Shown: in pieces, positions 1 through 32,000 of the stretch
Position numbering within the stretch: position 1 is the stretch's first letter
Layout of the letters: the number at the start of each line of letters is the position of its first letter
From: Sulfuricystis thermophila
Lineage (GTDB): Bacteria > Pseudomonadota > Gammaproteobacteria > Burkholderiales > Rhodocyclaceae
NCBI RefSeq assembly: GCF_004323595.1
Contig: NZ_AP019373.1
Location: forward strand, 2,531,593 to 2,563,592
Length of the DNA: 32,000 nucleotides
Direction of reading: 5' to 3'
Made by a program: the position numbers and the translations under genes
Notes under the pieces: model-generated
Seen by the model: the letters and a program-made list of their open reading frames with translations, nothing else
Databases searched by the model: none
Told to the model about the DNA's origin: nothing

Positions 1-92
1 CAGACCTGACGGTCTGGGTCAAACGGTTCCGTTGCGGAACCGGAGGAGGAGACGTTGCAACTAAATTCAGTAACGGCCTTCAGGCCGGAAAA

Positions 93-650
93 TCAAGCAG
101 CCTTCTTCGCCTTCGGGGCGGCGGCACCGACGGCCTTGACGGTCGCAGATGTCGCGGCGGCGACGTTCGCTTCGGCCATCTCGGCGACTTGGCGGGCAGC
201 CTTGTTCATCGTTTCGTAGGCCGAGTTGGCGGCGGCCAGCGCAGACTTCACGGCAGCCACGGCGACATCGGAACCGGCGGGTGCGTTCTTGGCGGCCTTG
301 TCCAGCGCAGAGGCGACGTTCTTGTTGATCTCGGCGTATTGGCTGTCGAAGATCTTCGCGAACTCTTCCTGGGTCTGGCTGGCGATTTCATAGACGCTCT
401 TGGAGTAGGCGATGGCCTTCTCGATCGCCGGCTGCGCCAGGGAAGTTTGCAGGCTGATGAGTTCCTGCACGTCCTTCGCGCCCATCAGCGTCTTCGCGGT
501 GTTGACGCTGTCTTCCAGCAGGGTGCGGGCGGTGTTGAGGTTCAGCGCGGCGAGGCGCTCGGCGCTGGCGAAAGCGGTGTTGGCAATCGTCAGCAAGGTT
601 TCGACGTTGGCCTTCGTGGCACCGGCGAATTGTTCTGGGGTGGTGTACAT
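93..650 (-). CDS. phaP: phasin family protein (PHA granule-associated)
   Basis: ORF 93-719 trimmed to the internal ATG at 648-650 (MYTTPEQFAGATKANVETLL...). GGAGA Shine-Dalgarno lies 5-9 nt upstream on the coding strand. Ala/Lys-rich helical sequence with a KAKKAA tail is typical of betaproteobacterial phasins. Confidence 0.75.
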   Translation of the reverse strand: MYTTPEQFAGATKANVETLLTIANTAFASAERLAALNLNTARTLLEDSVNTAKTLMGAKDVQELISLQTSLAQPAIEKAIAYSKSVYEIASQTQEEFAKIFDSQYAEINKNVASALDKAAKNAPAGSDVAVAAVKSALAAANSAYETMNKAARQVAEMAEANVAAATSATVKAVGAAAPKAKKAA

Positions 651-734
651 GGCAATCTCCTGAAAAAGTTTGAAAGCGGGTGAGGCATGCGGCTGGGTTG
701 AGAAGAGCTTATGCTGCACTGCAATATGGCTTGA

Positions 735-762
735 ATTATATGGTGCGTTTCCGGGATGTCAA
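735..762 (-). promoter_or_regulatory. sigma-70 promoter for the phasin gene (TTGACA-16 nt-TATAAT)
   Basis: Read on the minus strand: TTGACA (757-762), 16-nt spacer, TATAAT (735-740). Both hexamers are perfect consensus, about 85 nt upstream of the phasin ATG. A TGC-rich near-palindrome (TGCAGTGCAGCA) lies just downstream. Confidence 0.6.
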
Positions 763-913
763 CCAATTTTTTGTGCATCGCAATAAAAATGGGTAAAGAA
801 AAATTTTACGGATGATATTCAATGGGTTATTGGTTATCCGGTGATGCCGGAAGCCGGCGGGCGGCGCGAGTGACGGTCGCCGCAGTGTGTTTGCTGCCCC
901 GCGAAAGAGGTGA

Positions 914-1456
914 CTATCGGGGGATGGCCGATTTCGCGTTCTTCGGCTGAATGATCGCTGTGACACGGCCATCCGTGCTCGACGGGCTGCTGCCAGGCGC
1001 GGCGGTGACCAGATACTGCTCGGTCTTGCCGTCGTAGGAGATGTAATGGCCACGCACCTCGTCGCTGCCGCTTTTCACCCAGGCGCGGTTGAAGAACTCG
1101 GCCTTTTCGCTTTTCGCGTCGTACTCGATGCGCTCGGCTTCGCCCTCGATCCATTCGTCCTTGCCTTCCCGCTTTTGACGCAGCCGCGCCAGGCCGTTCT
1201 CGCCGCCGGTCGCGACCCCTTTCTGGAAGCCGGCGTCATCCTGGGTGACGACCAGTTTCGCGGTGCGGATCATCAAGGTCCCTTGCGTCAGCACCACGTT
1301 GCCCTCGAAGACGTGGATGCGCTTGGCATCATCGACGGTGACCCGCGCGGCTTCCAGATGCACCGGTTTGTCGCGGTCGGCGCGTTCTGCGAGCGCATCG
1401 GCAGCAACGTGAGAAGCCAGCAGGACGAAAATCGTGAGGGACAGGGTGCGGTTCAT
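914..1456 (-). CDS. lptA: LPS transport periplasmic protein LptA
   Basis: Signal peptide MNRTLSLTIFVLLASHVAA followed by OstA-like repeats ([10 protein letters not shown]....VFEGNVVLTQGTLMIRTAKLVV). Starts 1 nt after the lptC stop. kdsD-kdsC-lptC-lptA synteny. Confidence 0.85.
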   Translation of the reverse strand: MNRTLSLTIFVLLASHVAADALAERADRDKPVHLEAARVTVDDAKRIHVFEGNVVLTQGTLMIRTAKLVVTQDDAGFQKGVATGGENGLARLRQKREGKDEWIEGEAERIEYDAKSEKAEFFNRAWVKSGSDEVRGHYISYDGKTEQYLVTAAPGSSPSSTDGRVTAIIQPKNAKSAIPR

Positions 1457-1457
1457 G

Positions 1458-2144
1458 TCAGCGTCTGGAAGAAGAAGGTTTCGACTTGGTCTTGGCGCCT
1501 GCTTTCGGCGGGGCGGCGGAACGGGAAACCGGCGCCGGTCGTGCTGTGCGGGTCGAGGTAGGCGTCGCTGCCGTGCGGAAGAATACCCCTTCCACCGGCC
1601 CTTCGAGGGCGTAGATCAGGCTTTTCTGGTCGACGCTCATGCCGCCTTCGCCACGGAGGCGCGAGGCACCCTGGGTGATCGTGACGGGGAGCGTTGATTT
1701 CGCGAGCTCGTCGTCGGGCCAGACATCCATGCGCGCGGTGGTCAGCGTGGTTTCCGGCTTACCCGCCACACCTGCACGCGTCACGCGCACATCGTCGATC
1801 AGCGCGACGTGTTCGCCACGGCTCGAGATGCGCGCCTCGCGTGCGACCAGGGTCGTGGGGGGCGGACGATGCCAGACGATGCGCGGCTCAAACACCACGG
1901 CAGTGTCGTCGTCTGGGTAATGGACCATCTGCCGCGCAGTCAGCGTGTGTTGCAGCGCGCCGAGCGGATCGAAGCGGCGCACCTCGAAATTTTCCACGAT
2001 GGTGTCCGGATCGTGGCGCAGCTTGCCGCCAGAGGCTGTTTCCGGTATGCGGCTGGCGAGTTCGAGCCAGTAACTCAATGCAGCGAGAACGCCCACCAAC
2101 AGCAGCGGGAACAGGTTGGTGGTCGGGGAAAGGCGGGTCGCCAT
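1458..2144 (-). CDS. lptC: LPS export system protein LptC
   Basis: ORF 1458-2363 trimmed to ATG 2142-2144 (MATRLSPTTNLFPLLLVGVLAALSYWL, a single N-terminal membrane anchor). Position between kdsC and lptA. Ends in an Ala/Pro/Ser/Lys-rich tail. Confidence 0.75.
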   Translation of the reverse strand: MATRLSPTTNLFPLLLVGVLAALSYWLELASRIPETASGGKLRHDPDTIVENFEVRRFDPLGALQHTLTARQMVHYPDDDTAVVFEPRIVWHRPPPTTLVAREARISSRGEHVALIDDVRVTRAGVAGKPETTLTTARMDVWPDDELAKSTLPVTITQGASRLRGEGGMSVDQKSLIYALEGPVEGVFFRTAATPTSTRTARPAPVSRSAAPPKAGAKTKSKPSSSRR

Positions 2145-2149
2145 GAGTA

Positions 2150-2671
2150 TCAGGCCAGGTAAGGCGCCACGACGCGATCCCAATTGCCTTGGGCGCGCAG
2201 GATCAACTCGCAGACTTCGCGCACCGCCCCCCTGCCTGCCGGCGCCTGGGTGACATAGGCGACGTGTTCCCGCACCAGCGGATGGCCATCCGGGACGGTG
2301 GCGGAAAAGCCGCAGACTTTCAACAGCGGCAGGTCGATCAGATCGTCGCCCATGTAGCCGCACTGCGCCATCGTCAGATGCTCGCGCTCCAGCAACGACG
2401 CCATCGCTTCGCGCTTGTCCTCGATGCCCTGCAGGACCAGACCGATGCCGAGGTTGGCGGCGCGCCGCGTGACGATCGGCGAATCGCGGCCGGTGATGAT
2501 CGCGAGCTTGACGCCCGATTTGGCGAGCAGTTTCAGACCCAGCCCGTCACGGCTGAAAAAAGCCTTGCAGAAATCGCCCTCGGTACTGAAGTAAAGCCGG
2601 CCGTCGGTCATCACACCGTCGATGTCGAAGCCCATCAGACGAACCTTTGCGGCCTGTTCGAAGACGTTCAT
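2150..2671 (-). CDS. kdsC: 3-deoxy-D-manno-octulosonate 8-phosphate phosphatase
   Basis: HAD-IIIA motifs FDIDGVMTDG, AIITGR and GDDLIDL. 173 aa. Sits directly after kdsD with a 1-nt overlap. Confidence 0.9.
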   Translation of the reverse strand: MNVFEQAAKVRLMGFDIDGVMTDGRLYFSTEGDFCKAFFSRDGLGLKLLAKSGVKLAIITGRDSPIVTRRAANLGIGLVLQGIEDKREAMASLLEREHLTMAQCGYMGDDLIDLPLLKVCGFSATVPDGHPLVREHVAYVTQAPAGRGAVREVCELILRAQGNWDRVVAPYLA

Positions 2672-3654
2672 CAGACGACCTTGGCGCGAAACAAATCATG
2701 CATGTTGAGCGCGCCGAGCAACCGGCCAGCCGGATCGGTGACGAGCAGCTGATTCACCTTGTGGCGCTCCATGATCTCGACCGCCTCGACGGCCAGCCGT
2801 TCCGGGCCGATGGTGCGCGGATTGCGGCTCATCAGCGCGCCGACCTGGACCTGGCGCAAGTCGCCGAGCCTTTCCATTGCGCGGCGCAGGTCGCCATCGG
2901 TGAAGATGCCCGTCACCCGCCCGTCGGCATCGAGCACCACGGCCATGCCCATGCCGCCGCGCGAGATCGCGGCGAGCACCGTCGGGATGAGCGTGTCGCT
3001 GGCCACCGTCGCCACCCGTTCGAGCGGTTGCATCACGTCGCGCACATGGGTGAGGAGCTTTCTGCCCAGCGCCCCGCCAGGGTGGGAACGGGCGAAATCG
3101 CTCGCTGAAAAGCCTCGTGCATCGAGGAGCGCCACTGCCAGCGCATCGCCCAAGGCCAGCGCGGCCGTGGTGCTCGCCGTGGGCGCGAGGTTGAGCGGGC
3201 AGGCTTCCTCATCGACACGCGCGTCGAGATGCACGTCGGCCTCGCGGGCCAGCGATGAGGCCGGGTTGCCGGTGATTGCGATCAGCTTGCCACCCTGGCG
3301 CTTGACGAGCGGCACGATGGTCAACAGTTCGTCGTTCTCGCCGGAGTTGGAGATGGCAATCAGCACATCGTCGCGCGCGATCATGCCGAGATCGCCATGC
3401 ACCGCTTCCGCGGCATGAACGAAATAGGCCGGTGTGCCCGTGGAGGCCATCGTTGCGGCGATCTTGCGCGCGATGTGCCCGGATTTGCCTAGCCCACTGA
3501 CGATGGTGCGGCCATGACTGCCGAGGATCAGGTCGACGGCGAGCACGAAGCTGTCGTCGAGGCGATCGGCGAGCTTCCATATCGCTTCGGCTTCGATGCT
3601 CAGCACGCGGCGCGCGAGCGCGATCAGGTGTTCGGCGGGAGGGATGGCGGTCAT
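2671..3654 (-). CDS. kdsD: arabinose-5-phosphate isomerase (SIS + tandem CBS)
   Basis: SIS motif GLGKSGHIARKIAATMASTGTPAYFVH and C-terminal CBS pair. Start is ambiguous: ATG at 3652-3654 (MTAIPPAEH...) is preferred over the track start (GTG, 3696) by N-terminal length comparison with KdsD. Confidence 0.85.
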   Translation of the reverse strand: MTAIPPAEHLIALARRVLSIEAEAIWKLADRLDDSFVLAVDLILGSHGRTIVSGLGKSGHIARKIAATMASTGTPAYFVHAAEAVHGDLGMIARDDVLIAISNSGENDELLTIVPLVKRQGGKLIAITGNPASSLAREADVHLDARVDEEACPLNLAPTASTTAALALGDALAVALLDARGFSASDFARSHPGGALGRKLLTHVRDVMQPLERVATVASDTLIPTVLAAISRGGMGMAVVLDADGRVTGIFTDGDLRRAMERLGDLRQVQVGALMSRNPRTIGPERLAVEAVEIMERHKVNQLLVTDPAGRLLGALNMHDLFRAKVV

Positions 3655-3716
3655 GGCAAGGGGGCGGTTATGATTGCTGGAAATTATAACCGCCACCCCT
3701 TCCCGACAGACCCCGC

Positions 3717-5687
3717 ATGACCCTGCACCTGATCCTGCTGCTCTTGGCCGCCGTCGTGCTCGCCGTCGTCGCCTGCCGCAGCCTCAATCTTCCGCCGATC
3801 CTCGGCTATCTGCTGGTCGGCGCGCTCGCCGGCCCGCATGCGCTCGGCATGTTGCCGGACACCGCCAGTGCGCGCCGCCTGGCCGAATTCGGTGTCGTCT
3901 TCCTGATGTTCACGATCGGTCTGGAATTCTCGCTGCCACGCCTGTTTGCGATGCAGCGGATCGTCTTCGGACTGGGGCTCCTCCAGGTGCTGGCGACGAT
4001 GCTCGCCGTCGCCGCCGGGGCGATGCTCTGGGGTGTCGCCTGGCAGGCGAGCCTTGCCTTGGGCGGCGCCCTCGCGATGTCTTCGACGGCCATCCTTTCC
4101 AAACTGCTGGCCGACCGGCGCGAACTCGACGCGCCCCACGGCCGCGAGGTGATCGGTGTGCTGCTGTTCCAGGATCTCGCCGTAGTGCCGCTCTTGGTGC
4201 TGATCCCCGCGCTTTCGCAGCCGCTCGATGCCTTGGCCGGCGAGGTGGCTTGGGCGCTCGCGAAGGCGGCGCTGCTGCTGGCGCTGGTGCTGTTCGTCGG
4301 CCAGCGGCTGATGCGCGCCTGGTTCGGCCTCGTGGCGCGACGCAAATCCGGCGAGCTGTTCATGCTCAATGTGCTGTTGGTGACGCTCGGCTTCGCCACC
4401 CTGACTGAAGTGGCGGGATTGTCGCCTGCGCTGGGGGCGTTCGTCGCCGGCATGCTCATTTCCGAAACGGAATACCGCTACCAGGTCGAGGAAGACATCA
4501 AGCCGTTCCGCGACGTGCTGCTCGGCCTGTTCTTCGTCTCCACCGGCATGCTGCTCGATCCGGTGGCGATCTGGAACGATGCCGGGCGCCTGGCTACGCT
4601 GCTGGCGCTGCTGCTGGCGGCCAAGCTGATCGTCGCCGCCGGGCTGTCACGCCTGCTCGGCAGTGCGCCAGGCACGGCGCTGCGTACCGGCTTGTGGCTC
4701 TGTACCGCGGGCGAATTCGGCTTCGTGCTGGTGGTGCTGGCGACCGATGCCGGGCTGGTCGATGCCGTGCTGATCCAGCCGGTGCTTGCAGCGATGGTGT
4801 TGTCGATGATCGTCGCGCCGCTGATCGTGCATTTTTCGGATCGCCTCGTCTTGCGCTTCGTCGCTTCGGAATGGCTGACACGTTCGTTGCAACTGACGCA
4901 AATCGCGGCTCGGACCGTGGCCACCGAAAAGCACGCGATCCTCTGCGGCTACGGCAAGACGGGCCAGCATCTGGCGCGTTTCCTGGAAACGGAAAACATC
5001 GGCTACATGGCGCTCGACCTCGATCCCGAACGCGTGCGCGAAGCCGCTGCTGCCGGCGAGCCAGTCGCCTGGGGCGATTGCACGCGACGCGAGAACCTGC
5101 TGGCCGCGGGGATCACCCGTGCCAGCGTGCTGGTGGTCACCTTTGCCGACATCGACACGACCTTGCGACTCGCCGAACGCGTGCGTGAGCTGCGTCCCGA
5201 TCTGGCAATCGTCGCCCGGGCGCGCGAAGAGGAAGACGTCGAAAAGCTCTATGCCGCCGGGGTGGCCGAGGTGGTGCCCGAGGCGCTGGAATCCTCAGTG
5301 ATGCTCGCTACCCATGCGCTGGCGCTCACCGGCGTGCCGATGCACCGGGTCGTGCGGCGCCTGCGCGAGTTGCGTGAGCAGCATTACGCGCTGCTGCGCG
5401 GCTTCTTCCACGGCGCGACGGATGCGACCGAAGGGCTTGCCGATGCGGAACTGCCGCGGCTGCATGCCGTCACCCTCGATGCCTGCGCCTGGGCGGTGGG
5501 GCGACGCATCGCTGAGCTGGAGCTGGAGAAAGTCGGCGCTGGCGTGACGGCACTTCGGCGCCGCAGCCAGCCGGGTGTGTCTGTGGGTGGGGCGACGGTG
5601 CTCGAAGCGAACGACGTCGTGGTGCTGCGCGGCAGCGCAGCCGCGGTGGCGGCGGGGGAAGAGCTTTTGCTGCGCGGCCCGAAATGA
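3717..5687 (+). CDS. monovalent cation:proton antiporter-2 (CPA2, Kef/YbaL-type) with TrkA-N/TrkA-C domains
   Basis: About 12 hydrophobic helices in the N-terminal 380 aa. Then a Rossmann GxGxxG segment (ILCGYGKTGQHLARFL) and a C-terminal TrkA-C-like region. Confidence 0.8.
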   Translation: MTLHLILLLLAAVVLAVVACRSLNLPPILGYLLVGALAGPHALGMLPDTASARRLAEFGVVFLMFTIGLEFSLPRLFAMQRIVFGLGLLQVLATMLAVAAGAMLWGVAWQASLALGGALAMSSTAILSKLLADRRELDAPHGREVIGVLLFQDLAVVPLLVLIPALSQPLDALAGEVAWALAKAALLLALVLFVGQRLMRAWFGLVARRKSGELFMLNVLLVTLGFATLTEVAGLSPALGAFVAGMLISETEYRYQVEEDIKPFRDVLLGLFFVSTGMLLDPVAIWNDAGRLATLLALLLAAKLIVAAGLSRLLGSAPGTALRTGLWLCTAGEFGFVLVVLATDAGLVDAVLIQPVLAAMVLSMIVAPLIVHFSDRLVLRFVASEWLTRSLQLTQIAARTVATEKHAILCGYGKTGQHLARFLETENIGYMALDLDPERVREAAAAGEPVAWGDCTRRENLLAAGITRASVLVVTFADIDTTLRLAERVRELRPDLAIVARAREEEDVEKLYAAGVAEVVPEALESSVMLATHALALTGVPMHRVVRRLRELREQHYALLRGFFHGATDATEGLADAELPRLHAVTLDACAWAVGRRIAELELEKVGAGVTALRRRSQPGVSVGGATVLEANDVVVLRGSAAAVAAGEELLLRGPK

Positions 5688-5689
5688 AG

Positions 5690-5710
5690 CGGCCCGCGCA
5701 AGGCGGGCCG
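5690..5710. terminator. GC-rich hairpin between convergent genes (possible bidirectional terminator)
   Basis: CGGCCCGC-gcaag-GCGGGCCG 8-bp stem, 3 nt after the antiporter stop and about 20 nt from the pilin-like gene stop. It is followed by an A-run on the plus strand (a T-run upstream of the hairpin on the minus strand), so it is non-canonical in both directions. Confidence 0.4.
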
Positions 5711-5731
5711 AAAAAATCGTAGAAAAAATGA

Positions 5732-6427
5732 TCAGAGGCTCATACAAACCGTGTAGGTGGCTGCAGGATCGACGGCCGTCGTACAAGCGGCCGGTGATCC
5801 TGCCACGGCACAGTGCGCCGTGTTCTGGCGAGTCGTTGGCGCGCCTGGCACCGCACGCATCGAACCGGTGAAAGGATTACCGTCATCCATCGTCGTATCG
5901 AGTTGCAGCACGAATTTGCCAAGAATACCCCTGGAACAGACGATGAAAGTGCCCGTCAAGCCGCTGATGTATTGCTGTGCAGGCGTGGCACTGCCTGACT
6001 CGATGCCGATGCGGCCGCCATCAGCATTGGTAGGGAAGTAGGACGGATCAGCCAAATTCGTTGGGCCGGAAGCCAGATTGGCAAGACGCACATGCTGCCA
6101 GAAAACCACACTTTCAGGCGCAGTCGCACTCACATCACTGGAGAACCAGTCTCCTTCGATGACCCCATTGCCAAGAGTGCCACCAGCTCCCGGCTGAGCG
6201 CCGGTGCCGAGATGAGCGGCAACGTTGGCATCGTCGCCGGGTAAAGCGCGAAATTTGTCCTGATAGCCGTAGATGAAGAGGGGAATGTTGCGGAAGTCCT
6301 GGGCAAAATTTTTCACTTTGGCGCTGTTGATCAGTTCTTGACCCTTCAGCACGCCGCCCAGCAGCAGGCCGATGATGACCAAGACGATGGCGATCTCGAC
6401 CAGGGTGAAACCGGCCTGTCTTTTCAT
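5732..6427 (-). CDS. prepilin-type N-terminal cleavage/methylation domain protein (type IV pilin / pseudopilin-like)
   Basis: ORF 5732-6502 trimmed to ATG 6425-6427, preceded by GGAG. N-terminus MKRQAGFTLVEIAIVLVIIGLLLGG is a class III signal (G|F cleavage site, Glu at +5). The rest is Gly/Ala/Thr-rich with C-terminal Cys residues. Confidence 0.75.
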   Translation of the reverse strand: MKRQAGFTLVEIAIVLVIIGLLLGGVLKGQELINSAKVKNFAQDFRNIPLFIYGYQDKFRALPGDDANVAAHLGTGAQPGAGGTLGNGVIEGDWFSSDVSATAPESVVFWQHVRLANLASGPTNLADPSYFPTNADGGRIGIESGSATPAQQYISGLTGTFIVCSRGILGKFVLQLDTTMDDGNPFTGSMRAVPGAPTTRQNTAHCAVAGSPAACTTAVDPAATYTVCMSL

Positions 6428-6466
6428 TGTATTTGCTCCACCAAAAGTCATAGGCAAGTCAGAAAA

Positions 6467-6482
6467 AGCACGATTTGTGCCA
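6467..6482 (-). promoter_or_regulatory. candidate sigma-54 (-24/-12) promoter for the pilin-like gene
   Basis: Minus strand reads TGGCAC-aaatc-GTGCT (GG and GC correctly spaced), 40-55 nt upstream of the ATG at 6427. Confidence 0.5.
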
Positions 6483-6672
6483 ATACTATCGCCGCAAAGC
6501 ATATTCCGGAATCAAGCCTTCGAGGAGCGAAACACAAGCGCAATTCTGGACCAGTTTCCGATCGGACTTCGATCGCTGCAGAGGGGTATGTGACGAAAAA
6601 TCGACGCTGCGTCGAAAGCTTGACAGATCAGGATGGCCATAGAATGTGTCCACCAACGTTTTCAGAGGCGGC

Positions 6673-8400
6673 ATGTCCCTGGTTCGTACCATAGTCCGGC
6701 GTCGCTGGATATTCCTGGCGTTCTTGGCGGCGCTGCATCTGGTTTTCGTGCTCGGACCCGAAAACTTGATCGCCCGCTGGCTCTTCCTTTCCCACATCGG
6801 GCTCGGCCTACTTTGGCAGCCGTTCGTTCAACCACGCCGGCGGTTGACAGCGGAAAGCGCGGTCGTCGTCGTCTGCGCAGCGGCTCTGCTCGCCTGGCTC
6901 CTCGACTGGGGCATCCTGCTCATCTGGACGGTGCTCCTCGCCGGTGTCGTCGGCGGCAAGGTGTTCGTATTTCCTGATCGCTGGGAGCGCATTTTCCATC
7001 TGGCCGGGCTGGGCTACCTCGTCATGGTCGTGCTGGTGCGAGTGCTGCCGGCCGCCGTGAGCGCCCATGTGTCACTCGACATCCTGCCCGGGGAGCTCGC
7101 CAACCTGCTGGCAACCCTGATCCTGGTTTTCATGGCGCTCCTGCCGCTACGGCAGGGAACGCTCGAAGAGCGTGCCGAGATCGTCGATTTCATTTACGGC
7201 ATGTTCGTCGTACTGCTGTTGACCGTGTTGGTGTTGGGCAGCCTCAGCTTCTCGCTGCTGTACAAGGTTGGCTACCTCGAGTCGATTCTGATCACCCTCG
7301 GCGCAGTCGCCGGGCTGCTGCTGTTGCTCGCCTTCATCTGGAATCCCCGCGCCGGTTTCGTCGGCTTGGGAACTGCAGTGGCTCAGCATGTGTTCTCGCT
7401 CGGCCTGCCGGTCGAGGAGTGGCTGCAATCCCTGGCCGAGTTGAGCCGCCTGGAAGCGGATCCCGAGCGCTTTTTATCACTGGCTTGCGCAGAGCTGCCC
7501 AGGCGCCTGCCCGGCGTGCGGGGGGGGCGTTGGTCGGTTGCTGGCGCACAAGGAGAGTTTGGTGAGTTGCACGGACATTGCACCCGCTATGTCCATGCTG
7601 GCCTGACGCTCGAACTGGTGACGCACGGAGAACCCAGCCCTGCACTACGCTGGCACCACGACCTGATCGTGCGTCTCTTGGCCGAGTTCTATCTGGGCAA
7701 ATGGCGTGCCCGCGAGCTGCAGCGTCTGTCCTATATCGAGGCCATCCACGAAACGGGCGCACGTCTCACCCATGACGTGAAAAACCTGCTGCAATCGCTC
7801 GACACCCTCTGCGCGGCAGCCAACGAGGCGGGAGCGCCCCCCTCTCCCCGCTTTACCGCGCTGTTGCGCCGCCAGTTACCGGAGATCTCCGCCCGTCTGC
7901 GCCAGACGCTGAACAAGTTGGTCGAGCCTGGCAAACAGCTGCAGCCGGCCGAACTGCCGCAAACGGCGATGGAATGGCTCGCATCGTTGGAAAAGCGTTA
8001 CGCGGATGACGCCACGCAGATCCGCGGCGACGGCGATCTCGCGGCATGCCGCCTGGAAGCCCCGGCGCTGTTTTTCAGCGTCGCCGAAAATTTGTTGCAA
8101 AACATCGCCGCCAAGCGGCGGCGCGAGCCTGGTCTCAAAGCAAGCGTGCGCCTGTTAGGCCTACCGGAAGGAGCATGTCTCGAAATCTGCGACGATGGCG
8201 CGGCCATTCCGGACGCCTTGGCGCAGCGGCTGCTGCGCGAACGCGTGGTTTCCGAAGACGGCTTGGGTATCGGGCTTTATCAATGCGCCCGTCAGGCGGA
8301 ACAGGCTGGCTACCGCCTGAGTCTCCTGGAAAACAGGGCGGGCCGGGTGTGCTTCCGGCTAGAACCGGCACCGGCGCTCGAACCGGCTTCAGGCGGATGA
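6673..8400 (+). CDS. multi-pass membrane sensor histidine kinase (orphan, no adjacent response regulator)
   Basis: N-terminal ~270 aa consists of repeated hydrophobic segments. H-box ARLTHDVKNLLQSL, N-box ENLLQNIAAK, G-boxes CDDGAAIP and GLGIGLY. Start is either ATG 6673 (AGAGG upstream) or GTG 6646 as in the track. Confidence 0.75.
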   Translation: MSLVRTIVRRRWIFLAFLAALHLVFVLGPENLIARWLFLSHIGLGLLWQPFVQPRRRLTAESAVVVVCAAALLAWLLDWGILLIWTVLLAGVVGGKVFVFPDRWERIFHLAGLGYLVMVVLVRVLPAAVSAHVSLDILPGELANLLATLILVFMALLPLRQGTLEERAEIVDFIYGMFVVLLLTVLVLGSLSFSLLYKVGYLESILITLGAVAGLLLLLAFIWNPRAGFVGLGTAVAQHVFSLGLPVEEWLQSLAELSRLEADPERFLSLACAELPRRLPGVRGGRWSVAGAQGEFGELHGHCTRYVHAGLTLELVTHGEPSPALRWHHDLIVRLLAEFYLGKWRARELQRLSYIEAIHETGARLTHDVKNLLQSLDTLCAAANEAGAPPSPRFTALLRRQLPEISARLRQTLNKLVEPGKQLQPAELPQTAMEWLASLEKRYADDATQIRGDGDLAACRLEAPALFFSVAENLLQNIAAKRRREPGLKASVRLLGLPEGACLEICDDGAAIPDALAQRLLRERVVSEDGLGIGLYQCARQAEQAGYRLSLLENRAGRVCFRLEPAPALEPASGG

Positions 8401-9690
8401 CGTCTTGCGCCCCATGAGGGGGTAAACAGCGACCTCGCCCAAGCCTTTGAGATGCAGGCGTCGTGCTGCGGCAAACTCGTAACGACCGGCGAGATGCTCG
8501 TAAGTGGCGGCATCGCAGTAGATGGACCCGGGAAGCGCTTCGTCGGTGAGCCGACTGGCCAGATTCACCTTGTCGCCCCAAACGTCATAGATGAACTTGT
8601 GTTTGCCGACCACGCCGGCGACGACCGGTCCGGTGCTGATGCCGATGCGCAGCGCCAGATGACCTGAGTCGAAGCGGTGGTCGTGCCGCAACAGGGCCTG
8701 CATCGCCAGCGCGAAATCGGCACAGGCGCTGGCCTGATCGCTCGCCGCACGATCGAGGCCACCGGCGGCCATGTAGGCATCGCCGATCGTCTTGATCTTT
8801 TCCAGGCCAAAGCGTGCACACAGGTCGTCGAATGCGGAAAAGATCTCGTTGAGCATGCCGAAGACCTGTTCGGGGCTCATGTGCGAGGCGATCAGCGTGA
8901 AATCGACCAGGTCGGCGAACATCACCGTGGCCTCGGGAAACCCATCGGCGATGATTTTCTCCCCTTGCTTCAGACGTTCGGCCACCGGGGCCGGCAGGAT
9001 GTTGAGGAGCAGTTTCTCGGAACGATACTGGGCCTCCAACAGTTGCCGATGCGCTTCTTCGAGGCGCTCCTGGATCTTGCGCTTCTCCTGTATCGAATAA
9101 CGCAGCAGCACATAGATGATGGTTGCGACCGCAATGAAGTTGAGCGCGAAGAACACCATGCTGGTGCGTAGCGGGATGGCCAGCTTCTGGGTGGCATAAG
9201 CATCGGCGAGCAGGAAATCGAACGCACCGGTCAATGCAGTAAACAAAACCCAGGCGAGAAACCAGACGATCGACTCGCGCACGCCATAGCAAAGAATCGC
9301 CCCGAATGGCGCCAGCAGCCCCCAAAGGATGATGCCGCTGCCGGTAATGAAGTTGCCGATACCCCACTGCATCGCGAAGGGCGCGAACAGGAACAGTGTG
9401 AGCTGGGAAAAGCGGAAAAAGTCGAAATTGCGGGAGTAGATGTAGAGCAACAGGTTGCCGGCCAGCGTGAGCTGGAACAGATAAGGCAGTGTGACCGAAA
9501 ATCGCGGGCCAAGAACCCAGTAAATCGCCACCCCGAGCATCGAGGTGATGCTCACCAGGCCAGTGGCGAAGAACAGCAGCTGCTTGTTGAGCGCGAGATC
9601 GGGACTGTCGCCGGGCTCGACGCCGGCATTGCGCAGCCGTTCTAGGAAGCCAGGCGAGGAGGCGACGGTAAGCACTGAAGACATGTTCAT
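8389..9690 (-). CDS. membrane-anchored class III adenylate/guanylate cyclase
   Basis: About 6 hydrophobic helices, a coiled linker, then a CHD domain (TVMFADLVDFT...EKIKTIGDAYMAAGGL...LRIGISTGPVVAGVVG). The track start at 9702 is TTG. ATG at 9688-9690 or 9682-9684 is more likely. Confidence 0.8.
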   Translation of the reverse strand: MNMSSVLTVASSPGFLERLRNAGVEPGDSPDLALNKQLLFFATGLVSITSMLGVAIYWVLGPRFSVTLPYLFQLTLAGNLLLYIYSRNFDFFRFSQLTLFLFAPFAMQWGIGNFITGSGIILWGLLAPFGAILCYGVRESIVWFLAWVLFTALTGAFDFLLADAYATQKLAIPLRTSMVFFALNFIAVATIIYVLLRYSIQEKRKIQERLEEAHRQLLEAQYRSEKLLLNILPAPVAERLKQGEKIIADGFPEATVMFADLVDFTLIASHMSPEQVFGMLNEIFSAFDDLCARFGLEKIKTIGDAYMAAGGLDRAASDQASACADFALAMQALLRHDHRFDSGHLALRIGISTGPVVAGVVGKHKFIYDVWGDKVNLASRLTDEALPGSIYCDAATYEHLAGRYEFAAARRLHLKGLGEVAVYPLMGRKTSSA

Positions 9691-9752
9691 AGTATGACGC
9701 AATCTGGACGCATCAGGATGGAGCGGCAGTGCCTTCCGGTAGAATTGCCGCC

Positions 9753-9956
9753 ATGATCGAGATCACGCTCAACGGTGAAAAGCGGCAGTTGGCGGCGCCG
9801 CTGACCGTCGCCCGGCTGCTGGAGCTGGAAGGCCTGACCGGCAAGCGCGTCGCGGTGGAAAGAAATGGCACCATCGTGCCGAAGAGCCTGCATGCTGAAA
9901 CGCCCATCGAGGCGGGGGATACGCTCGAAATCGTCGTCGCCGTCGGCGGCGGCTGA
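9753..9956 (+). CDS. thiS: sulfur carrier protein ThiS
   Basis: [13 protein letters not shown]...IVVAVGGG: 67 aa with a C-terminal GG, immediately upstream of thiG. Trimmed from track ORF 9729-9956. Confidence 0.9.
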
Positions 9957-9973
9957 ACGCGAAGGGAAAACCC

Positions 9974-10762
9974 ATGGAAGACGCACTGATCATCGCTGGC
10001 AAGGCATATCGCTCGCGCCTGTTGGTCGGCACCGGCAAATACAAGGATTTCGACGAGACGAGACGCGCCATCGAAGCCTCTGGCGCCGAGATCGTCACCG
10101 TGGCGATCCGCCGCACCAACATCGGCCAGGACCCGCAGCAGCCTTCGCTGCTCGATGCCCTGCCGCCTTCGAAGTACACCTATCTGCCCAATACCGCCGG
10201 CTGCTACACGGCCGAGGAGGCCATTCGCACGTTGCGTCTGGCGCGCGAGCTGCTCGACGGCCACAGCCTCGTCAAGCTCGAAGTGCTCGGCGACAAGGAA
10301 ACGCTGTTCCCCAACATGCCGGAAACCCTGAAAGCCGCCGAAATTCTCGTCAAGGAAGGTTTCCAGGTGATGGTCTATTGCTCCGATGACCCGATCCAGG
10401 CAAAGCTGCTGGAGGAGATCGGCTGTGTGGCGGTGATGCCGCTTGCATCGCTGATCGGTTCCGGCATGGGCATCCTCAACCCTTGGAATCTCTCACTCAT
10501 CATCGAGAAGGCCAAGGTGCCGGTGCTGGTCGACGCGGGTGTTGGCACGGCGTCGGATGCCGCGATCGCGATGGAATTGGGCTGTGATGGCGTGTTGATG
10601 AACACGGCGATCGCCGGGGCGAAGAATCCGGTGTTGATGGCTGCCGCGATGAAGAAGGCCGTCGAGGCCGGCCGCGAGGCCTATCTTGCCGGACGCATGC
10701 CGAAGAAGTTCTACAGCGCGAGCCCGAGCTCGCCGATGACCGGTCTGATCGGCGGCAAGTGA
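9974..10762 (+). CDS. thiG: thiazole synthase ThiG
   Basis: 262 aa. Characteristic LLVGTGKY...VTVAIRR...LPNTAGC...[11 protein letters not shown] sequence. Confidence 0.95.
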
Positions 10763-11250
10763 AGCGCTGCTGCTGCTGGGCACTCCCCTGGCTACTCGTC
10801 GTGATGCCGGCATTTGCCGACGAACCTGGCCTGTCGGCGGAGGGGTTGGTTCCGGTACGCCACGGCTATGCCTTCGAACAACCCGACATTCTCCTGCGCC
10901 AGCGCCTCTTCGGCCTCGCCCATGGCGTGCACCTGCTGCTCTCCGCCTGCCTCGACAAGCAGCTGAACGTTCAGGCGATAGAGCAAGCCTACGAGCAATG
11001 GCATACCGCGCAGGAACCGGCGATCGACGCGCTGCGCAATGCGCTCGCCGAACACCATTTTGGTGCCCAGGCGTCGCGTGCCGGCTGGCAGGACATCGCC
11101 CGTGTGCTGGGACTCAAGGAAACCATTTATCCCGCGCTCGGCACGGTCGGGCTGGAAGAGGCCTGTGCGACACTGCCGCTCGCCTTGACCCGACCCACCT
11201 ATGATTTCGTCACGCAACTCGGAATGACCGATGCAGCCCCCCAGCAATGA
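10759..11250 (+). CDS. hypothetical secreted protein
   Basis: GTG start overlaps the thiG stop (GTGA). N-terminal signal-like [20 protein letters not shown]. No recognisable domain. The 3' end overlaps the trmB start by 20 nt. Confidence 0.5.
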
Positions 11251-11947
11251 CGCCGCACCGCGGCATGCGCACATCCGCAGCTATGTACTGCGCCAAGGCC
11301 GTGTTTCGAATGCCCAGCAACGTCATTACGAAGAAGGCATGCCACGCTGGGGGATCCCCTATGCTGCCGCGCCGCTCGATCTTGCCGCTGTCTTCGGCCG
11401 CCATGCGCCGACGATTCTCGAAATCGGCTGCGGCATGGGCGAGACGACCGCAATCATTGCCGCTCATCATCCCGAGAGCGACTTCATCGGCATCGAAGTG
11501 CACACCCCGGGCGTCGGCAGCCTGCTGAAGGAAATCGCCACCCGCGGGCTGACCAACCTGCGGGTGATCCAGCACGATGCGGTCGAGGTAGTGCGCGACA
11601 TGATCCCCCATGGCTCGCTTTCCGGCATCCACGTTTTCTTTCCCGATCCGTGGCCGAAGAAGCGCCACCACAAGCGGCGCCTGATCCAGCCGCCTTTCGT
11701 GCATGAGCTCGCGCTGCGCCTGATGCCGGGCGGCTATCTGCATCTGGCGACCGACTGGGAGGAATACGCGCAGCAGATGCTCGAGGTCTTGTCGGCCGAG
11801 CCCCTGCTCGAAAACACTGCCCAGGGCTTTGCGCCGCGTCCCGAGTGGCGGCCGCAGACCAAGTTCGAGCAGCGCGGCCTGCGCCTGGGGCATGGCGTCT
11901 GGGACGTGTTGTTCAGACGGCGAGAAACAGCGCAATCAGGCGATTGA
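11231..11947 (+). CDS. trmB: tRNA (guanine-N7)-methyltransferase
   Basis: [19 protein letters not shown] motif [10 protein letters not shown], and [15 protein letters not shown]: typical TrmB. Confidence 0.9.
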
Positions 11948-13226
11948 GGAAACGCCGGCCCAAAGGTGTCGGCTGCAAACGGCCGTCGGCGATTGCCAGC
12001 AGGCCCTGCTGCCGTCCTGCCAGCGCCGATTTCTCGATGGTGGAAAGCGGCAGGCCGGTGCGCTCGGCAAACAGCGCGAGCGGCACGCCCTCGGCCAGCC
12101 GCAGCGCATTCATCATGAACTCGCCGGGCAAGTCCTCCATCGCCACCGGCAGCCAGCAGCGCGTGATCGGATCGGCGAGATAGTCCTTCGGATGGCGCGG
12201 CCGCGCTTCGCGGTGGATAGCCAAACCACCGGGCAGCGTTGGCGCAGGGCCGTCCCAAGCCAACGCGGCACGCGGCGAAGCCGCAAACCGCGTTTGGGTT
12301 TCTACGGCGAGCCCCTCGTTTTCGCGAGCGCAGCGAGCCTGTTTGGAACCCCCCGCGAGGGGGGCGAAGGGGGGCGTGCTGATTTTTGAGTGAGCGCCCG
12401 CGCCGAGCCCAAGGTAATCACCAAACGTCCAGTAGTTGAGATTGTGCGCGCAGCGCTGCCCCGGTTTTGCGTAGGCCGAGGTCTCGTAATGCTCGAATCC
12501 GGCAGCGAGAAGGCGTGTCTCGACCATTTCCAGCATGTCGGCGGCGAGATCCTCGTCGGGCAGCGGCGGCGGCGCGTGGTGGAACGGCGTGTTCGGTTCG
12601 AGCGTCAGGTGATAGGCGGAAATGTGCGAAACGCCAGTAGCGATCGCGGTTTCGATGTCGCGGCGCGCTTCATCGAGGGTTTGTCCGGGCAACGCCACCA
12701 TCAGGTCGAGATTGACGCGTGTAAAGTGCCGCTGGGCGATCTCGATCGCCCGTCTGGCTTCGTCACCGGAGTGGATGCGGCCGAGGGCGGCGAGTTTCGC
12801 ATCATCGAAGCTCTGGATGCCCAGCGAGAGGCGATTGACCCCCGCATCCGCATAGGCTGCGAAACGTTCCGCCTCGACCGTGCCGGGATTCGCTTCCAGC
12901 GTGATCTCCGCCTCCGGCCACAGGCGCACCCGCGCGCGGATCGCGTCGAGCAATGCGCCGACGGTACTGCCCGCCATCAGGCTCGGCGTGCCGCCGCCGA
13001 TGAAGACGGAGATCACTGGCCGGCCCCAGATCGCGGGCAGCACGGCTTCGAGATCGCGGATCAGTGCCGCAAGGTAATCGGCCTCTTGCGGCGCGCTGTC
13101 GTGCGAGTTGAAGTCGCAGTAAGGACACTTCCTCACACACCACGGCCAATGGACATAGAGCGAAAGCGGCGGCGGCGCCAAAGTCGGCGCTGGCGGCACG
13201 GCACGGATCGGAATGATATGTTTCAA
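11913..13226 (-). CDS. hemW: radical SAM heme chaperone HemW (coproporphyrinogen III oxidase-like), carrying an apparent ~49-codon internal insertion
   Basis: [20 protein letters not shown] radical SAM motif and a HemN_C-like C-terminus. The track start is TTG (13224-13226), overlapping the rdgB stop. GTG at 13199 is an alternative start. The 3' end overlaps trmB by 35 nt (convergent). Confidence 0.85.
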
Positions 13227-13813
13227 ACGTCGAGTTTCAGGCGTTCGATCAGCTGCCGCAGAGCCTTGCCGCGGTGCGAGCGGCGGTTTTTCTCCTCGGC
13301 GGAGATTTCGGCGGCGGTGAGTCCCAGCTCGGGGACGAGGAAATACGGGTCATAGCCGAAGCCGTTTTGGCCTCTGGGCGTGTCGATGATCTCGCCATGC
13401 CACTCGCCCTCGCAGATGATCGGTTGCGGATCTTCGGCATGATGCACGAACACCAGCACGGCGACGTAGTGGGCGCGGCGATCCTGCTTGCCGGCCAGCT
13501 CACTGATCAGCTTCTGGTTGTTGCGCTCGTCGGACTTGGGTTCCCCGGCATAACGCGCCGAATAGACCCCCGGTGCGCCGCCCAGCGCATGGACGCAAAT
13601 GCCAGAATCGTCGGCCAGCGCCGGCAAGCCGGTGAGTCTCGCCGCGTGGCGCGCCTTGGCGAGCGCGTTTTCGACGAAGGTGATGTGCGGCTCCTCGGCT
13701 TCCGGGATGTTGAAGTGCGCCTGCGGCAGCACCTCGATGTCGATGGTGGCGAGCATCTGGCCGAATTCGCGCAGCTTGCCGGGGTTGTTCGAGGCGAGGA
13801 CGATCTGTTTCAT
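13223..13813 (-). CDS. rdgB: dITP/XTP pyrophosphatase (RdgB/HAM1)
   Basis: [17 protein letters not shown]...FGYDPYF...SHRGKA, 196 aa. This is the C-terminal part of spurious track ORF 13223-14830. ATGA overlap with the rph stop. Confidence 0.9.
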
Positions 13814-14535
13814 GCGATCTCCAATGCGGCCTTCTGGGCCGCGATGATTTCCCTGATCCCCTTGTCGGCGAGCTTGAGCAGCTCGTCGAGCTCGGCGCGG
13901 GTAAAGGGTGCGCCTTCGGCGGTGCCCTGCAGTTCGACCATGCCGCCGGCGCCGGTCATCACGACATTCATGTCGGTATCGCAAGCCGAGTCTTCCGCGT
14001 AGTCGAGATCGAGCACCGGCTGGCCGTCTACGATGCCGACCGAGACGGCGGCGACGAAATCCTTCATTGGATGGCGGCCAAGCTGCCCTGCGGCCACCAA
14101 ACCACTCAGCGCATCGTAAAGTGCGACACAGGCGCCGCTGATCGAGGCGCAGCGCGTGCCGCCATCGGCCTGGATGACGTCGCAATCGAGCGTCACCTGC
14201 CGCTCCCCCAGCGCCGACAAATCGGTGACGGCGCGCAAACTGCGGCCGATCAGCCGCTGGATTTCCTGCGTGCGGCCGGATTGCTTGCCTTTCGCCGCCT
14301 CGCGCTCCGTGCGCGTGTGGGTGGAACGCGGCAGCATGCCGTATTCGGCGGTGACCCAACCCTGTCCCTTGCCTTTCAGGAAGGGCGGCACTTTTTCTTC
14401 GACGCTGGCGGTGCAGATGACCTTGGTGTGGCCGAATTCGATCAGCACGCTGCCTTCGGCATGGCGCGTGTAATGACGGGTGATTCTCAGCGGCCGCAGC
14501 TGATCGGGCGCGCGGCCGTCGAGTCTTGGATTCAT
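13810..14535 (-). CDS. rph: ribonuclease PH
   Basis: [45 protein letters not shown]..., 241 aa. Trimmed from ORF 13810-14628 to ATG 14533-14535, preceded by GGAG. Confidence 0.95.
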
Positions 14536-15425
14536 ACATTCTCCTTGACGGGGATTGGAGTGGCAGCGAGCAGACGTTGCAGCGAAAAGGCGCTTTGTGG
14601 TCGCGCCAGTGGATCGAGGCGCAGGCACTGGTCGATGGTGTCGAGCAACTGCGGCGAGTAACGTCCCGCCCAGCGCTGGCTCGCCGGTACGAGCGGATCA
14701 CCGCCGAGGCGGCGGTCGGCAGGTGTCGGCGCCGCAGCGGCAAGGCAGGCGTACATGCTGGCGCCCACCGCATAGACATCGGTCCAGGGGCCGATCTCTC
14801 CGCCTTTGTCATATTGCTCCGGTGCGGCATAGCCGGGGGTATAGACCGGCCGCAGGTCGCCCGCCTTTTGCAAAGCCTGGCGCGCGGCGCCGAAGTCGAT
14901 CAGCACGGGACTGGCGTCGAGGCGCAGCCAGATGTTCGAGGGCTTGATGTCCAGATGCAGCAGGCGGCTGGCATGCACCTCGCGCAAGCCGGAGAGCAGG
15001 CGCATGAATACGCCGCGCACGAAATTCTCAGAGAGTTCGCCGGGATGTTTGCGGATGTGCTCGTGCAGCGTGCGGCCGCGCTCGTAGGCCATCACCAGAT
15101 AGACGGTATCGTTGGCGCGCAGGAAATTCTCCACGCGCACGACGTTGGGATGATTCAGGCGCGAGAGCGCGATCCCTTCCTCGTAGAAGGCCATCATGCC
15201 ACTGTGATAGGCGGCGCGGTGCTCGGGCTTTACCTGGGGCACCAGCCCGACCGTACGGCGGGCGAGCGACTGCGGCAGGTATTCCTTGATCGCCACGGGA
15301 TGGCCGCGCGGGTCGGTGGCCAGATAGACGATCGAGAACCCCCCCATCGAGAGCTGACGCTCGAAGCGGTAACCGTCGATGACATGGCCGGCCGGCAGGG
15401 GGATGCTGGTTTGCTGAAGTGCCAT
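14532..15425 (-). CDS. Hanks-type serine/threonine protein kinase (kinase domain only)
   Basis: Motifs [25 protein letters not shown] and TPGYAAPE. Trimmed to ATG 15423-15425 (MALQQTS...). The stop overlaps the rph start by 4 nt. Confidence 0.85.
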
Positions 15426-15480
15426 GTGCCCATTGTAAATGCTGGTAAGCTCGCCATCTGAACCGCAAGGAAGATTGCCC

Positions 15481-16350
15481 ATGAACATCCAGAGCATGAC
15501 CGGCTATGCCGCCCTCGACCGCGATCTCGGCCCGCTGCGGCTCGCGCTCGAGCTGAAGAGCGTCAATGGCCGTTTCCTCGATCTCAATTTCCGCTGTGCC
15601 GAAGAGCTGCGTTTCCTCGAAATGCCGTTGCGCGAGCGGCTCGCGGCGGCGATCGGCCGCGGCAAGGTCGATTGCCGGCTGACCCTGCAGCCGAACAGCA
15701 CCGCCACGCCGCATCTGGTCGCCAATCTCGCGCTGGTGCGCCAGCTGTCCGCGCTGGAAGCCGAAGTGCGCAGCGTCCTGGGCAGCGCGGCACCACTGTC
15801 GGTGGCCGACGTGCTGCGCTGGCCGGGGGTGCTGGAAAGCGAAGCGATCTCACCTGAACGCTTGCAGACCGAGTGTTTCGCCTTGCTCGATGCGGTGCTC
15901 GTCGATTTTCTCGCCAGCCGCGCACGCGAAGGCACCCGTCTCGGCGAAGCGTTGATGGAACGCGTCGCAAAGATGCGTGCCGCGGTCGCCCAGGTCGAGC
16001 CACTGGTGCCGGCGGCGATCGCCGAATACAGCGAGCGGCTGGCAGCACGTTTGCGCGAAGCGGTCGCCGCGCTCGATGAAGAGCGCATCCGCCAGGAAAT
16101 CGGCGTCTTTGCCGCCAAGATCGACGTCGCCGAGGAACTGGCGCGCCTCGTCACCCATCTGAATGAAGTCGAGCGTGTGCTCGACCACGGCGGTGCGGTT
16201 GGCAAGCGCCTCGATTTCCTGATGCAGGAACTGAACCGCGAGGCGAACACGCTGGCCTCGAAATCCGTATCCGCCGCCGTCACCAAGATTGCCCTCGAAC
16301 TGAAACTGCTCATCGAGCAGATGCGCGAACAGGTGCAGAACTTGGAATGA
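15481..16350 (+). CDS. yicC: YicC family stress-induced protein (RNase-associated)
   Basis: MNIQSMTGYA... N-terminal YicC_N signature and C-terminal LDFLMQELNREANTLASKS (DUF1732). Trimmed from ORF 15439 to ATG 15481. Confidence 0.9.
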   Translation: MNIQSMTGYAALDRDLGPLRLALELKSVNGRFLDLNFRCAEELRFLEMPLRERLAAAIGRGKVDCRLTLQPNSTATPHLVANLALVRQLSALEAEVRSVLGSAAPLSVADVLRWPGVLESEAISPERLQTECFALLDAVLVDFLASRAREGTRLGEALMERVAKMRAAVAQVEPLVPAAIAEYSERLAARLREAVAALDEERIRQEIGVFAAKIDVAEELARLVTHLNEVERVLDHGGAVGKRLDFLMQELNREANTLASKSVSAAVTKIALELKLLIEQMREQVQNLE

Positions 16351-16389
16351 CAACGTCATACGTTGCATGTCGTAGCAGCGATGCCTGAA

Positions 16390-16420
16390 AAGCCCCATGA
16401 ATAGGGGCTTTTTTGTTTTT
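16390..16420 (+). terminator. rho-independent terminator of yicC
   Basis: AAGCCCC-atgaata-GGGGCTT stem-loop followed by TTTTGTTTTT. Confidence 0.8.
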
Positions 16421-16426
16421 CTAGCG

Positions 16427-16455
16427 TTGCATTGCGTAGCTGACAAGCGCATAAT
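16427..16455 (+). promoter_or_regulatory. near-consensus sigma-70 promoter (TTGCAT-17 nt-CATAAT) abutting attL
   Basis: TTGCAT at 16427-16432, 17-nt spacer, CATAAT at 16450-16455. The predicted start site falls inside the 22-bp att repeat. It now points into the integrase gene. Confidence 0.5.
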
Positions 16456-16458
16456 TTT

Positions 16459-16480
16459 TGTGCACCCAAGTGTGCACCCA
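16459..16480. repeat. attL core (TGTGCACCCAAGTGTGCACCCA)
   Basis: Identical 22-mer recurs at 23728-23749. It is itself a tandem of the 10-mer TGTGCACCCA, and an inverted third copy (TGGGTGCACA) lies at 16503-16512. Confidence 0.8.
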
Positions 16481-16538
16481 GGGCATTTTTGGGGGGATTT
16501 TTTGGGTGCACATACCAATGCGCGAACAAGGAGGCGAC

Positions 16539-17822
16539 GTGGGCAATCTGACTGACATACAGATTCGGGACTGGATCAGGCGTGGTGAGCGTTTCGAGCA
16601 GCGAGGCGACGGCGACGGTCTTTATCTGCGATTCCGCAAGGCCGACGCGACGCCGAGTTGGATTTTTCGTTATCGGGTTGGCGGCAAGGCGAGAGCGATG
16701 GTCATTGGGCGCTACAAGACCCTGAGCCTGGCCGATGCGCGACGCACGGCGAAGGAACTGCGGGCGCGAGTCGCGCTTGGCTTCGATCCCGCCGGAGAAA
16801 AGCAGGAACGCAAGCGCGAGACGCTTCGCAAGATCGAGGAGGCCAAGCGGCGAATGACGGTCGGCGAGCTTGCCGACGAGTATTTCGCGGCGATGATCGC
16901 GGGCCGCTGGAAGCATCCCAATATCTGCCGGGCGCGGATCGAGCGGGACATCAAGCCCGCCATTGGGCACATTCCCATCGATGAGGTCAAGCCGCAGCAT
17001 ATCGACGATCTGCTAAAGGGAATCGTCAAGCGCGGAGCGCCGACGATGGCGAATGACACGCTGCGCTGGTGCAAGCGCATCTTCAATTACGGCATCAAGC
17101 GGCAGCTATGCCAATTCAATCCCGCTGCGCCGTTCGACGTGACCGACGCGGGCGGTAGAGAGGAGCCCCGCGACCGTTGGTTGACGCGCGAGGAATTGAC
17201 GGCGTTGTTCGCGGCGATGCGCGTGGCAAAGGGTTGGAATACGCTCAACACCTACGCGGTAAAGCTGCTGCTGATGCTTGCCTGCCGACGCGAGGAGCTT
17301 ATCGCGGCGCGTGTTGCCGAATTCGATCTTGATGGCGCGGTGTGGCACCTGCCCGGCTCGCGCACCAAAACTGGCAAGGCCATTGACATTCCGCTGCCGA
17401 GGCAAGCCGTGGTGATCCTGCGCGAGGTGATTCGATTTGGCGGGGATTCGGCTTGGCTTTTCCCTGCCCGCAAGATGCAATTGCGCATGACCCCGCATAT
17501 CGACCTGAACACGGTCGGAGCCGCTCTGAACAAGCACATTCGGCCTGCGCTGAGGAAGCGGGGCATTCCCGATTTCACTGTGCATGATTTCCGGCGCACG
17601 GCGCGAACGCACTTGGCCGCGCTTGGCGTTGAACCCTACGTGGCCGAGCGATGCCTGAACCATTCCATCAAAGGTGTCGAGGGAATTTACAACCGCCATG
17701 ACTTTTTCGATGAGCGGCGCGTAGCCCTGCAAAAATGGGCCGACCTGCTAGAGCGGCTTGAAAACGGCGGCGCGGAGGTGATCGACTTCCAGAAAATCGG
17801 CAGGCAAGGCCGGGCAGTCTGA
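16539..17822 (+). CDS. int: tyrosine recombinase, P4-type integrase (DUF4102 arm-binding N-terminus)
   Basis: N-terminus LTDIQIRDWIRRGERFEQRGDGDGLYLRFRK...WIFRYRVGGK. C-terminal catalytic HDFRRTARTHL and GIYNRHDF. GTG 16539 is preceded by AAGGAGG at 16527-16533. ATG 16518 is the alternative start. The track start 16458 lies inside att and is rejected. Confidence 0.85.
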   Translation: MGNLTDIQIRDWIRRGERFEQRGDGDGLYLRFRKADATPSWIFRYRVGGKARAMVIGRYKTLSLADARRTAKELRARVALGFDPAGEKQERKRETLRKIEEAKRRMTVGELADEYFAAMIAGRWKHPNICRARIERDIKPAIGHIPIDEVKPQHIDDLLKGIVKRGAPTMANDTLRWCKRIFNYGIKRQLCQFNPAAPFDVTDAGGREEPRDRWLTREELTALFAAMRVAKGWNTLNTYAVKLLLMLACRREELIAARVAEFDLDGAVWHLPGSRTKTGKAIDIPLPRQAVVILREVIRFGGDSAWLFPARKMQLRMTPHIDLNTVGAALNKHIRPALRKRGIPDFTVHDFRRTARTHLAALGVEPYVAERCLNHSIKGVEGIYNRHDFFDERRVALQKWADLLERLENGGAEVIDFQKIGRQGRAV

Positions 17823-18020
17823 CTTTCCGTCGGAGAATCAGGCGGTTAGACCCATTGCCTGCTCGCAGGGGCAGGCACTATATCTAGTAGGCCGCAACGT
17901 CACGCGCACTAGGCGAAACCGTAACCCATTGATTATTCAACGGGTGAAATTTTTTCCTTTGAGGTTTCGTTACGTCGCTATACGATTCGACCAATCGCAT
18001 GGCTTCGTCATGCGAGAGGT

Positions 18021-18054
18021 GCAGACCAGGGACGTGGCCGCGTCCCTGGTCTGC
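18021..18054. other. perfect 14-bp-stem GC-rich hairpin in the int-alpA spacer
   Basis: GCAGACCAGGGACG-tggccg-CGTCCCTGGTCTGC. No flanking T-run, so it could be a terminator/insulator or a protein-binding palindrome. Confidence 0.5.
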
Positions 18055-18206
18055 AAACGACGTCCGGCAGCCGGAAGCCGTTGCGTTGGATGCGTCTCCC
18101 ATACGCACGGCTAGGATAGGTCTAGCAACGCTAAGAAGTCAACACTTGTTACCACTTCCCACCACCTATCCCCTACCGGCTGCCATTGCAGAAAAGGAGC
18201 ATTGCA

Positions 18207-18479
18207 ATGGCATACATTCGCATCAATCAGATTGCTGAACGACTCGGCGGCATCCATCAATCAACCGTCTGGCGCAAGCTGAGCACCGATCCCAGAGCGC
18301 CAAAGGCAGTCAGGCTTGGATCGAGGCTAACAGTTTTCGACGAAGCCGAGGTCGAGCGTTGGATTGCTGGCCTGGTCGAGGCGGCGCGACGCAATCCCGC
18401 ACCAAGGAAGCTACCGGATACCGACGCCATTCGGCGCGGCGCGGCTACTCGCAAAGCTCTGCGGCAAGCTGCCAAGTGA
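18207..18479 (+). CDS. alpA: AlpA family phage regulatory protein / excisionase-like HTH
   Basis: MAYIRINQIAERLGGIHQSTVWRKL...PKAVRLGSRLTVFDEAEVERWI matches the AlpA/MerR-type winged HTH pattern. AAGGAG lies 9 nt upstream of ATG 18207. Confidence 0.75.
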   Translation: MAYIRINQIAERLGGIHQSTVWRKLSTDPRAPKAVRLGSRLTVFDEAEVERWIAGLVEAARRNPAPRKLPDTDAIRRGAATRKALRQAAK

Positions 18480-18491
18480 CGGAGGCGGGCC

Positions 18492-18641
18492 ATGACTACG
18501 CAAACAAAATGCCGTGGGGCGGGCACCCGCACGGCAAGAAAGAATACTGAGCGGCACGATTATCGCGCGTTTCTGACCGTCAAGCCAAGCCGCATCGAGC
18601 GCAGGCAAAAGCGCTGCTGGCGGAAAGGAGCGCGGCGATGA
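18492..18641 (+). CDS. hypothetical 49-aa highly basic protein (not in the ORF track)
   Basis: ATG 18492 is preceded by GGAGG (18481-18485). The stop overlaps the next start as ATGA. 17 of 49 residues are Arg/Lys. The Arg-richness could also be a high-GC artefact. Confidence 0.4.
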   Translation: MTTQTKCRGAGTRTARKNTERHDYRAFLTVKPSRIERRQKRCWRKGARR

Positions 18642-18901
18642 ATCCTCTTCCGAAAATGACGAGCGATTTGCATCGTGTCGGCGGCGGTTATTCCGTTCAG
18701 TTTGACACCCGATCCGGCGTGCTGCGCTGCGAGTGGACACCATCTGTTCCAAGCCCGCGCGACCTGCGGCGGAAGGTGGATATGCGCAAGTATGAGGCGG
18801 CGCGTGACGCCTTTTGCGCTGAACTGGCGCGGCGTGTCTTTCCGGGCGTTCAGTCGCCTGCTGTGGTGATTGTCGCGGAGGAGATCAAAAATGACGAATG
18901 A
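18638..18901 (+). CDS. hypothetical protein (87 aa)
   Basis: AAGGAG upstream. The 3' end overlaps the primase-helicase start by 11 nt. No recognisable motif. Confidence 0.5.
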   Translation: MNPLPKMTSDLHRVGGGYSVQFDTRSGVLRCEWTPSVPSPRDLRRKVDMRKYEAARDAFCAELARRVFPGVQSPAVVIVAEEIKNDE

Positions 18902-21632
18902 CCCCATCGAATCCTTCCGCGCTGCAATCGAAGCCGCCGGCCTGACCCCGCCGAGCGTCATCGAGCCCGATGGCCGACTGCACCGGTTCGGCACCAACGG
19001 CAAGCCCGGCGATGACGCGGGATGGTATCTCTTCCATGCCGACGGAATACCCGCCGGCGTATTCGGCGACTGGCGCACAGGCTTGCAAACGACCTGGAGG
19101 GCGACCGCCGAGCGGCGCTTGTCGCCATCGGAAAACGCTGCGCTGCGCGTCAAGCTGCGGCAAATGCGCGAGACCCGCGAGGCCGCCGAGCGTGCAGGGC
19201 AGGAAGAGGCCGCGAAACGCGCCGAGGCGATATGGGCGGCATCGGCCCCGGCGACCGAGGCGCACGGATATCTTGCGCGCAAAGGAATCGGGCCGCACGG
19301 CGCTAGGGTGATCCAGTCGGGCGATTGCGCGGGATGGCTTGCGGTTCCGATGCTCTCTATCGATGGCAAGTTGTGGAACATCGAGCGCATCGCCCCGGAA
19401 AAGCCCGCCGACGGTAGCACCGACAAGAAGGGGCTTTTTCATGGCCGGCGCACAGGATGCTTCTATCTGCTCGGCAACATCGAAGGCGCAAAGGCGCTGC
19501 TGATCTGCGAGGGGTTCGCGACTGGCGTATCGCTTCATGAGGCGACCGGCCTGCCCGTGGCCGTGGCCTTCAATGCCGGGAATCTTGAGCCTGTGGCCGC
19601 GGTGCTGCGGTGCAAGCATCCCGGCCTGCCGATGCTGATCTGCGGCGACGATGATTGGCGCACTCCCGGCAATCCGGGACGCGCCAAGGCGCAAGCTGCG
19701 GCGCGAGCCGTCGGCGCGGCGGCGGTGTTCCCGATATTCGCCGGTGAGCGCGGCGAGAAGCAGACCGATTTCAATGACCTGCACCAAGCCGAAGGGTTGG
19801 AAGCGGTGCGGCGCATCATCATGCCTGCTGTCGCGGCGCTGACCGGGCAAGGCGAGCCGCAAGCGCCGAAGGCTGCCGCCGAAGTCGACGCTGCATCGGG
19901 CTGCCCCTTCCCCGGCGAAGAATCCCGCCCATGCTTCGTCGTGCTGGATGAATGGACGGAGTGGCAGGGCCGGCGCTGGCGACCCGGCACCTATTACTGT
20001 GGCGTGGCAAGGCCGAAGAAAGATGACGCCCCGGCGACGATGTTCGAGGAATGGTTTTGCTCGCCGTTGCACGTCGAGGCCGTTACCCATGACGATAGAG
20101 AAAGCAATTTCGGTAGAAGGTTGCGGTTCAAAAACAGTCTGGGCAGGTGGCGAACGTGGGCGATGCCAATGGAACTGCTGCGCGGAAGCGGTGAGGAATT
20201 GCGCGGCGAGCTTTTGGCGATGGGTGTCGAGCTTGACCCGGCGAAGTCGCGCAGTTATCTGCCTGCCTATCTGCAATCGCGAACCCCGACCCGGCGCATG
20301 CGCTGCGCCATGCGCACGGGATGGGCAGGCAAGTCTTTCGTGCTGCCCGACGAGGTAATCGGGCCGGATGCCGCTGGCGTGATTTTCCAGAGCGGCGAGC
20401 GCGGGCACGATGAGCACACGCTAGCCGGGACGCTGGAATCCTGGCGGGCCGAAGTCTCGGCGCTGGCGCGTGGCAATCCCCTGCTGACGCTGGCGATTTC
20501 TGGCGGATTCGCCGGGCCGATGCTTGCGCGATGCAACGCCGAAGGTGGCGGACTGCACTTCGTCGGCGATTCAAGCACCGGCAAAACGACGCTGCTGCAA
20601 GCGGCTTGCTCGATTTGGGGCGGGCCGAATTACCGGCGAAGCTGGCGGGCGACCGCGAACGGTCTCGAAGGCGCGGCGAGTCTGTTCAATGACTGTCTGC
20701 TTGCGCTGGACGAAATCTCCGAGGCCGACCCGCGCGAAGTCGGGCAAATCGTTTATGCCGTCGCGAACGGTTACGGTAAGCAAAGAGCATCACGCACCGG
20801 CGCGGCGCGGAGCGTGACGCGCTGGCGCTGCTTTCTGCTGTCGAGCGGTGAGCGCAGCATCGAGACTACGATGAACGAAGGCGGGCATCGGGCCAAGGCC
20901 GGTCAAAGCGTGCGACTGTTGAATGTTCCCGTCGCGCGGGAATTTGGCGCATGGGACGACCTGCACGGCGCGGCATCCCCGGCGGCATTCGCCGATGCCA
21001 TCAAACGCGCGGCGGCGGCGCATCATGGCCGCGCCGGTCGAGCCTTTCTGGAAAGGCTGACCCATGACGAGCGCGACTTTTGCGCCCTGCTCGAAGAGGT
21101 CAAGGGGCTTCCCATGTTCGCGGCGGAAGGCGGCGAAGGTCAGGAAAAGCGGGCCGCTGCGCGGTTCGCGCTGATCGGTCTCGCCGGTGAGCTTGCGACC
21201 GAGTATGGCCTGACTGGATGGGCCGAAGGCGAGGCCATCGATGCGGCGGCGCTGGCTTTTGGCTTGTGGCGATCCATGCGCGGCAGGGGCAACGACGAGC
21301 GGCGACAGATCGCCGAGCAGGTTTCCGCATTCCTTGAGCGGCACGGCGACGGGAGATTCTCGGATGCCGACGCGCCTACCGATATTGCAATTCGGGATCG
21401 AGCAGGATGGTGGCGCGACGAGCAGGGGAGTCGCATCTATCTGTTCACGGCGGAAGCGATGCGCGAAGCGCTGCGCGGTTTCGACCTCCGACGCGCATTG
21501 GACGTGCTGCAAGAGCTTGGTGCATTGCCTGCGCCAGACGGCGACGGAAAGACCGCGCATCGGTTCAGGATCGGCGGGCGGCGCATGCGGCTTTACGCCA
21601 TCAATCCCGACAAGCTGGAAGTCGCGCAATGA
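18891..21632 (+). CDS. bifunctional primase-helicase (Toprim domain + DUF927/SF3-like Walker NTPase)
   Basis: ATG 18891 is preceded by GGAGGAG. Toprim segment ALLICEGFATGVSLHEATGLPVAVAFNAGNL...LICGDDD...DFND. Walker A is GDSSTGKTT and Walker B is LLALDEISEA. This architecture is typical of island/satellite replicases. Confidence 0.8.
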   Translation: MTNDPIESFRAAIEAAGLTPPSVIEPDGRLHRFGTNGKPGDDAGWYLFHADGIPAGVFGDWRTGLQTTWRATAERRLSPSENAALRVKLRQMRETREAAERAGQEEAAKRAEAIWAASAPATEAHGYLARKGIGPHGARVIQSGDCAGWLAVPMLSIDGKLWNIERIAPEKPADGSTDKKGLFHGRRTGCFYLLGNIEGAKALLICEGFATGVSLHEATGLPVAVAFNAGNLEPVAAVLRCKHPGLPMLICGDDDWRTPGNPGRAKAQAAARAVGAAAVFPIFAGERGEKQTDFNDLHQAEGLEAVRRIIMPAVAALTGQGEPQAPKAAAEVDAASGCPFPGEESRPCFVVLDEWTEWQGRRWRPGTYYCGVARPKKDDAPATMFEEWFCSPLHVEAVTHDDRESNFGRRLRFKNSLGRWRTWAMPMELLRGSGEELRGELLAMGVELDPAKSRSYLPAYLQSRTPTRRMRCAMRTGWAGKSFVLPDEVIGPDAAGVIFQSGERGHDEHTLAGTLESWRAEVSALARGNPLLTLAISGGFAGPMLARCNAEGGGLHFVGDSSTGKTTLLQAACSIWGGPNYRRSWRATANGLEGAASLFNDCLLALDEISEADPREVGQIVYAVANGYGKQRASRTGAARSVTRWRCFLLSSGERSIETTMNEGGHRAKAGQSVRLLNVPVAREFGAWDDLHGAASPAAFADAIKRAAAAHHGRAGRAFLERLTHDERDFCALLEEVKGLPMFAAEGGEGQEKRAAARFALIGLAGELATEYGLTGWAEGEAIDAAALAFGLWRSMRGRGNDERRQIAEQVSAFLERHGDGRFSDADAPTDIAIRDRAGWWRDEQGSRIYLFTAEAMREALRGFDLRRALDVLQELGALPAPDGDGKTAHRFRIGGRRMRLYAINPDKLEVAQ

Positions 21633-21652
21633 TCCGCCCATCTTCATTTTTG

Positions 21653-21901
21653 CGTGTCCCACGTGTCCCACGTGTCCCATTGCCCGGAAACCCGCATCAA
21701 ATGGGCATTTCGGGAAATCGAGGCCGGGACACGTGGCCCTGTCCCAATGTGTCCCACGTGTCCCGGCTGCTGGTTGGAGCGTATCAGGTGGGACACATGG
21801 GACACGTCGACATTTTCGAGGTGTCCCGCCCCCGTCTGCCCGGAAACCCGCATCAAATGGGCATCTTCGCGAGGTGGGACACATGGGACACGTGGGACAC
21901 C
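21653..21901. repeat. iteron array, putative island origin of replication
   Basis: 12 perfect copies of GTGTCCC/GGGACAC plus one TGTCCCA variant. Forward triplet with 9-bp period at 21653-21679 and reverse triplet at 21875-21901. 28-bp perfect direct repeat TGCCCGGAAACCCGCATCAAATGGGCAT at 21681-21708 and 21837-21864. 12-bp inverted repeat CCGGGACACGTG/CACGTGTCCCGG at 21724-21735 and 21755-21766. Confidence 0.7.
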
Positions 21902-21965
21902 GAAAAAAATCAAAGTCGAGAGTTTTGGGTGAGTTGCAACCTGATCAGACTGGCGGAGGTGCCGA

Positions 21966-22280
21966 GTGTCGATTGAATCGTTGCTGGCGACTTTGAAATC
22001 ACGGAACCCCGGCGCTGGCGAGACGGGCACGGGGGCGCTGGACAAGCTGCGCGAGGCGGCGCAGGGCATCCGTGCGCCCCTATCCGGGCCGCATCCCGAC
22101 GGCGCTATGTCCCTGCACGTCGACCCCAGGCAACAGCGGCTCATTGATCTGGCCGAAGGGCGCGGCATCGAGGTGCTCCGGACGCTGGGCCGATTGGTGG
22201 TGATTACCGGCGGCGCTGCCGATCTGGTGGCGCTGGTTGAGGAGGCGCAATCTGATGACGAGGTGAGGCATGGCGCTTGA
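21966..22280 (+). CDS. hypothetical protein (104 aa)
   Basis: GTG start preceded by GGAGG (21955-21959). First gene of a four-gene overlapping set. No recognisable domain. Confidence 0.5.
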   Translation: MSIESLLATLKSRNPGAGETGTGALDKLREAAQGIRAPLSGPHPDGAMSLHVDPRQQRLIDLAEGRGIEVLRTLGRLVVITGGAADLVALVEEAQSDDEVRHGA

Positions 22281-22530
22281 AAAGCTCACCCAACCCGTTG
22301 AAGGCGAACTCATTCCCGCGAGCCGGACGGGATACTCGCGCCGACCGAGCCTTGGCACGGCGCGCGGCGTTCGGCGCGAACTGGCGTCGGTTTACCTCGA
22401 ACTTAGACGCGGTGAAATCGACGAGCGCCACGCGACGAGCGCCGCTTACTTGCTGCGCTGCGTGCTCGAATCAATCCGGCTTGACGAGATTGAGCAACGT
22501 TTGACTGCACTAGAGGAGACCCGCCGATGA
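22270..22530 (+). CDS. hypothetical protein (86 aa) with C-terminal coiled-coil-like segment
   Basis: ATG overlaps the upstream gene by 11 nt. The sequence RRELASVYLELRRGEIDERHATSAAYLLRCVLESIRLDEIEQRLTALEE resembles small phage-associated helical proteins, which is an impression only. Confidence 0.5.
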   Translation: MALEKLTQPVEGELIPASRTGYSRRPSLGTARGVRRELASVYLELRRGEIDERHATSAAYLLRCVLESIRLDEIEQRLTALEETRR

Positions 22531-22748
22531 ACGTAGCTGCTTTGCTGAGGCGCATTGCGAGACTTGAAGCCAAAGCCGATGACGAATGGCTGATCTACAC
22601 CCACGAGCGCGAGGAGCCCGACGGTTCCCTGACGTTGTTGAACGACCGCACATTCGACGGCGAGCCGATTGAGGTCGCGCGCATCCCGGCGAACGAGGTC
22701 GAGCGGCACCGGCGCACCGTGATCCGCATCGAGCGGAGTCACCCGTAA
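22527..22748 (+). CDS. hypothetical protein (73 aa)
   Basis: ATGA overlap with the upstream stop. AGAGGAG lies 8 nt upstream. No recognisable domain. Confidence 0.5.
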   Translation: MNVAALLRRIARLEAKADDEWLIYTHEREEPDGSLTLLNDRTFDGEPIEVARIPANEVERHRRTVIRIERSHP

Positions 22749-23131
22749 TGGCCTGTTCGCAGTTGCTGACCGAATACCTTGGCGAAGCGGCTGCAGCCAG
22801 GCTGTGCGCGGCACTCGGCGGCTGCCAGATCAAAATCCCCAAGCGGCGCGATGGCGTATGGTGGGCGCGGCTTGTCGAGGCAATCGGCGAGCGCGATGCC
22901 GAGGAGCTTTGCCGCATCTTCGGCGGCGAGAGCATCTACATCCCGCGCAATGCCGCATCGGGCCGCGAGGAGTTGCGCCGCCTGGTGCTGCGCCGCCTGG
23001 CCGCCGGTGAGACTTTCGCCGAGATTGCCCGCAGTCTGGAATTCCGCGTGCGCTACTCGGAGCGCGGGTTGAGGAAGCTGGTGGCGGGACCGGGCAACGG
23101 TGCGTTACTGAGTAACGGCGCGAGGGATTGA
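22748..23131 (+). CDS. Mor-like transcriptional activator (Mu middle operon regulator family-like)
   Basis: TAATG overlap with the upstream gene. Contains FGGESIYIPRN (the Mor signature is GGxxxYIPR) preceded by a degenerate copy GGCQIKIPKR. This is followed by an HTH-like AAGETFAEIARSLEFRVRYSERGLRKLV. 127 aa versus 129 aa for Mu Mor. Confidence 0.55.
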   Translation: MACSQLLTEYLGEAAAARLCAALGGCQIKIPKRRDGVWWARLVEAIGERDAEELCRIFGGESIYIPRNAASGREELRRLVLRRLAAGETFAEIARSLEFRVRYSERGLRKLVAGPGNGALLSNGARD

Positions 23132-23135
23132 CCGC
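23117..23135. repeat. 19-bp direct repeat copy 1 (GGCGCGAGGGATTGACCGC), spans the Mor-like gene stop
   Basis: Identical 19-mer at 23599-23617. Both copies are preceded by TACTGAG a few nt upstream. Confidence 0.7.
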
Positions 23136-23355
23136 CGGGCGGATCCGGCGCATGATCTGCGCACGGTGCTAGTCACACCAAATCGAAAGCGGCAGGCCGC
23201 CCCGATAGCGTGGCTTTGTTGCGTCTGTGGTTTGCCCTTTCAATGGGCGGATGCGCCATATCGTGAGGTATGGCGGCACGGCTTTCGACGTGTGACTAAC
23301 ATCCGCCCACCCCCGCTCGTAAACGGGCCAATAGACCTACGAAAGGAGCAATCTC

Positions 23356-23532
23356 ATGAGCACCAAGCAATCCTCCCATTACGCCATCGGCCAAGCGCTA
23401 GTCGAGCCCTACTCAATCATGCTGGAAATCCGGCCAATCGGCCTGACGCTGGAAGAATTCCGGGCCGACCTGCCGAAGCTGTTAGCCCGTCTTGAAGAGC
23501 TAATCGCAGCATCGAATGACCGGCGCACCTGA
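23356..23532 (+). CDS. hypothetical 58-aa protein (below the ORF-track size cut-off)
   Basis: ATG 23356 is preceded by AAGGAG (23343-23348). About 71% G/C at third codon positions by hand count. Sequence MSTKQSSHYAIGQALVEPYSIMLEIRPIGLTLEEFRADLPKLLARLEELIAASNDRRT. Confidence 0.55.
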   Translation: MSTKQSSHYAIGQALVEPYSIMLEIRPIGLTLEEFRADLPKLLARLEELIAASNDRRT

Positions 23533-23598
23533 GCCCCCGGCGCCGGTAGGACGGCACGAACCGCGACTGGCTCACATACTGAGAAATAGTGTGAAACT

Positions 23599-23617
23599 GG
23601 CGCGAGGGATTGACCGC
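23599..23617. repeat. 19-bp direct repeat copy 2
   Basis: Identical to 23117-23135 and immediately followed by the island terminator. Confidence 0.7.
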
Positions 23618-23624
23618 GACCCCG

Positions 23625-23649
23625 AACCCGGCGCTTGCCGGGTTTTTTT
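23625..23649 (+). terminator. rho-independent terminator at the island right end
   Basis: AACCCGGC-gctt-GCCGGGTT stem followed by TTTTTTT. Confidence 0.75.
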
Positions 23650-23727
23650 CTGGCGAGGCTGCCGCTTGGCGGCGCTGGGGATTGGTGGCATCATGCAGAC
23701 GGAGCTACCCGCCAAGCCCTGATTTTG

Positions 23728-23749
23728 TGTGCACCCAAGTGTGCACCCA
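23728..23749. repeat. attR core (TGTGCACCCAAGTGTGCACCCA)
   Basis: Perfect copy of 16459-16480. Confidence 0.8.
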
Positions 23750-23851
23750 ATCGAAAAAGTCGATTGCCGAATTCCTGTCAACCATGCGGGTTTGAGTGCT
23801 CTACTTTGTATTCAGGTGCAGTGCCGTATCACCAACGCCGACTTTGTGACC

Positions 23852-24505
23852 ATGACTTTGACGACCACCCCGCCCCTCGCCAGTGACGCCAATGCCGGTA
23901 CGCTGTTCGTCGTCTCCGCGCCTTCCGGCGCCGGCAAGACGACCCTCGTGCGGATGCTGATGGAGCGCGACCCGGCGATCCGCCATTCGGTGTCCTACAC
24001 GACCCGTCCGCCCCGTCCGGGCGAGCGTGATGGCCACGATTACCATTTCGTCGATATCCAGACCTTCCTCGCGATGCGCGAGCGCGGCGATTTCCTCGAA
24101 TGGGCCGAAGTGCATGGCAATTTCTACGGCACCTCGAAAAGCTGGCTGCTCGGCGAGCTGGCCGCCGGTCGGGACACGCTGCTCGAAATCGACTGGCAGG
24201 GCGCCCAGCAGGTGCGCGCGCTGATCCCCGAGGCCGTCGGCATCTTCATCCTGCCGCCCTCGATCGCCGAACTGGAACGGCGGCTGCGCAACCGCGGCCA
24301 GGACAGCATCGAGGTGATCCAGCGCCGCGTCGCCGCCGCGCTGGGTGAGATGCGCCACGTCGACGAGTTCGATTTCGTTATAATCAACAATGACTTGCAG
24401 GAAGCCCTGGCGGATCTGGTCGCGGCGGTGCGAGCTTCGCGCCTGCGTTTCCGGCAGCAGCGCCTCCGCCATCCTGACGTGTTCCGTTTTCTTTCATTGC
24501 TTTGA
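23852..24505 (+). CDS. gmk: guanylate kinase
   Basis: [17 protein letters not shown]-loop, [10 protein letters not shown] and [12 protein letters not shown]. Trimmed from ORF 23729 (which begins inside attR) to ATG 23852. Confidence 0.9.
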
Positions 24506-24521
24506 ATTCAAAGGATTGCCC

Positions 24522-24728
24522 ATGGCCCGTATCACCGCCGAAGATTGCCTGAAACAGATTCCCAACCGTTTCGAAATGGCGTTGGCCGCCACCTGGCGTG
24601 CCCGTCAGATCGCCACCGGCAGCACGCCACTCGTCGACCCGGACAAGGACAAGCCGACGGTGATCGCGCTACGCGAACTCGCCGAAGGCAAATATGGGGC
24701 CGAAGTCCTGCACCGCAGCCTGGTCTGA
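24522..24728 (+). CDS. rpoZ: DNA-directed RNA polymerase subunit omega
   Basis: [30 protein letters not shown]..., 68 aa, in gmk-rpoZ-spoT synteny. Confidence 0.95.
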
Positions 24729-24754
24729 CGGTATGTAGGCGAAGGGGCGTCCTC

Positions 24755-27004
24755 ATGCCGGCGGCCATGTCGTCCCCATCCATTTCGCCGCAGCCCGCCA
24801 GCGCGCCGCCCTCCGTCGTCGACGAGCCGCCGATCATTCCGCTCGACATGCATCCGCCGGTCGATCTGGCGGAGGATTTCGAGCACTTCATCGCCCAGCT
24901 GCATGTCTACCTGAAACCGGAGGACGTGGACCACGTCGCGGCGGCCTACCACTTCTCGGCGAATGCGCATCGTGGCCAGTTCCGCTCCAGCGGCGACCCG
25001 TACATCTCCCATCCGCTCGCCGTCGCCGAGACACTGGCGCACTGGCATCTCGACCCGCAGGCGCTCTCCGCCGCGCTGTTGCATGACGTGATGGAAGACA
25101 CGGCGATCACCAAGGCGCAGATCGCCCAGGATTTCGGCAAGGTCACCGCGGAACTCGTCGACGGCGTCTCCAAGCTCGATCGCATCGAGCACCAGTCCTT
25201 CGAAGAGGCGCAGGCAGAAAACTTCCGCAAGATGCTGCTGGCGATGGCCCAGGATGTGCGGGTGATCCTGATCAAGCTGGCCGACCGTCTGCACAACATG
25301 CGCACGCTCGATGCGATGCGCCCCGAGAAGCGCCGCCGCATCGCGAAAGAGACGCTCGAAATCTACGCACCGATCGCCAACCGTCTCGGTCTCAACACGC
25401 TGTTCCGCGAGCTGCAGGAGCTCTCGTTCCGTCATCTGCATCCCCTGCGCTACCGCGTCCTCGCCAAGGCGGTGCGTGCTGCGCGCGGCAACCGCCGCGA
25501 GGTGATCGAGAAGATCATGGCGGCGATCAAAGCGCGGCTGGCCGAGGCGCACATCGATGCCGAGGTGATGGGCCGCGAGAAGCATCTCTATGGCATCTAT
25601 CGCAAGATGCGCGAGAAGCATCTGACCTTCTCGCAGGTACATGACATCTATGGTTTCCGCATCGTCGTCGCCGACGTGCCGACCTGCTATCTCGTCCTCG
25701 GCGCGCTGCATGGCCTCTACAAGCCGGTACCGGGCAAGTTCAAGGATTACATCGCGATCCCGAAGGCGAATGGTTACCAGTCGCTGCACACCACCTTGAT
25801 CGGCCCCTTCGGCACGCCGATCGAAATCCAGATCCGCACACGCGACATGCACCGCGTCGCCGAGTCCGGCGTCGCTTCGCACTGGCTCTACAAAGACGTC
25901 GAATCGTTTTCCGAGCTCGAGCGCACCACCCATCAATGGCTGCAATCGCTACTCGAGCTGCAGACCGCCTCGGTTGATTCCGCCGAGTTCCTCGAACACG
26001 TCAAGGTCGATCTGTTCCCCGACGAAGTGTATGTGTTCACGCCGGCCGGCAAGATCCTTTCGCTGCCGCGTGGCGCTACCGCGGTCGATTTCGCCTATGC
26101 GGTGCATACCGACATCGGCCACCGCTGTGTCGCCTGCAAGATCAATCACGAGCATCTCCCGCTGCGCACCGAGCTCAGGAACGGCGATCGCGTCGAGATC
26201 ATCACCGCGCCGAACGCGGCGCCGAATCCGAATTGGCTGGCGTTCGTCAAGACCGGCAAGGCACGCGCGCAGATCCGCCACTTCCTCAAGACCCGGCAGC
26301 ACGAAGAATCCGCCGCGCTCGGCGAACACCTGCTCGCCCAGGCGCTGGCCAATTTCGGCCACCGCATCGAAGAGCTCGGCGCCGCCGCCTGGCAACGTTT
26401 CCTGCGCACCTTCTCCGGCAAGTCGCAAAAGGAAGTGCTCGCCGACATCGGTCTGGGCAAGCGTTTGCCGGCGATCGTCGCGCGGCGTCTGATCGATGGC
26501 CACGCCGGTGGCGTTGCTACGCAAGGCAGGAGTCCGATCCGCATTTCCGGCCCCCAAGGCATGGCGATGCAGCTGGCGCGCTGCTGCCGGCCGATTCCCG
26601 GCGATCCGATCGTTGGCGTGATCCGCGCCGGCCAAGGGCTCATCGTCCATACCCACGATTGTCCGACGCTACGCAACCCCAAGGCGGCGCGCACTGCACG
26701 TGCTGCCGGCGGGGTGCGTGAATGGGTCGATGTCGAATGGGATCCGGATGTGAAAGGACCGTTCGAGGTGCTGATCAAGGTCGTTGCGCAGAATACGCCC
26801 GGCGTCCTGGCGAGAATCGCCGCGACGATCGCCGAGCATGACACCAACATCAACAACGTGCGCATGGATGCCGATGGTGGCAGCACGACGGCGCTGTATT
26901 TCATGTTGCAGGTAAACAACCGCACCCATCTGGCGGGTATCCTGCGCAGTCTGCGGCGGCTGCCGATCGTCACACGCATCAGCCGCATCAAAGAGGATCA
27001 TTGA
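24755..27004 (+). CDS. spoT: bifunctional (p)ppGpp synthetase/hydrolase (RelA/SpoT homologue)
   Basis: HD hydrolase motif (HRGQFRSSGDPYISHPLAVA...HDVMEDT), synthetase domain (YKPVPGKFKDYIAIPKANGYQSLHT), and TGS and ACT domains. Start trimmed to ATG 24755, because the track ORF start at 24545 overlaps rpoZ. Confidence 0.9.
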   Translation: MPAAMSSPSISPQPASAPPSVVDEPPIIPLDMHPPVDLAEDFEHFIAQLHVYLKPEDVDHVAAAYHFSANAHRGQFRSSGDPYISHPLAVAETLAHWHLDPQALSAALLHDVMEDTAITKAQIAQDFGKVTAELVDGVSKLDRIEHQSFEEAQAENFRKMLLAMAQDVRVILIKLADRLHNMRTLDAMRPEKRRRIAKETLEIYAPIANRLGLNTLFRELQELSFRHLHPLRYRVLAKAVRAARGNRREVIEKIMAAIKARLAEAHIDAEVMGREKHLYGIYRKMREKHLTFSQVHDIYGFRIVVADVPTCYLVLGALHGLYKPVPGKFKDYIAIPKANGYQSLHTTLIGPFGTPIEIQIRTRDMHRVAESGVASHWLYKDVESFSELERTTHQWLQSLLELQTASVDSAEFLEHVKVDLFPDEVYVFTPAGKILSLPRGATAVDFAYAVHTDIGHRCVACKINHEHLPLRTELRNGDRVEIITAPNAAPNPNWLAFVKTGKARAQIRHFLKTRQHEESAALGEHLLAQALANFGHRIEELGAAAWQRFLRTFSGKSQKEVLADIGLGKRLPAIVARRLIDGHAGGVATQGRSPIRISGPQGMAMQLARCCRPIPGDPIVGVIRAGQGLIVHTHDCPTLRNPKAARTARAAGGVREWVDVEWDPDVKGPFEVLIKVVAQNTPGVLARIAATIAEHDTNINNVRMDADGGSTTALYFMLQVNNRTHLAGILRSLRRLPIVTRISRIKEDH

Positions 27005-27213
27005 ACCCAGATTGTCCATTAGACCGGGCTAACTTACCATGAGCATGCGAAACGATCATTTCATCGCCCTACACGGCGGGTCTCAAACTGCGGGCGGCAT
27101 CTTCGCGCCCCCGCTCCTTGCCAATAGACACGGTTATTGGCTCGTCGCGGGGACGCAAACCTGCTCGCCCTCGCCTTCGAAACCCGCTCGTGTTCCAATG
27201 GACAATCTGGGTT
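27004..27213. repeat. 17-bp perfect inverted repeats (20 bp with 1 mismatch) enclosing the spoT-downstream spacer
   Basis: AACCCAGATTGTCCATT at 27004-27020 pairs with AATGGACAATCTGGGTT at 27197-27213. An inner extended hairpin lies at about 27100-27155 (GCCAATA-gacacggt-TATTGGC flanked by GCGCCCCCGC/GCGGGGACGC). Confidence 0.6.
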
Positions 27214-27231
27214 GAAACGGAGAAATACACG

Positions 27232-27429
27232 ATGAGCAAACTCAAAGGCTACGAATCCGAATACACGAAATTCATGCGCGAATGGCTCAAGCAGCATCCC
27301 GAGCAGATCGAGGAGCAGCAAAAAGGCCGCGCGCTATGGTGGGATCGCGGCAATCTCGATCCGGACGAACTCGCCCGTCGCGCCGCGGTGAAAGTCCCAC
27401 AGAAGCCGTATTACTATGACGTCAATTGA
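27232..27429 (+). CDS. DUF3460-like small protein
   Basis: MSKLKGYESEYTKFMREWLKQHPEQIEEQQKGRALWWDR... Trimmed to ATG 27232, preceded by GGAGA. It resembles a small conserved betaproteobacterial family. This assignment is from memory. Confidence 0.6.
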   Translation: MSKLKGYESEYTKFMREWLKQHPEQIEEQQKGRALWWDRGNLDPDELARRAAVKVPQKPYYYDVN

Positions 27430-27715
27430 GAAAATGCCGAATCAATCGCTGCACGCCGGCAGCCGCGGTCTCGCGGTTGCATTGCTCGTTGTCTCGTACG
27501 GCTGGGTGGCGCTTGCCCGTGCGGCGGAGACGCCGCAACCCGTCGTGCCACCCAAACCGGTCGTGTTGCAGCCGACGGCGGCCATGCCGCCAGCTCCCAT
27601 ATCACCCGCTACCGAGCCTGTCGCAGCGGTCAACAAGTCCACGCCGGTAAAGGCGGGCAAAGCCAAGCCCAAGACGGCGAAAAAGCCCGTCAAAGTCAAA
27701 CCGAAACGCCGTTGA
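27416..27715 (+). CDS. hypothetical secreted Pro-rich protein with Lys-rich tail
   Basis: Signal-like LAVALLVVSYGWVALARA, then a PxP-rich segment and KAGKAKPKTAKKPVKVKPKRR. The start may be ATG 27434 rather than 27416. Confidence 0.45.
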   Translation: MTSIEKMPNQSLHAGSRGLAVALLVVSYGWVALARAAETPQPVVPPKPVVLQPTAAMPPAPISPATEPVAAVNKSTPVKAGKAKPKTAKKPVKVKPKRR

Positions 27716-27764
27716 ACGGGGCTTGCCGCTCTTTTCCGAGCGGCATACTCGACATTCGAATTTC

Positions 27765-27778
27765 TTGACACCTGTCAA
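27765..27778. promoter_or_regulatory. FNR/CRP-family palindrome TTGAC-N4-GTCAA upstream of napD
   Basis: Perfect dyad TTGACacctGTCAA. A TAGGAT -10-like hexamer at 27801-27806 would centre the dyad near -41.5, which is class II geometry. Confidence 0.55.
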
Positions 27779-27854
27779 GCAAATTCGCCGTGCGCAATCC
27801 TAGGATGCGTCCATCTCAATCCCATAAATTTTTTGGGGTCTCAGGGCGCATTCC

Positions 27855-28148
27855 ATGAACATTTCCAGCGTCATCGTCATTCCGCATCCCGAGCAGGTCG
27901 CGGCAGTGCGTGCCCGCCTGCAAACCCTTCCCGGTGTCGAGCTCGCCGCCGTCTCTCCCGAAGGCAAGATGATCGTCACGATCGAAACGGCGAGCGACCG
28001 GGATACCGTCGAACGCTTTGAGCAGATCAATCTTCTGGACGGCGTGATGTCGGCCTCCATGGTCTATCACCAGAAAGAGGATGATCCGGAAGCACCCATT
28101 TCTTCTGTGGAGGCGTCGCCCGCCGGCGATGCCACGGCACTGGCTTGA
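27855..28148 (+). CDS. napD: NapD chaperone for periplasmic nitrate reductase
   Basis: [44 protein letters not shown]...[10 protein letters not shown] follows the NapD pattern. Directly upstream of napA. Confidence 0.85.
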
Positions 28149-28165
28149 AAACAAGGAGATTGGCA

Positions 28166-30715
28166 ATGGAACTGACACGGCGTGAATTCATCAAGGCAAA
28201 TGCGATCGCCGCCGCGGCCGGCGTGGCGGGCATGTCGATTCCCGGGGCCCAGGCGCTCGCGCAGGTCAAGGCTGATGACGGCATCCGCTGGGACAAGGGC
28301 GCCTGCCGCTACTGCGGCACCGGTTGCAGCGTGCTGGTCGGCGTCAAGGATGGCCGCATCGTCGCGACACAAGGTGACCCCGACGCGCCGGTCAACAAGG
28401 GATTGAACTGCGTCAAGGGCTATTTCCTCGCCAAGATCCAGTATGGCCAGGACCGGCTGACCAAGCCGCTTTTGCGCATGAAGGACGGCAAGTACGACAA
28501 GAACGGCGAGTTCCAGCCGATCTCCTGGGATCAGGCCTTCGACATCATGGCCGAGAAGGTCAAGGCGACCTTGAAGAACCCGGAACAAGGGCCGCAGGGC
28601 GTGGCGATGTTCGGCTCCGGCCAATGGACGATCTGGGAAGGTTACGCCGCCGTCAAATTGATGAAGGCGGGTTTCCGCTCCAACAGCATCGACCCGAACG
28701 CGCGCCATTGCATGGCCTCGGCGGTGGCCGGCTTCATGCGCACCTTCGGCATCGACGAGCCGATGGGCTGCTATGACGACATGGAGCATGCCGACGCCTT
28801 CGTGCTGTGGGGCTCGAACATGGCCGAGATGCACCCGATCCTGTGGACGCGCATCACCAACCGTCGGCTCACCGCCGACCATGTGCGCATCCATGTGCTG
28901 TCCACCTTCTCGCACCGTTCCTGCGAACTCGCCGACAACGAGATGATCTTCAAGCCGCAGTCGGATCTGGCGATCCTCAACTACATCTGCAACTACATCA
29001 TCCAGAACGGCGCGGTCAACAAGGACTTCGTCGCCAAGCACGTCGGCTTCTTCAAGGGTGTCACCGATATCGGTTATGGCCTGCGCCCCAACCACCCGCT
29101 CGAGCAGGCGGCCGGCAACAACGGCTACCCTGGCCCGGACGGCAAGCCGAAGGGCGATCCGAACAAGCACACACCGATCACGTTCGAAGAATTTGCCCAG
29201 TTCGTCTCCGAATACACGCTCGACAAGGCGCACGAGCTTTCCGGCGTGCCCAAGGACAAGCTCGAAAAGCTCGCCAAGACCTATGCCGATCCGAAGACCA
29301 AGGTCTGCTCCTACTGGACGATGGGCTTCAACCAGCACACGCGCGGCACCTGGGTCAACAACATGATCTACAACGTGCATCTCTTGGTCGGCAAGATCTC
29401 CGAACCCGGCAACGGCCCGTTCTCGCTGACCGGTCAACCTTCGGCCTGCGGCACCGCGCGCGAGGTCGGCACGTTCACGCATCGCCTGCCGGCCGACATG
29501 GTGGTGATGAATCCGAAGCACCGCGAGACCGCGGAAAAGATCTGGAAACTGCCCGCCGGCACGATCAACCCGGTGCCCGGTTATCACGCGGTGCTGCAAT
29601 CGCGCATGGCCAAGGACGGCAAGATCGGCTTCTTGTGGACATCCACCACCAACAACATGCAGGCGGGCCCGAATGTCAATGGCGAGGTCTATCCGGGATG
29701 GCGCAATCCGAAGTGCTTCACGGTCGTCTCCGATGCGTATCCGACCGTCTCGGCGATGTCGGCAGATCTGATCCTGCCCGCCGCGATGTGGATGGAAAAG
29801 GAGGGCGCCTATGGCAACGCCGAGCGGCGCACCCAGTTCTGGCGCCAGCAGGTCAAGGCGCCGGGTGAGGCCAAATCCGATCTGTGGCAATACCTGGAGT
29901 TCTCGAAGCGTTTCAAGGTCGAGGATGTCTGGCCGGCGGAGCTCGTCGCCAAGATGCCCGAATACAAAGGCAAGACGCTCTACGAGATCCTCTATCTCAA
30001 CGGTCATGTCAACAAGTTCCCGAAGGAAGAGGCGGCAAAGGTGAATGCCCACGCCTGGACCGGCTACACCAACGACGAGACCGAGCACTTCGGCTTCTAC
30101 GTGCAAAAAGGGCTGTTCGAGGAATATGCCGAGTTCGGCCGTGGTCATGCTCACGACCTCGCGCTGTTCGACACCTATCACAAGGTGCGGGGCCTGCGCT
30201 GGCCGGTGGTGGATGGCAAAGAGACGCTGTGGCGCTTCCGCGAAGGCTACGACCCCTATGTCAAGAAAGGCGAAGGGGTGCGCTTCTATGGCTATCCCGA
30301 TGGCAAGGCGAAGATCTTCGCGCTGCCTTATCAGCCGGCTGCCGAAATGCCGGACAACGAATACGACCTGTGGCTGTGCACCGGCCGCGTGCTTGAACAC
30401 TGGCATACCGGCTCGATGACGCGGCGCGTGCCCGAGCTCTACAAGGCCTTCCCGGATGCGGTGGTGTTCATGCACCCGAAGGATGCCGAAAAGCGTGGCC
30501 TCAAGCGTCACGACGTCGTCAAGGTCATCACGCGGCGCGGCGAGATCCAGCTGCGCGTCGAGACCAAGGGGCGCAACAAGCCGCCGGAGGGATTGATCTT
30601 CGTCCCGTTCTTCGACGAGCACCGCCTGGTCAACAAGCTCACCCTGGACGCCACCTGTCCGATCTCGAAAGAGACCGACTTCAAGAAGTGCGCCGCCAAG
30701 GTGATCAAGGTCTGA
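28166..30715 (+). CDS. napA: periplasmic nitrate reductase catalytic subunit NapA
   Basis: Tat signal [22 protein letters not shown]. 4Fe-4S motif CRYCGTGCS. Molybdopterin oxidoreductase sequence throughout. ATG 28166 is preceded by AAGGAG. Confidence 0.95.
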
Positions 30716-30791
30716 CCCGATCGATGGCTCGGTAACGTAACGACATGGAAACGGGAAGCAGGACAGGGGGCAGGCTTCCCGCCCCACGAAC

Positions 30792-31730
30792 ATGGCTCAA
30801 GATACGAAATCCAAAGGCTCGGCCCGTCGCCAGTTCCTTGCCGACACCGCCCGCATGGTCTGCAGCGTCGGCCTTTTGGGACTGGGCGTCGGACTCTACG
30901 CGCGGCATGCGACCGCGCTGCCCCCTGCTGCCATCCGTCCCCCCGGCGCTTTGCCGGAAACGGCATTCTCTGCCGCCTGCATCCGCTGCGGCATGTGCGT
31001 GCGCGACTGCCCGTATGACATCCTGCATCTCGCCAAACCGGAAGAGCCCATGGCGACGGGCACGCCCTATTTCGTCGCGCGCCAGGCGCCATGCGAGATG
31101 TGCGAGGACATCCCATGCGTAAAAGCCTGCCCGACTGGGGCGCTCGATCACCGCTTGACCGACATCACCAAGGCCCGCATGGGGCTCGCGGTGCTGATCG
31201 ACCACGAGACCTGCCTGAATTTCTTGGGCTTGCGCTGCGATATCTGCTATCGCATCTGCCCGGTGATCGACAAGGCAATCACGCTCGAACCGATGGCGAA
31301 TACACGCACCGGCAAGCATGCGATGTTCATCCCGACCGTGCATTCCGAAGCCTGTACCGGCTGCGGCAAATGCGAGAAAGCCTGTCCGACGGAAATCGCC
31401 GCGATCAAGGTGCTGCCGATCTACGTCGCCAAGGGCCAGCTCTCTGCACATTACCGGCTCGGCTGGGTCGAGAAGGAGAAGGCTGGCGGCAGTCTCGTTG
31501 CACCGGATGTCGAGCACCAATACAACCTGCCGGAGGGCATGCGCTATGACTACGGCGGCAAGGGTTTGCTCAACGAGCCGCCGGCGCCAGGTGCGGGCGC
31601 CGCAACGCCCGGCGCTCAGGGAAGTGCCGCCCCGCCAGCGCCGACTTTTCGAGGTGAGGCGGCGCCCGGCGGAACGCCTTCATTTCCGTCAGCGCCGACT
31701 TTCAAAGCCCTGCAGGGAGACAAGCTATGA
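30792..31730 (+). CDS. napG: ferredoxin-type protein NapG (4x 4Fe-4S) with extended Pro/Ala/Gly-rich C-terminal tail
   Basis: Tat-like [11 protein letters not shown]. Four Cys clusters ([50 protein letters not shown]). 312 aa versus about 230 aa for E. coli NapG (from memory). Confidence 0.85.
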
Positions 31731-32000
31731 GCGCGCGGCCCGAACGTCCCGGTGCGGAAGCCGTTGCCACCAAGGGTTGGCTTGCTGCACACAAGTGGCT
31801 GATCCTGCGCCGCACTTCGCAATTGGGCATTCTGCTGCTCTTCCTCGTCGGCCCGTGGTTCGGTTGGTGGATCGTCAAGGGGAATCTCAATTTCAGTTAC
31901 ACGCTGAACACCCTGCCGCTGGCCGATCCGTATCTGCTGCTGCAGGCGTTGATGAGCGGACAGACCCCCGAGAAGCTCGGTCTGATCGGGGTGACGATCG
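31727..32000 (+). CDS. napH: NapH quinol dehydrogenase membrane subunit (5' partial, runs off the window)
   Basis: ATGA overlap with the napG stop and GGGAGA upstream. [68 protein letters not shown] matches the NapH N-terminus. Not in the ORF track because it has no stop in the window. Confidence 0.8.

Follow-up and report, generated by a model that had tools for sequence, protein, structure and literature searches.

Within the window, by which we mean the whole 32,000-nt stretch of Sulfuricystis thermophila DNA analysed here, a 7.48-kb island is inserted in the last codons of yicC and is flanked by yicC, gmk, rpoZ and spoT (Table 1). Alignment with the empty yicC–gmk site of ten relatives (98–99.8% identity) places the inserted DNA at 16341 to 23819, the empty-site homology ending at 16340 and restarting at 23820. 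The four flanking genes are contiguous in these ten relatives, as the initial annotation had supposed when it called the locus an insertion, and the data support the view that the island was acquired recently and separated genes that are normally neighbours.

The integrase, of the P4/CP4-57 type, matches the Pfam families Arm-DNA-bind_3 (1.2e-20), Phage_int_M (6.6e-20) and Phage_integrase (1.2e-15) as well as phrog_1 (3.2e-73); two other yicC islands have integrases 57–64% identical to it. The primase–helicase matches PF06048 (1.5e-96), Toprim_3 (7.3e-11) and phrog_1139 DNA primase (6.9e-96), and has >2000 homologues, the 100% match being in S. thermophila. Besides its iterons, the putative origin holds a perfect 28-bp repeat at 21681 and 21837. 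Compared with a sibling island (L117), identity reaches 99.4% in the origin and 99% in the arm region, against 95% for the primase gene, which suggests constraint on the origin and arm sites. Pfam, PHROG and repeat analyses bear out the P4-type integrase, AlpA-like gene, Toprim/Walker replicase, iteron block and Mor-like gene that had been proposed for this locus, and the order int–alpA–pri/rep–ori–accessory genes is indeed that of P4, PICI and PICMI-type elements, without structural or conjugation genes. Pfam and PHROG searches of the island returned no capsid, portal, terminase, relaxase or T4SS genes, again as first read, and no oriT-associated or partition gene; a match to a known defence family was not found in the island either.

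Table 1. Features of the yicC island (positions refer to the window; aa, amino acids)
Feature	Position	Strand	Remarks
attL core, CAGGTGCAG(AA)	16330..16340	+	Within last codons of yicC; empty-site alignment and same 9-mer at attR
Island-supplied yicC end, then terminator hairpin (16387-16413)	16341..16413	+	Empty-site alignment; terminator scan
P' arm: two direct TGTGCACCCA (left 22-mer) and inverted copy (16503-16512)	16459..16512	+	Just upstream of int
Tyrosine integrase, P4/CP4-57 type	16539..17822	+	GTG start after AAGGAGG
36-bp near-perfect palindrome, int-alpA spacer	18020..18055		Possible terminator or operator
AlpA-family excisionase/regulator	18186..18479	+	PF05930 3.2e-08; phrog_66 excisionase; likely start ATG at 18207
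orf49, possible	18492-18641	+	49- and 87-aa genes called at this place in L117
orf87	18638..18901	+	Overlaps primase start; 93% identical in L117; no Pfam/PHROG match
Toprim + DUF927 primase-helicase replicase	18891..21632	+	Walker A GDSSTGKT
Putative origin	21647..21914		Ten 9-bp iterons GTGTCCCAC, direct and inverted clusters; A-rich run
orf104	21966..22280	+	No family match; unrelated 149-aa ORF instead in L117
orf86	22270..22530	+	Disordered N-terminus and helical hairpin (AF2 pLDDT 87)
orf73	22527..22748	+	Translationally coupled to neighbours; 83% identical in L117; no family match
X, Mor/C-family protein	22748..23131	+	PF08765 5.9e-10; phrog_836 7.5e-20
Cassette with perfect 19-bp direct repeat GGCGCGAGGGATTGACCGC (23117-23135, 23599-23617)	23117..23617	+	
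Structured RNA, ~145 nt	23161..23310	+	Long closing helix and three hairpins
orf58	23356..23532	+	Small ORF behind RNA; SD AAGGAG; no family match
Intrinsic terminator	23624..23645	+	Closes accessory region; terminator scan
P arm: two direct TGTGCACCCA (right 22-mer), then GAAAAAGTCGAT	23728..23749	+	GAAAAAGTCGAT conserved in L017
attR core, CAGGTGCAG	23813..23821	+	Native yicC tail (12 nt, AATCTCGAATAG) gone here

The initial annotation had bounded the island by the 22-bp repeat TGTGCACCCAAGTGTGCACCCA, which occurs exactly twice in the window (16459-16480 and 23728-23749; chance expectation 0). The repeat is real and, since neither the ten empty-site loci nor the metagenome contig collection contains it, it is not dispersed, as had been required; however, the homology with empty sites breaks outside both copies, and where an empty site with one copy had been predicted, the ten empty sites carry none. 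A role as att core was therefore rejected: the core is CAGGTGCAG(AA), its 9-bp part being repeated at the junctions (16330-16338 and 23813-23821), each 22-mer being set inward of its junction, by 118 bp on the left and 63 bp on the right. Each 22-mer consists of two copies of the 10-mer TGTGCACCCA, which recurs a fifth time, inverted, at 16503-16512. In the reconstructed attP the 10-mers stand on both sides of the core, and the integrase carries an Arm-DNA-bind_3 domain; judged by sequence, the island thus appears to combine the N-terminal arm-binding domain and the repeated sites flanking the attP core that mark arm-type integration. The 22-mers are probably integrase arm-binding sites, and equivalent motifs occur at the same position in three other islands (L072, L017 and L137). 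When such islands are delimited, arm-site repeats can thus pass for att sites.

At the left junction the island supplies a new end of yicC, AAC TTG GAA TGA against the native AAT CTC GAA TAG, both reading N-L-E-stop. Two further islands are integrated at these yicC codons and share core and arm layout with the present one, and the core CAGGTGCAGAA, same as here, flanks the Thauera island L072. The yicC tail is retained at attR in L072 and L017, and L117 misses 3 nt at the spot where 12 nt are lost here. This 12-nt loss beside the attR core might impair excision.

The initial annotation also counted seven small genes. We retain orf87, orf104, orf86, orf73, the Mor-like gene, orf58 and possibly orf49, and discard two: 'orf109' (23166-23495), which falls on a promoter and a conserved structured non-coding RNA region, and orf68, which overlaps the terminator and arm region. 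Among the small ORFs, only the Mor-like gene was matched by a Pfam or PHROG family. The single-sequence AF2 model of orf104 was poor (pLDDT 49), and orf86 gave no significant fold match. The orf86 family is widespread (165 representative clusters), and a homologue is the second gene past the primase in three related islands (L026, L027 and L050). orf58 resembles a shortened version of the 148–155-aa proteins encoded at the same place in relatives.

The right end of the accessory region is a cassette in place of which L117, lacking 23157-23626, carries other DNA. A sigma-70-like promoter (TTGACC at 23128, CATGAT at 23151) precedes an RNA whose region is 75–81% identical at the nucleotide level in L017, L074 and L130-L134. 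Its alignment gave 46 pairs that are 96% paired, 11 of them with compensatory changes, whereas shuffled controls reached 4.5 ± 1.4 such pairs (0/500 attaining the observed value) and slid controls 0–1; upon addition of divergent members the number of pairs with compensatory changes rose to 20. The RNA has no Rfam match.

Protein X, which scores 39.6 bits against the Pfam gathering cut-off of 24.9 for PF08765 and is matched by PHROG 'late transcriptional activator' families, supports a tie between the island and phages with a Mu-type head module. In phage contigs L118-L125, a metagenomic phage group, a homologue of X, 83% identical in amino acids and 79% in nucleotides, has the large terminase on one side and a Mu-type portal on the other, and the order TerS–TerL–X–portal is kept in diverged phages. 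Among these phages X is 57–81% identical where TerL and portal are 74–96% identical; in sister phages it is 81% identical where portals are 96%, about as close as island X is to phage X. X also ends the accessory operon of L117, and closes that of L126, an island with a DUF3987 Prim-Pol replicase. The X-family profile reaches no solved structure by sequence. Outside X, island and phage have no common exact match >14 nt, and thus no cos or pac mimic. Protein searches with X and the phage portal found no helper prophage in S. thermophila: the only Sulfuricystis match to X was the island's own gene, and no Sulfuricystis protein occurred among the best 120 portal homologues.

Evidence for mobility comes from the relatives. 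The host flanks of L117 are 99.6–100% identical to those here, yet its island genes are only 90–96.5% identical and two cassettes are swapped, which argues for recent mobility. Moreover, 10 of the 12 near-identical host backgrounds have no island, and the variants in the two carriers differ. The int–alpA–primase architecture is conserved in dozens of genomes, in islands of 5–14 kb with intact att repeats. The post-primase cargo of related islands includes several small-terminase families and Mor-type activators. One relative in IMG/VR, L110, is a closed 7.3-kb circle with a related primase and TerS, and the gene order alpA–primase–cargo–attP–int of L137 implies joined ends (attP). For the present island, searches found no circular junction, concatemer or virion copy, and the 22-mer had no occurrence among the metagenome contigs.

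We compared the island with known satellites. PICMIs (phage-inducible chromosomal minimalist islands) of Vibrionaceae carry int, alpA and a primase (DUF3987 or DUF5906) and lie beside fis (PMC10803314). The island resembles them in size (6–7.5 kb), in the int, alpA and primase core, in the absence of capsid-remodelling genes, in targeting the 3' end of a housekeeping gene and in the variable hotspot between primase and att. It differs in its primase (Toprim_3 + DUF927), in its target (yicC) and its thermophilic betaproteobacterial host, in its phage-shared Mor-family gene and in being known from sequence only; L126, with the same X gene, does have a DUF3987 primase. P4-like satellites were taken as in the SatelliteFinder definition (PMC10085698, PMC8628076), and the integrase, AlpA and a primase–helicase of putative alpha type are all found here by Pfam and PHROG families. 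The likeness to P4 extends to the arm-binding domain of the integrase, to the iterons adjacent to the large primase–helicase and, by analogy, to X, a candidate transactivator that would have its homologue in an activator of the helper. P4 Delta is homologous to Ogr, the activator of its helper P2. In contrast to P4, the island, about two-thirds of its size, has no Pfam or PHROG match to Sid, Psu, Delta or Epsilon and no cos was found; its activator is of the Mor/C family instead of the Ogr/Delta zinc-finger type. No P4 CI-type RNA was seen, since no Rfam family matched in the island. VEIMEs, too, are devoid of capsid genes, and their DNA is packaged in concatemeric form. With them and with Gram-negative PICIs (PMC6092414, PMC9618062) the island shares the int–alpA–pri/rep–ori backbone, and some of its relatives carry terS; unlike PICIs, it has no terS, ppi, rpp, morphogenesis genes or visible Stl-type repressor. 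X resembles Mu Mor/C in exceeding the PF08765 gathering threshold, but in the related phages its gene lies between TerL and portal and not in a middle operon.

In keeping with the generic notion of a satellite, the island has no virion structural genes of its own. We lean towards reading it as an integrative, self-replicating, helper-dependent minimalist phage satellite, functionally like PICMIs and VEIMEs, a reading made plausible by the sharing of X between phages and islands, by TerS in relatives and by relatives that are circular or have joined ends. The P4-type integrase most probably recombined the attP core CAGGTGCAG(AA) with the last yicC codons, and the element gives yicC its synonymous end and a terminator; of the TGTGCACCCA 10-mers, most probably arm-type integrase sites, two stand 63 bp from the core on one side, and two direct copies and an inverted one stand 118 bp from it on the other. 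By analogy with their families, AlpA would trigger excision, and the Toprim–DUF927 primase–helicase would fire replication at the adjoining downstream GTGTCCCAC iterons. The accessory operon orf104–orf86–orf73–X may be the helper interface. X would be a Mor/C DNA-binding activator, closely similar to the fast-evolving gene kept between TerL and portal in siphophages whose portal and F proteins are of Mu type, and may either activate head and tail genes of the helper or put the island under helper late regulation; its relation to the helper might then mirror that of P4 Delta to P2 Ogr. In the absence of capsid-remodelling genes, full-size heads could take up the 7.5-kb genome in concatemeric form, and the right-end promoter, RNA and small ORF may constitute a separately regulated, exchangeable module.

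The same gene set would also serve an integrative, plasmid-like replicon that is no phage parasite, spreads by conjugative mobilisation, vesicles or transformation, and uses a phage-derived Mor-like gene to regulate only itself. A complete set of integration and replication functions, with an ori of the island's own, suits such an element, the circular or joined-end relatives suit a plasmid state equally, and neither a packaging signal nor TerS was found in the island. Yet no relaxase, oriT-associated or partition gene was found, small terminases, which make sense only with phage packaging, recur in related islands, and X belongs to a phage head-packaging operon and turns up again in islands whose replicases are of two different kinds; this reading seems to us doubtful, if worth serious attention.

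We regard as unlikely that the island acts mainly against phages, itself fixed in place or rarely moving, with X, as a decoy or by activating at the wrong time, upsetting the late transcription of phages that carry the homologous gene. Such a role would fit the rapid evolution of X among phages together with the match of the island copy to one phage variant, the most divergent region being the accessory one, which swaps cassettes, and the scarred attR of both Sulfuricystis islands; but no known defence family was matched, the many island-free backgrounds and differing variants argue for ongoing mobility, and interference and satellite transfer can coexist. Least credible, and very improbable in our judgement, is that the island is what remains of a decayed prophage and lacks an independent life cycle: its integrase, AlpA, primase and Mor-family genes are indeed of phage type and structural genes are absent, but the compact int–alpA–primase architecture persists across dozens of genomes with intact att repeats, every ORF is intact and translationally coupled, and the ori and arm sites are constrained.

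Returning to the satellite reading, we tentatively suggest, as a possibility that goes well beyond it, a satellite strategy not described before. Without terS or capsid remodelling, a captured fast-evolving Mor-family regulator, matching one variant of the TerL–portal gene, would couple the island to the helper late programme or take it over, while the structured RNA, as the first of a new class, would control the exchangeable right-end cassette, possibly as an infection sensor; the regulator module would be common to satellites with two unrelated replicases.

To our knowledge, experimental demonstrations of minimal satellites are confined to marine Vibrionaceae and ocean viromes. The analysis adds a structured RNA, as yet unclassified and strongly supported by covariation, in an island whose host, Sulfuricystis thermophila, is a cultured organism. 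If the satellite reading is true, minimal satellites would extend to thermophilic Betaproteobacteria and to a very large family of DUF927-primase islands (>2000 metagenome homologues), and would have here a concrete helper interface in the form of one small activator, 83% identical in an identifiable phage group.

Ten MAG or metagenome loci, retrieved by exact look-up of the RpoZ protein and 98-99.8% identical to the window, lack the island, and in all of them yicC and gmk are adjacent, separated by a 30-bp spacer. The initial annotation had named yicC as the left flank and gmk, rpoZ and spoT as the right one, and had argued that these are normally contiguous and the island an insertion; the flanks are as described, and the relatives bear the argument out. 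Homology to the empty loci ends at 16340 and restarts at 23820, and the junction repeat is CAGGTGCAG, codons Q-V-Q near the yicC end; from these repeats, the element measures 7.48 kb core to core. Rightwards of the left junction, the island supplies a new yicC end, AAC TTG GAA TGA versus AAT CTC GAA TAG in the empty sites, both reading N-L-E-stop, as well as a new terminator. Its G+C content (0.62) is close to that of the flanks (0.63), and no tRNA gene was found within the window. Just after spoT, a 206-bp insertion with 17-bp terminal inverted repeats (AACCCAGATTGTCCATT and AATGGACAATCTGGGTT), absent from comparison loci L001-L004, looks like a MITE.

The 22-bp repeat TGTGCACCCAAGTGTGCACCCA, which had been proposed as the island boundary, does occur exactly twice in the window (0 expected by chance), but its copies lie 118 bp (left) and 63 bp (right) inside the junctions. 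The 22-mer was thus ruled out as att core, since homology breaks at other positions and the single copy predicted for empty sites was found in 0/10 loci; the metagenome contig collection held no match to it. Each 22-mer is built from two TGTGCACCCA 10-mers, and a fifth 10-mer, in inverted orientation, precedes the integrase start by 26 bp. By scanning genomes with the primase, we found that the same yicC codons host two other islands, L072 in Thauera aminoaromatica S2 and L017 in a Rhodocyclaceae MAG, whose integrases are 57 and 64% identical to that of the island. L072 has the junction repeat CAGGTGCAGAA; upstream of its int, GTGCACC occurs twice at a spacing of 12 bp and once more nearby in inverted orientation, and a further two GTGCACCC motifs lie ∼65 bp inside its right junction. 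The right end of L017 has GTGTACCC twice and then GAAAATGTCGAT, the equivalent place in the window being GAAAAAGTCGAT. In the metagenomic contig L137, both repeat clusters bracket a ∼200-bp stretch just upstream of int, which is an intact attP. Together with the arm-binding domain of the integrase, the layouts of L072, L017 and L137 mark the 10-mers as arm-type sites of the P and P′ arms, at which the integrase would bind. L137, whose primase is 69% identical, has the order alpA-primase-cargo-attP-int, which implies joined ends or a tandem copy; a 4-nt overlap joins one of its genes to the integrase stop, as with iolg in PICMIs.

We consider the integration mechanism well supported. If the island excises, the attP junction is expected to read ...CTCTACTTTGTATTCAGGTGCAGAACTTGGAATGACAACGTC... 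and the restored chromosomal site CAGGTGCAG followed by TGCCGTATC. In a simple recombination event, the native yicC tail would be displaced and end up at attR, the right junction, where L072 and L017 still have it. In the window all 12 nt of the tail are missing, and 3 nt are missing in L117, the sibling Sulfuricystis island. Both deletions begin directly after CAGGTGC, the identity left between attL and attR is nine bases, and the deletions may be footprints of aberrant recombination.

The main genes named by the initial annotation were recovered: an integrase with Arm-DNA-bind_3, Phage_int_M and Phage_integrase domains, an AlpA-like gene, a Toprim plus Walker-NTPase replicase (a 913-aa Toprim_3 + DUF927 primase-helicase) and a Mor-like gene (PF08765, E 5.9e-10; phrog_836, 7.5e-20). 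The iteron block was also found: downstream of the replicase, the 9-bp GTGTCCCAC occurs ten times, clustered in both direct and inverted orientation, and is accompanied by a perfect 28-bp repeat. As the initial annotation stated, no structural or conjugation gene was detected in the island. The count of seven small genes did not stand: orf68 overlaps the terminator and arm region, and orf109 was rejected on grounds set out below with the RNA. In the accessory operon orf104-orf86-orf73-X, where X is the Mor-like protein, stops and starts overlap. The single-sequence model of orf104 was unusable (pLDDT 49); orf86 is predicted with confidence to be a helical hairpin, and its model matched nothing significantly in either BFVD or PDB. 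The int-alpA spacer contains a 36-bp near-perfect palindrome that matched no Rfam family, and a stretch upstream of orf87, which has 74-78% nt identity to two Accumulibacter islands, coincides in part with a possible 49-aa ORF, for which L117 has a gene call.

The primase has a 100% match in a 2.74-Mb contig of Sulfuricystis thermophila. L117, from another sample, occupies the same site with host flanks 99.6-100% identical to the window, whereas its integrase is 96.5%, its primase 95.1% and its orf86, orf73 and X 90-92% identical, and its orf104 and RNA cassette are replaced. On sequence identity, the lower values for genes together with ten empty, near-identical hosts fit repeated gain or loss, and the high identity of the ori (99.4%) and arm region (99%) fits constraint on cis-acting sites. 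We read the island as mobile and as a recent arrival. Primase homologues at 55-71% identity number >2000, mostly from betaproteobacterial metagenomes. In 48/80 genomic loci an integrase lies upstream of the primase on the same strand, a few kb away (most often 2-3.5 kb), and cargo is not conserved. Islands with visible att repeats span 5.4-13.7 kb, several at tRNA 3′ ends. Among 150 post-primase ORFs there were matches to six small-terminase families, two Mor-type activators and one tail assembly chaperone. A 7,422-bp IMG/VR contig encoding a 52%-identical primase and TerS (phrog_141, 1.7e-13) has a 127-bp terminal overlap, and hence represents a 7.3-kb circle.

X has only nine detectable close relatives. 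Two are in islands, L117 (89% identity) and L126 (72%), the latter with X as its final gene, preceded by a Prim-Pol + PriCT_1 + DUF3987 replicase and three small ORFs; all others are in phage contigs. The phage homologue P0123 (83% aa and 79% nt identity to island X) has a 400-aa TerL on one side and a Mu-type portal on the other, with TerS upstream and, downstream, Mu F, head protease, decoration protein, lambda E-type capsid protein, Mu gp36 and siphovirus tail genes. The order TerS-TerL-X-portal is kept in diverged phages, found in IMG/VR as well as in other assemblies, and X evolves faster than its neighbours, with 57% identity where TerL has 81-83% and portal 74-75%; such variability suggests a specificity or conflict function for phage X. 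Island X is as close to X of phage L118 (83%) as is that of a sister phage (81%), the portal of which is 96% identical. Outside X, island and phage had no other resemblance and no common exact match >14 nt, which ruled out mimicry of cos, pac or promoter, and their common intergenic 9-10-mers are estimated to be at about chance level. The Mor-like protein gave no tblastn match among GenBank phages and no record by exact-sequence look-up, and its profile matched nothing significant among PDB sequences. Searches for a helper prophage with X and with the portal, the latter covering the top 120 homologues, gave no second Sulfuricystis protein. Among these portal homologues, the closest named ones are from Tepidimonas (∼74%), with Albidovulum inexpectatum (50%) further removed; both are thermophiles, as is the Sulfuricystis host.

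Behind X, a region with 75-81% nt identity to L017 and the int-primase island L074 is equally conserved in all three frames, while the proteins of these islands are far more diverged. As a gene, orf109 in this region was ruled out by this pattern, the proteins of the islands being ∼60% identical, and by a fold with compensatory changes. The region runs from a sigma-70-like promoter to the Shine-Dalgarno sequence and ATG of orf58. A pattern scan of metagenomes added five copies, and the eight sequences support a 46-pair structure whose closing helix is long (∼27 bp), with 96.2% of cells paired; 11 pairs have compensatory changes versus 4.5 ± 1.4 in shuffles (0/500) and 0-1 in slid controls. With two divergent copies from a covariance model search compensatory pairs rise to 20, an alignment that leans toward structure because it was fitted to the model. 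From this strong covariation we predict an unclassified structured RNA; Rfam matched neither it nor anything else in the island. Eighteen IMG/VR matches to the core motif were taken as chance, their similarity ending with the 18-nt search pattern except in one 30-nt match. Usually the RNA stands at the island right end, with its own promoter before and a variable small ORF after it. Its position suggests a cis-regulatory leader, and attenuation is suggested by an alternative hairpin with a U-run behind it; a role of the region as ssDNA is possible. The RNA and orf58 lie between the copies of a perfect 19-bp direct repeat, of which the first spans the last Mor-like codons, stop codon and next 4 nt; L117 has other DNA between the same points, and the repeats look like a cassette-exchange site. 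In L134, another RNA carrier, the motif is followed by a 155-aa ORF, GTGTCACCAA twice and the reverse complement of a tRNA-3′-end-like sequence; further on comes a second integrase, which has GTACCC repeats of its own. The arrangement resembles two neighbouring islands that share a tRNA gene, the tRNA being identified by appearance.

Positions of features (window unless a contig is named)
Feature	Position	Remark
Junction repeats	16330-16338; 23813-23821
yicC terminator	16387-16413
22-mers	16459-16480; 23728-23749
Inverted 10-mer	16503-16512
Integrase	16539-17822
Palindrome	18020-18055
AlpA	18186-18479
Stretch upstream of orf87	18578-18641; L074 9646-9709; L067 533-590
Primase-helicase	18891-21632
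Mor-like protein	22748-23131
19-bp repeats	23117-23135; 23599-23617
Promoter	TTGACC 23128; CATGAT 23151
Putative island promoter regions	21900-21965; 23128-23156
Conserved region	23162-23359
orf109 (rejected)	23166-23495
orf58	23356-23532
attR deletions	23813-23825; L117 about 7925-7945
206-bp insertion	27006-27211
Predicted structured RNA (∼145 nt)	23161-23310; L017 17300-17448; L074 14295-14436; L130-L134	several int-primase islands
Divergent RNA copies	L036 503-688; L022 6712-6859	covariance model
Phage X between TerL and portal	L118 2558-2980; L142 171-590; L143 9469-9810; L144 7985-8326	57-81% vs neighbours 74-96%
L137 regions	4100-4850; 6145-6360
L134 putative two-island region	1-1300	minus strand

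We infer a satellite life cycle for the island because of its layout, its lack of genes for virion structure or conjugation, the terS genes of relatives, relatives with circular or joined ends, and the presence of X in phages and on two replicase backbones. A non-satellite integrative replicon is less well supported than this, and so is a prophage remnant. The same holds for a mainly defensive island; PADLOC matched no known defence system. The island would work like PICMIs (PMC10803314) and VEIMEs (PMC9618062), but it departs from PICMIs in primase family and fis site, and it lacks the hijacking genes of P4 and the packaging genes of PICIs. Our literature search found no publication in which DUF927-primase islands, or genes of the Mor family, are tied to satellites. 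In P4 and P2, Delta and Ogr couple late gene expression. By analogy, X would most likely be a transcription activator that ties the satellite to the late gene expression of its helper.

Follow-up and report, generated by a model that had tools for sequence, protein, structure and literature searches.

Genes and boundaries of a 7.3-kb element in Sulfuricystis thermophila

The stretch of Sulfuricystis thermophila DNA analysed here (32,000 nt, hereafter the window) carries a 7.3-kb island, from 16459 to 23749, between yicC and gmk/spoT. The island is bounded by an exact 22-bp direct repeat, TGTGCACCCAAGTGTGCACCCA, whose left copy (16459-16480, putative attL) lies between yicC and the integrase gene, and whose right copy (23728-23749, putative attR) lies directly upstream of gmk, the gene for guanylate kinase. 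All island genes are encoded on the forward strand, in the order int, alpA, a replicase gene with Toprim_3 and DUF927 domains and, beyond an array of short repeats that is the subject of this study, six small open reading frames (ORFs). The int ORF (16458-17822) encodes a tyrosine integrase with Arm-DNA-bind_3, Phage_int_M and Phage_integrase domains, the true start of which is probably downstream of 16458. The alpA gene (18186-18479) encodes an AlpA-family excisionase/regulator (PF05930, E 3.2e-8; phrog_66), and one of the six small ORFs located 3′ of the array specifies a Mor-like activator (PF08765, phrog_836), the only match that Pfam and PHROGs gave among these ORFs. A tRNA scan of the 32-kb window returned no match, and the island is therefore not tRNA-associated. 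Searches of the island ORFs against Pfam and PHROGs recognised no capsid, terS, packaging or interference gene and gave no match to sid, psu, delta or epsilon; several of the small ORFs have no assignment.

The replicase gene (18891-21632, forward strand) encodes a protein of 913 amino acids, identical to a DUF927 protein of S. thermophila, that is composed of a Toprim primase domain of the P4 alpha type (aa ~125-314), a variable linker, a DUF927 helicase and a C-terminal domain. Residues 125-314 are 33% identical to the primase domain of P4 alpha (E 3e-17), the EG[FY]AT motif included. At the level of sequence, residues 463-676 match the structure of SaPIbov1 Rep (8tch, E 1.4e-15) and residues 510-660 that of the SCCmec Cch helicase (5dgk, E 6.7e-13). 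An AlphaFold model of residues 680-913, based on a 63-sequence alignment (mean pLDDT 83.7), consists of a helical bundle, a β-hairpin, two helices and a terminal β-hairpin at 890-904, the strands of which are residues 211-215 and 218-225 of the C-terminal domain (aa 890-894 and 897-904). In Foldseek searches the model matched the C-terminal portion of 8tch with a probability of 1.0 over 199 columns, 5dgk with a probability of 0.98-0.99, and the oriT-bound winged-helix protein TcpK (5vfx) with a TM score of 0.65 normalised to the target. The codons for the hairpin 'wing' (aa 885-904, DGKTAHRFRIGGRRMRLYAI) occupy 21543-21602 of the forward strand. In the window the wing reads G-K887-T-A-H-R-F-R-I-G-G-R-R898-M-R-L-Y, and it includes K887, R891, F892 and R898, four residues that covary with the repeats (see below). 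By its sequence matches and this model, the protein has the features of a Rep-type helicase with a C-terminal winged-helix-like domain that would read the units of the array.

Architecture of the array

A dense cluster of the heptamer GTGTCCC and its complement GGGACAC had been predicted immediately 3′ of the replicase gene. The cluster is real, with 12 exact copies in 21654-21900 (247 bp) and one variant at 21739-21746, and the first heptamer does begin 21 nt past the replicase stop codon (TGA, 21630-21632). Only one further exact copy, at 24171, is present in the 32-kb window; dinucleotide-preserving shuffles of the 32 kb contained 3.06 copies on average and at most 7, compared with the 13 in the real sequence. 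Heptamers at 9-bp spacing form the triplets described at the left edge (21654, 21663 and 21672, forward strand) and at the right edge (21876, 21885 and 21894, reverse strand), and the perfect 28-bp direct repeat reported inside them was recovered at 21681-21708 and 21837-21864.

Other details of the original prediction required adjustment. Each triplet was said to adjoin one 28-mer; the left copy starts 2 nt after the left triplet, and the right copy ends 11 nt before the right triplet. The central inverted repeat exists, but its length is 14 nt (21723-21736/21754-21767) rather than 12 bp, and the A-run at the right flank is present as seven A residues (21903-21909), as position 21902 is a G. 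Finally, the array had been called mirror-symmetric, whereas its symmetry is two-fold (dyad) about ~21777.

The natural unit of the array is 8-9 bp, TGGGACAC(r). When at most one mismatch was allowed, 13 units were found, nine of them TGGGACAC, three CGGGACAC and one TGGGACAG. All fall within the array, and no second cluster was detected across the 32-kb window at this threshold. The units are ordered as an outer triplet, an inward-pointing single, an inner doublet, the axis, an inner doublet, a single and an outer triplet, with the outer triplets and inner doublets of the two sides oppositely oriented. Specifically, the seven units to the left of ~21777 are the outer triplet of 9-bp units (21654-21680, TGGGACAC on the reverse strand), a single CGGGACAC pointing to the centre (21725-21732, forward), the variant TGGGACAG, which has no symmetric partner (21739-21746, reverse), and a doublet of TGGGACAC and CGGGACAC (21749-21765, reverse). 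The six to the right are a doublet of two TGGGACAC units (21789-21805, forward), a single CGGGACAC that is the partner of the unit at 21725-21732 (21821-21828, reverse) and the outer triplet of three TGGGACAC units (21875-21900, forward). The 28-mers break this dyad, as they are direct repeats and lie 9 bp off symmetric positions. A count of six units plus one degenerate unit per half fits the six C-terminal domains of a hexamer, which we record as a numerical observation only.

The dyad centre (21766-21788) is not AT-rich. In 30-nt windows the GC content of 21760-21799 is 0.57-0.67, compared with ~0.63 locally, and no AT-rich stretch is present between the two sets of units. The lowest GC content of the region is found outside the array, in the right flank (21890-21950, 0.40-0.47 in 30-nt windows), where the A-run and the least GC-rich stretch (21902-21950) constitute a candidate unwinding flank; relatives likewise carry GAAAA..CAAAG past the right triplet. 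The strong hairpin predicted for the array as single-stranded DNA (z -7.4) is a consequence of the dyad symmetry and is not independent evidence. An Rfam scan of the 32-kb window gave no match, and the array is therefore not a known RNA. A scan of 21300-22400 for sigma-70 promoters and terminators was also empty, a result that neither supports nor excludes a promoter role.

Homologous loci conserve the layout and vary the unit

Relatives of the locus were collected by a profile scan of one genome per species, which yielded 80 loci, mostly from Betaproteobacteria, with replicase homologues of 50-68% identity. Three closer metagenomic relatives (69-71% identity) were added by exact look-up, and a metagenome scan with the single replicase protein gave one locus, which is truncated. 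Across the ~80 homologous loci, a 9-bp unit of the form T-G-N-N-A-C-N-N-n is arrayed 3′ of the replicase gene; in nearly all relatives the repeated unit is found 20-260 nt past the replicase stop, with few copies in the rest of the locus. The sequence of the unit varies, and includes TGATACCC, TGATACGG, TGTTACCC, TGTTACGC, TGTTACAC, TGGAACGG, TGTAACGT, TGCAACGG and TGTATCCC among others. The TGGGACAC of the window is unique, being present in no other fetched locus, the closest relatives included. The unit order of the window recurs in one relative (L031), where a triplet, spacer motif, single, doublet, doublet, single, spacer motif and triplet are followed by an A-run. Accessory ORFs of the window, when compared with all fetched loci, are mostly without a homologue and are therefore uninformative on the array. 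Small IMG/VR contigs (5.7-6.4 kb) also carry relatives, which is only a hint at induction and transfer by a helper phage.

The arrays occur in two forms. At least 11 of the 61 typed loci, the window included, have the joined form, in which both halves reside 3′ of the gene. The split form is found in 35 of the 61, with a five-unit half past the stop and an inverted copy 1.5-2.1 kb (~1.8 kb) upstream, in the DNA that specifies the variable linker joining Toprim to DUF927. Two distant relatives with ~39% identity, identified in phage and plasmid databases (phage vB_Pae_U10 and plasmid pTAO100), lack a 3′ array. The arrangement thus characterises a subfamily and draws no independent support from these two elements. 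As pTAO100 also encodes RepM, it does not prove that the replicase alone can run a plasmid.

A second conserved feature emerged when 48 loci were anchored on their last tandem units. The resulting module consists of an inverted unit, gcgAAACCCgcgccAaTAnTGGcTTGcACcc and tandem units, and the AAACCC and GG..TG.AC segments of its spacer motif are conserved irrespective of unit type. From this comparison, the 28-mer of the window (GGAAACCCGCATCAAATGGGCAT) is recognisable as the local form of the family-wide spacer motif. The right copy (21837-21864, forward strand) has the orientation of the family motif, gcgAAACCCgcgccAaTAnTGGcTTGcAC, and the left copy (21681-21708, TGCCCGGAAACCCGCATCAAATGGGCAT), which also matches the motif, is oriented like the right one. 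In the joined relatives L031, L029 and L077, the left and right copies of the motif are mutually inverted. The copies in the window are direct and identical at 28 of 28 positions, which suggests that the right 28-mer was copied recently. The original prediction had the 28-bp repeat point to a second binding factor. A constant spacer motif amid changing iterons would fit such a conserved partner but does not demonstrate it; candidates are a different face of the replicase and a protein of the host. Inspection by eye of the 28-bp motif and its homologues revealed no convincing match to IHF sites (WATCAANNNNTTR) or DnaA boxes (TTATNCACA), and we therefore claim no host factor.

Coding context of the array

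Around 65 of 78 relatives have an ATG that overlaps the stop codon of the replicase gene (ATGG[C/G]GCTTGA) and opens the +1 frame. This frame remains open for 300-840 nt through the array, and the other two close within tens of nucleotides. The first codons of the +1 ORF (M-A-L-E/D-S-L-L-x-S-L-K) show synonymous differences among relatives, which indicate that it is translated; as the ORF spans the array, the putative origin of these relatives would be embedded in coding DNA.

Unlike that of most relatives, the array of the window is intergenic, and all three forward frames are open across it. The replicase of the window ends in PDKLEVAQ, and those of the relatives in GGDHGA. On the 3′ side, the intergenic putative origin is limited by a GGAGG ribosome-binding site (21955-21959) and orf104 (GTG at 21966), which together span 21955-22280 on the forward strand. 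The product of orf104 begins with SIESLLATLKSR, the peptide that precedes the array in relatives, and the sequence of the junction between HGA-stop and MALE, CATGGCGCTTGA, is located at 22269-22280, between orf104 and the next ORF. With its intergenic position and direct 28-mers the layout of the window is atypical for the family, and a recent rearrangement could in principle have impaired the array.

Covariation of the unit with the replicase wing

A comparison of homologous islands, to see whether iteron sequence and replicase C-terminus covary, had been put forward as a check on the original prediction. We conducted this comparison over 600 C-terminal alignment columns from 61 loci, and the result was positive. 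Pairs of replicases that share a unit core exceed other pairs in identity by 0.01-0.05 in the helicase core and by 0.12-0.15 over the last ~50 residues. Among the 600 columns, unit type is best predicted by residues 885-898, and the covarying residues are all situated on the modelled terminal hairpin. For unit position 7 the best column is aa887, which accounts for 0.94 of its entropy, followed by aa885. For unit positions 3-5 it is aa898 (0.76 of the entropy), followed by aa891 and aa892.

The correspondence at these two residues is simple. In 60 of the 61 loci, Glu887 accompanies a G at unit position 7, and Lys, Arg, Ala or Val887 accompanies C or A; no column outside the C-terminal tail does better than 46 of 61. 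On a neighbour-joining tree of the helicase core (residues 384-860), this character changes ~13-14 times. Residue 898 is Gly with TGATAC, Leu with TGTTAC, Lys with TGGAAC, Val or Thr with TGTAAC, Pro with TG[C/A/T]A.C and Arg, as in the window, with TGGGAC. The two residues combine freely, and the units follow each combination. Specifically, K+G (residues 887 and 898, respectively) is found with TGATAC-C (14 loci), E+G with TGATAC-G (5), K+L with TGTTAC-C/A (6), E+L with TGTTAC-G (4), E+K with TGGAAC-G (6) and K+K with TGGAAC-C (1). Three IMG/VR loci outside the scan also fit, including one, only 38% identical, that has ten TGGAACAC units and Lys at both 887 and 898.

Part of this covariation could reflect joint inheritance of a module, as the wing codons are 30-90 bp from the array. 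Linkage alone is nevertheless disfavoured because the two residue-base rules combine freely. We entertain the possibility, which in our judgement falls a little short of being probable, that the family uses a simple modular and predictive code, in which two hairpin positions specify two parts of an 8-bp unit, together with an origin that exists in two interconvertible forms. If the code were causal, the specificity of an origin could be deduced from sequence data and redesigned through point mutations: K887E would move preference from TGGGACAC towards TGGGACGN, R898K would favour TGGAAC and R898G would favour TGATAC. A causal code would also explain how many mutually orthogonal replicons coexist in Betaproteobacteria. 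Similarly, if the split form is indeed an origin, DNA looping can assemble one. In any case, the ~80 natural variants provide a residue-to-base correspondence for an initiator wing, and origin specificity and element incompatibility become testable by a few point mutations.

Proposed function of the array

The position of the array, its conserved architecture, the tracking of the wing by the units and the homology of the protein to SaPI Rep argue that 21654-21900 is the cluster of cognate sites for the replicase. Because the island contains no other unit cluster, the array is most likely also the origin. We therefore consider it quite probable that the array is the cognate replicase-binding cluster, and most likely the replication origin, of the 7.3-kb element at 16459-23749. 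This agrees with the original prediction of an island ori and replicase-binding site, which the layout in ~80 loci, the wing covariation and the SaPI Rep homology support, and from which we infer binding, ring loading, the melting site and replication itself.

As a rival reading, the array might be bound by the replicase and yet not be the start site. It would then be a crr-like cis enhancer, or a copy-control or autoregulatory site that acts by handcuffing or as a roadblock to transcription of the downstream operon, and replication would begin elsewhere. The repeat cluster directly 3′ of alpha in P4 is crr, with the P4 ori 4.5 kb away; the units of 35 of 61 relatives are split into two clusters ~1.8 kb apart, which suggests looping; and the array of the window separates the replicase gene from the operon that follows, neither a terminator nor a sigma-70 promoter match being present nearby. 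We think such a role unlikely, given that the island has no second unit cluster (at most one mismatch), so that a separate origin would lack replicase sites, and that the replicase has a SaPI-Rep-like helicase and C-terminal domain, the 3′ array of SaPIs and PICIs being the origin (PMC9371898, PMC6092414). That the units are operators through which AlpA, the Mor-like protein or the product of a small ORF controls downstream genes strikes us as very improbable. Although the array is upstream of orf104 and the Mor-like gene and consists of the dyad-symmetric repeats typical of operators, the units change in step with replicase residues 887-898, loci that retain the array do not retain the genes downstream of it, tblastn detected AlpA in just nine loci, and 12-13 sites in 250 bp are far above the usual number for an operator.

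The open frames raise the question of whether the array is a relic of repetitive coding sequence that is functionless as DNA in the window, as the +1 frame is open through it in ~65 of 78 relatives, where the array would be translated as the N-terminal part of the downstream protein, and all three forward frames are open in the window itself. We give this explanation hardly any credence. Units in both orientations encode different peptides, and the second half of split loci resides in a different gene, in the replicase linker; moreover, all units of a locus have the same sequence, which covaries with the replicase wing, and the window keeps nine perfect 8-mers outside any recognisable gene. 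Integrase arm-type sites, or a packaging (pac/cos) signal, have next to no probability in our view, even though the integrase has an arm-binding domain and the arm repeats of P4 are close to crr. Arm sites flank the att core, whereas distances of 5.2 kb and 1.8 kb separate the array from the putative attL and attR, respectively. Furthermore, the covariation, as scored over replicase columns, is with the replicase, and even where the integrases differ between loci the array keeps its place next to the stop codon of the replicase. Both readings were rejected on these grounds of position and replicase covariation.

Taking the array as the origin, we propose that Int and AlpA would first excise the element. 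The replicase would then read the 8-9-bp TGGGACAC units through the β-hairpin wing (K887 to R898) of its C-terminal winged-helix-like domain and, as a self-loading hexameric helicase like SaPI Rep, assemble on the DNA. Each of the opposed halves, with its six to seven units, would load one helicase ring, and the two rings would face in opposite directions. Strand opening would take place inside the array or next to it, the right flank (21902-21950) being the one AT-richer stretch, and the N-terminal Toprim domain would then prime synthesis by the host polymerase. The 28-bp repeat may have a partner of its own, either a conserved portion of the replicase or a factor from the host. With this assignment, a small mobile element of S. 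thermophila has its ends and its putative origin annotated.

Comparison with known replication systems

Origins of iteron plasmids (RepA, pi and TrfA) differ from the array in several respects. They carry 17-22-bp direct iterons rather than 8-9-bp units in both orientations, their initiator is a winged-helix Rep without a helicase rather than a helicase-primase, and they include an AT-rich unwinding element and DnaA boxes, none of the latter being recognised by eye here. In phage lambda, the ori is located inside gene O and its iterons are bound by the initiator. The relatives resemble lambda in carrying iterons within coding DNA, including the linker-coding part of the initiator's own gene, but the proteins are unrelated and the array of the window is intergenic. 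The Cch protein of SCCmec belongs to the same DUF927 helicase family (5dgk, MCM-like), and both proteins are encoded by integrative elements. SCCmec uses serine recombinases and a separate primase, and we know of no iteron origin defined for Cch.

The analogy to P4 that accompanied the original prediction holds in part. In P4, the 8-bp repeats of crr, which occur in both orientations, directly follow the 3′ end of alpha and neighbour attP and int, and the two-cluster layout of the split relatives recalls P4 ori plus crr. The proteins have a homologous Toprim primase domain (33%, aa 125-314, E 3e-17), but this is the only domain that they have in common. Alpha carries D5_N, DUF5906 and Pox_D5 and the window protein DUF927, and their helicase and DNA-binding parts are unrelated; of the components that define the alpha protein of P4-like satellites (Zn ribbon, Toprim, D5_N, SF3 helicase and Pox_D5), only the Toprim part is common. 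The island also differs from P4 in that no sid, psu or delta homologues were found among its ORFs and in its single cluster of repeats rather than two.

Phage satellites of other types offer closer parallels. PICMI satellites are minimalist, and the island is like them in its small size but unlike them in its primase family (PMC10803314). Gram-negative PICIs carry int, alpA, pri and an ori 3′ of the initiator gene, the ori having been tested in EcCICFT073 (PMC6092414, PMC10111431). The island likewise has int, alpA, pri and the putative ori on one strand, with flanking att repeats. It differs in size (7.3 kb compared with 10-20 kb) and in that no packaging, capsid-remodelling or interference gene was recognised in it. 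Because no packaging or interference gene was recognised, there is no justification for naming the element a PICI or even a satellite.

In SaPIs, Rep recognises iterons of 5-6 nt via a C-terminal winged helix, and these iterons, 6-12 in number, lie immediately downstream of rep in opposed sets (PMC9371898). The array described here also resides immediately 3′ of the initiator gene and is composed of two opposed sets of units, with 12-13 units compared with the 6-12 of SaPIs. The replicase shares both the ATPase (8tch, E 1.4e-15) and the C-terminal domain (Foldseek probability 1.0) with SaPIbov1 Rep, and it is like SaPI5 PriRep5 in having a primase fused to Rep. The SaPI analogy of the original prediction is therefore sustained, and it has a basis in homology, as the helicase and the C-terminal domain are both related to SaPI Rep. 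Unlike SaPI and PICI origins, the array has no AT-rich region between its two sets and contains a conserved non-iteron spacer motif in each half; its units are 8-9 bp rather than the 5-6 of SaPIs, and the arrays of most relatives are inside coding DNA and often split 1.8 kb apart. Judged by these comparisons, the array would be an origin of the SaPI/PICI type, which is a known kind of origin and an ordinary feature. On its own it would not surprise a specialist, and the added interest resides in the residue-to-base correspondence and in the split, joined and coding-embedded variants. In general, these observations would extend the SaPI/PICI origin design, in which the iterons come directly after the gene of their own initiator, to a large GC-rich betaproteobacterial family with a fused Toprim-DUF927 replicase.

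Reading frames across the array

In most relatives, the iteron array that follows the replicase gene is itself contained within an open reading frame. In about 65 of the 78 relatives checked for this feature, a downstream ORF in the +1 frame runs through the array, and its ATG overlaps the replicase stop codon, an arrangement that corresponds to translational coupling. Examples are found at 8831-9658 in locus L083, at 3369-4136 in L084 and directly after the replicase stop in most of L001-L080. The product is 255-275 aa long and gave no match in a Pfam search. L083 and L084 share a conserved C-terminal part of this product (…EEAAIRAWLALIEETDPATIAEVIG…), which is absent from the window. All three forward frames of the window are open over the array for approximately 300-360 nt (21633-21996). 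The frame at 21629-21976, whose start overlaps the replicase stop as ATGA, likewise had no Pfam match and was provisionally treated as non-coding.

The first gene 3′ of the window array, orf104 (21966-22280), carries sequences that are located elsewhere in relatives. Its N-terminal peptide, SIESLLATLKSR, is the one with which the array-crossing ORF begins in relatives, there directly at the replicase stop. The gene ends in ...RHGA and its stop codon on the sequence CATGGCGCTTGA (22269-22281), which in relatives forms the junction of the replicase with the array-crossing ORF. The window replicase, in turn, lacks the usual GGDHGA tail. Taken together, these differences from the relatives point to a rearrangement.

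The array can also be divided between two sites. Among the 61 relatives typed by unit sequence, 35 carry an inverted five-unit half-array within the replicase gene, in the DNA for the variable linker that joins the Toprim and DUF927 domains, approximately 1.8 kb away from the other half-array, which is located 3′ of the replicase stop. Representatives are L006 (6939-7020), L019 (6996-7077), L041 (6105-6177), L066 (3471-3552) and L018 (7086-7167), together with 30 more loci.

Boundaries of the island and its relatives on small elements

The 7.3-kb island is inserted between yicC and gmk, and is bounded by an exact 22-bp direct repeat (16459-16480 and 23728-23749) that contains GTGCACCCAA twice, as a tandem of about 10 bp. 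No tRNA is involved at these boundaries. Two terminator-like GC-rich hairpins followed by T-runs were recognized by eye, one 3′ of yicC (AAAAGCCCCATGAATAGGGGCTTTTTT, ~16390-16420) and one close to the right-hand island boundary (CCCGGCGCTTGCCGGGTTTTTTT, ~23630-23655). Elsewhere in the window, the Pfam search gave no hit at E <= 0.01 for a 908-aa ORF (28067-30793, minus strand), which is overlapped by a long ORF (28145-30715) of the other strand.

The replicase and its array are both present on three IMG/VR 'viral' contigs that are, in their entirety, only 5.7-6.4 kb long (L087, 6374 bp; L088, 5832 bp; L089, 5677 bp). None of the three showed terminal repeats. These contigs may hint that such small elements are packaged in virus-like particles, or their 'viral' label may result from misclassification. 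Two relatives with ~39% identity, the Pseudomonas phage vB_Pae_U10 (10,183 bp) and the small plasmid pTAO100 (6,436 bp), encode toprim and DUF927 on separate genes, and no iteron array follows the DUF927 gene in either of them. The plasmid additionally carries RepM. The 10-kb vB_Pae_U10 record, which was deposited as a phage and includes int, two excisionase-like genes and a GpN capsid gene, looks like a satellite.

The island, which has no recognized structural genes, also encodes a homologue of the Mor/C-family 'late transcriptional activator' (22748-23131; PF08765, phrog_836). Speculatively, and with the delta protein of P4 as the model, this Mor-like protein could act on the late genes of a helper phage.

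Follow-up and report, generated by a model that had tools for sequence, protein, structure and literature searches.

Four small overlapping genes (ORF1 to ORF4) in the chromosome of Sulfuricystis (Rhodocyclaceae) are best read as the post-replication operon of a 7.3-kb satellite-like island, in which the phage-derived ORF4 most likely serves cross-talk with a helper phage, an interpretation that we hold at about even odds (probability roughly 0.5). The kinship of ORF4 with a gene of uncultured siphophages would point to its source phages as the likely helper. If this reading is true, the helper of a satellite becomes predictable from sequence alone, its regulator being 83% identical to that of one uncultured phage lineage, and the principle seen in P4 delta and Ogr would reach the Mor/C family and environmental Rhodocyclaceae.

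Anatomy of the island and its operon

The island spans 7.27 kb, is flanked by attL and attR, and is inserted between yicC and gmk, the latter identified by a Pfam Guanylate_kin match. Its gene order is integrase, AlpA, Toprim-DUF927 primase, iteron origin and ORF1 to ORF4. In the coordinates of the window (i.e., the whole 32,000-nt stretch of DNA that was analysed), its features are as follows:

16437–16480, unstranded: attL, one copy of the direct repeat, core GTGCACCCAAGTGTGCACCCA, just past the yicC terminator (repeat search)
16518–17822, + strand: tyrosine integrase, alternative start 16458 (Pfam Arm-DNA-bind_3, Phage_int_M and Phage_integrase)
18207–18479, + strand: AlpA-family excisionase/regulator (Pfam Phage_AlpA, 33.9 bits, cut-off 21; phrog_66)
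18638–18901: small conserved ORF, before and overlapping the primase-helicase gene
18870–21632, + strand: primase-helicase (Pfam DUF927, E 1.5e-96; Toprim_3, E 7e-11)
21647–21907, unstranded: origin-like iteron region (repeat search and sequence inspection)
21966–22280, + strand: ORF1, variable, chimeric cassette gene, 104 aa, GTG start
22270–22530, + strand: ORF2, hallmark protein of the island family, 86 aa
22527–22748, + strand: ORF3, LLRRIxxLE-helix protein, 73 aa, coupled translationally to ORF2 via ATGA
22748–23131, + strand: ORF4, Mor/C-family DNA-binding protein of phage origin, 127 aa (Pfam Mor, phrog_836)
23158–23625, + strand: second variable slot (the blastn match to the sibling island L007 stops at 23157 and starts again at 23626)
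23356–23532, + strand: 58-aa ORF with a good SD in the second variable slot (ORF listing)
23624–23645, + strand: terminator-like hairpin followed by a T-run, closing the + strand genes of the island (terminator scan)
23706–23749, unstranded: attR, the other copy of the direct repeat, directly upstream of gmk (repeat search)

The two repeats are spaced 7269 nt apart (repeat search), and since both the tRNA scan and the Rfam scan of the window returned nothing, the att site lies outside any known RNA gene. A sibling island (L007), 96% identical, occupies the same position, and other related islands are also found at yicC|gmk, marking it as a dedicated site; the integrases of the islands at this site are 96% (L007) and 77–79% (L009 and L015) identical to the one described here. 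The integrase, alpA and primase genes and both att sites are intact. The iteron region, made up of inverted-orientation blocks of a 9-bp repeat (GTGTCCCAC / GTGGGACAC) together with a 28-nt direct repeat present twice, is about 99% identical in L007, and because it directly follows the primase gene, we read it as the probable replication origin. Farther downstream, the second variable slot is filled in L007 by an unrelated 130-aa gene; the 58-aa ORF found here forms a singleton cluster and has no match in Pfam, PHROGs, NCBIfam or PADLOC. The closing hairpin has a 9-bp stem with six GC pairs and a TTTTTCTGGCG tail.

An earlier note, made from the letters of the window, had proposed four coupled small genes, each with a plausible SD, in a position that in satellites is occupied by functions for helper interference or late-gene transactivation. 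The ORF listing of the window returns all four on the + strand at the coordinates given above, with successive overlaps of 11, 4 (ATGA) and 1 (TAATG) nt, just as the note had them, and their starts are preceded by the SD-like, purine-rich sequences GGAGG, GAGGTGAGG, GGAG and GGAG, in that order. All four have the GC1-high, GC2-low, GC3-high pattern of coding sequence (0.75/0.49/0.76 for ORF1; the genome is 63% GC), and ORF2 to ORF4 are under purifying selection, with dN/dS of 0.20–0.35 against L007. Their position also bears the note out: they lie downstream of a primase gene and putative origin in a small att-flanked integrase-AlpA-primase island without structural genes.

In layout, the island resembles PICIs and PICMIs (PMC6092414, PMC10803314): integrase, AlpA, and primase or replicase with an adjacent origin sit between att repeats at a dedicated site, small accessory genes follow the primase, and the discrete, att-bounded element is devoid of virion genes (Pfam, PHROG and NCBIfam searches of its ORFs) and of lysis genes. 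The sizes are similar, at about 6 kb for PICMIs (PMC10803314) and 7.3 kb here. It differs from them in its host, a member of the Rhodocyclaceae, in its site, which is yicC|gmk rather than fis, and in its accessory genes, which are the ORF2 and ORF3 families and a Mor-type gene. Among the features by which PICIs and PICMIs are recognised, genes or sites for hijacking helper packaging are missing: the terS, rpp and ppi families were not detected in any island ORF (Pfam, PHROG, NCBIfam and PADLOC), and no pac or cos site, small terminase, capsid-remodelling or capsid-morphogenesis gene was found in the island. PICMIs likewise lack packaging-hijack genes (PMC10803314). From the core set of P4-like satellites (psu, delta, sid, alpA, integrase and the P4 alpha primase), the island has the integrase and AlpA only; Pfam, PHROG and NCBIfam searches revealed no psu, sid, Ogr/delta or P4 alpha in it, and its primase is, unlike that of P4, of the Toprim+DUF927 type.

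ORF4 and its counterparts in siphophages

By profile, ORF4 is a member of the Mor/C family. Its score with Pfam Mor (PF08765), in two stretches, is 39.6 bits and exceeds the cut-off of 24.9, and it matches phrog_836, annotated as 'late transcriptional activator', with E 7.5e-20 over aa 6–106. These matches uphold the earlier assignment, which had been based on a Mor-like length, an HTH-like C-terminus and the motif FGGESIYIPRN (aa 58–68, predicted strand 62–64). Features of Mor/C proteins include a GGxxxYIP beta-strand linker that joins the dimerisation and DNA-binding domains (10.1101/2025.05.02.651988), and ORF4 is predicted to combine an N-terminal helical dimerisation domain with a basic C-terminal helix-turn-helix domain; Pfam adds weak HTH_23 and GerE matches at aa 73–98. 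In its linker, N-terminal helices, C-terminal helix-turn-helix and length of around 130 aa, ORF4 resembles Mor and C of phage Mu (PF08765; PDB 1RR7, 9l0x).

It departs from them in that the N-terminal helix-helix-strand unit is tandemly duplicated. What the earlier note took for a degenerate second copy of the linker motif, GGCQIKIPKR (aa 24–33, predicted strand 27–29), is indeed present, but it is really part of a 35-aa tandem duplication (aa 6–36 versus 41–71; 12 of 31 residues identical), whose ungapped score of 49 compares with 12.8 +/- 6.0 for shuffled sequences and was reached in 0 of 2000 shuffles. The AF2 secondary structure contains the unit twice: an extra copy at aa 2–29, atypical for the family, and the helices H37–46 and H48–58 before the linker, which is followed by H69–85, H90–94 and H105–113. 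In a structure comparison with the AF2 model (mean pLDDT 75.5), the top PDB match in Foldseek is Mu protein C (9l0x_H), which is not significant (E 4.8, TM 0.31–0.36), and the best match among viral models, the 'Mor-like transcription factor' of Achromobacter phage Mano, is statistically weak (E 0.12, prob 0.96, TM 0.43). A search of PDB sequences with the ORF4 profile did not reach the solved Mor/C structures.

The nearest relatives of ORF4 are phage genes. The phage protein P0003 is 83% identical to ORF4, and its gene lies between TerL and Portal_Mu in seven contigs of uncultured temperate siphophages; the order TerL, Mor, portal is also kept in all 12 of 12 more distant relatives from IMG/VR, whose portal proteins are 59–75% identical. 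The start of the phage gene overlaps the stop codon of the terminase gene in L001, L035, L038, L039, L040 and others. In L001-type phages, the ORF4 ortholog is a core gene that immediately precedes the portal gene and is translationally coupled to that of the large terminase. For a gene of the Mor type, with its N-terminal unit duplicated, to be fixed between TerL and portal across a whole group of temperate phages is an unusual arrangement. Late activators are also not usually encoded inside a packaging/head operon, an observation that speaks against the activator reading.

Several comparisons show that the gene moved from phage to island. The copy in the L001 phage is 83% identical to ORF4 and only 36–59% identical to those of the other phages in its group, and neighbour-joining places the island copies as a nested set among those of the phages. 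Similarity at the nucleotide level is restricted to positions 22766–23088, within ORF4: blastn detected none between island and phage DNA outside the gene, and the 11-mers that island non-coding DNA shares with the phage are at chance level. Within the protein, residues 89–114, which form the helix-turn-helix, are identical in ORF4 and the phage protein, the helix at 69–88 agrees at 11 of 20 positions, and the tails are unrelated. We conclude that ORF4 was, as far as its sequence tells, taken from one group of uncultured temperate siphophages of lambdoid organisation. The phage-type and island-type copies come from different sequencing runs, which says nothing on their co-occurrence.

Helper identity and the function of ORF4

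The earlier note had taken the Mor-like gene as a sign of cross-talk with a Mu-like (transposable) helper, a combination of which it knew no description. The link to a particular phage group has held up, in the form of the 83% identity, and a Mu-like helper would not be new, one having been reported for the PICI PmCI172 (PMC6092414). This precedent, the definition of the Mor family in Mu, and the Portal_Mu, Phage_Mu_F and Mu_Gp36 domains of related phages would all favour a Mu-like helper; however, the phages that carry the ortholog look lambdoid rather than Mu-like. They encode a CI-type HTH+Peptidase_S24 repressor, RusA, a lysozyme, replication genes of the DUF1376 or PrimPol+SF1-helicase kind, small and large terminases, lambda E/D-type capsid genes and a siphovirus tail. 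'Mu-type' in L001-type phages applies to the portal and the Mu-F protein only, and the available stretches of these partial genomes contain no transposase up to 10 kb upstream. We therefore regard a transposable helper as very improbable.

Under the helper cross-talk that we favour, the satellite lifestyle, the helper and the transcriptional target would be as follows. Because the helix-turn-helix is identical, the island protein should bind the DNA sites of the phage protein, and it could then switch on or retune the morphogenesis genes of the helper, much as P4 delta does at the Ogr-dependent late promoters of P2. P4 delta is a homologue of its helper's Ogr activator. The island would likewise carry a diverged copy of the presumed helper's regulator, from the same family and with the DNA-recognition part kept, and tandem duplication is common to both systems, delta having two Ogr-like units per chain. 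The differences are that ORF4 has a Mor/C helix-turn-helix whereas Ogr is a zinc finger, and that the duplication in ORF4 spans the helix-helix-strand unit only and was already present in the phage protein. A conserved dyad, TGAAC-N2/3-GTTCA, upstream of the scaffold/capsid operon of the phages is a candidate activator site; nothing connects it to the Mor-like protein, and it is absent from the island and the window. The intergenic region at 6250–6442 of the L001 phage holds TGAACACGTTCA.

Unlike Mor and C of Mu, ORF4-type genes are found within the terminase-portal block of siphophages that do not transpose, and as the last genes of island operons. An alternative role is that of a packaging factor: a Mor-fold phage protein would work within the DNA-packaging machinery, e.g., in site recognition or as a terminase or portal accessory, and its counterpart in the island would steer the terminase of the helper towards island DNA, like the small terminase of SaPIs. 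The constant location of the gene and its overlap with the terminase stop codon fit this role, as do the facts that ORF4 is the sole sequence common to island and phage and that no packaging gene could be recognised among the island ORFs (Pfam, PHROG and NCBIfam). However, the case for it is one of synteny throughout; the phages own a small terminase (phrog_1206), and the alignment of the shared gene reveals no conserved non-coding or synonymous-site block hinting at pac, nucleotide conservation following conserved amino acids only. Furthermore, all characterised members of the Mor/C family are transcription activators (bioRxiv 10.1101/2025.05.02.651988). Taken together, a packaging role seems unlikely to us.

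A different alternative starts from the tails. All three island copies are short-tailed (122–132 aa, versus 133–173 aa in the phages) and have in common an island-specific helix signature, LRRLVL(R/Q)RL, with the helix-turn-helix unchanged. ORF4 might therefore be a decoy, i.e., a dominant-negative form or competitor of the phage regulator that takes the same DNA sites or forms mixed oligomers and so delays or blocks late functions of the helper, to the benefit of the island or of the host. Satellite targeting of a helper's late activator has a precedent in SaPIs, in which PtiA acts on the helper late activator LtrC. The resemblance is one of concept, that of a satellite module (PtiA/PtiM) directed at the late-gene regulator of the helper: PtiA binds the activator and is no homologue of it, the proteins of the two systems are unrelated, and SaPIs have a Gram-positive host. 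In Mu Mor and C, the C-termini contribute to the active tetramer (10.1101/2025.05.02.651988), a further point in favour of a decoy. But the C-terminal tails also vary widely from phage to phage, and tail loss in the island copies may therefore be neutral; nor was any PADLOC defence family matched. We consider interference of this kind improbable.

The distribution of Mor genes among islands bears on whether a helper is involved at all. An island with a different backbone and a PrimPol-DUF3987 primase (L016) ends with a 72% identical copy of ORF4, and in a Thiocapsa genome the last gene of the ORF2-type island L019 is a canonical Mor gene without the duplication. Where the right end of an ORF2-type island is visible, a Mor gene is mostly absent (L013, L015, L023), and ORF4 is therefore accessory to the module rather than part of its core. 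This absence, the orphan genes in two cassette slots and the lack of packaging genes in the island would suit a helper-independent integrative element, or a decaying remnant, in which ORF4 controls only island genes and ORF1 to ORF3 are unrelated cargo. Such an internal regulator would not, however, be expected to share its helix-turn-helix (89–114) residue for residue with a phage protein, or to recur at the terminal position in unrelated island backbones, and decay is at odds with the purifying selection on ORF2 to ORF4 and with the intact int, alpA, primase and att sites. We give this possibility little weight.

The ORF2-ORF3 core and the exchangeable ORF1

The remaining genes of the operon match no family in Pfam, PHROG, NCBIfam or PADLOC, and the earlier note had been equally unable to place them; a part for ORF1 to ORF3 in helper manipulation is suggested by their position. 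ORF1, a singleton cluster, is near-identical to its L007 counterpart up to codon 13 and unrelated from there as far as the SD of ORF2. Of the conserved protein that follows the primase in other islands, it retains only MSIESLL..SR at the N-terminus and a GAGET remnant. It is a swapped, chimeric and exchangeable cassette and not a conserved member of the module.

By contrast with this cassette, ORF2 and ORF3 form an operon core that is conserved across the wider island family. ORF2 has 20 close homologues, and all contexts examined are integrase-AlpA-primase islands; its dN/dS is 0.05–0.26, the lowest value being that against a more distant island. The AF2 model (pLDDT 83; H31–46, H52–85) has a basic disordered N-terminus and a helical hairpin, for which Foldseek returned generic helical hairpins only and a profile search of the PDB nothing. 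None of 56 distant ORF2 relatives belongs to any PHROG or to a meaningful Pfam family. A relation of ORF2 to the small terminase of the phages was considered and was not borne out by hhalign. Scans for ORF2 recovered three loci from genomes and five from metagenomes, and found none in IMG/VR. Among GenBank phages, ORF2, ORF3 and ORF4 have no significant match; at E <= 10, the only hit to ORF4 is a weak one, gp6 of EBPR siphovirus 4, on which none of our conclusions draws.

ORF3, with orthologues in L007, L015, L020 and L018, consists of an N-terminal LLRRIxxLE helix and a small C-terminal domain. In all islands, the gene or genes after ORF2, often two paralogues, have this N-terminal helix in common and vary at their C-termini. 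The arrangement is suggestive of a partnership: ORF2 and ORF3 may act as a coupled pair, perhaps with the LLRRIxxLE helix of ORF3 joined to the last helix of the ORF2 hairpin, at its C-terminus, and the exchangeable C-terminal domains of ORF3-type proteins would supply target specificity.

A broader version of this idea, which we put forward as speculative, is that ORF2/ORF3-type islands are minimal phage satellites of a family so far unrecognised yet widespread in Beta- and Gammaproteobacteria, and that they hijack helpers through modular coiled-coil adaptors. The ORF2 hairpin would pair with interchangeable LLRRIxxLE-helix proteins, and the duplicated Mor-fold protein would be a helper component, coupled to terminase and portal, that the satellite copies to capture packaging or control of the capsid operon. 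If this were true, both the role of the Mor fold and the logic of hijacking would be new. Whichever reading holds for ORF4, ORF2 and ORF3 represent two uncharacterised families of small proteins kept across integrase-AlpA-primase islands; they may have satellite functions not yet described and could help, as markers, to locate such islands, ORF2 alone comprising 809 representative clusters in an exhaustive profile search.

An accessory operon in a satellite-like island

The four small genes ORF1-4 lie within a 7.27-kb island that occupies the spacer between yicC and gmk-rpoZ-spoT and is delimited by a direct repeat with the core GTGCACCCAAGTGTGCACCCA.

Features of the island (window positions)
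16437-16480, attL, direct repeat
island genes, tyrosine integrase and AlpA-family protein
island gene, Toprim_3+DUF927 primase-helicase
21966-22280, + strand, ORF1, GTG start, 104 aa
22270-22530, + strand, ORF2, 86 aa
22527-22748, + strand, ORF3, 73 aa
22748-23131, + strand, ORF4, 127 aa
23158-23625, second variable slot after ORF4, holding a 58-aa ORF
23624-23645, strong terminator-like hairpin after the second variable slot
23706-23749, attR, direct repeat

The operon was found exactly as an earlier note, made from the sequence by eye, had described it: neighboring genes share 11, 4 and 1 nt, with a purine-rich SD-like sequence ahead of every start. In all four genes, codon-position GC has the pattern of real genes for 63% GC DNA, and comparison of ORF2-4 with L007, a sibling island that occupies the same site in the chromosome, yielded dN/dS values of 0.20-0.35, indicating purifying selection (0.05 for ORF2 against a more distant island). 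The island contains no structural or lysis genes, and there is no tRNA gene or Rfam match anywhere in the window. It has the architecture of PICI/PICMI-type satellites of Gram-negative bacteria (PMC6092414, PMC10803314). It is not a P4-like satellite, and we found no packaging-hijack gene in it.

For integrases of this clade, the yicC-gmk spacer is a hotspot of integration; it is filled by three different islands (that of the window, L009 and L015) with different primases in different Rhodocyclaceae genomes, and the att core falls in neither a tRNA gene nor an Rfam RNA gene. YicC and RpoZ, encoded beside the island of the window, cluster at 90% identity or more with proteins of Sulfuricystis multivorans and with Rhodocyclaceae MAG proteins.

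Directly 3' of the primase gene, a 260-bp region (21647-21907) holds 9-bp iterons in inverted blocks (GTGTCCCAC and its complement, at least three copies) and two exact copies of a 28-nt direct repeat, TGCCCGGAAACCCGCATCAAATGGGCAT. From the iterons that follow a primase gene, we read this region, which is about 99% identical in L007, as a putative replication origin; several long spurious ORFs cross it. Synonymous divergence between window and L007 is about 0.11 in the primase gene (18891-21629) and 0.27-0.30 in ORF2-4 (22270-23128), a difference suggesting that the accessory and replication modules have separate histories and may form a mosaic made by recombination. A 74-aa ORF between the integrase gene and alpA (17884-18108, - strand), accompanied by a match to a sigma-70-like promoter (18142-18113), has no family match, and L007 has no gene called at the equivalent position. 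It could encode a small regulator, or else be spurious.

The Mor-family gene and its phage orthologues

That ORF4 is Mor-like, as the earlier note proposed, is borne out by profile searches: it scores 39.6 bits against Pfam Mor (PF08765; cut-off 24.9), and residues 6-106 match phrog_836, 'late transcriptional activator', at E 7.5e-20. Besides the profile score, ORF4 has the linker motif, N-terminal helices and C-terminal helix-turn-helix listed as features of the Mor/C family (bioRxiv 10.1101/2025.05.02.651988). The degenerate second motif noticed in the first reading is present, not as a mere motif copy but as part of a 35-residue tandem duplication, in which residues 6-36 and 41-71 are identical at 12 of 31 positions (ungapped score 49, versus 12.8 +/- 6.0 for shuffled sequences; 0 of 2000 shuffles scored as high). 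The AlphaFold2 model consists of two helix-helix-strand units followed by a helical C-terminal domain, and the top matches in a fold search were Mu C (E 4.8) and a phage Mor-like factor (E 0.12), neither of them significant; the sequence profile did not reach the solved Mor/C structures.

In a word-indexed search over 5.8 billion proteins, only nine clusters came back as related to ORF4. L007 has the nearest copy (89%), followed by a phage protein, P0003 (83% identical over residues 7-114). Seven uncultured phage contigs carry the gene for P0003, with the large terminase on one side and a Mu-type portal on the other; downstream come Mu-F, a scaffold-like gene, lambda D- and E-type capsid genes and a siphovirus tail module. 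Scanning IMG/VR with the portal protein added twelve relatives (portal identity 59-75%), all 12 of which keep the order TerL, Mor-like gene, portal, the Mor-like start usually overlapping the TerL stop. The upstream regions hold genes for a CI-type HTH+Peptidase_S24 repressor, for either a DUF1376 protein or a PrimPol primase with an SF1 helicase, and for a RusA-like resolvase, lysozyme and phrog_1206 small terminase; by this gene content the phages appear to be temperate and lambdoid in organization, with a Mu-type portal and F protein.

The earlier note hinted at a Mu-like transposable phage as helper. No transposase was seen in the available upstream regions of the phages carrying the orthologue, and with their CI/S24 repressor, RusA, lysozyme and small terminase we regard such a helper as very improbable. 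Nor would it be new, since a PICI with a Mu-like helper has already been published (PMC6092414).

In a neighbor-joining tree, the three island copies (window, L007 and L016) group as a single clade inside the phage copies, and island-phage nucleotide similarity (79%) is confined to 22766-23088. ORF4 derives from a phage and, by the genes seen in these contigs, not from a Mu-like one. An uncultured temperate siphophage group (L001-L006, L008, L033-L044) has this duplicated-unit gene fixed between large terminase and portal, an unusual position for a transcription activator. The Mor-fold protein could instead be a packaging accessory, whose island copy serves to capture packaging; its fixed coupling to TerL speaks for this explanation, which we nevertheless consider unlikely.

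Relative to the protein of phage contig L001, the repeat units of ORF4 are identical at 27/31 and 27/32 positions and the helix-turn-helix (residues 89-114) throughout, but helix 69-88 at only 11 of 20. This helix carries a signature, LRRLVL(R/Q)RL, common to all three island copies and present in no phage copy. The C-terminal tails of the phage proteins are long, acidic and variable; the island proteins stop 6-40 residues sooner. Such a tail-less form might act as a decoy that interferes with the helper, a possibility to which we give little weight.

Mor-type genes are recurrent yet non-universal terminal members of such operons, because one is also last in L016 and, independently, in L019. 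The backbone of the former is different: its primase is of the PrimPol-PriCT-DUF3987 type, and homologues of ORF2 and ORF3 are missing. The latter, from a Thiocapsa MAG, is of the ORF2 type, and its Mor-family gene (10554-10907, Pfam 36.4 bits) is canonical, without the duplication. Islands L013, L015 and L023 are without one. The L019 gene stands just before an apparent tRNA-derived attachment region. Preceding the Mor-like gene of L016 is a gene (3159-3539) for a 126-aa protein with an HGGxSTGPxTxEG-type motif, whose sole family match is a weak one to an unnamed PHROG.

A candidate target in the phages

The explanation that we favor, with a probability of about one half, is that the accessory operon of a satellite-like island would end in a variant of its candidate helper's own Mor-type DNA-binding protein. 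With its recognition helix unaltered, the island protein would be expected to bind the sites of the phage protein. P4 delta is a homologue of the P2 late activator Ogr, and provides the closest precedent for an island copy of a helper-type DNA-binding protein.

About 50 nt upstream of the scaffold/capsid operon, these phages have a dyad, TGAAC-N2/3-GTTCA (L001 6394-6405), which is exact (TGAAC-N2-GTTCA) in L001-L006, L008 and L037, takes the form GAAC-N2/3-GTTC in L034-L036, and is degenerate in L043 and L044. As a candidate target, it may be bound by a phage regulator. The dyad is absent from the island. An island free of any helper, in which ORF4 acts as an internal regulator, seems to us unlikely.

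Full-text literature searches turned up no report of a Mor-family gene in a satellite. Both the satellite logic and the activator family are known; what is new is their combination, a duplicated Mor subfamily with a fixed place between terminase and portal, and the ORF2/ORF3 island families. The result is a clear and testable proposed pairing of satellite and helper in uncultured Rhodocyclaceae phages, wholly inferential as regards function.

ORF1-3 and the variable slots

As first claimed, ORF1-3 fit no known family, there being no match in Pfam, PHROGs, NCBIfam or PADLOC. ORF2 has 20 close homologues, and every readable context is an island with an integrase, an AlpA or HTH_17 gene and a primase (DUF927, DUF3631 or DUF3987), in Rhodocyclaceae, Methylococcus or Thiocapsa. 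An exhaustive profile search (E <= 0.001) extended this family to 809 representative clusters, nearly all of 80-110 aa; none of 56 relatives compared belongs to a PHROG or a meaningful Pfam family, and IMG/VR yielded none. In the ORF2 model, a basic and disordered N-terminus precedes a helical hairpin predicted with confidence (pLDDT 83); a fold search with this model retrieved only generic hairpins.

Orthologues of ORF3 occur in L007, L015, L018 and L020. As a wider rule, ORF2 is followed by one gene or, often, two paralogues whose products share an amphipathic N-terminal helix, M..LLRR(I/L)xxLE, and differ in their C-terminal domains. The strict ATGA coupling of ORF2 and ORF3, together with matching heptad-like helices at the C-terminus of one and the N-terminus of the other, suggests that they may form a complex with exchangeable specificity domains.

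ORF1, a singleton cluster, is a cassette. Between window and L007, identity is about 99% across the origin and as far as codon 13 of ORF1, after which the two are unrelated until the ORF2 SD. At this position other islands encode a conserved protein that begins like TubC_N and contains a WLLH.DREP motif; of this protein, ORF1 keeps only the first 13 residues and a GAGET remnant. In L007 (5764-6213) and L023 (5508-5924), the reading frame of the gene at this position runs through another set of short DNA repeats, which it translates into the peptide repeats VSGVSGV and TPDTPDTP; this stretch is deleted in ORF1 of the window.

The ORF in the second variable slot (23356-23532) is likewise a singleton, with a good SD, and L007 has an unrelated 130-aa gene there. 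After the ORF2/ORF3 genes, L023 carries a HicA/HicB toxin-antitoxin pair (7143-7873) and L009 an ISL3-family transposase insertion (10446-11750).
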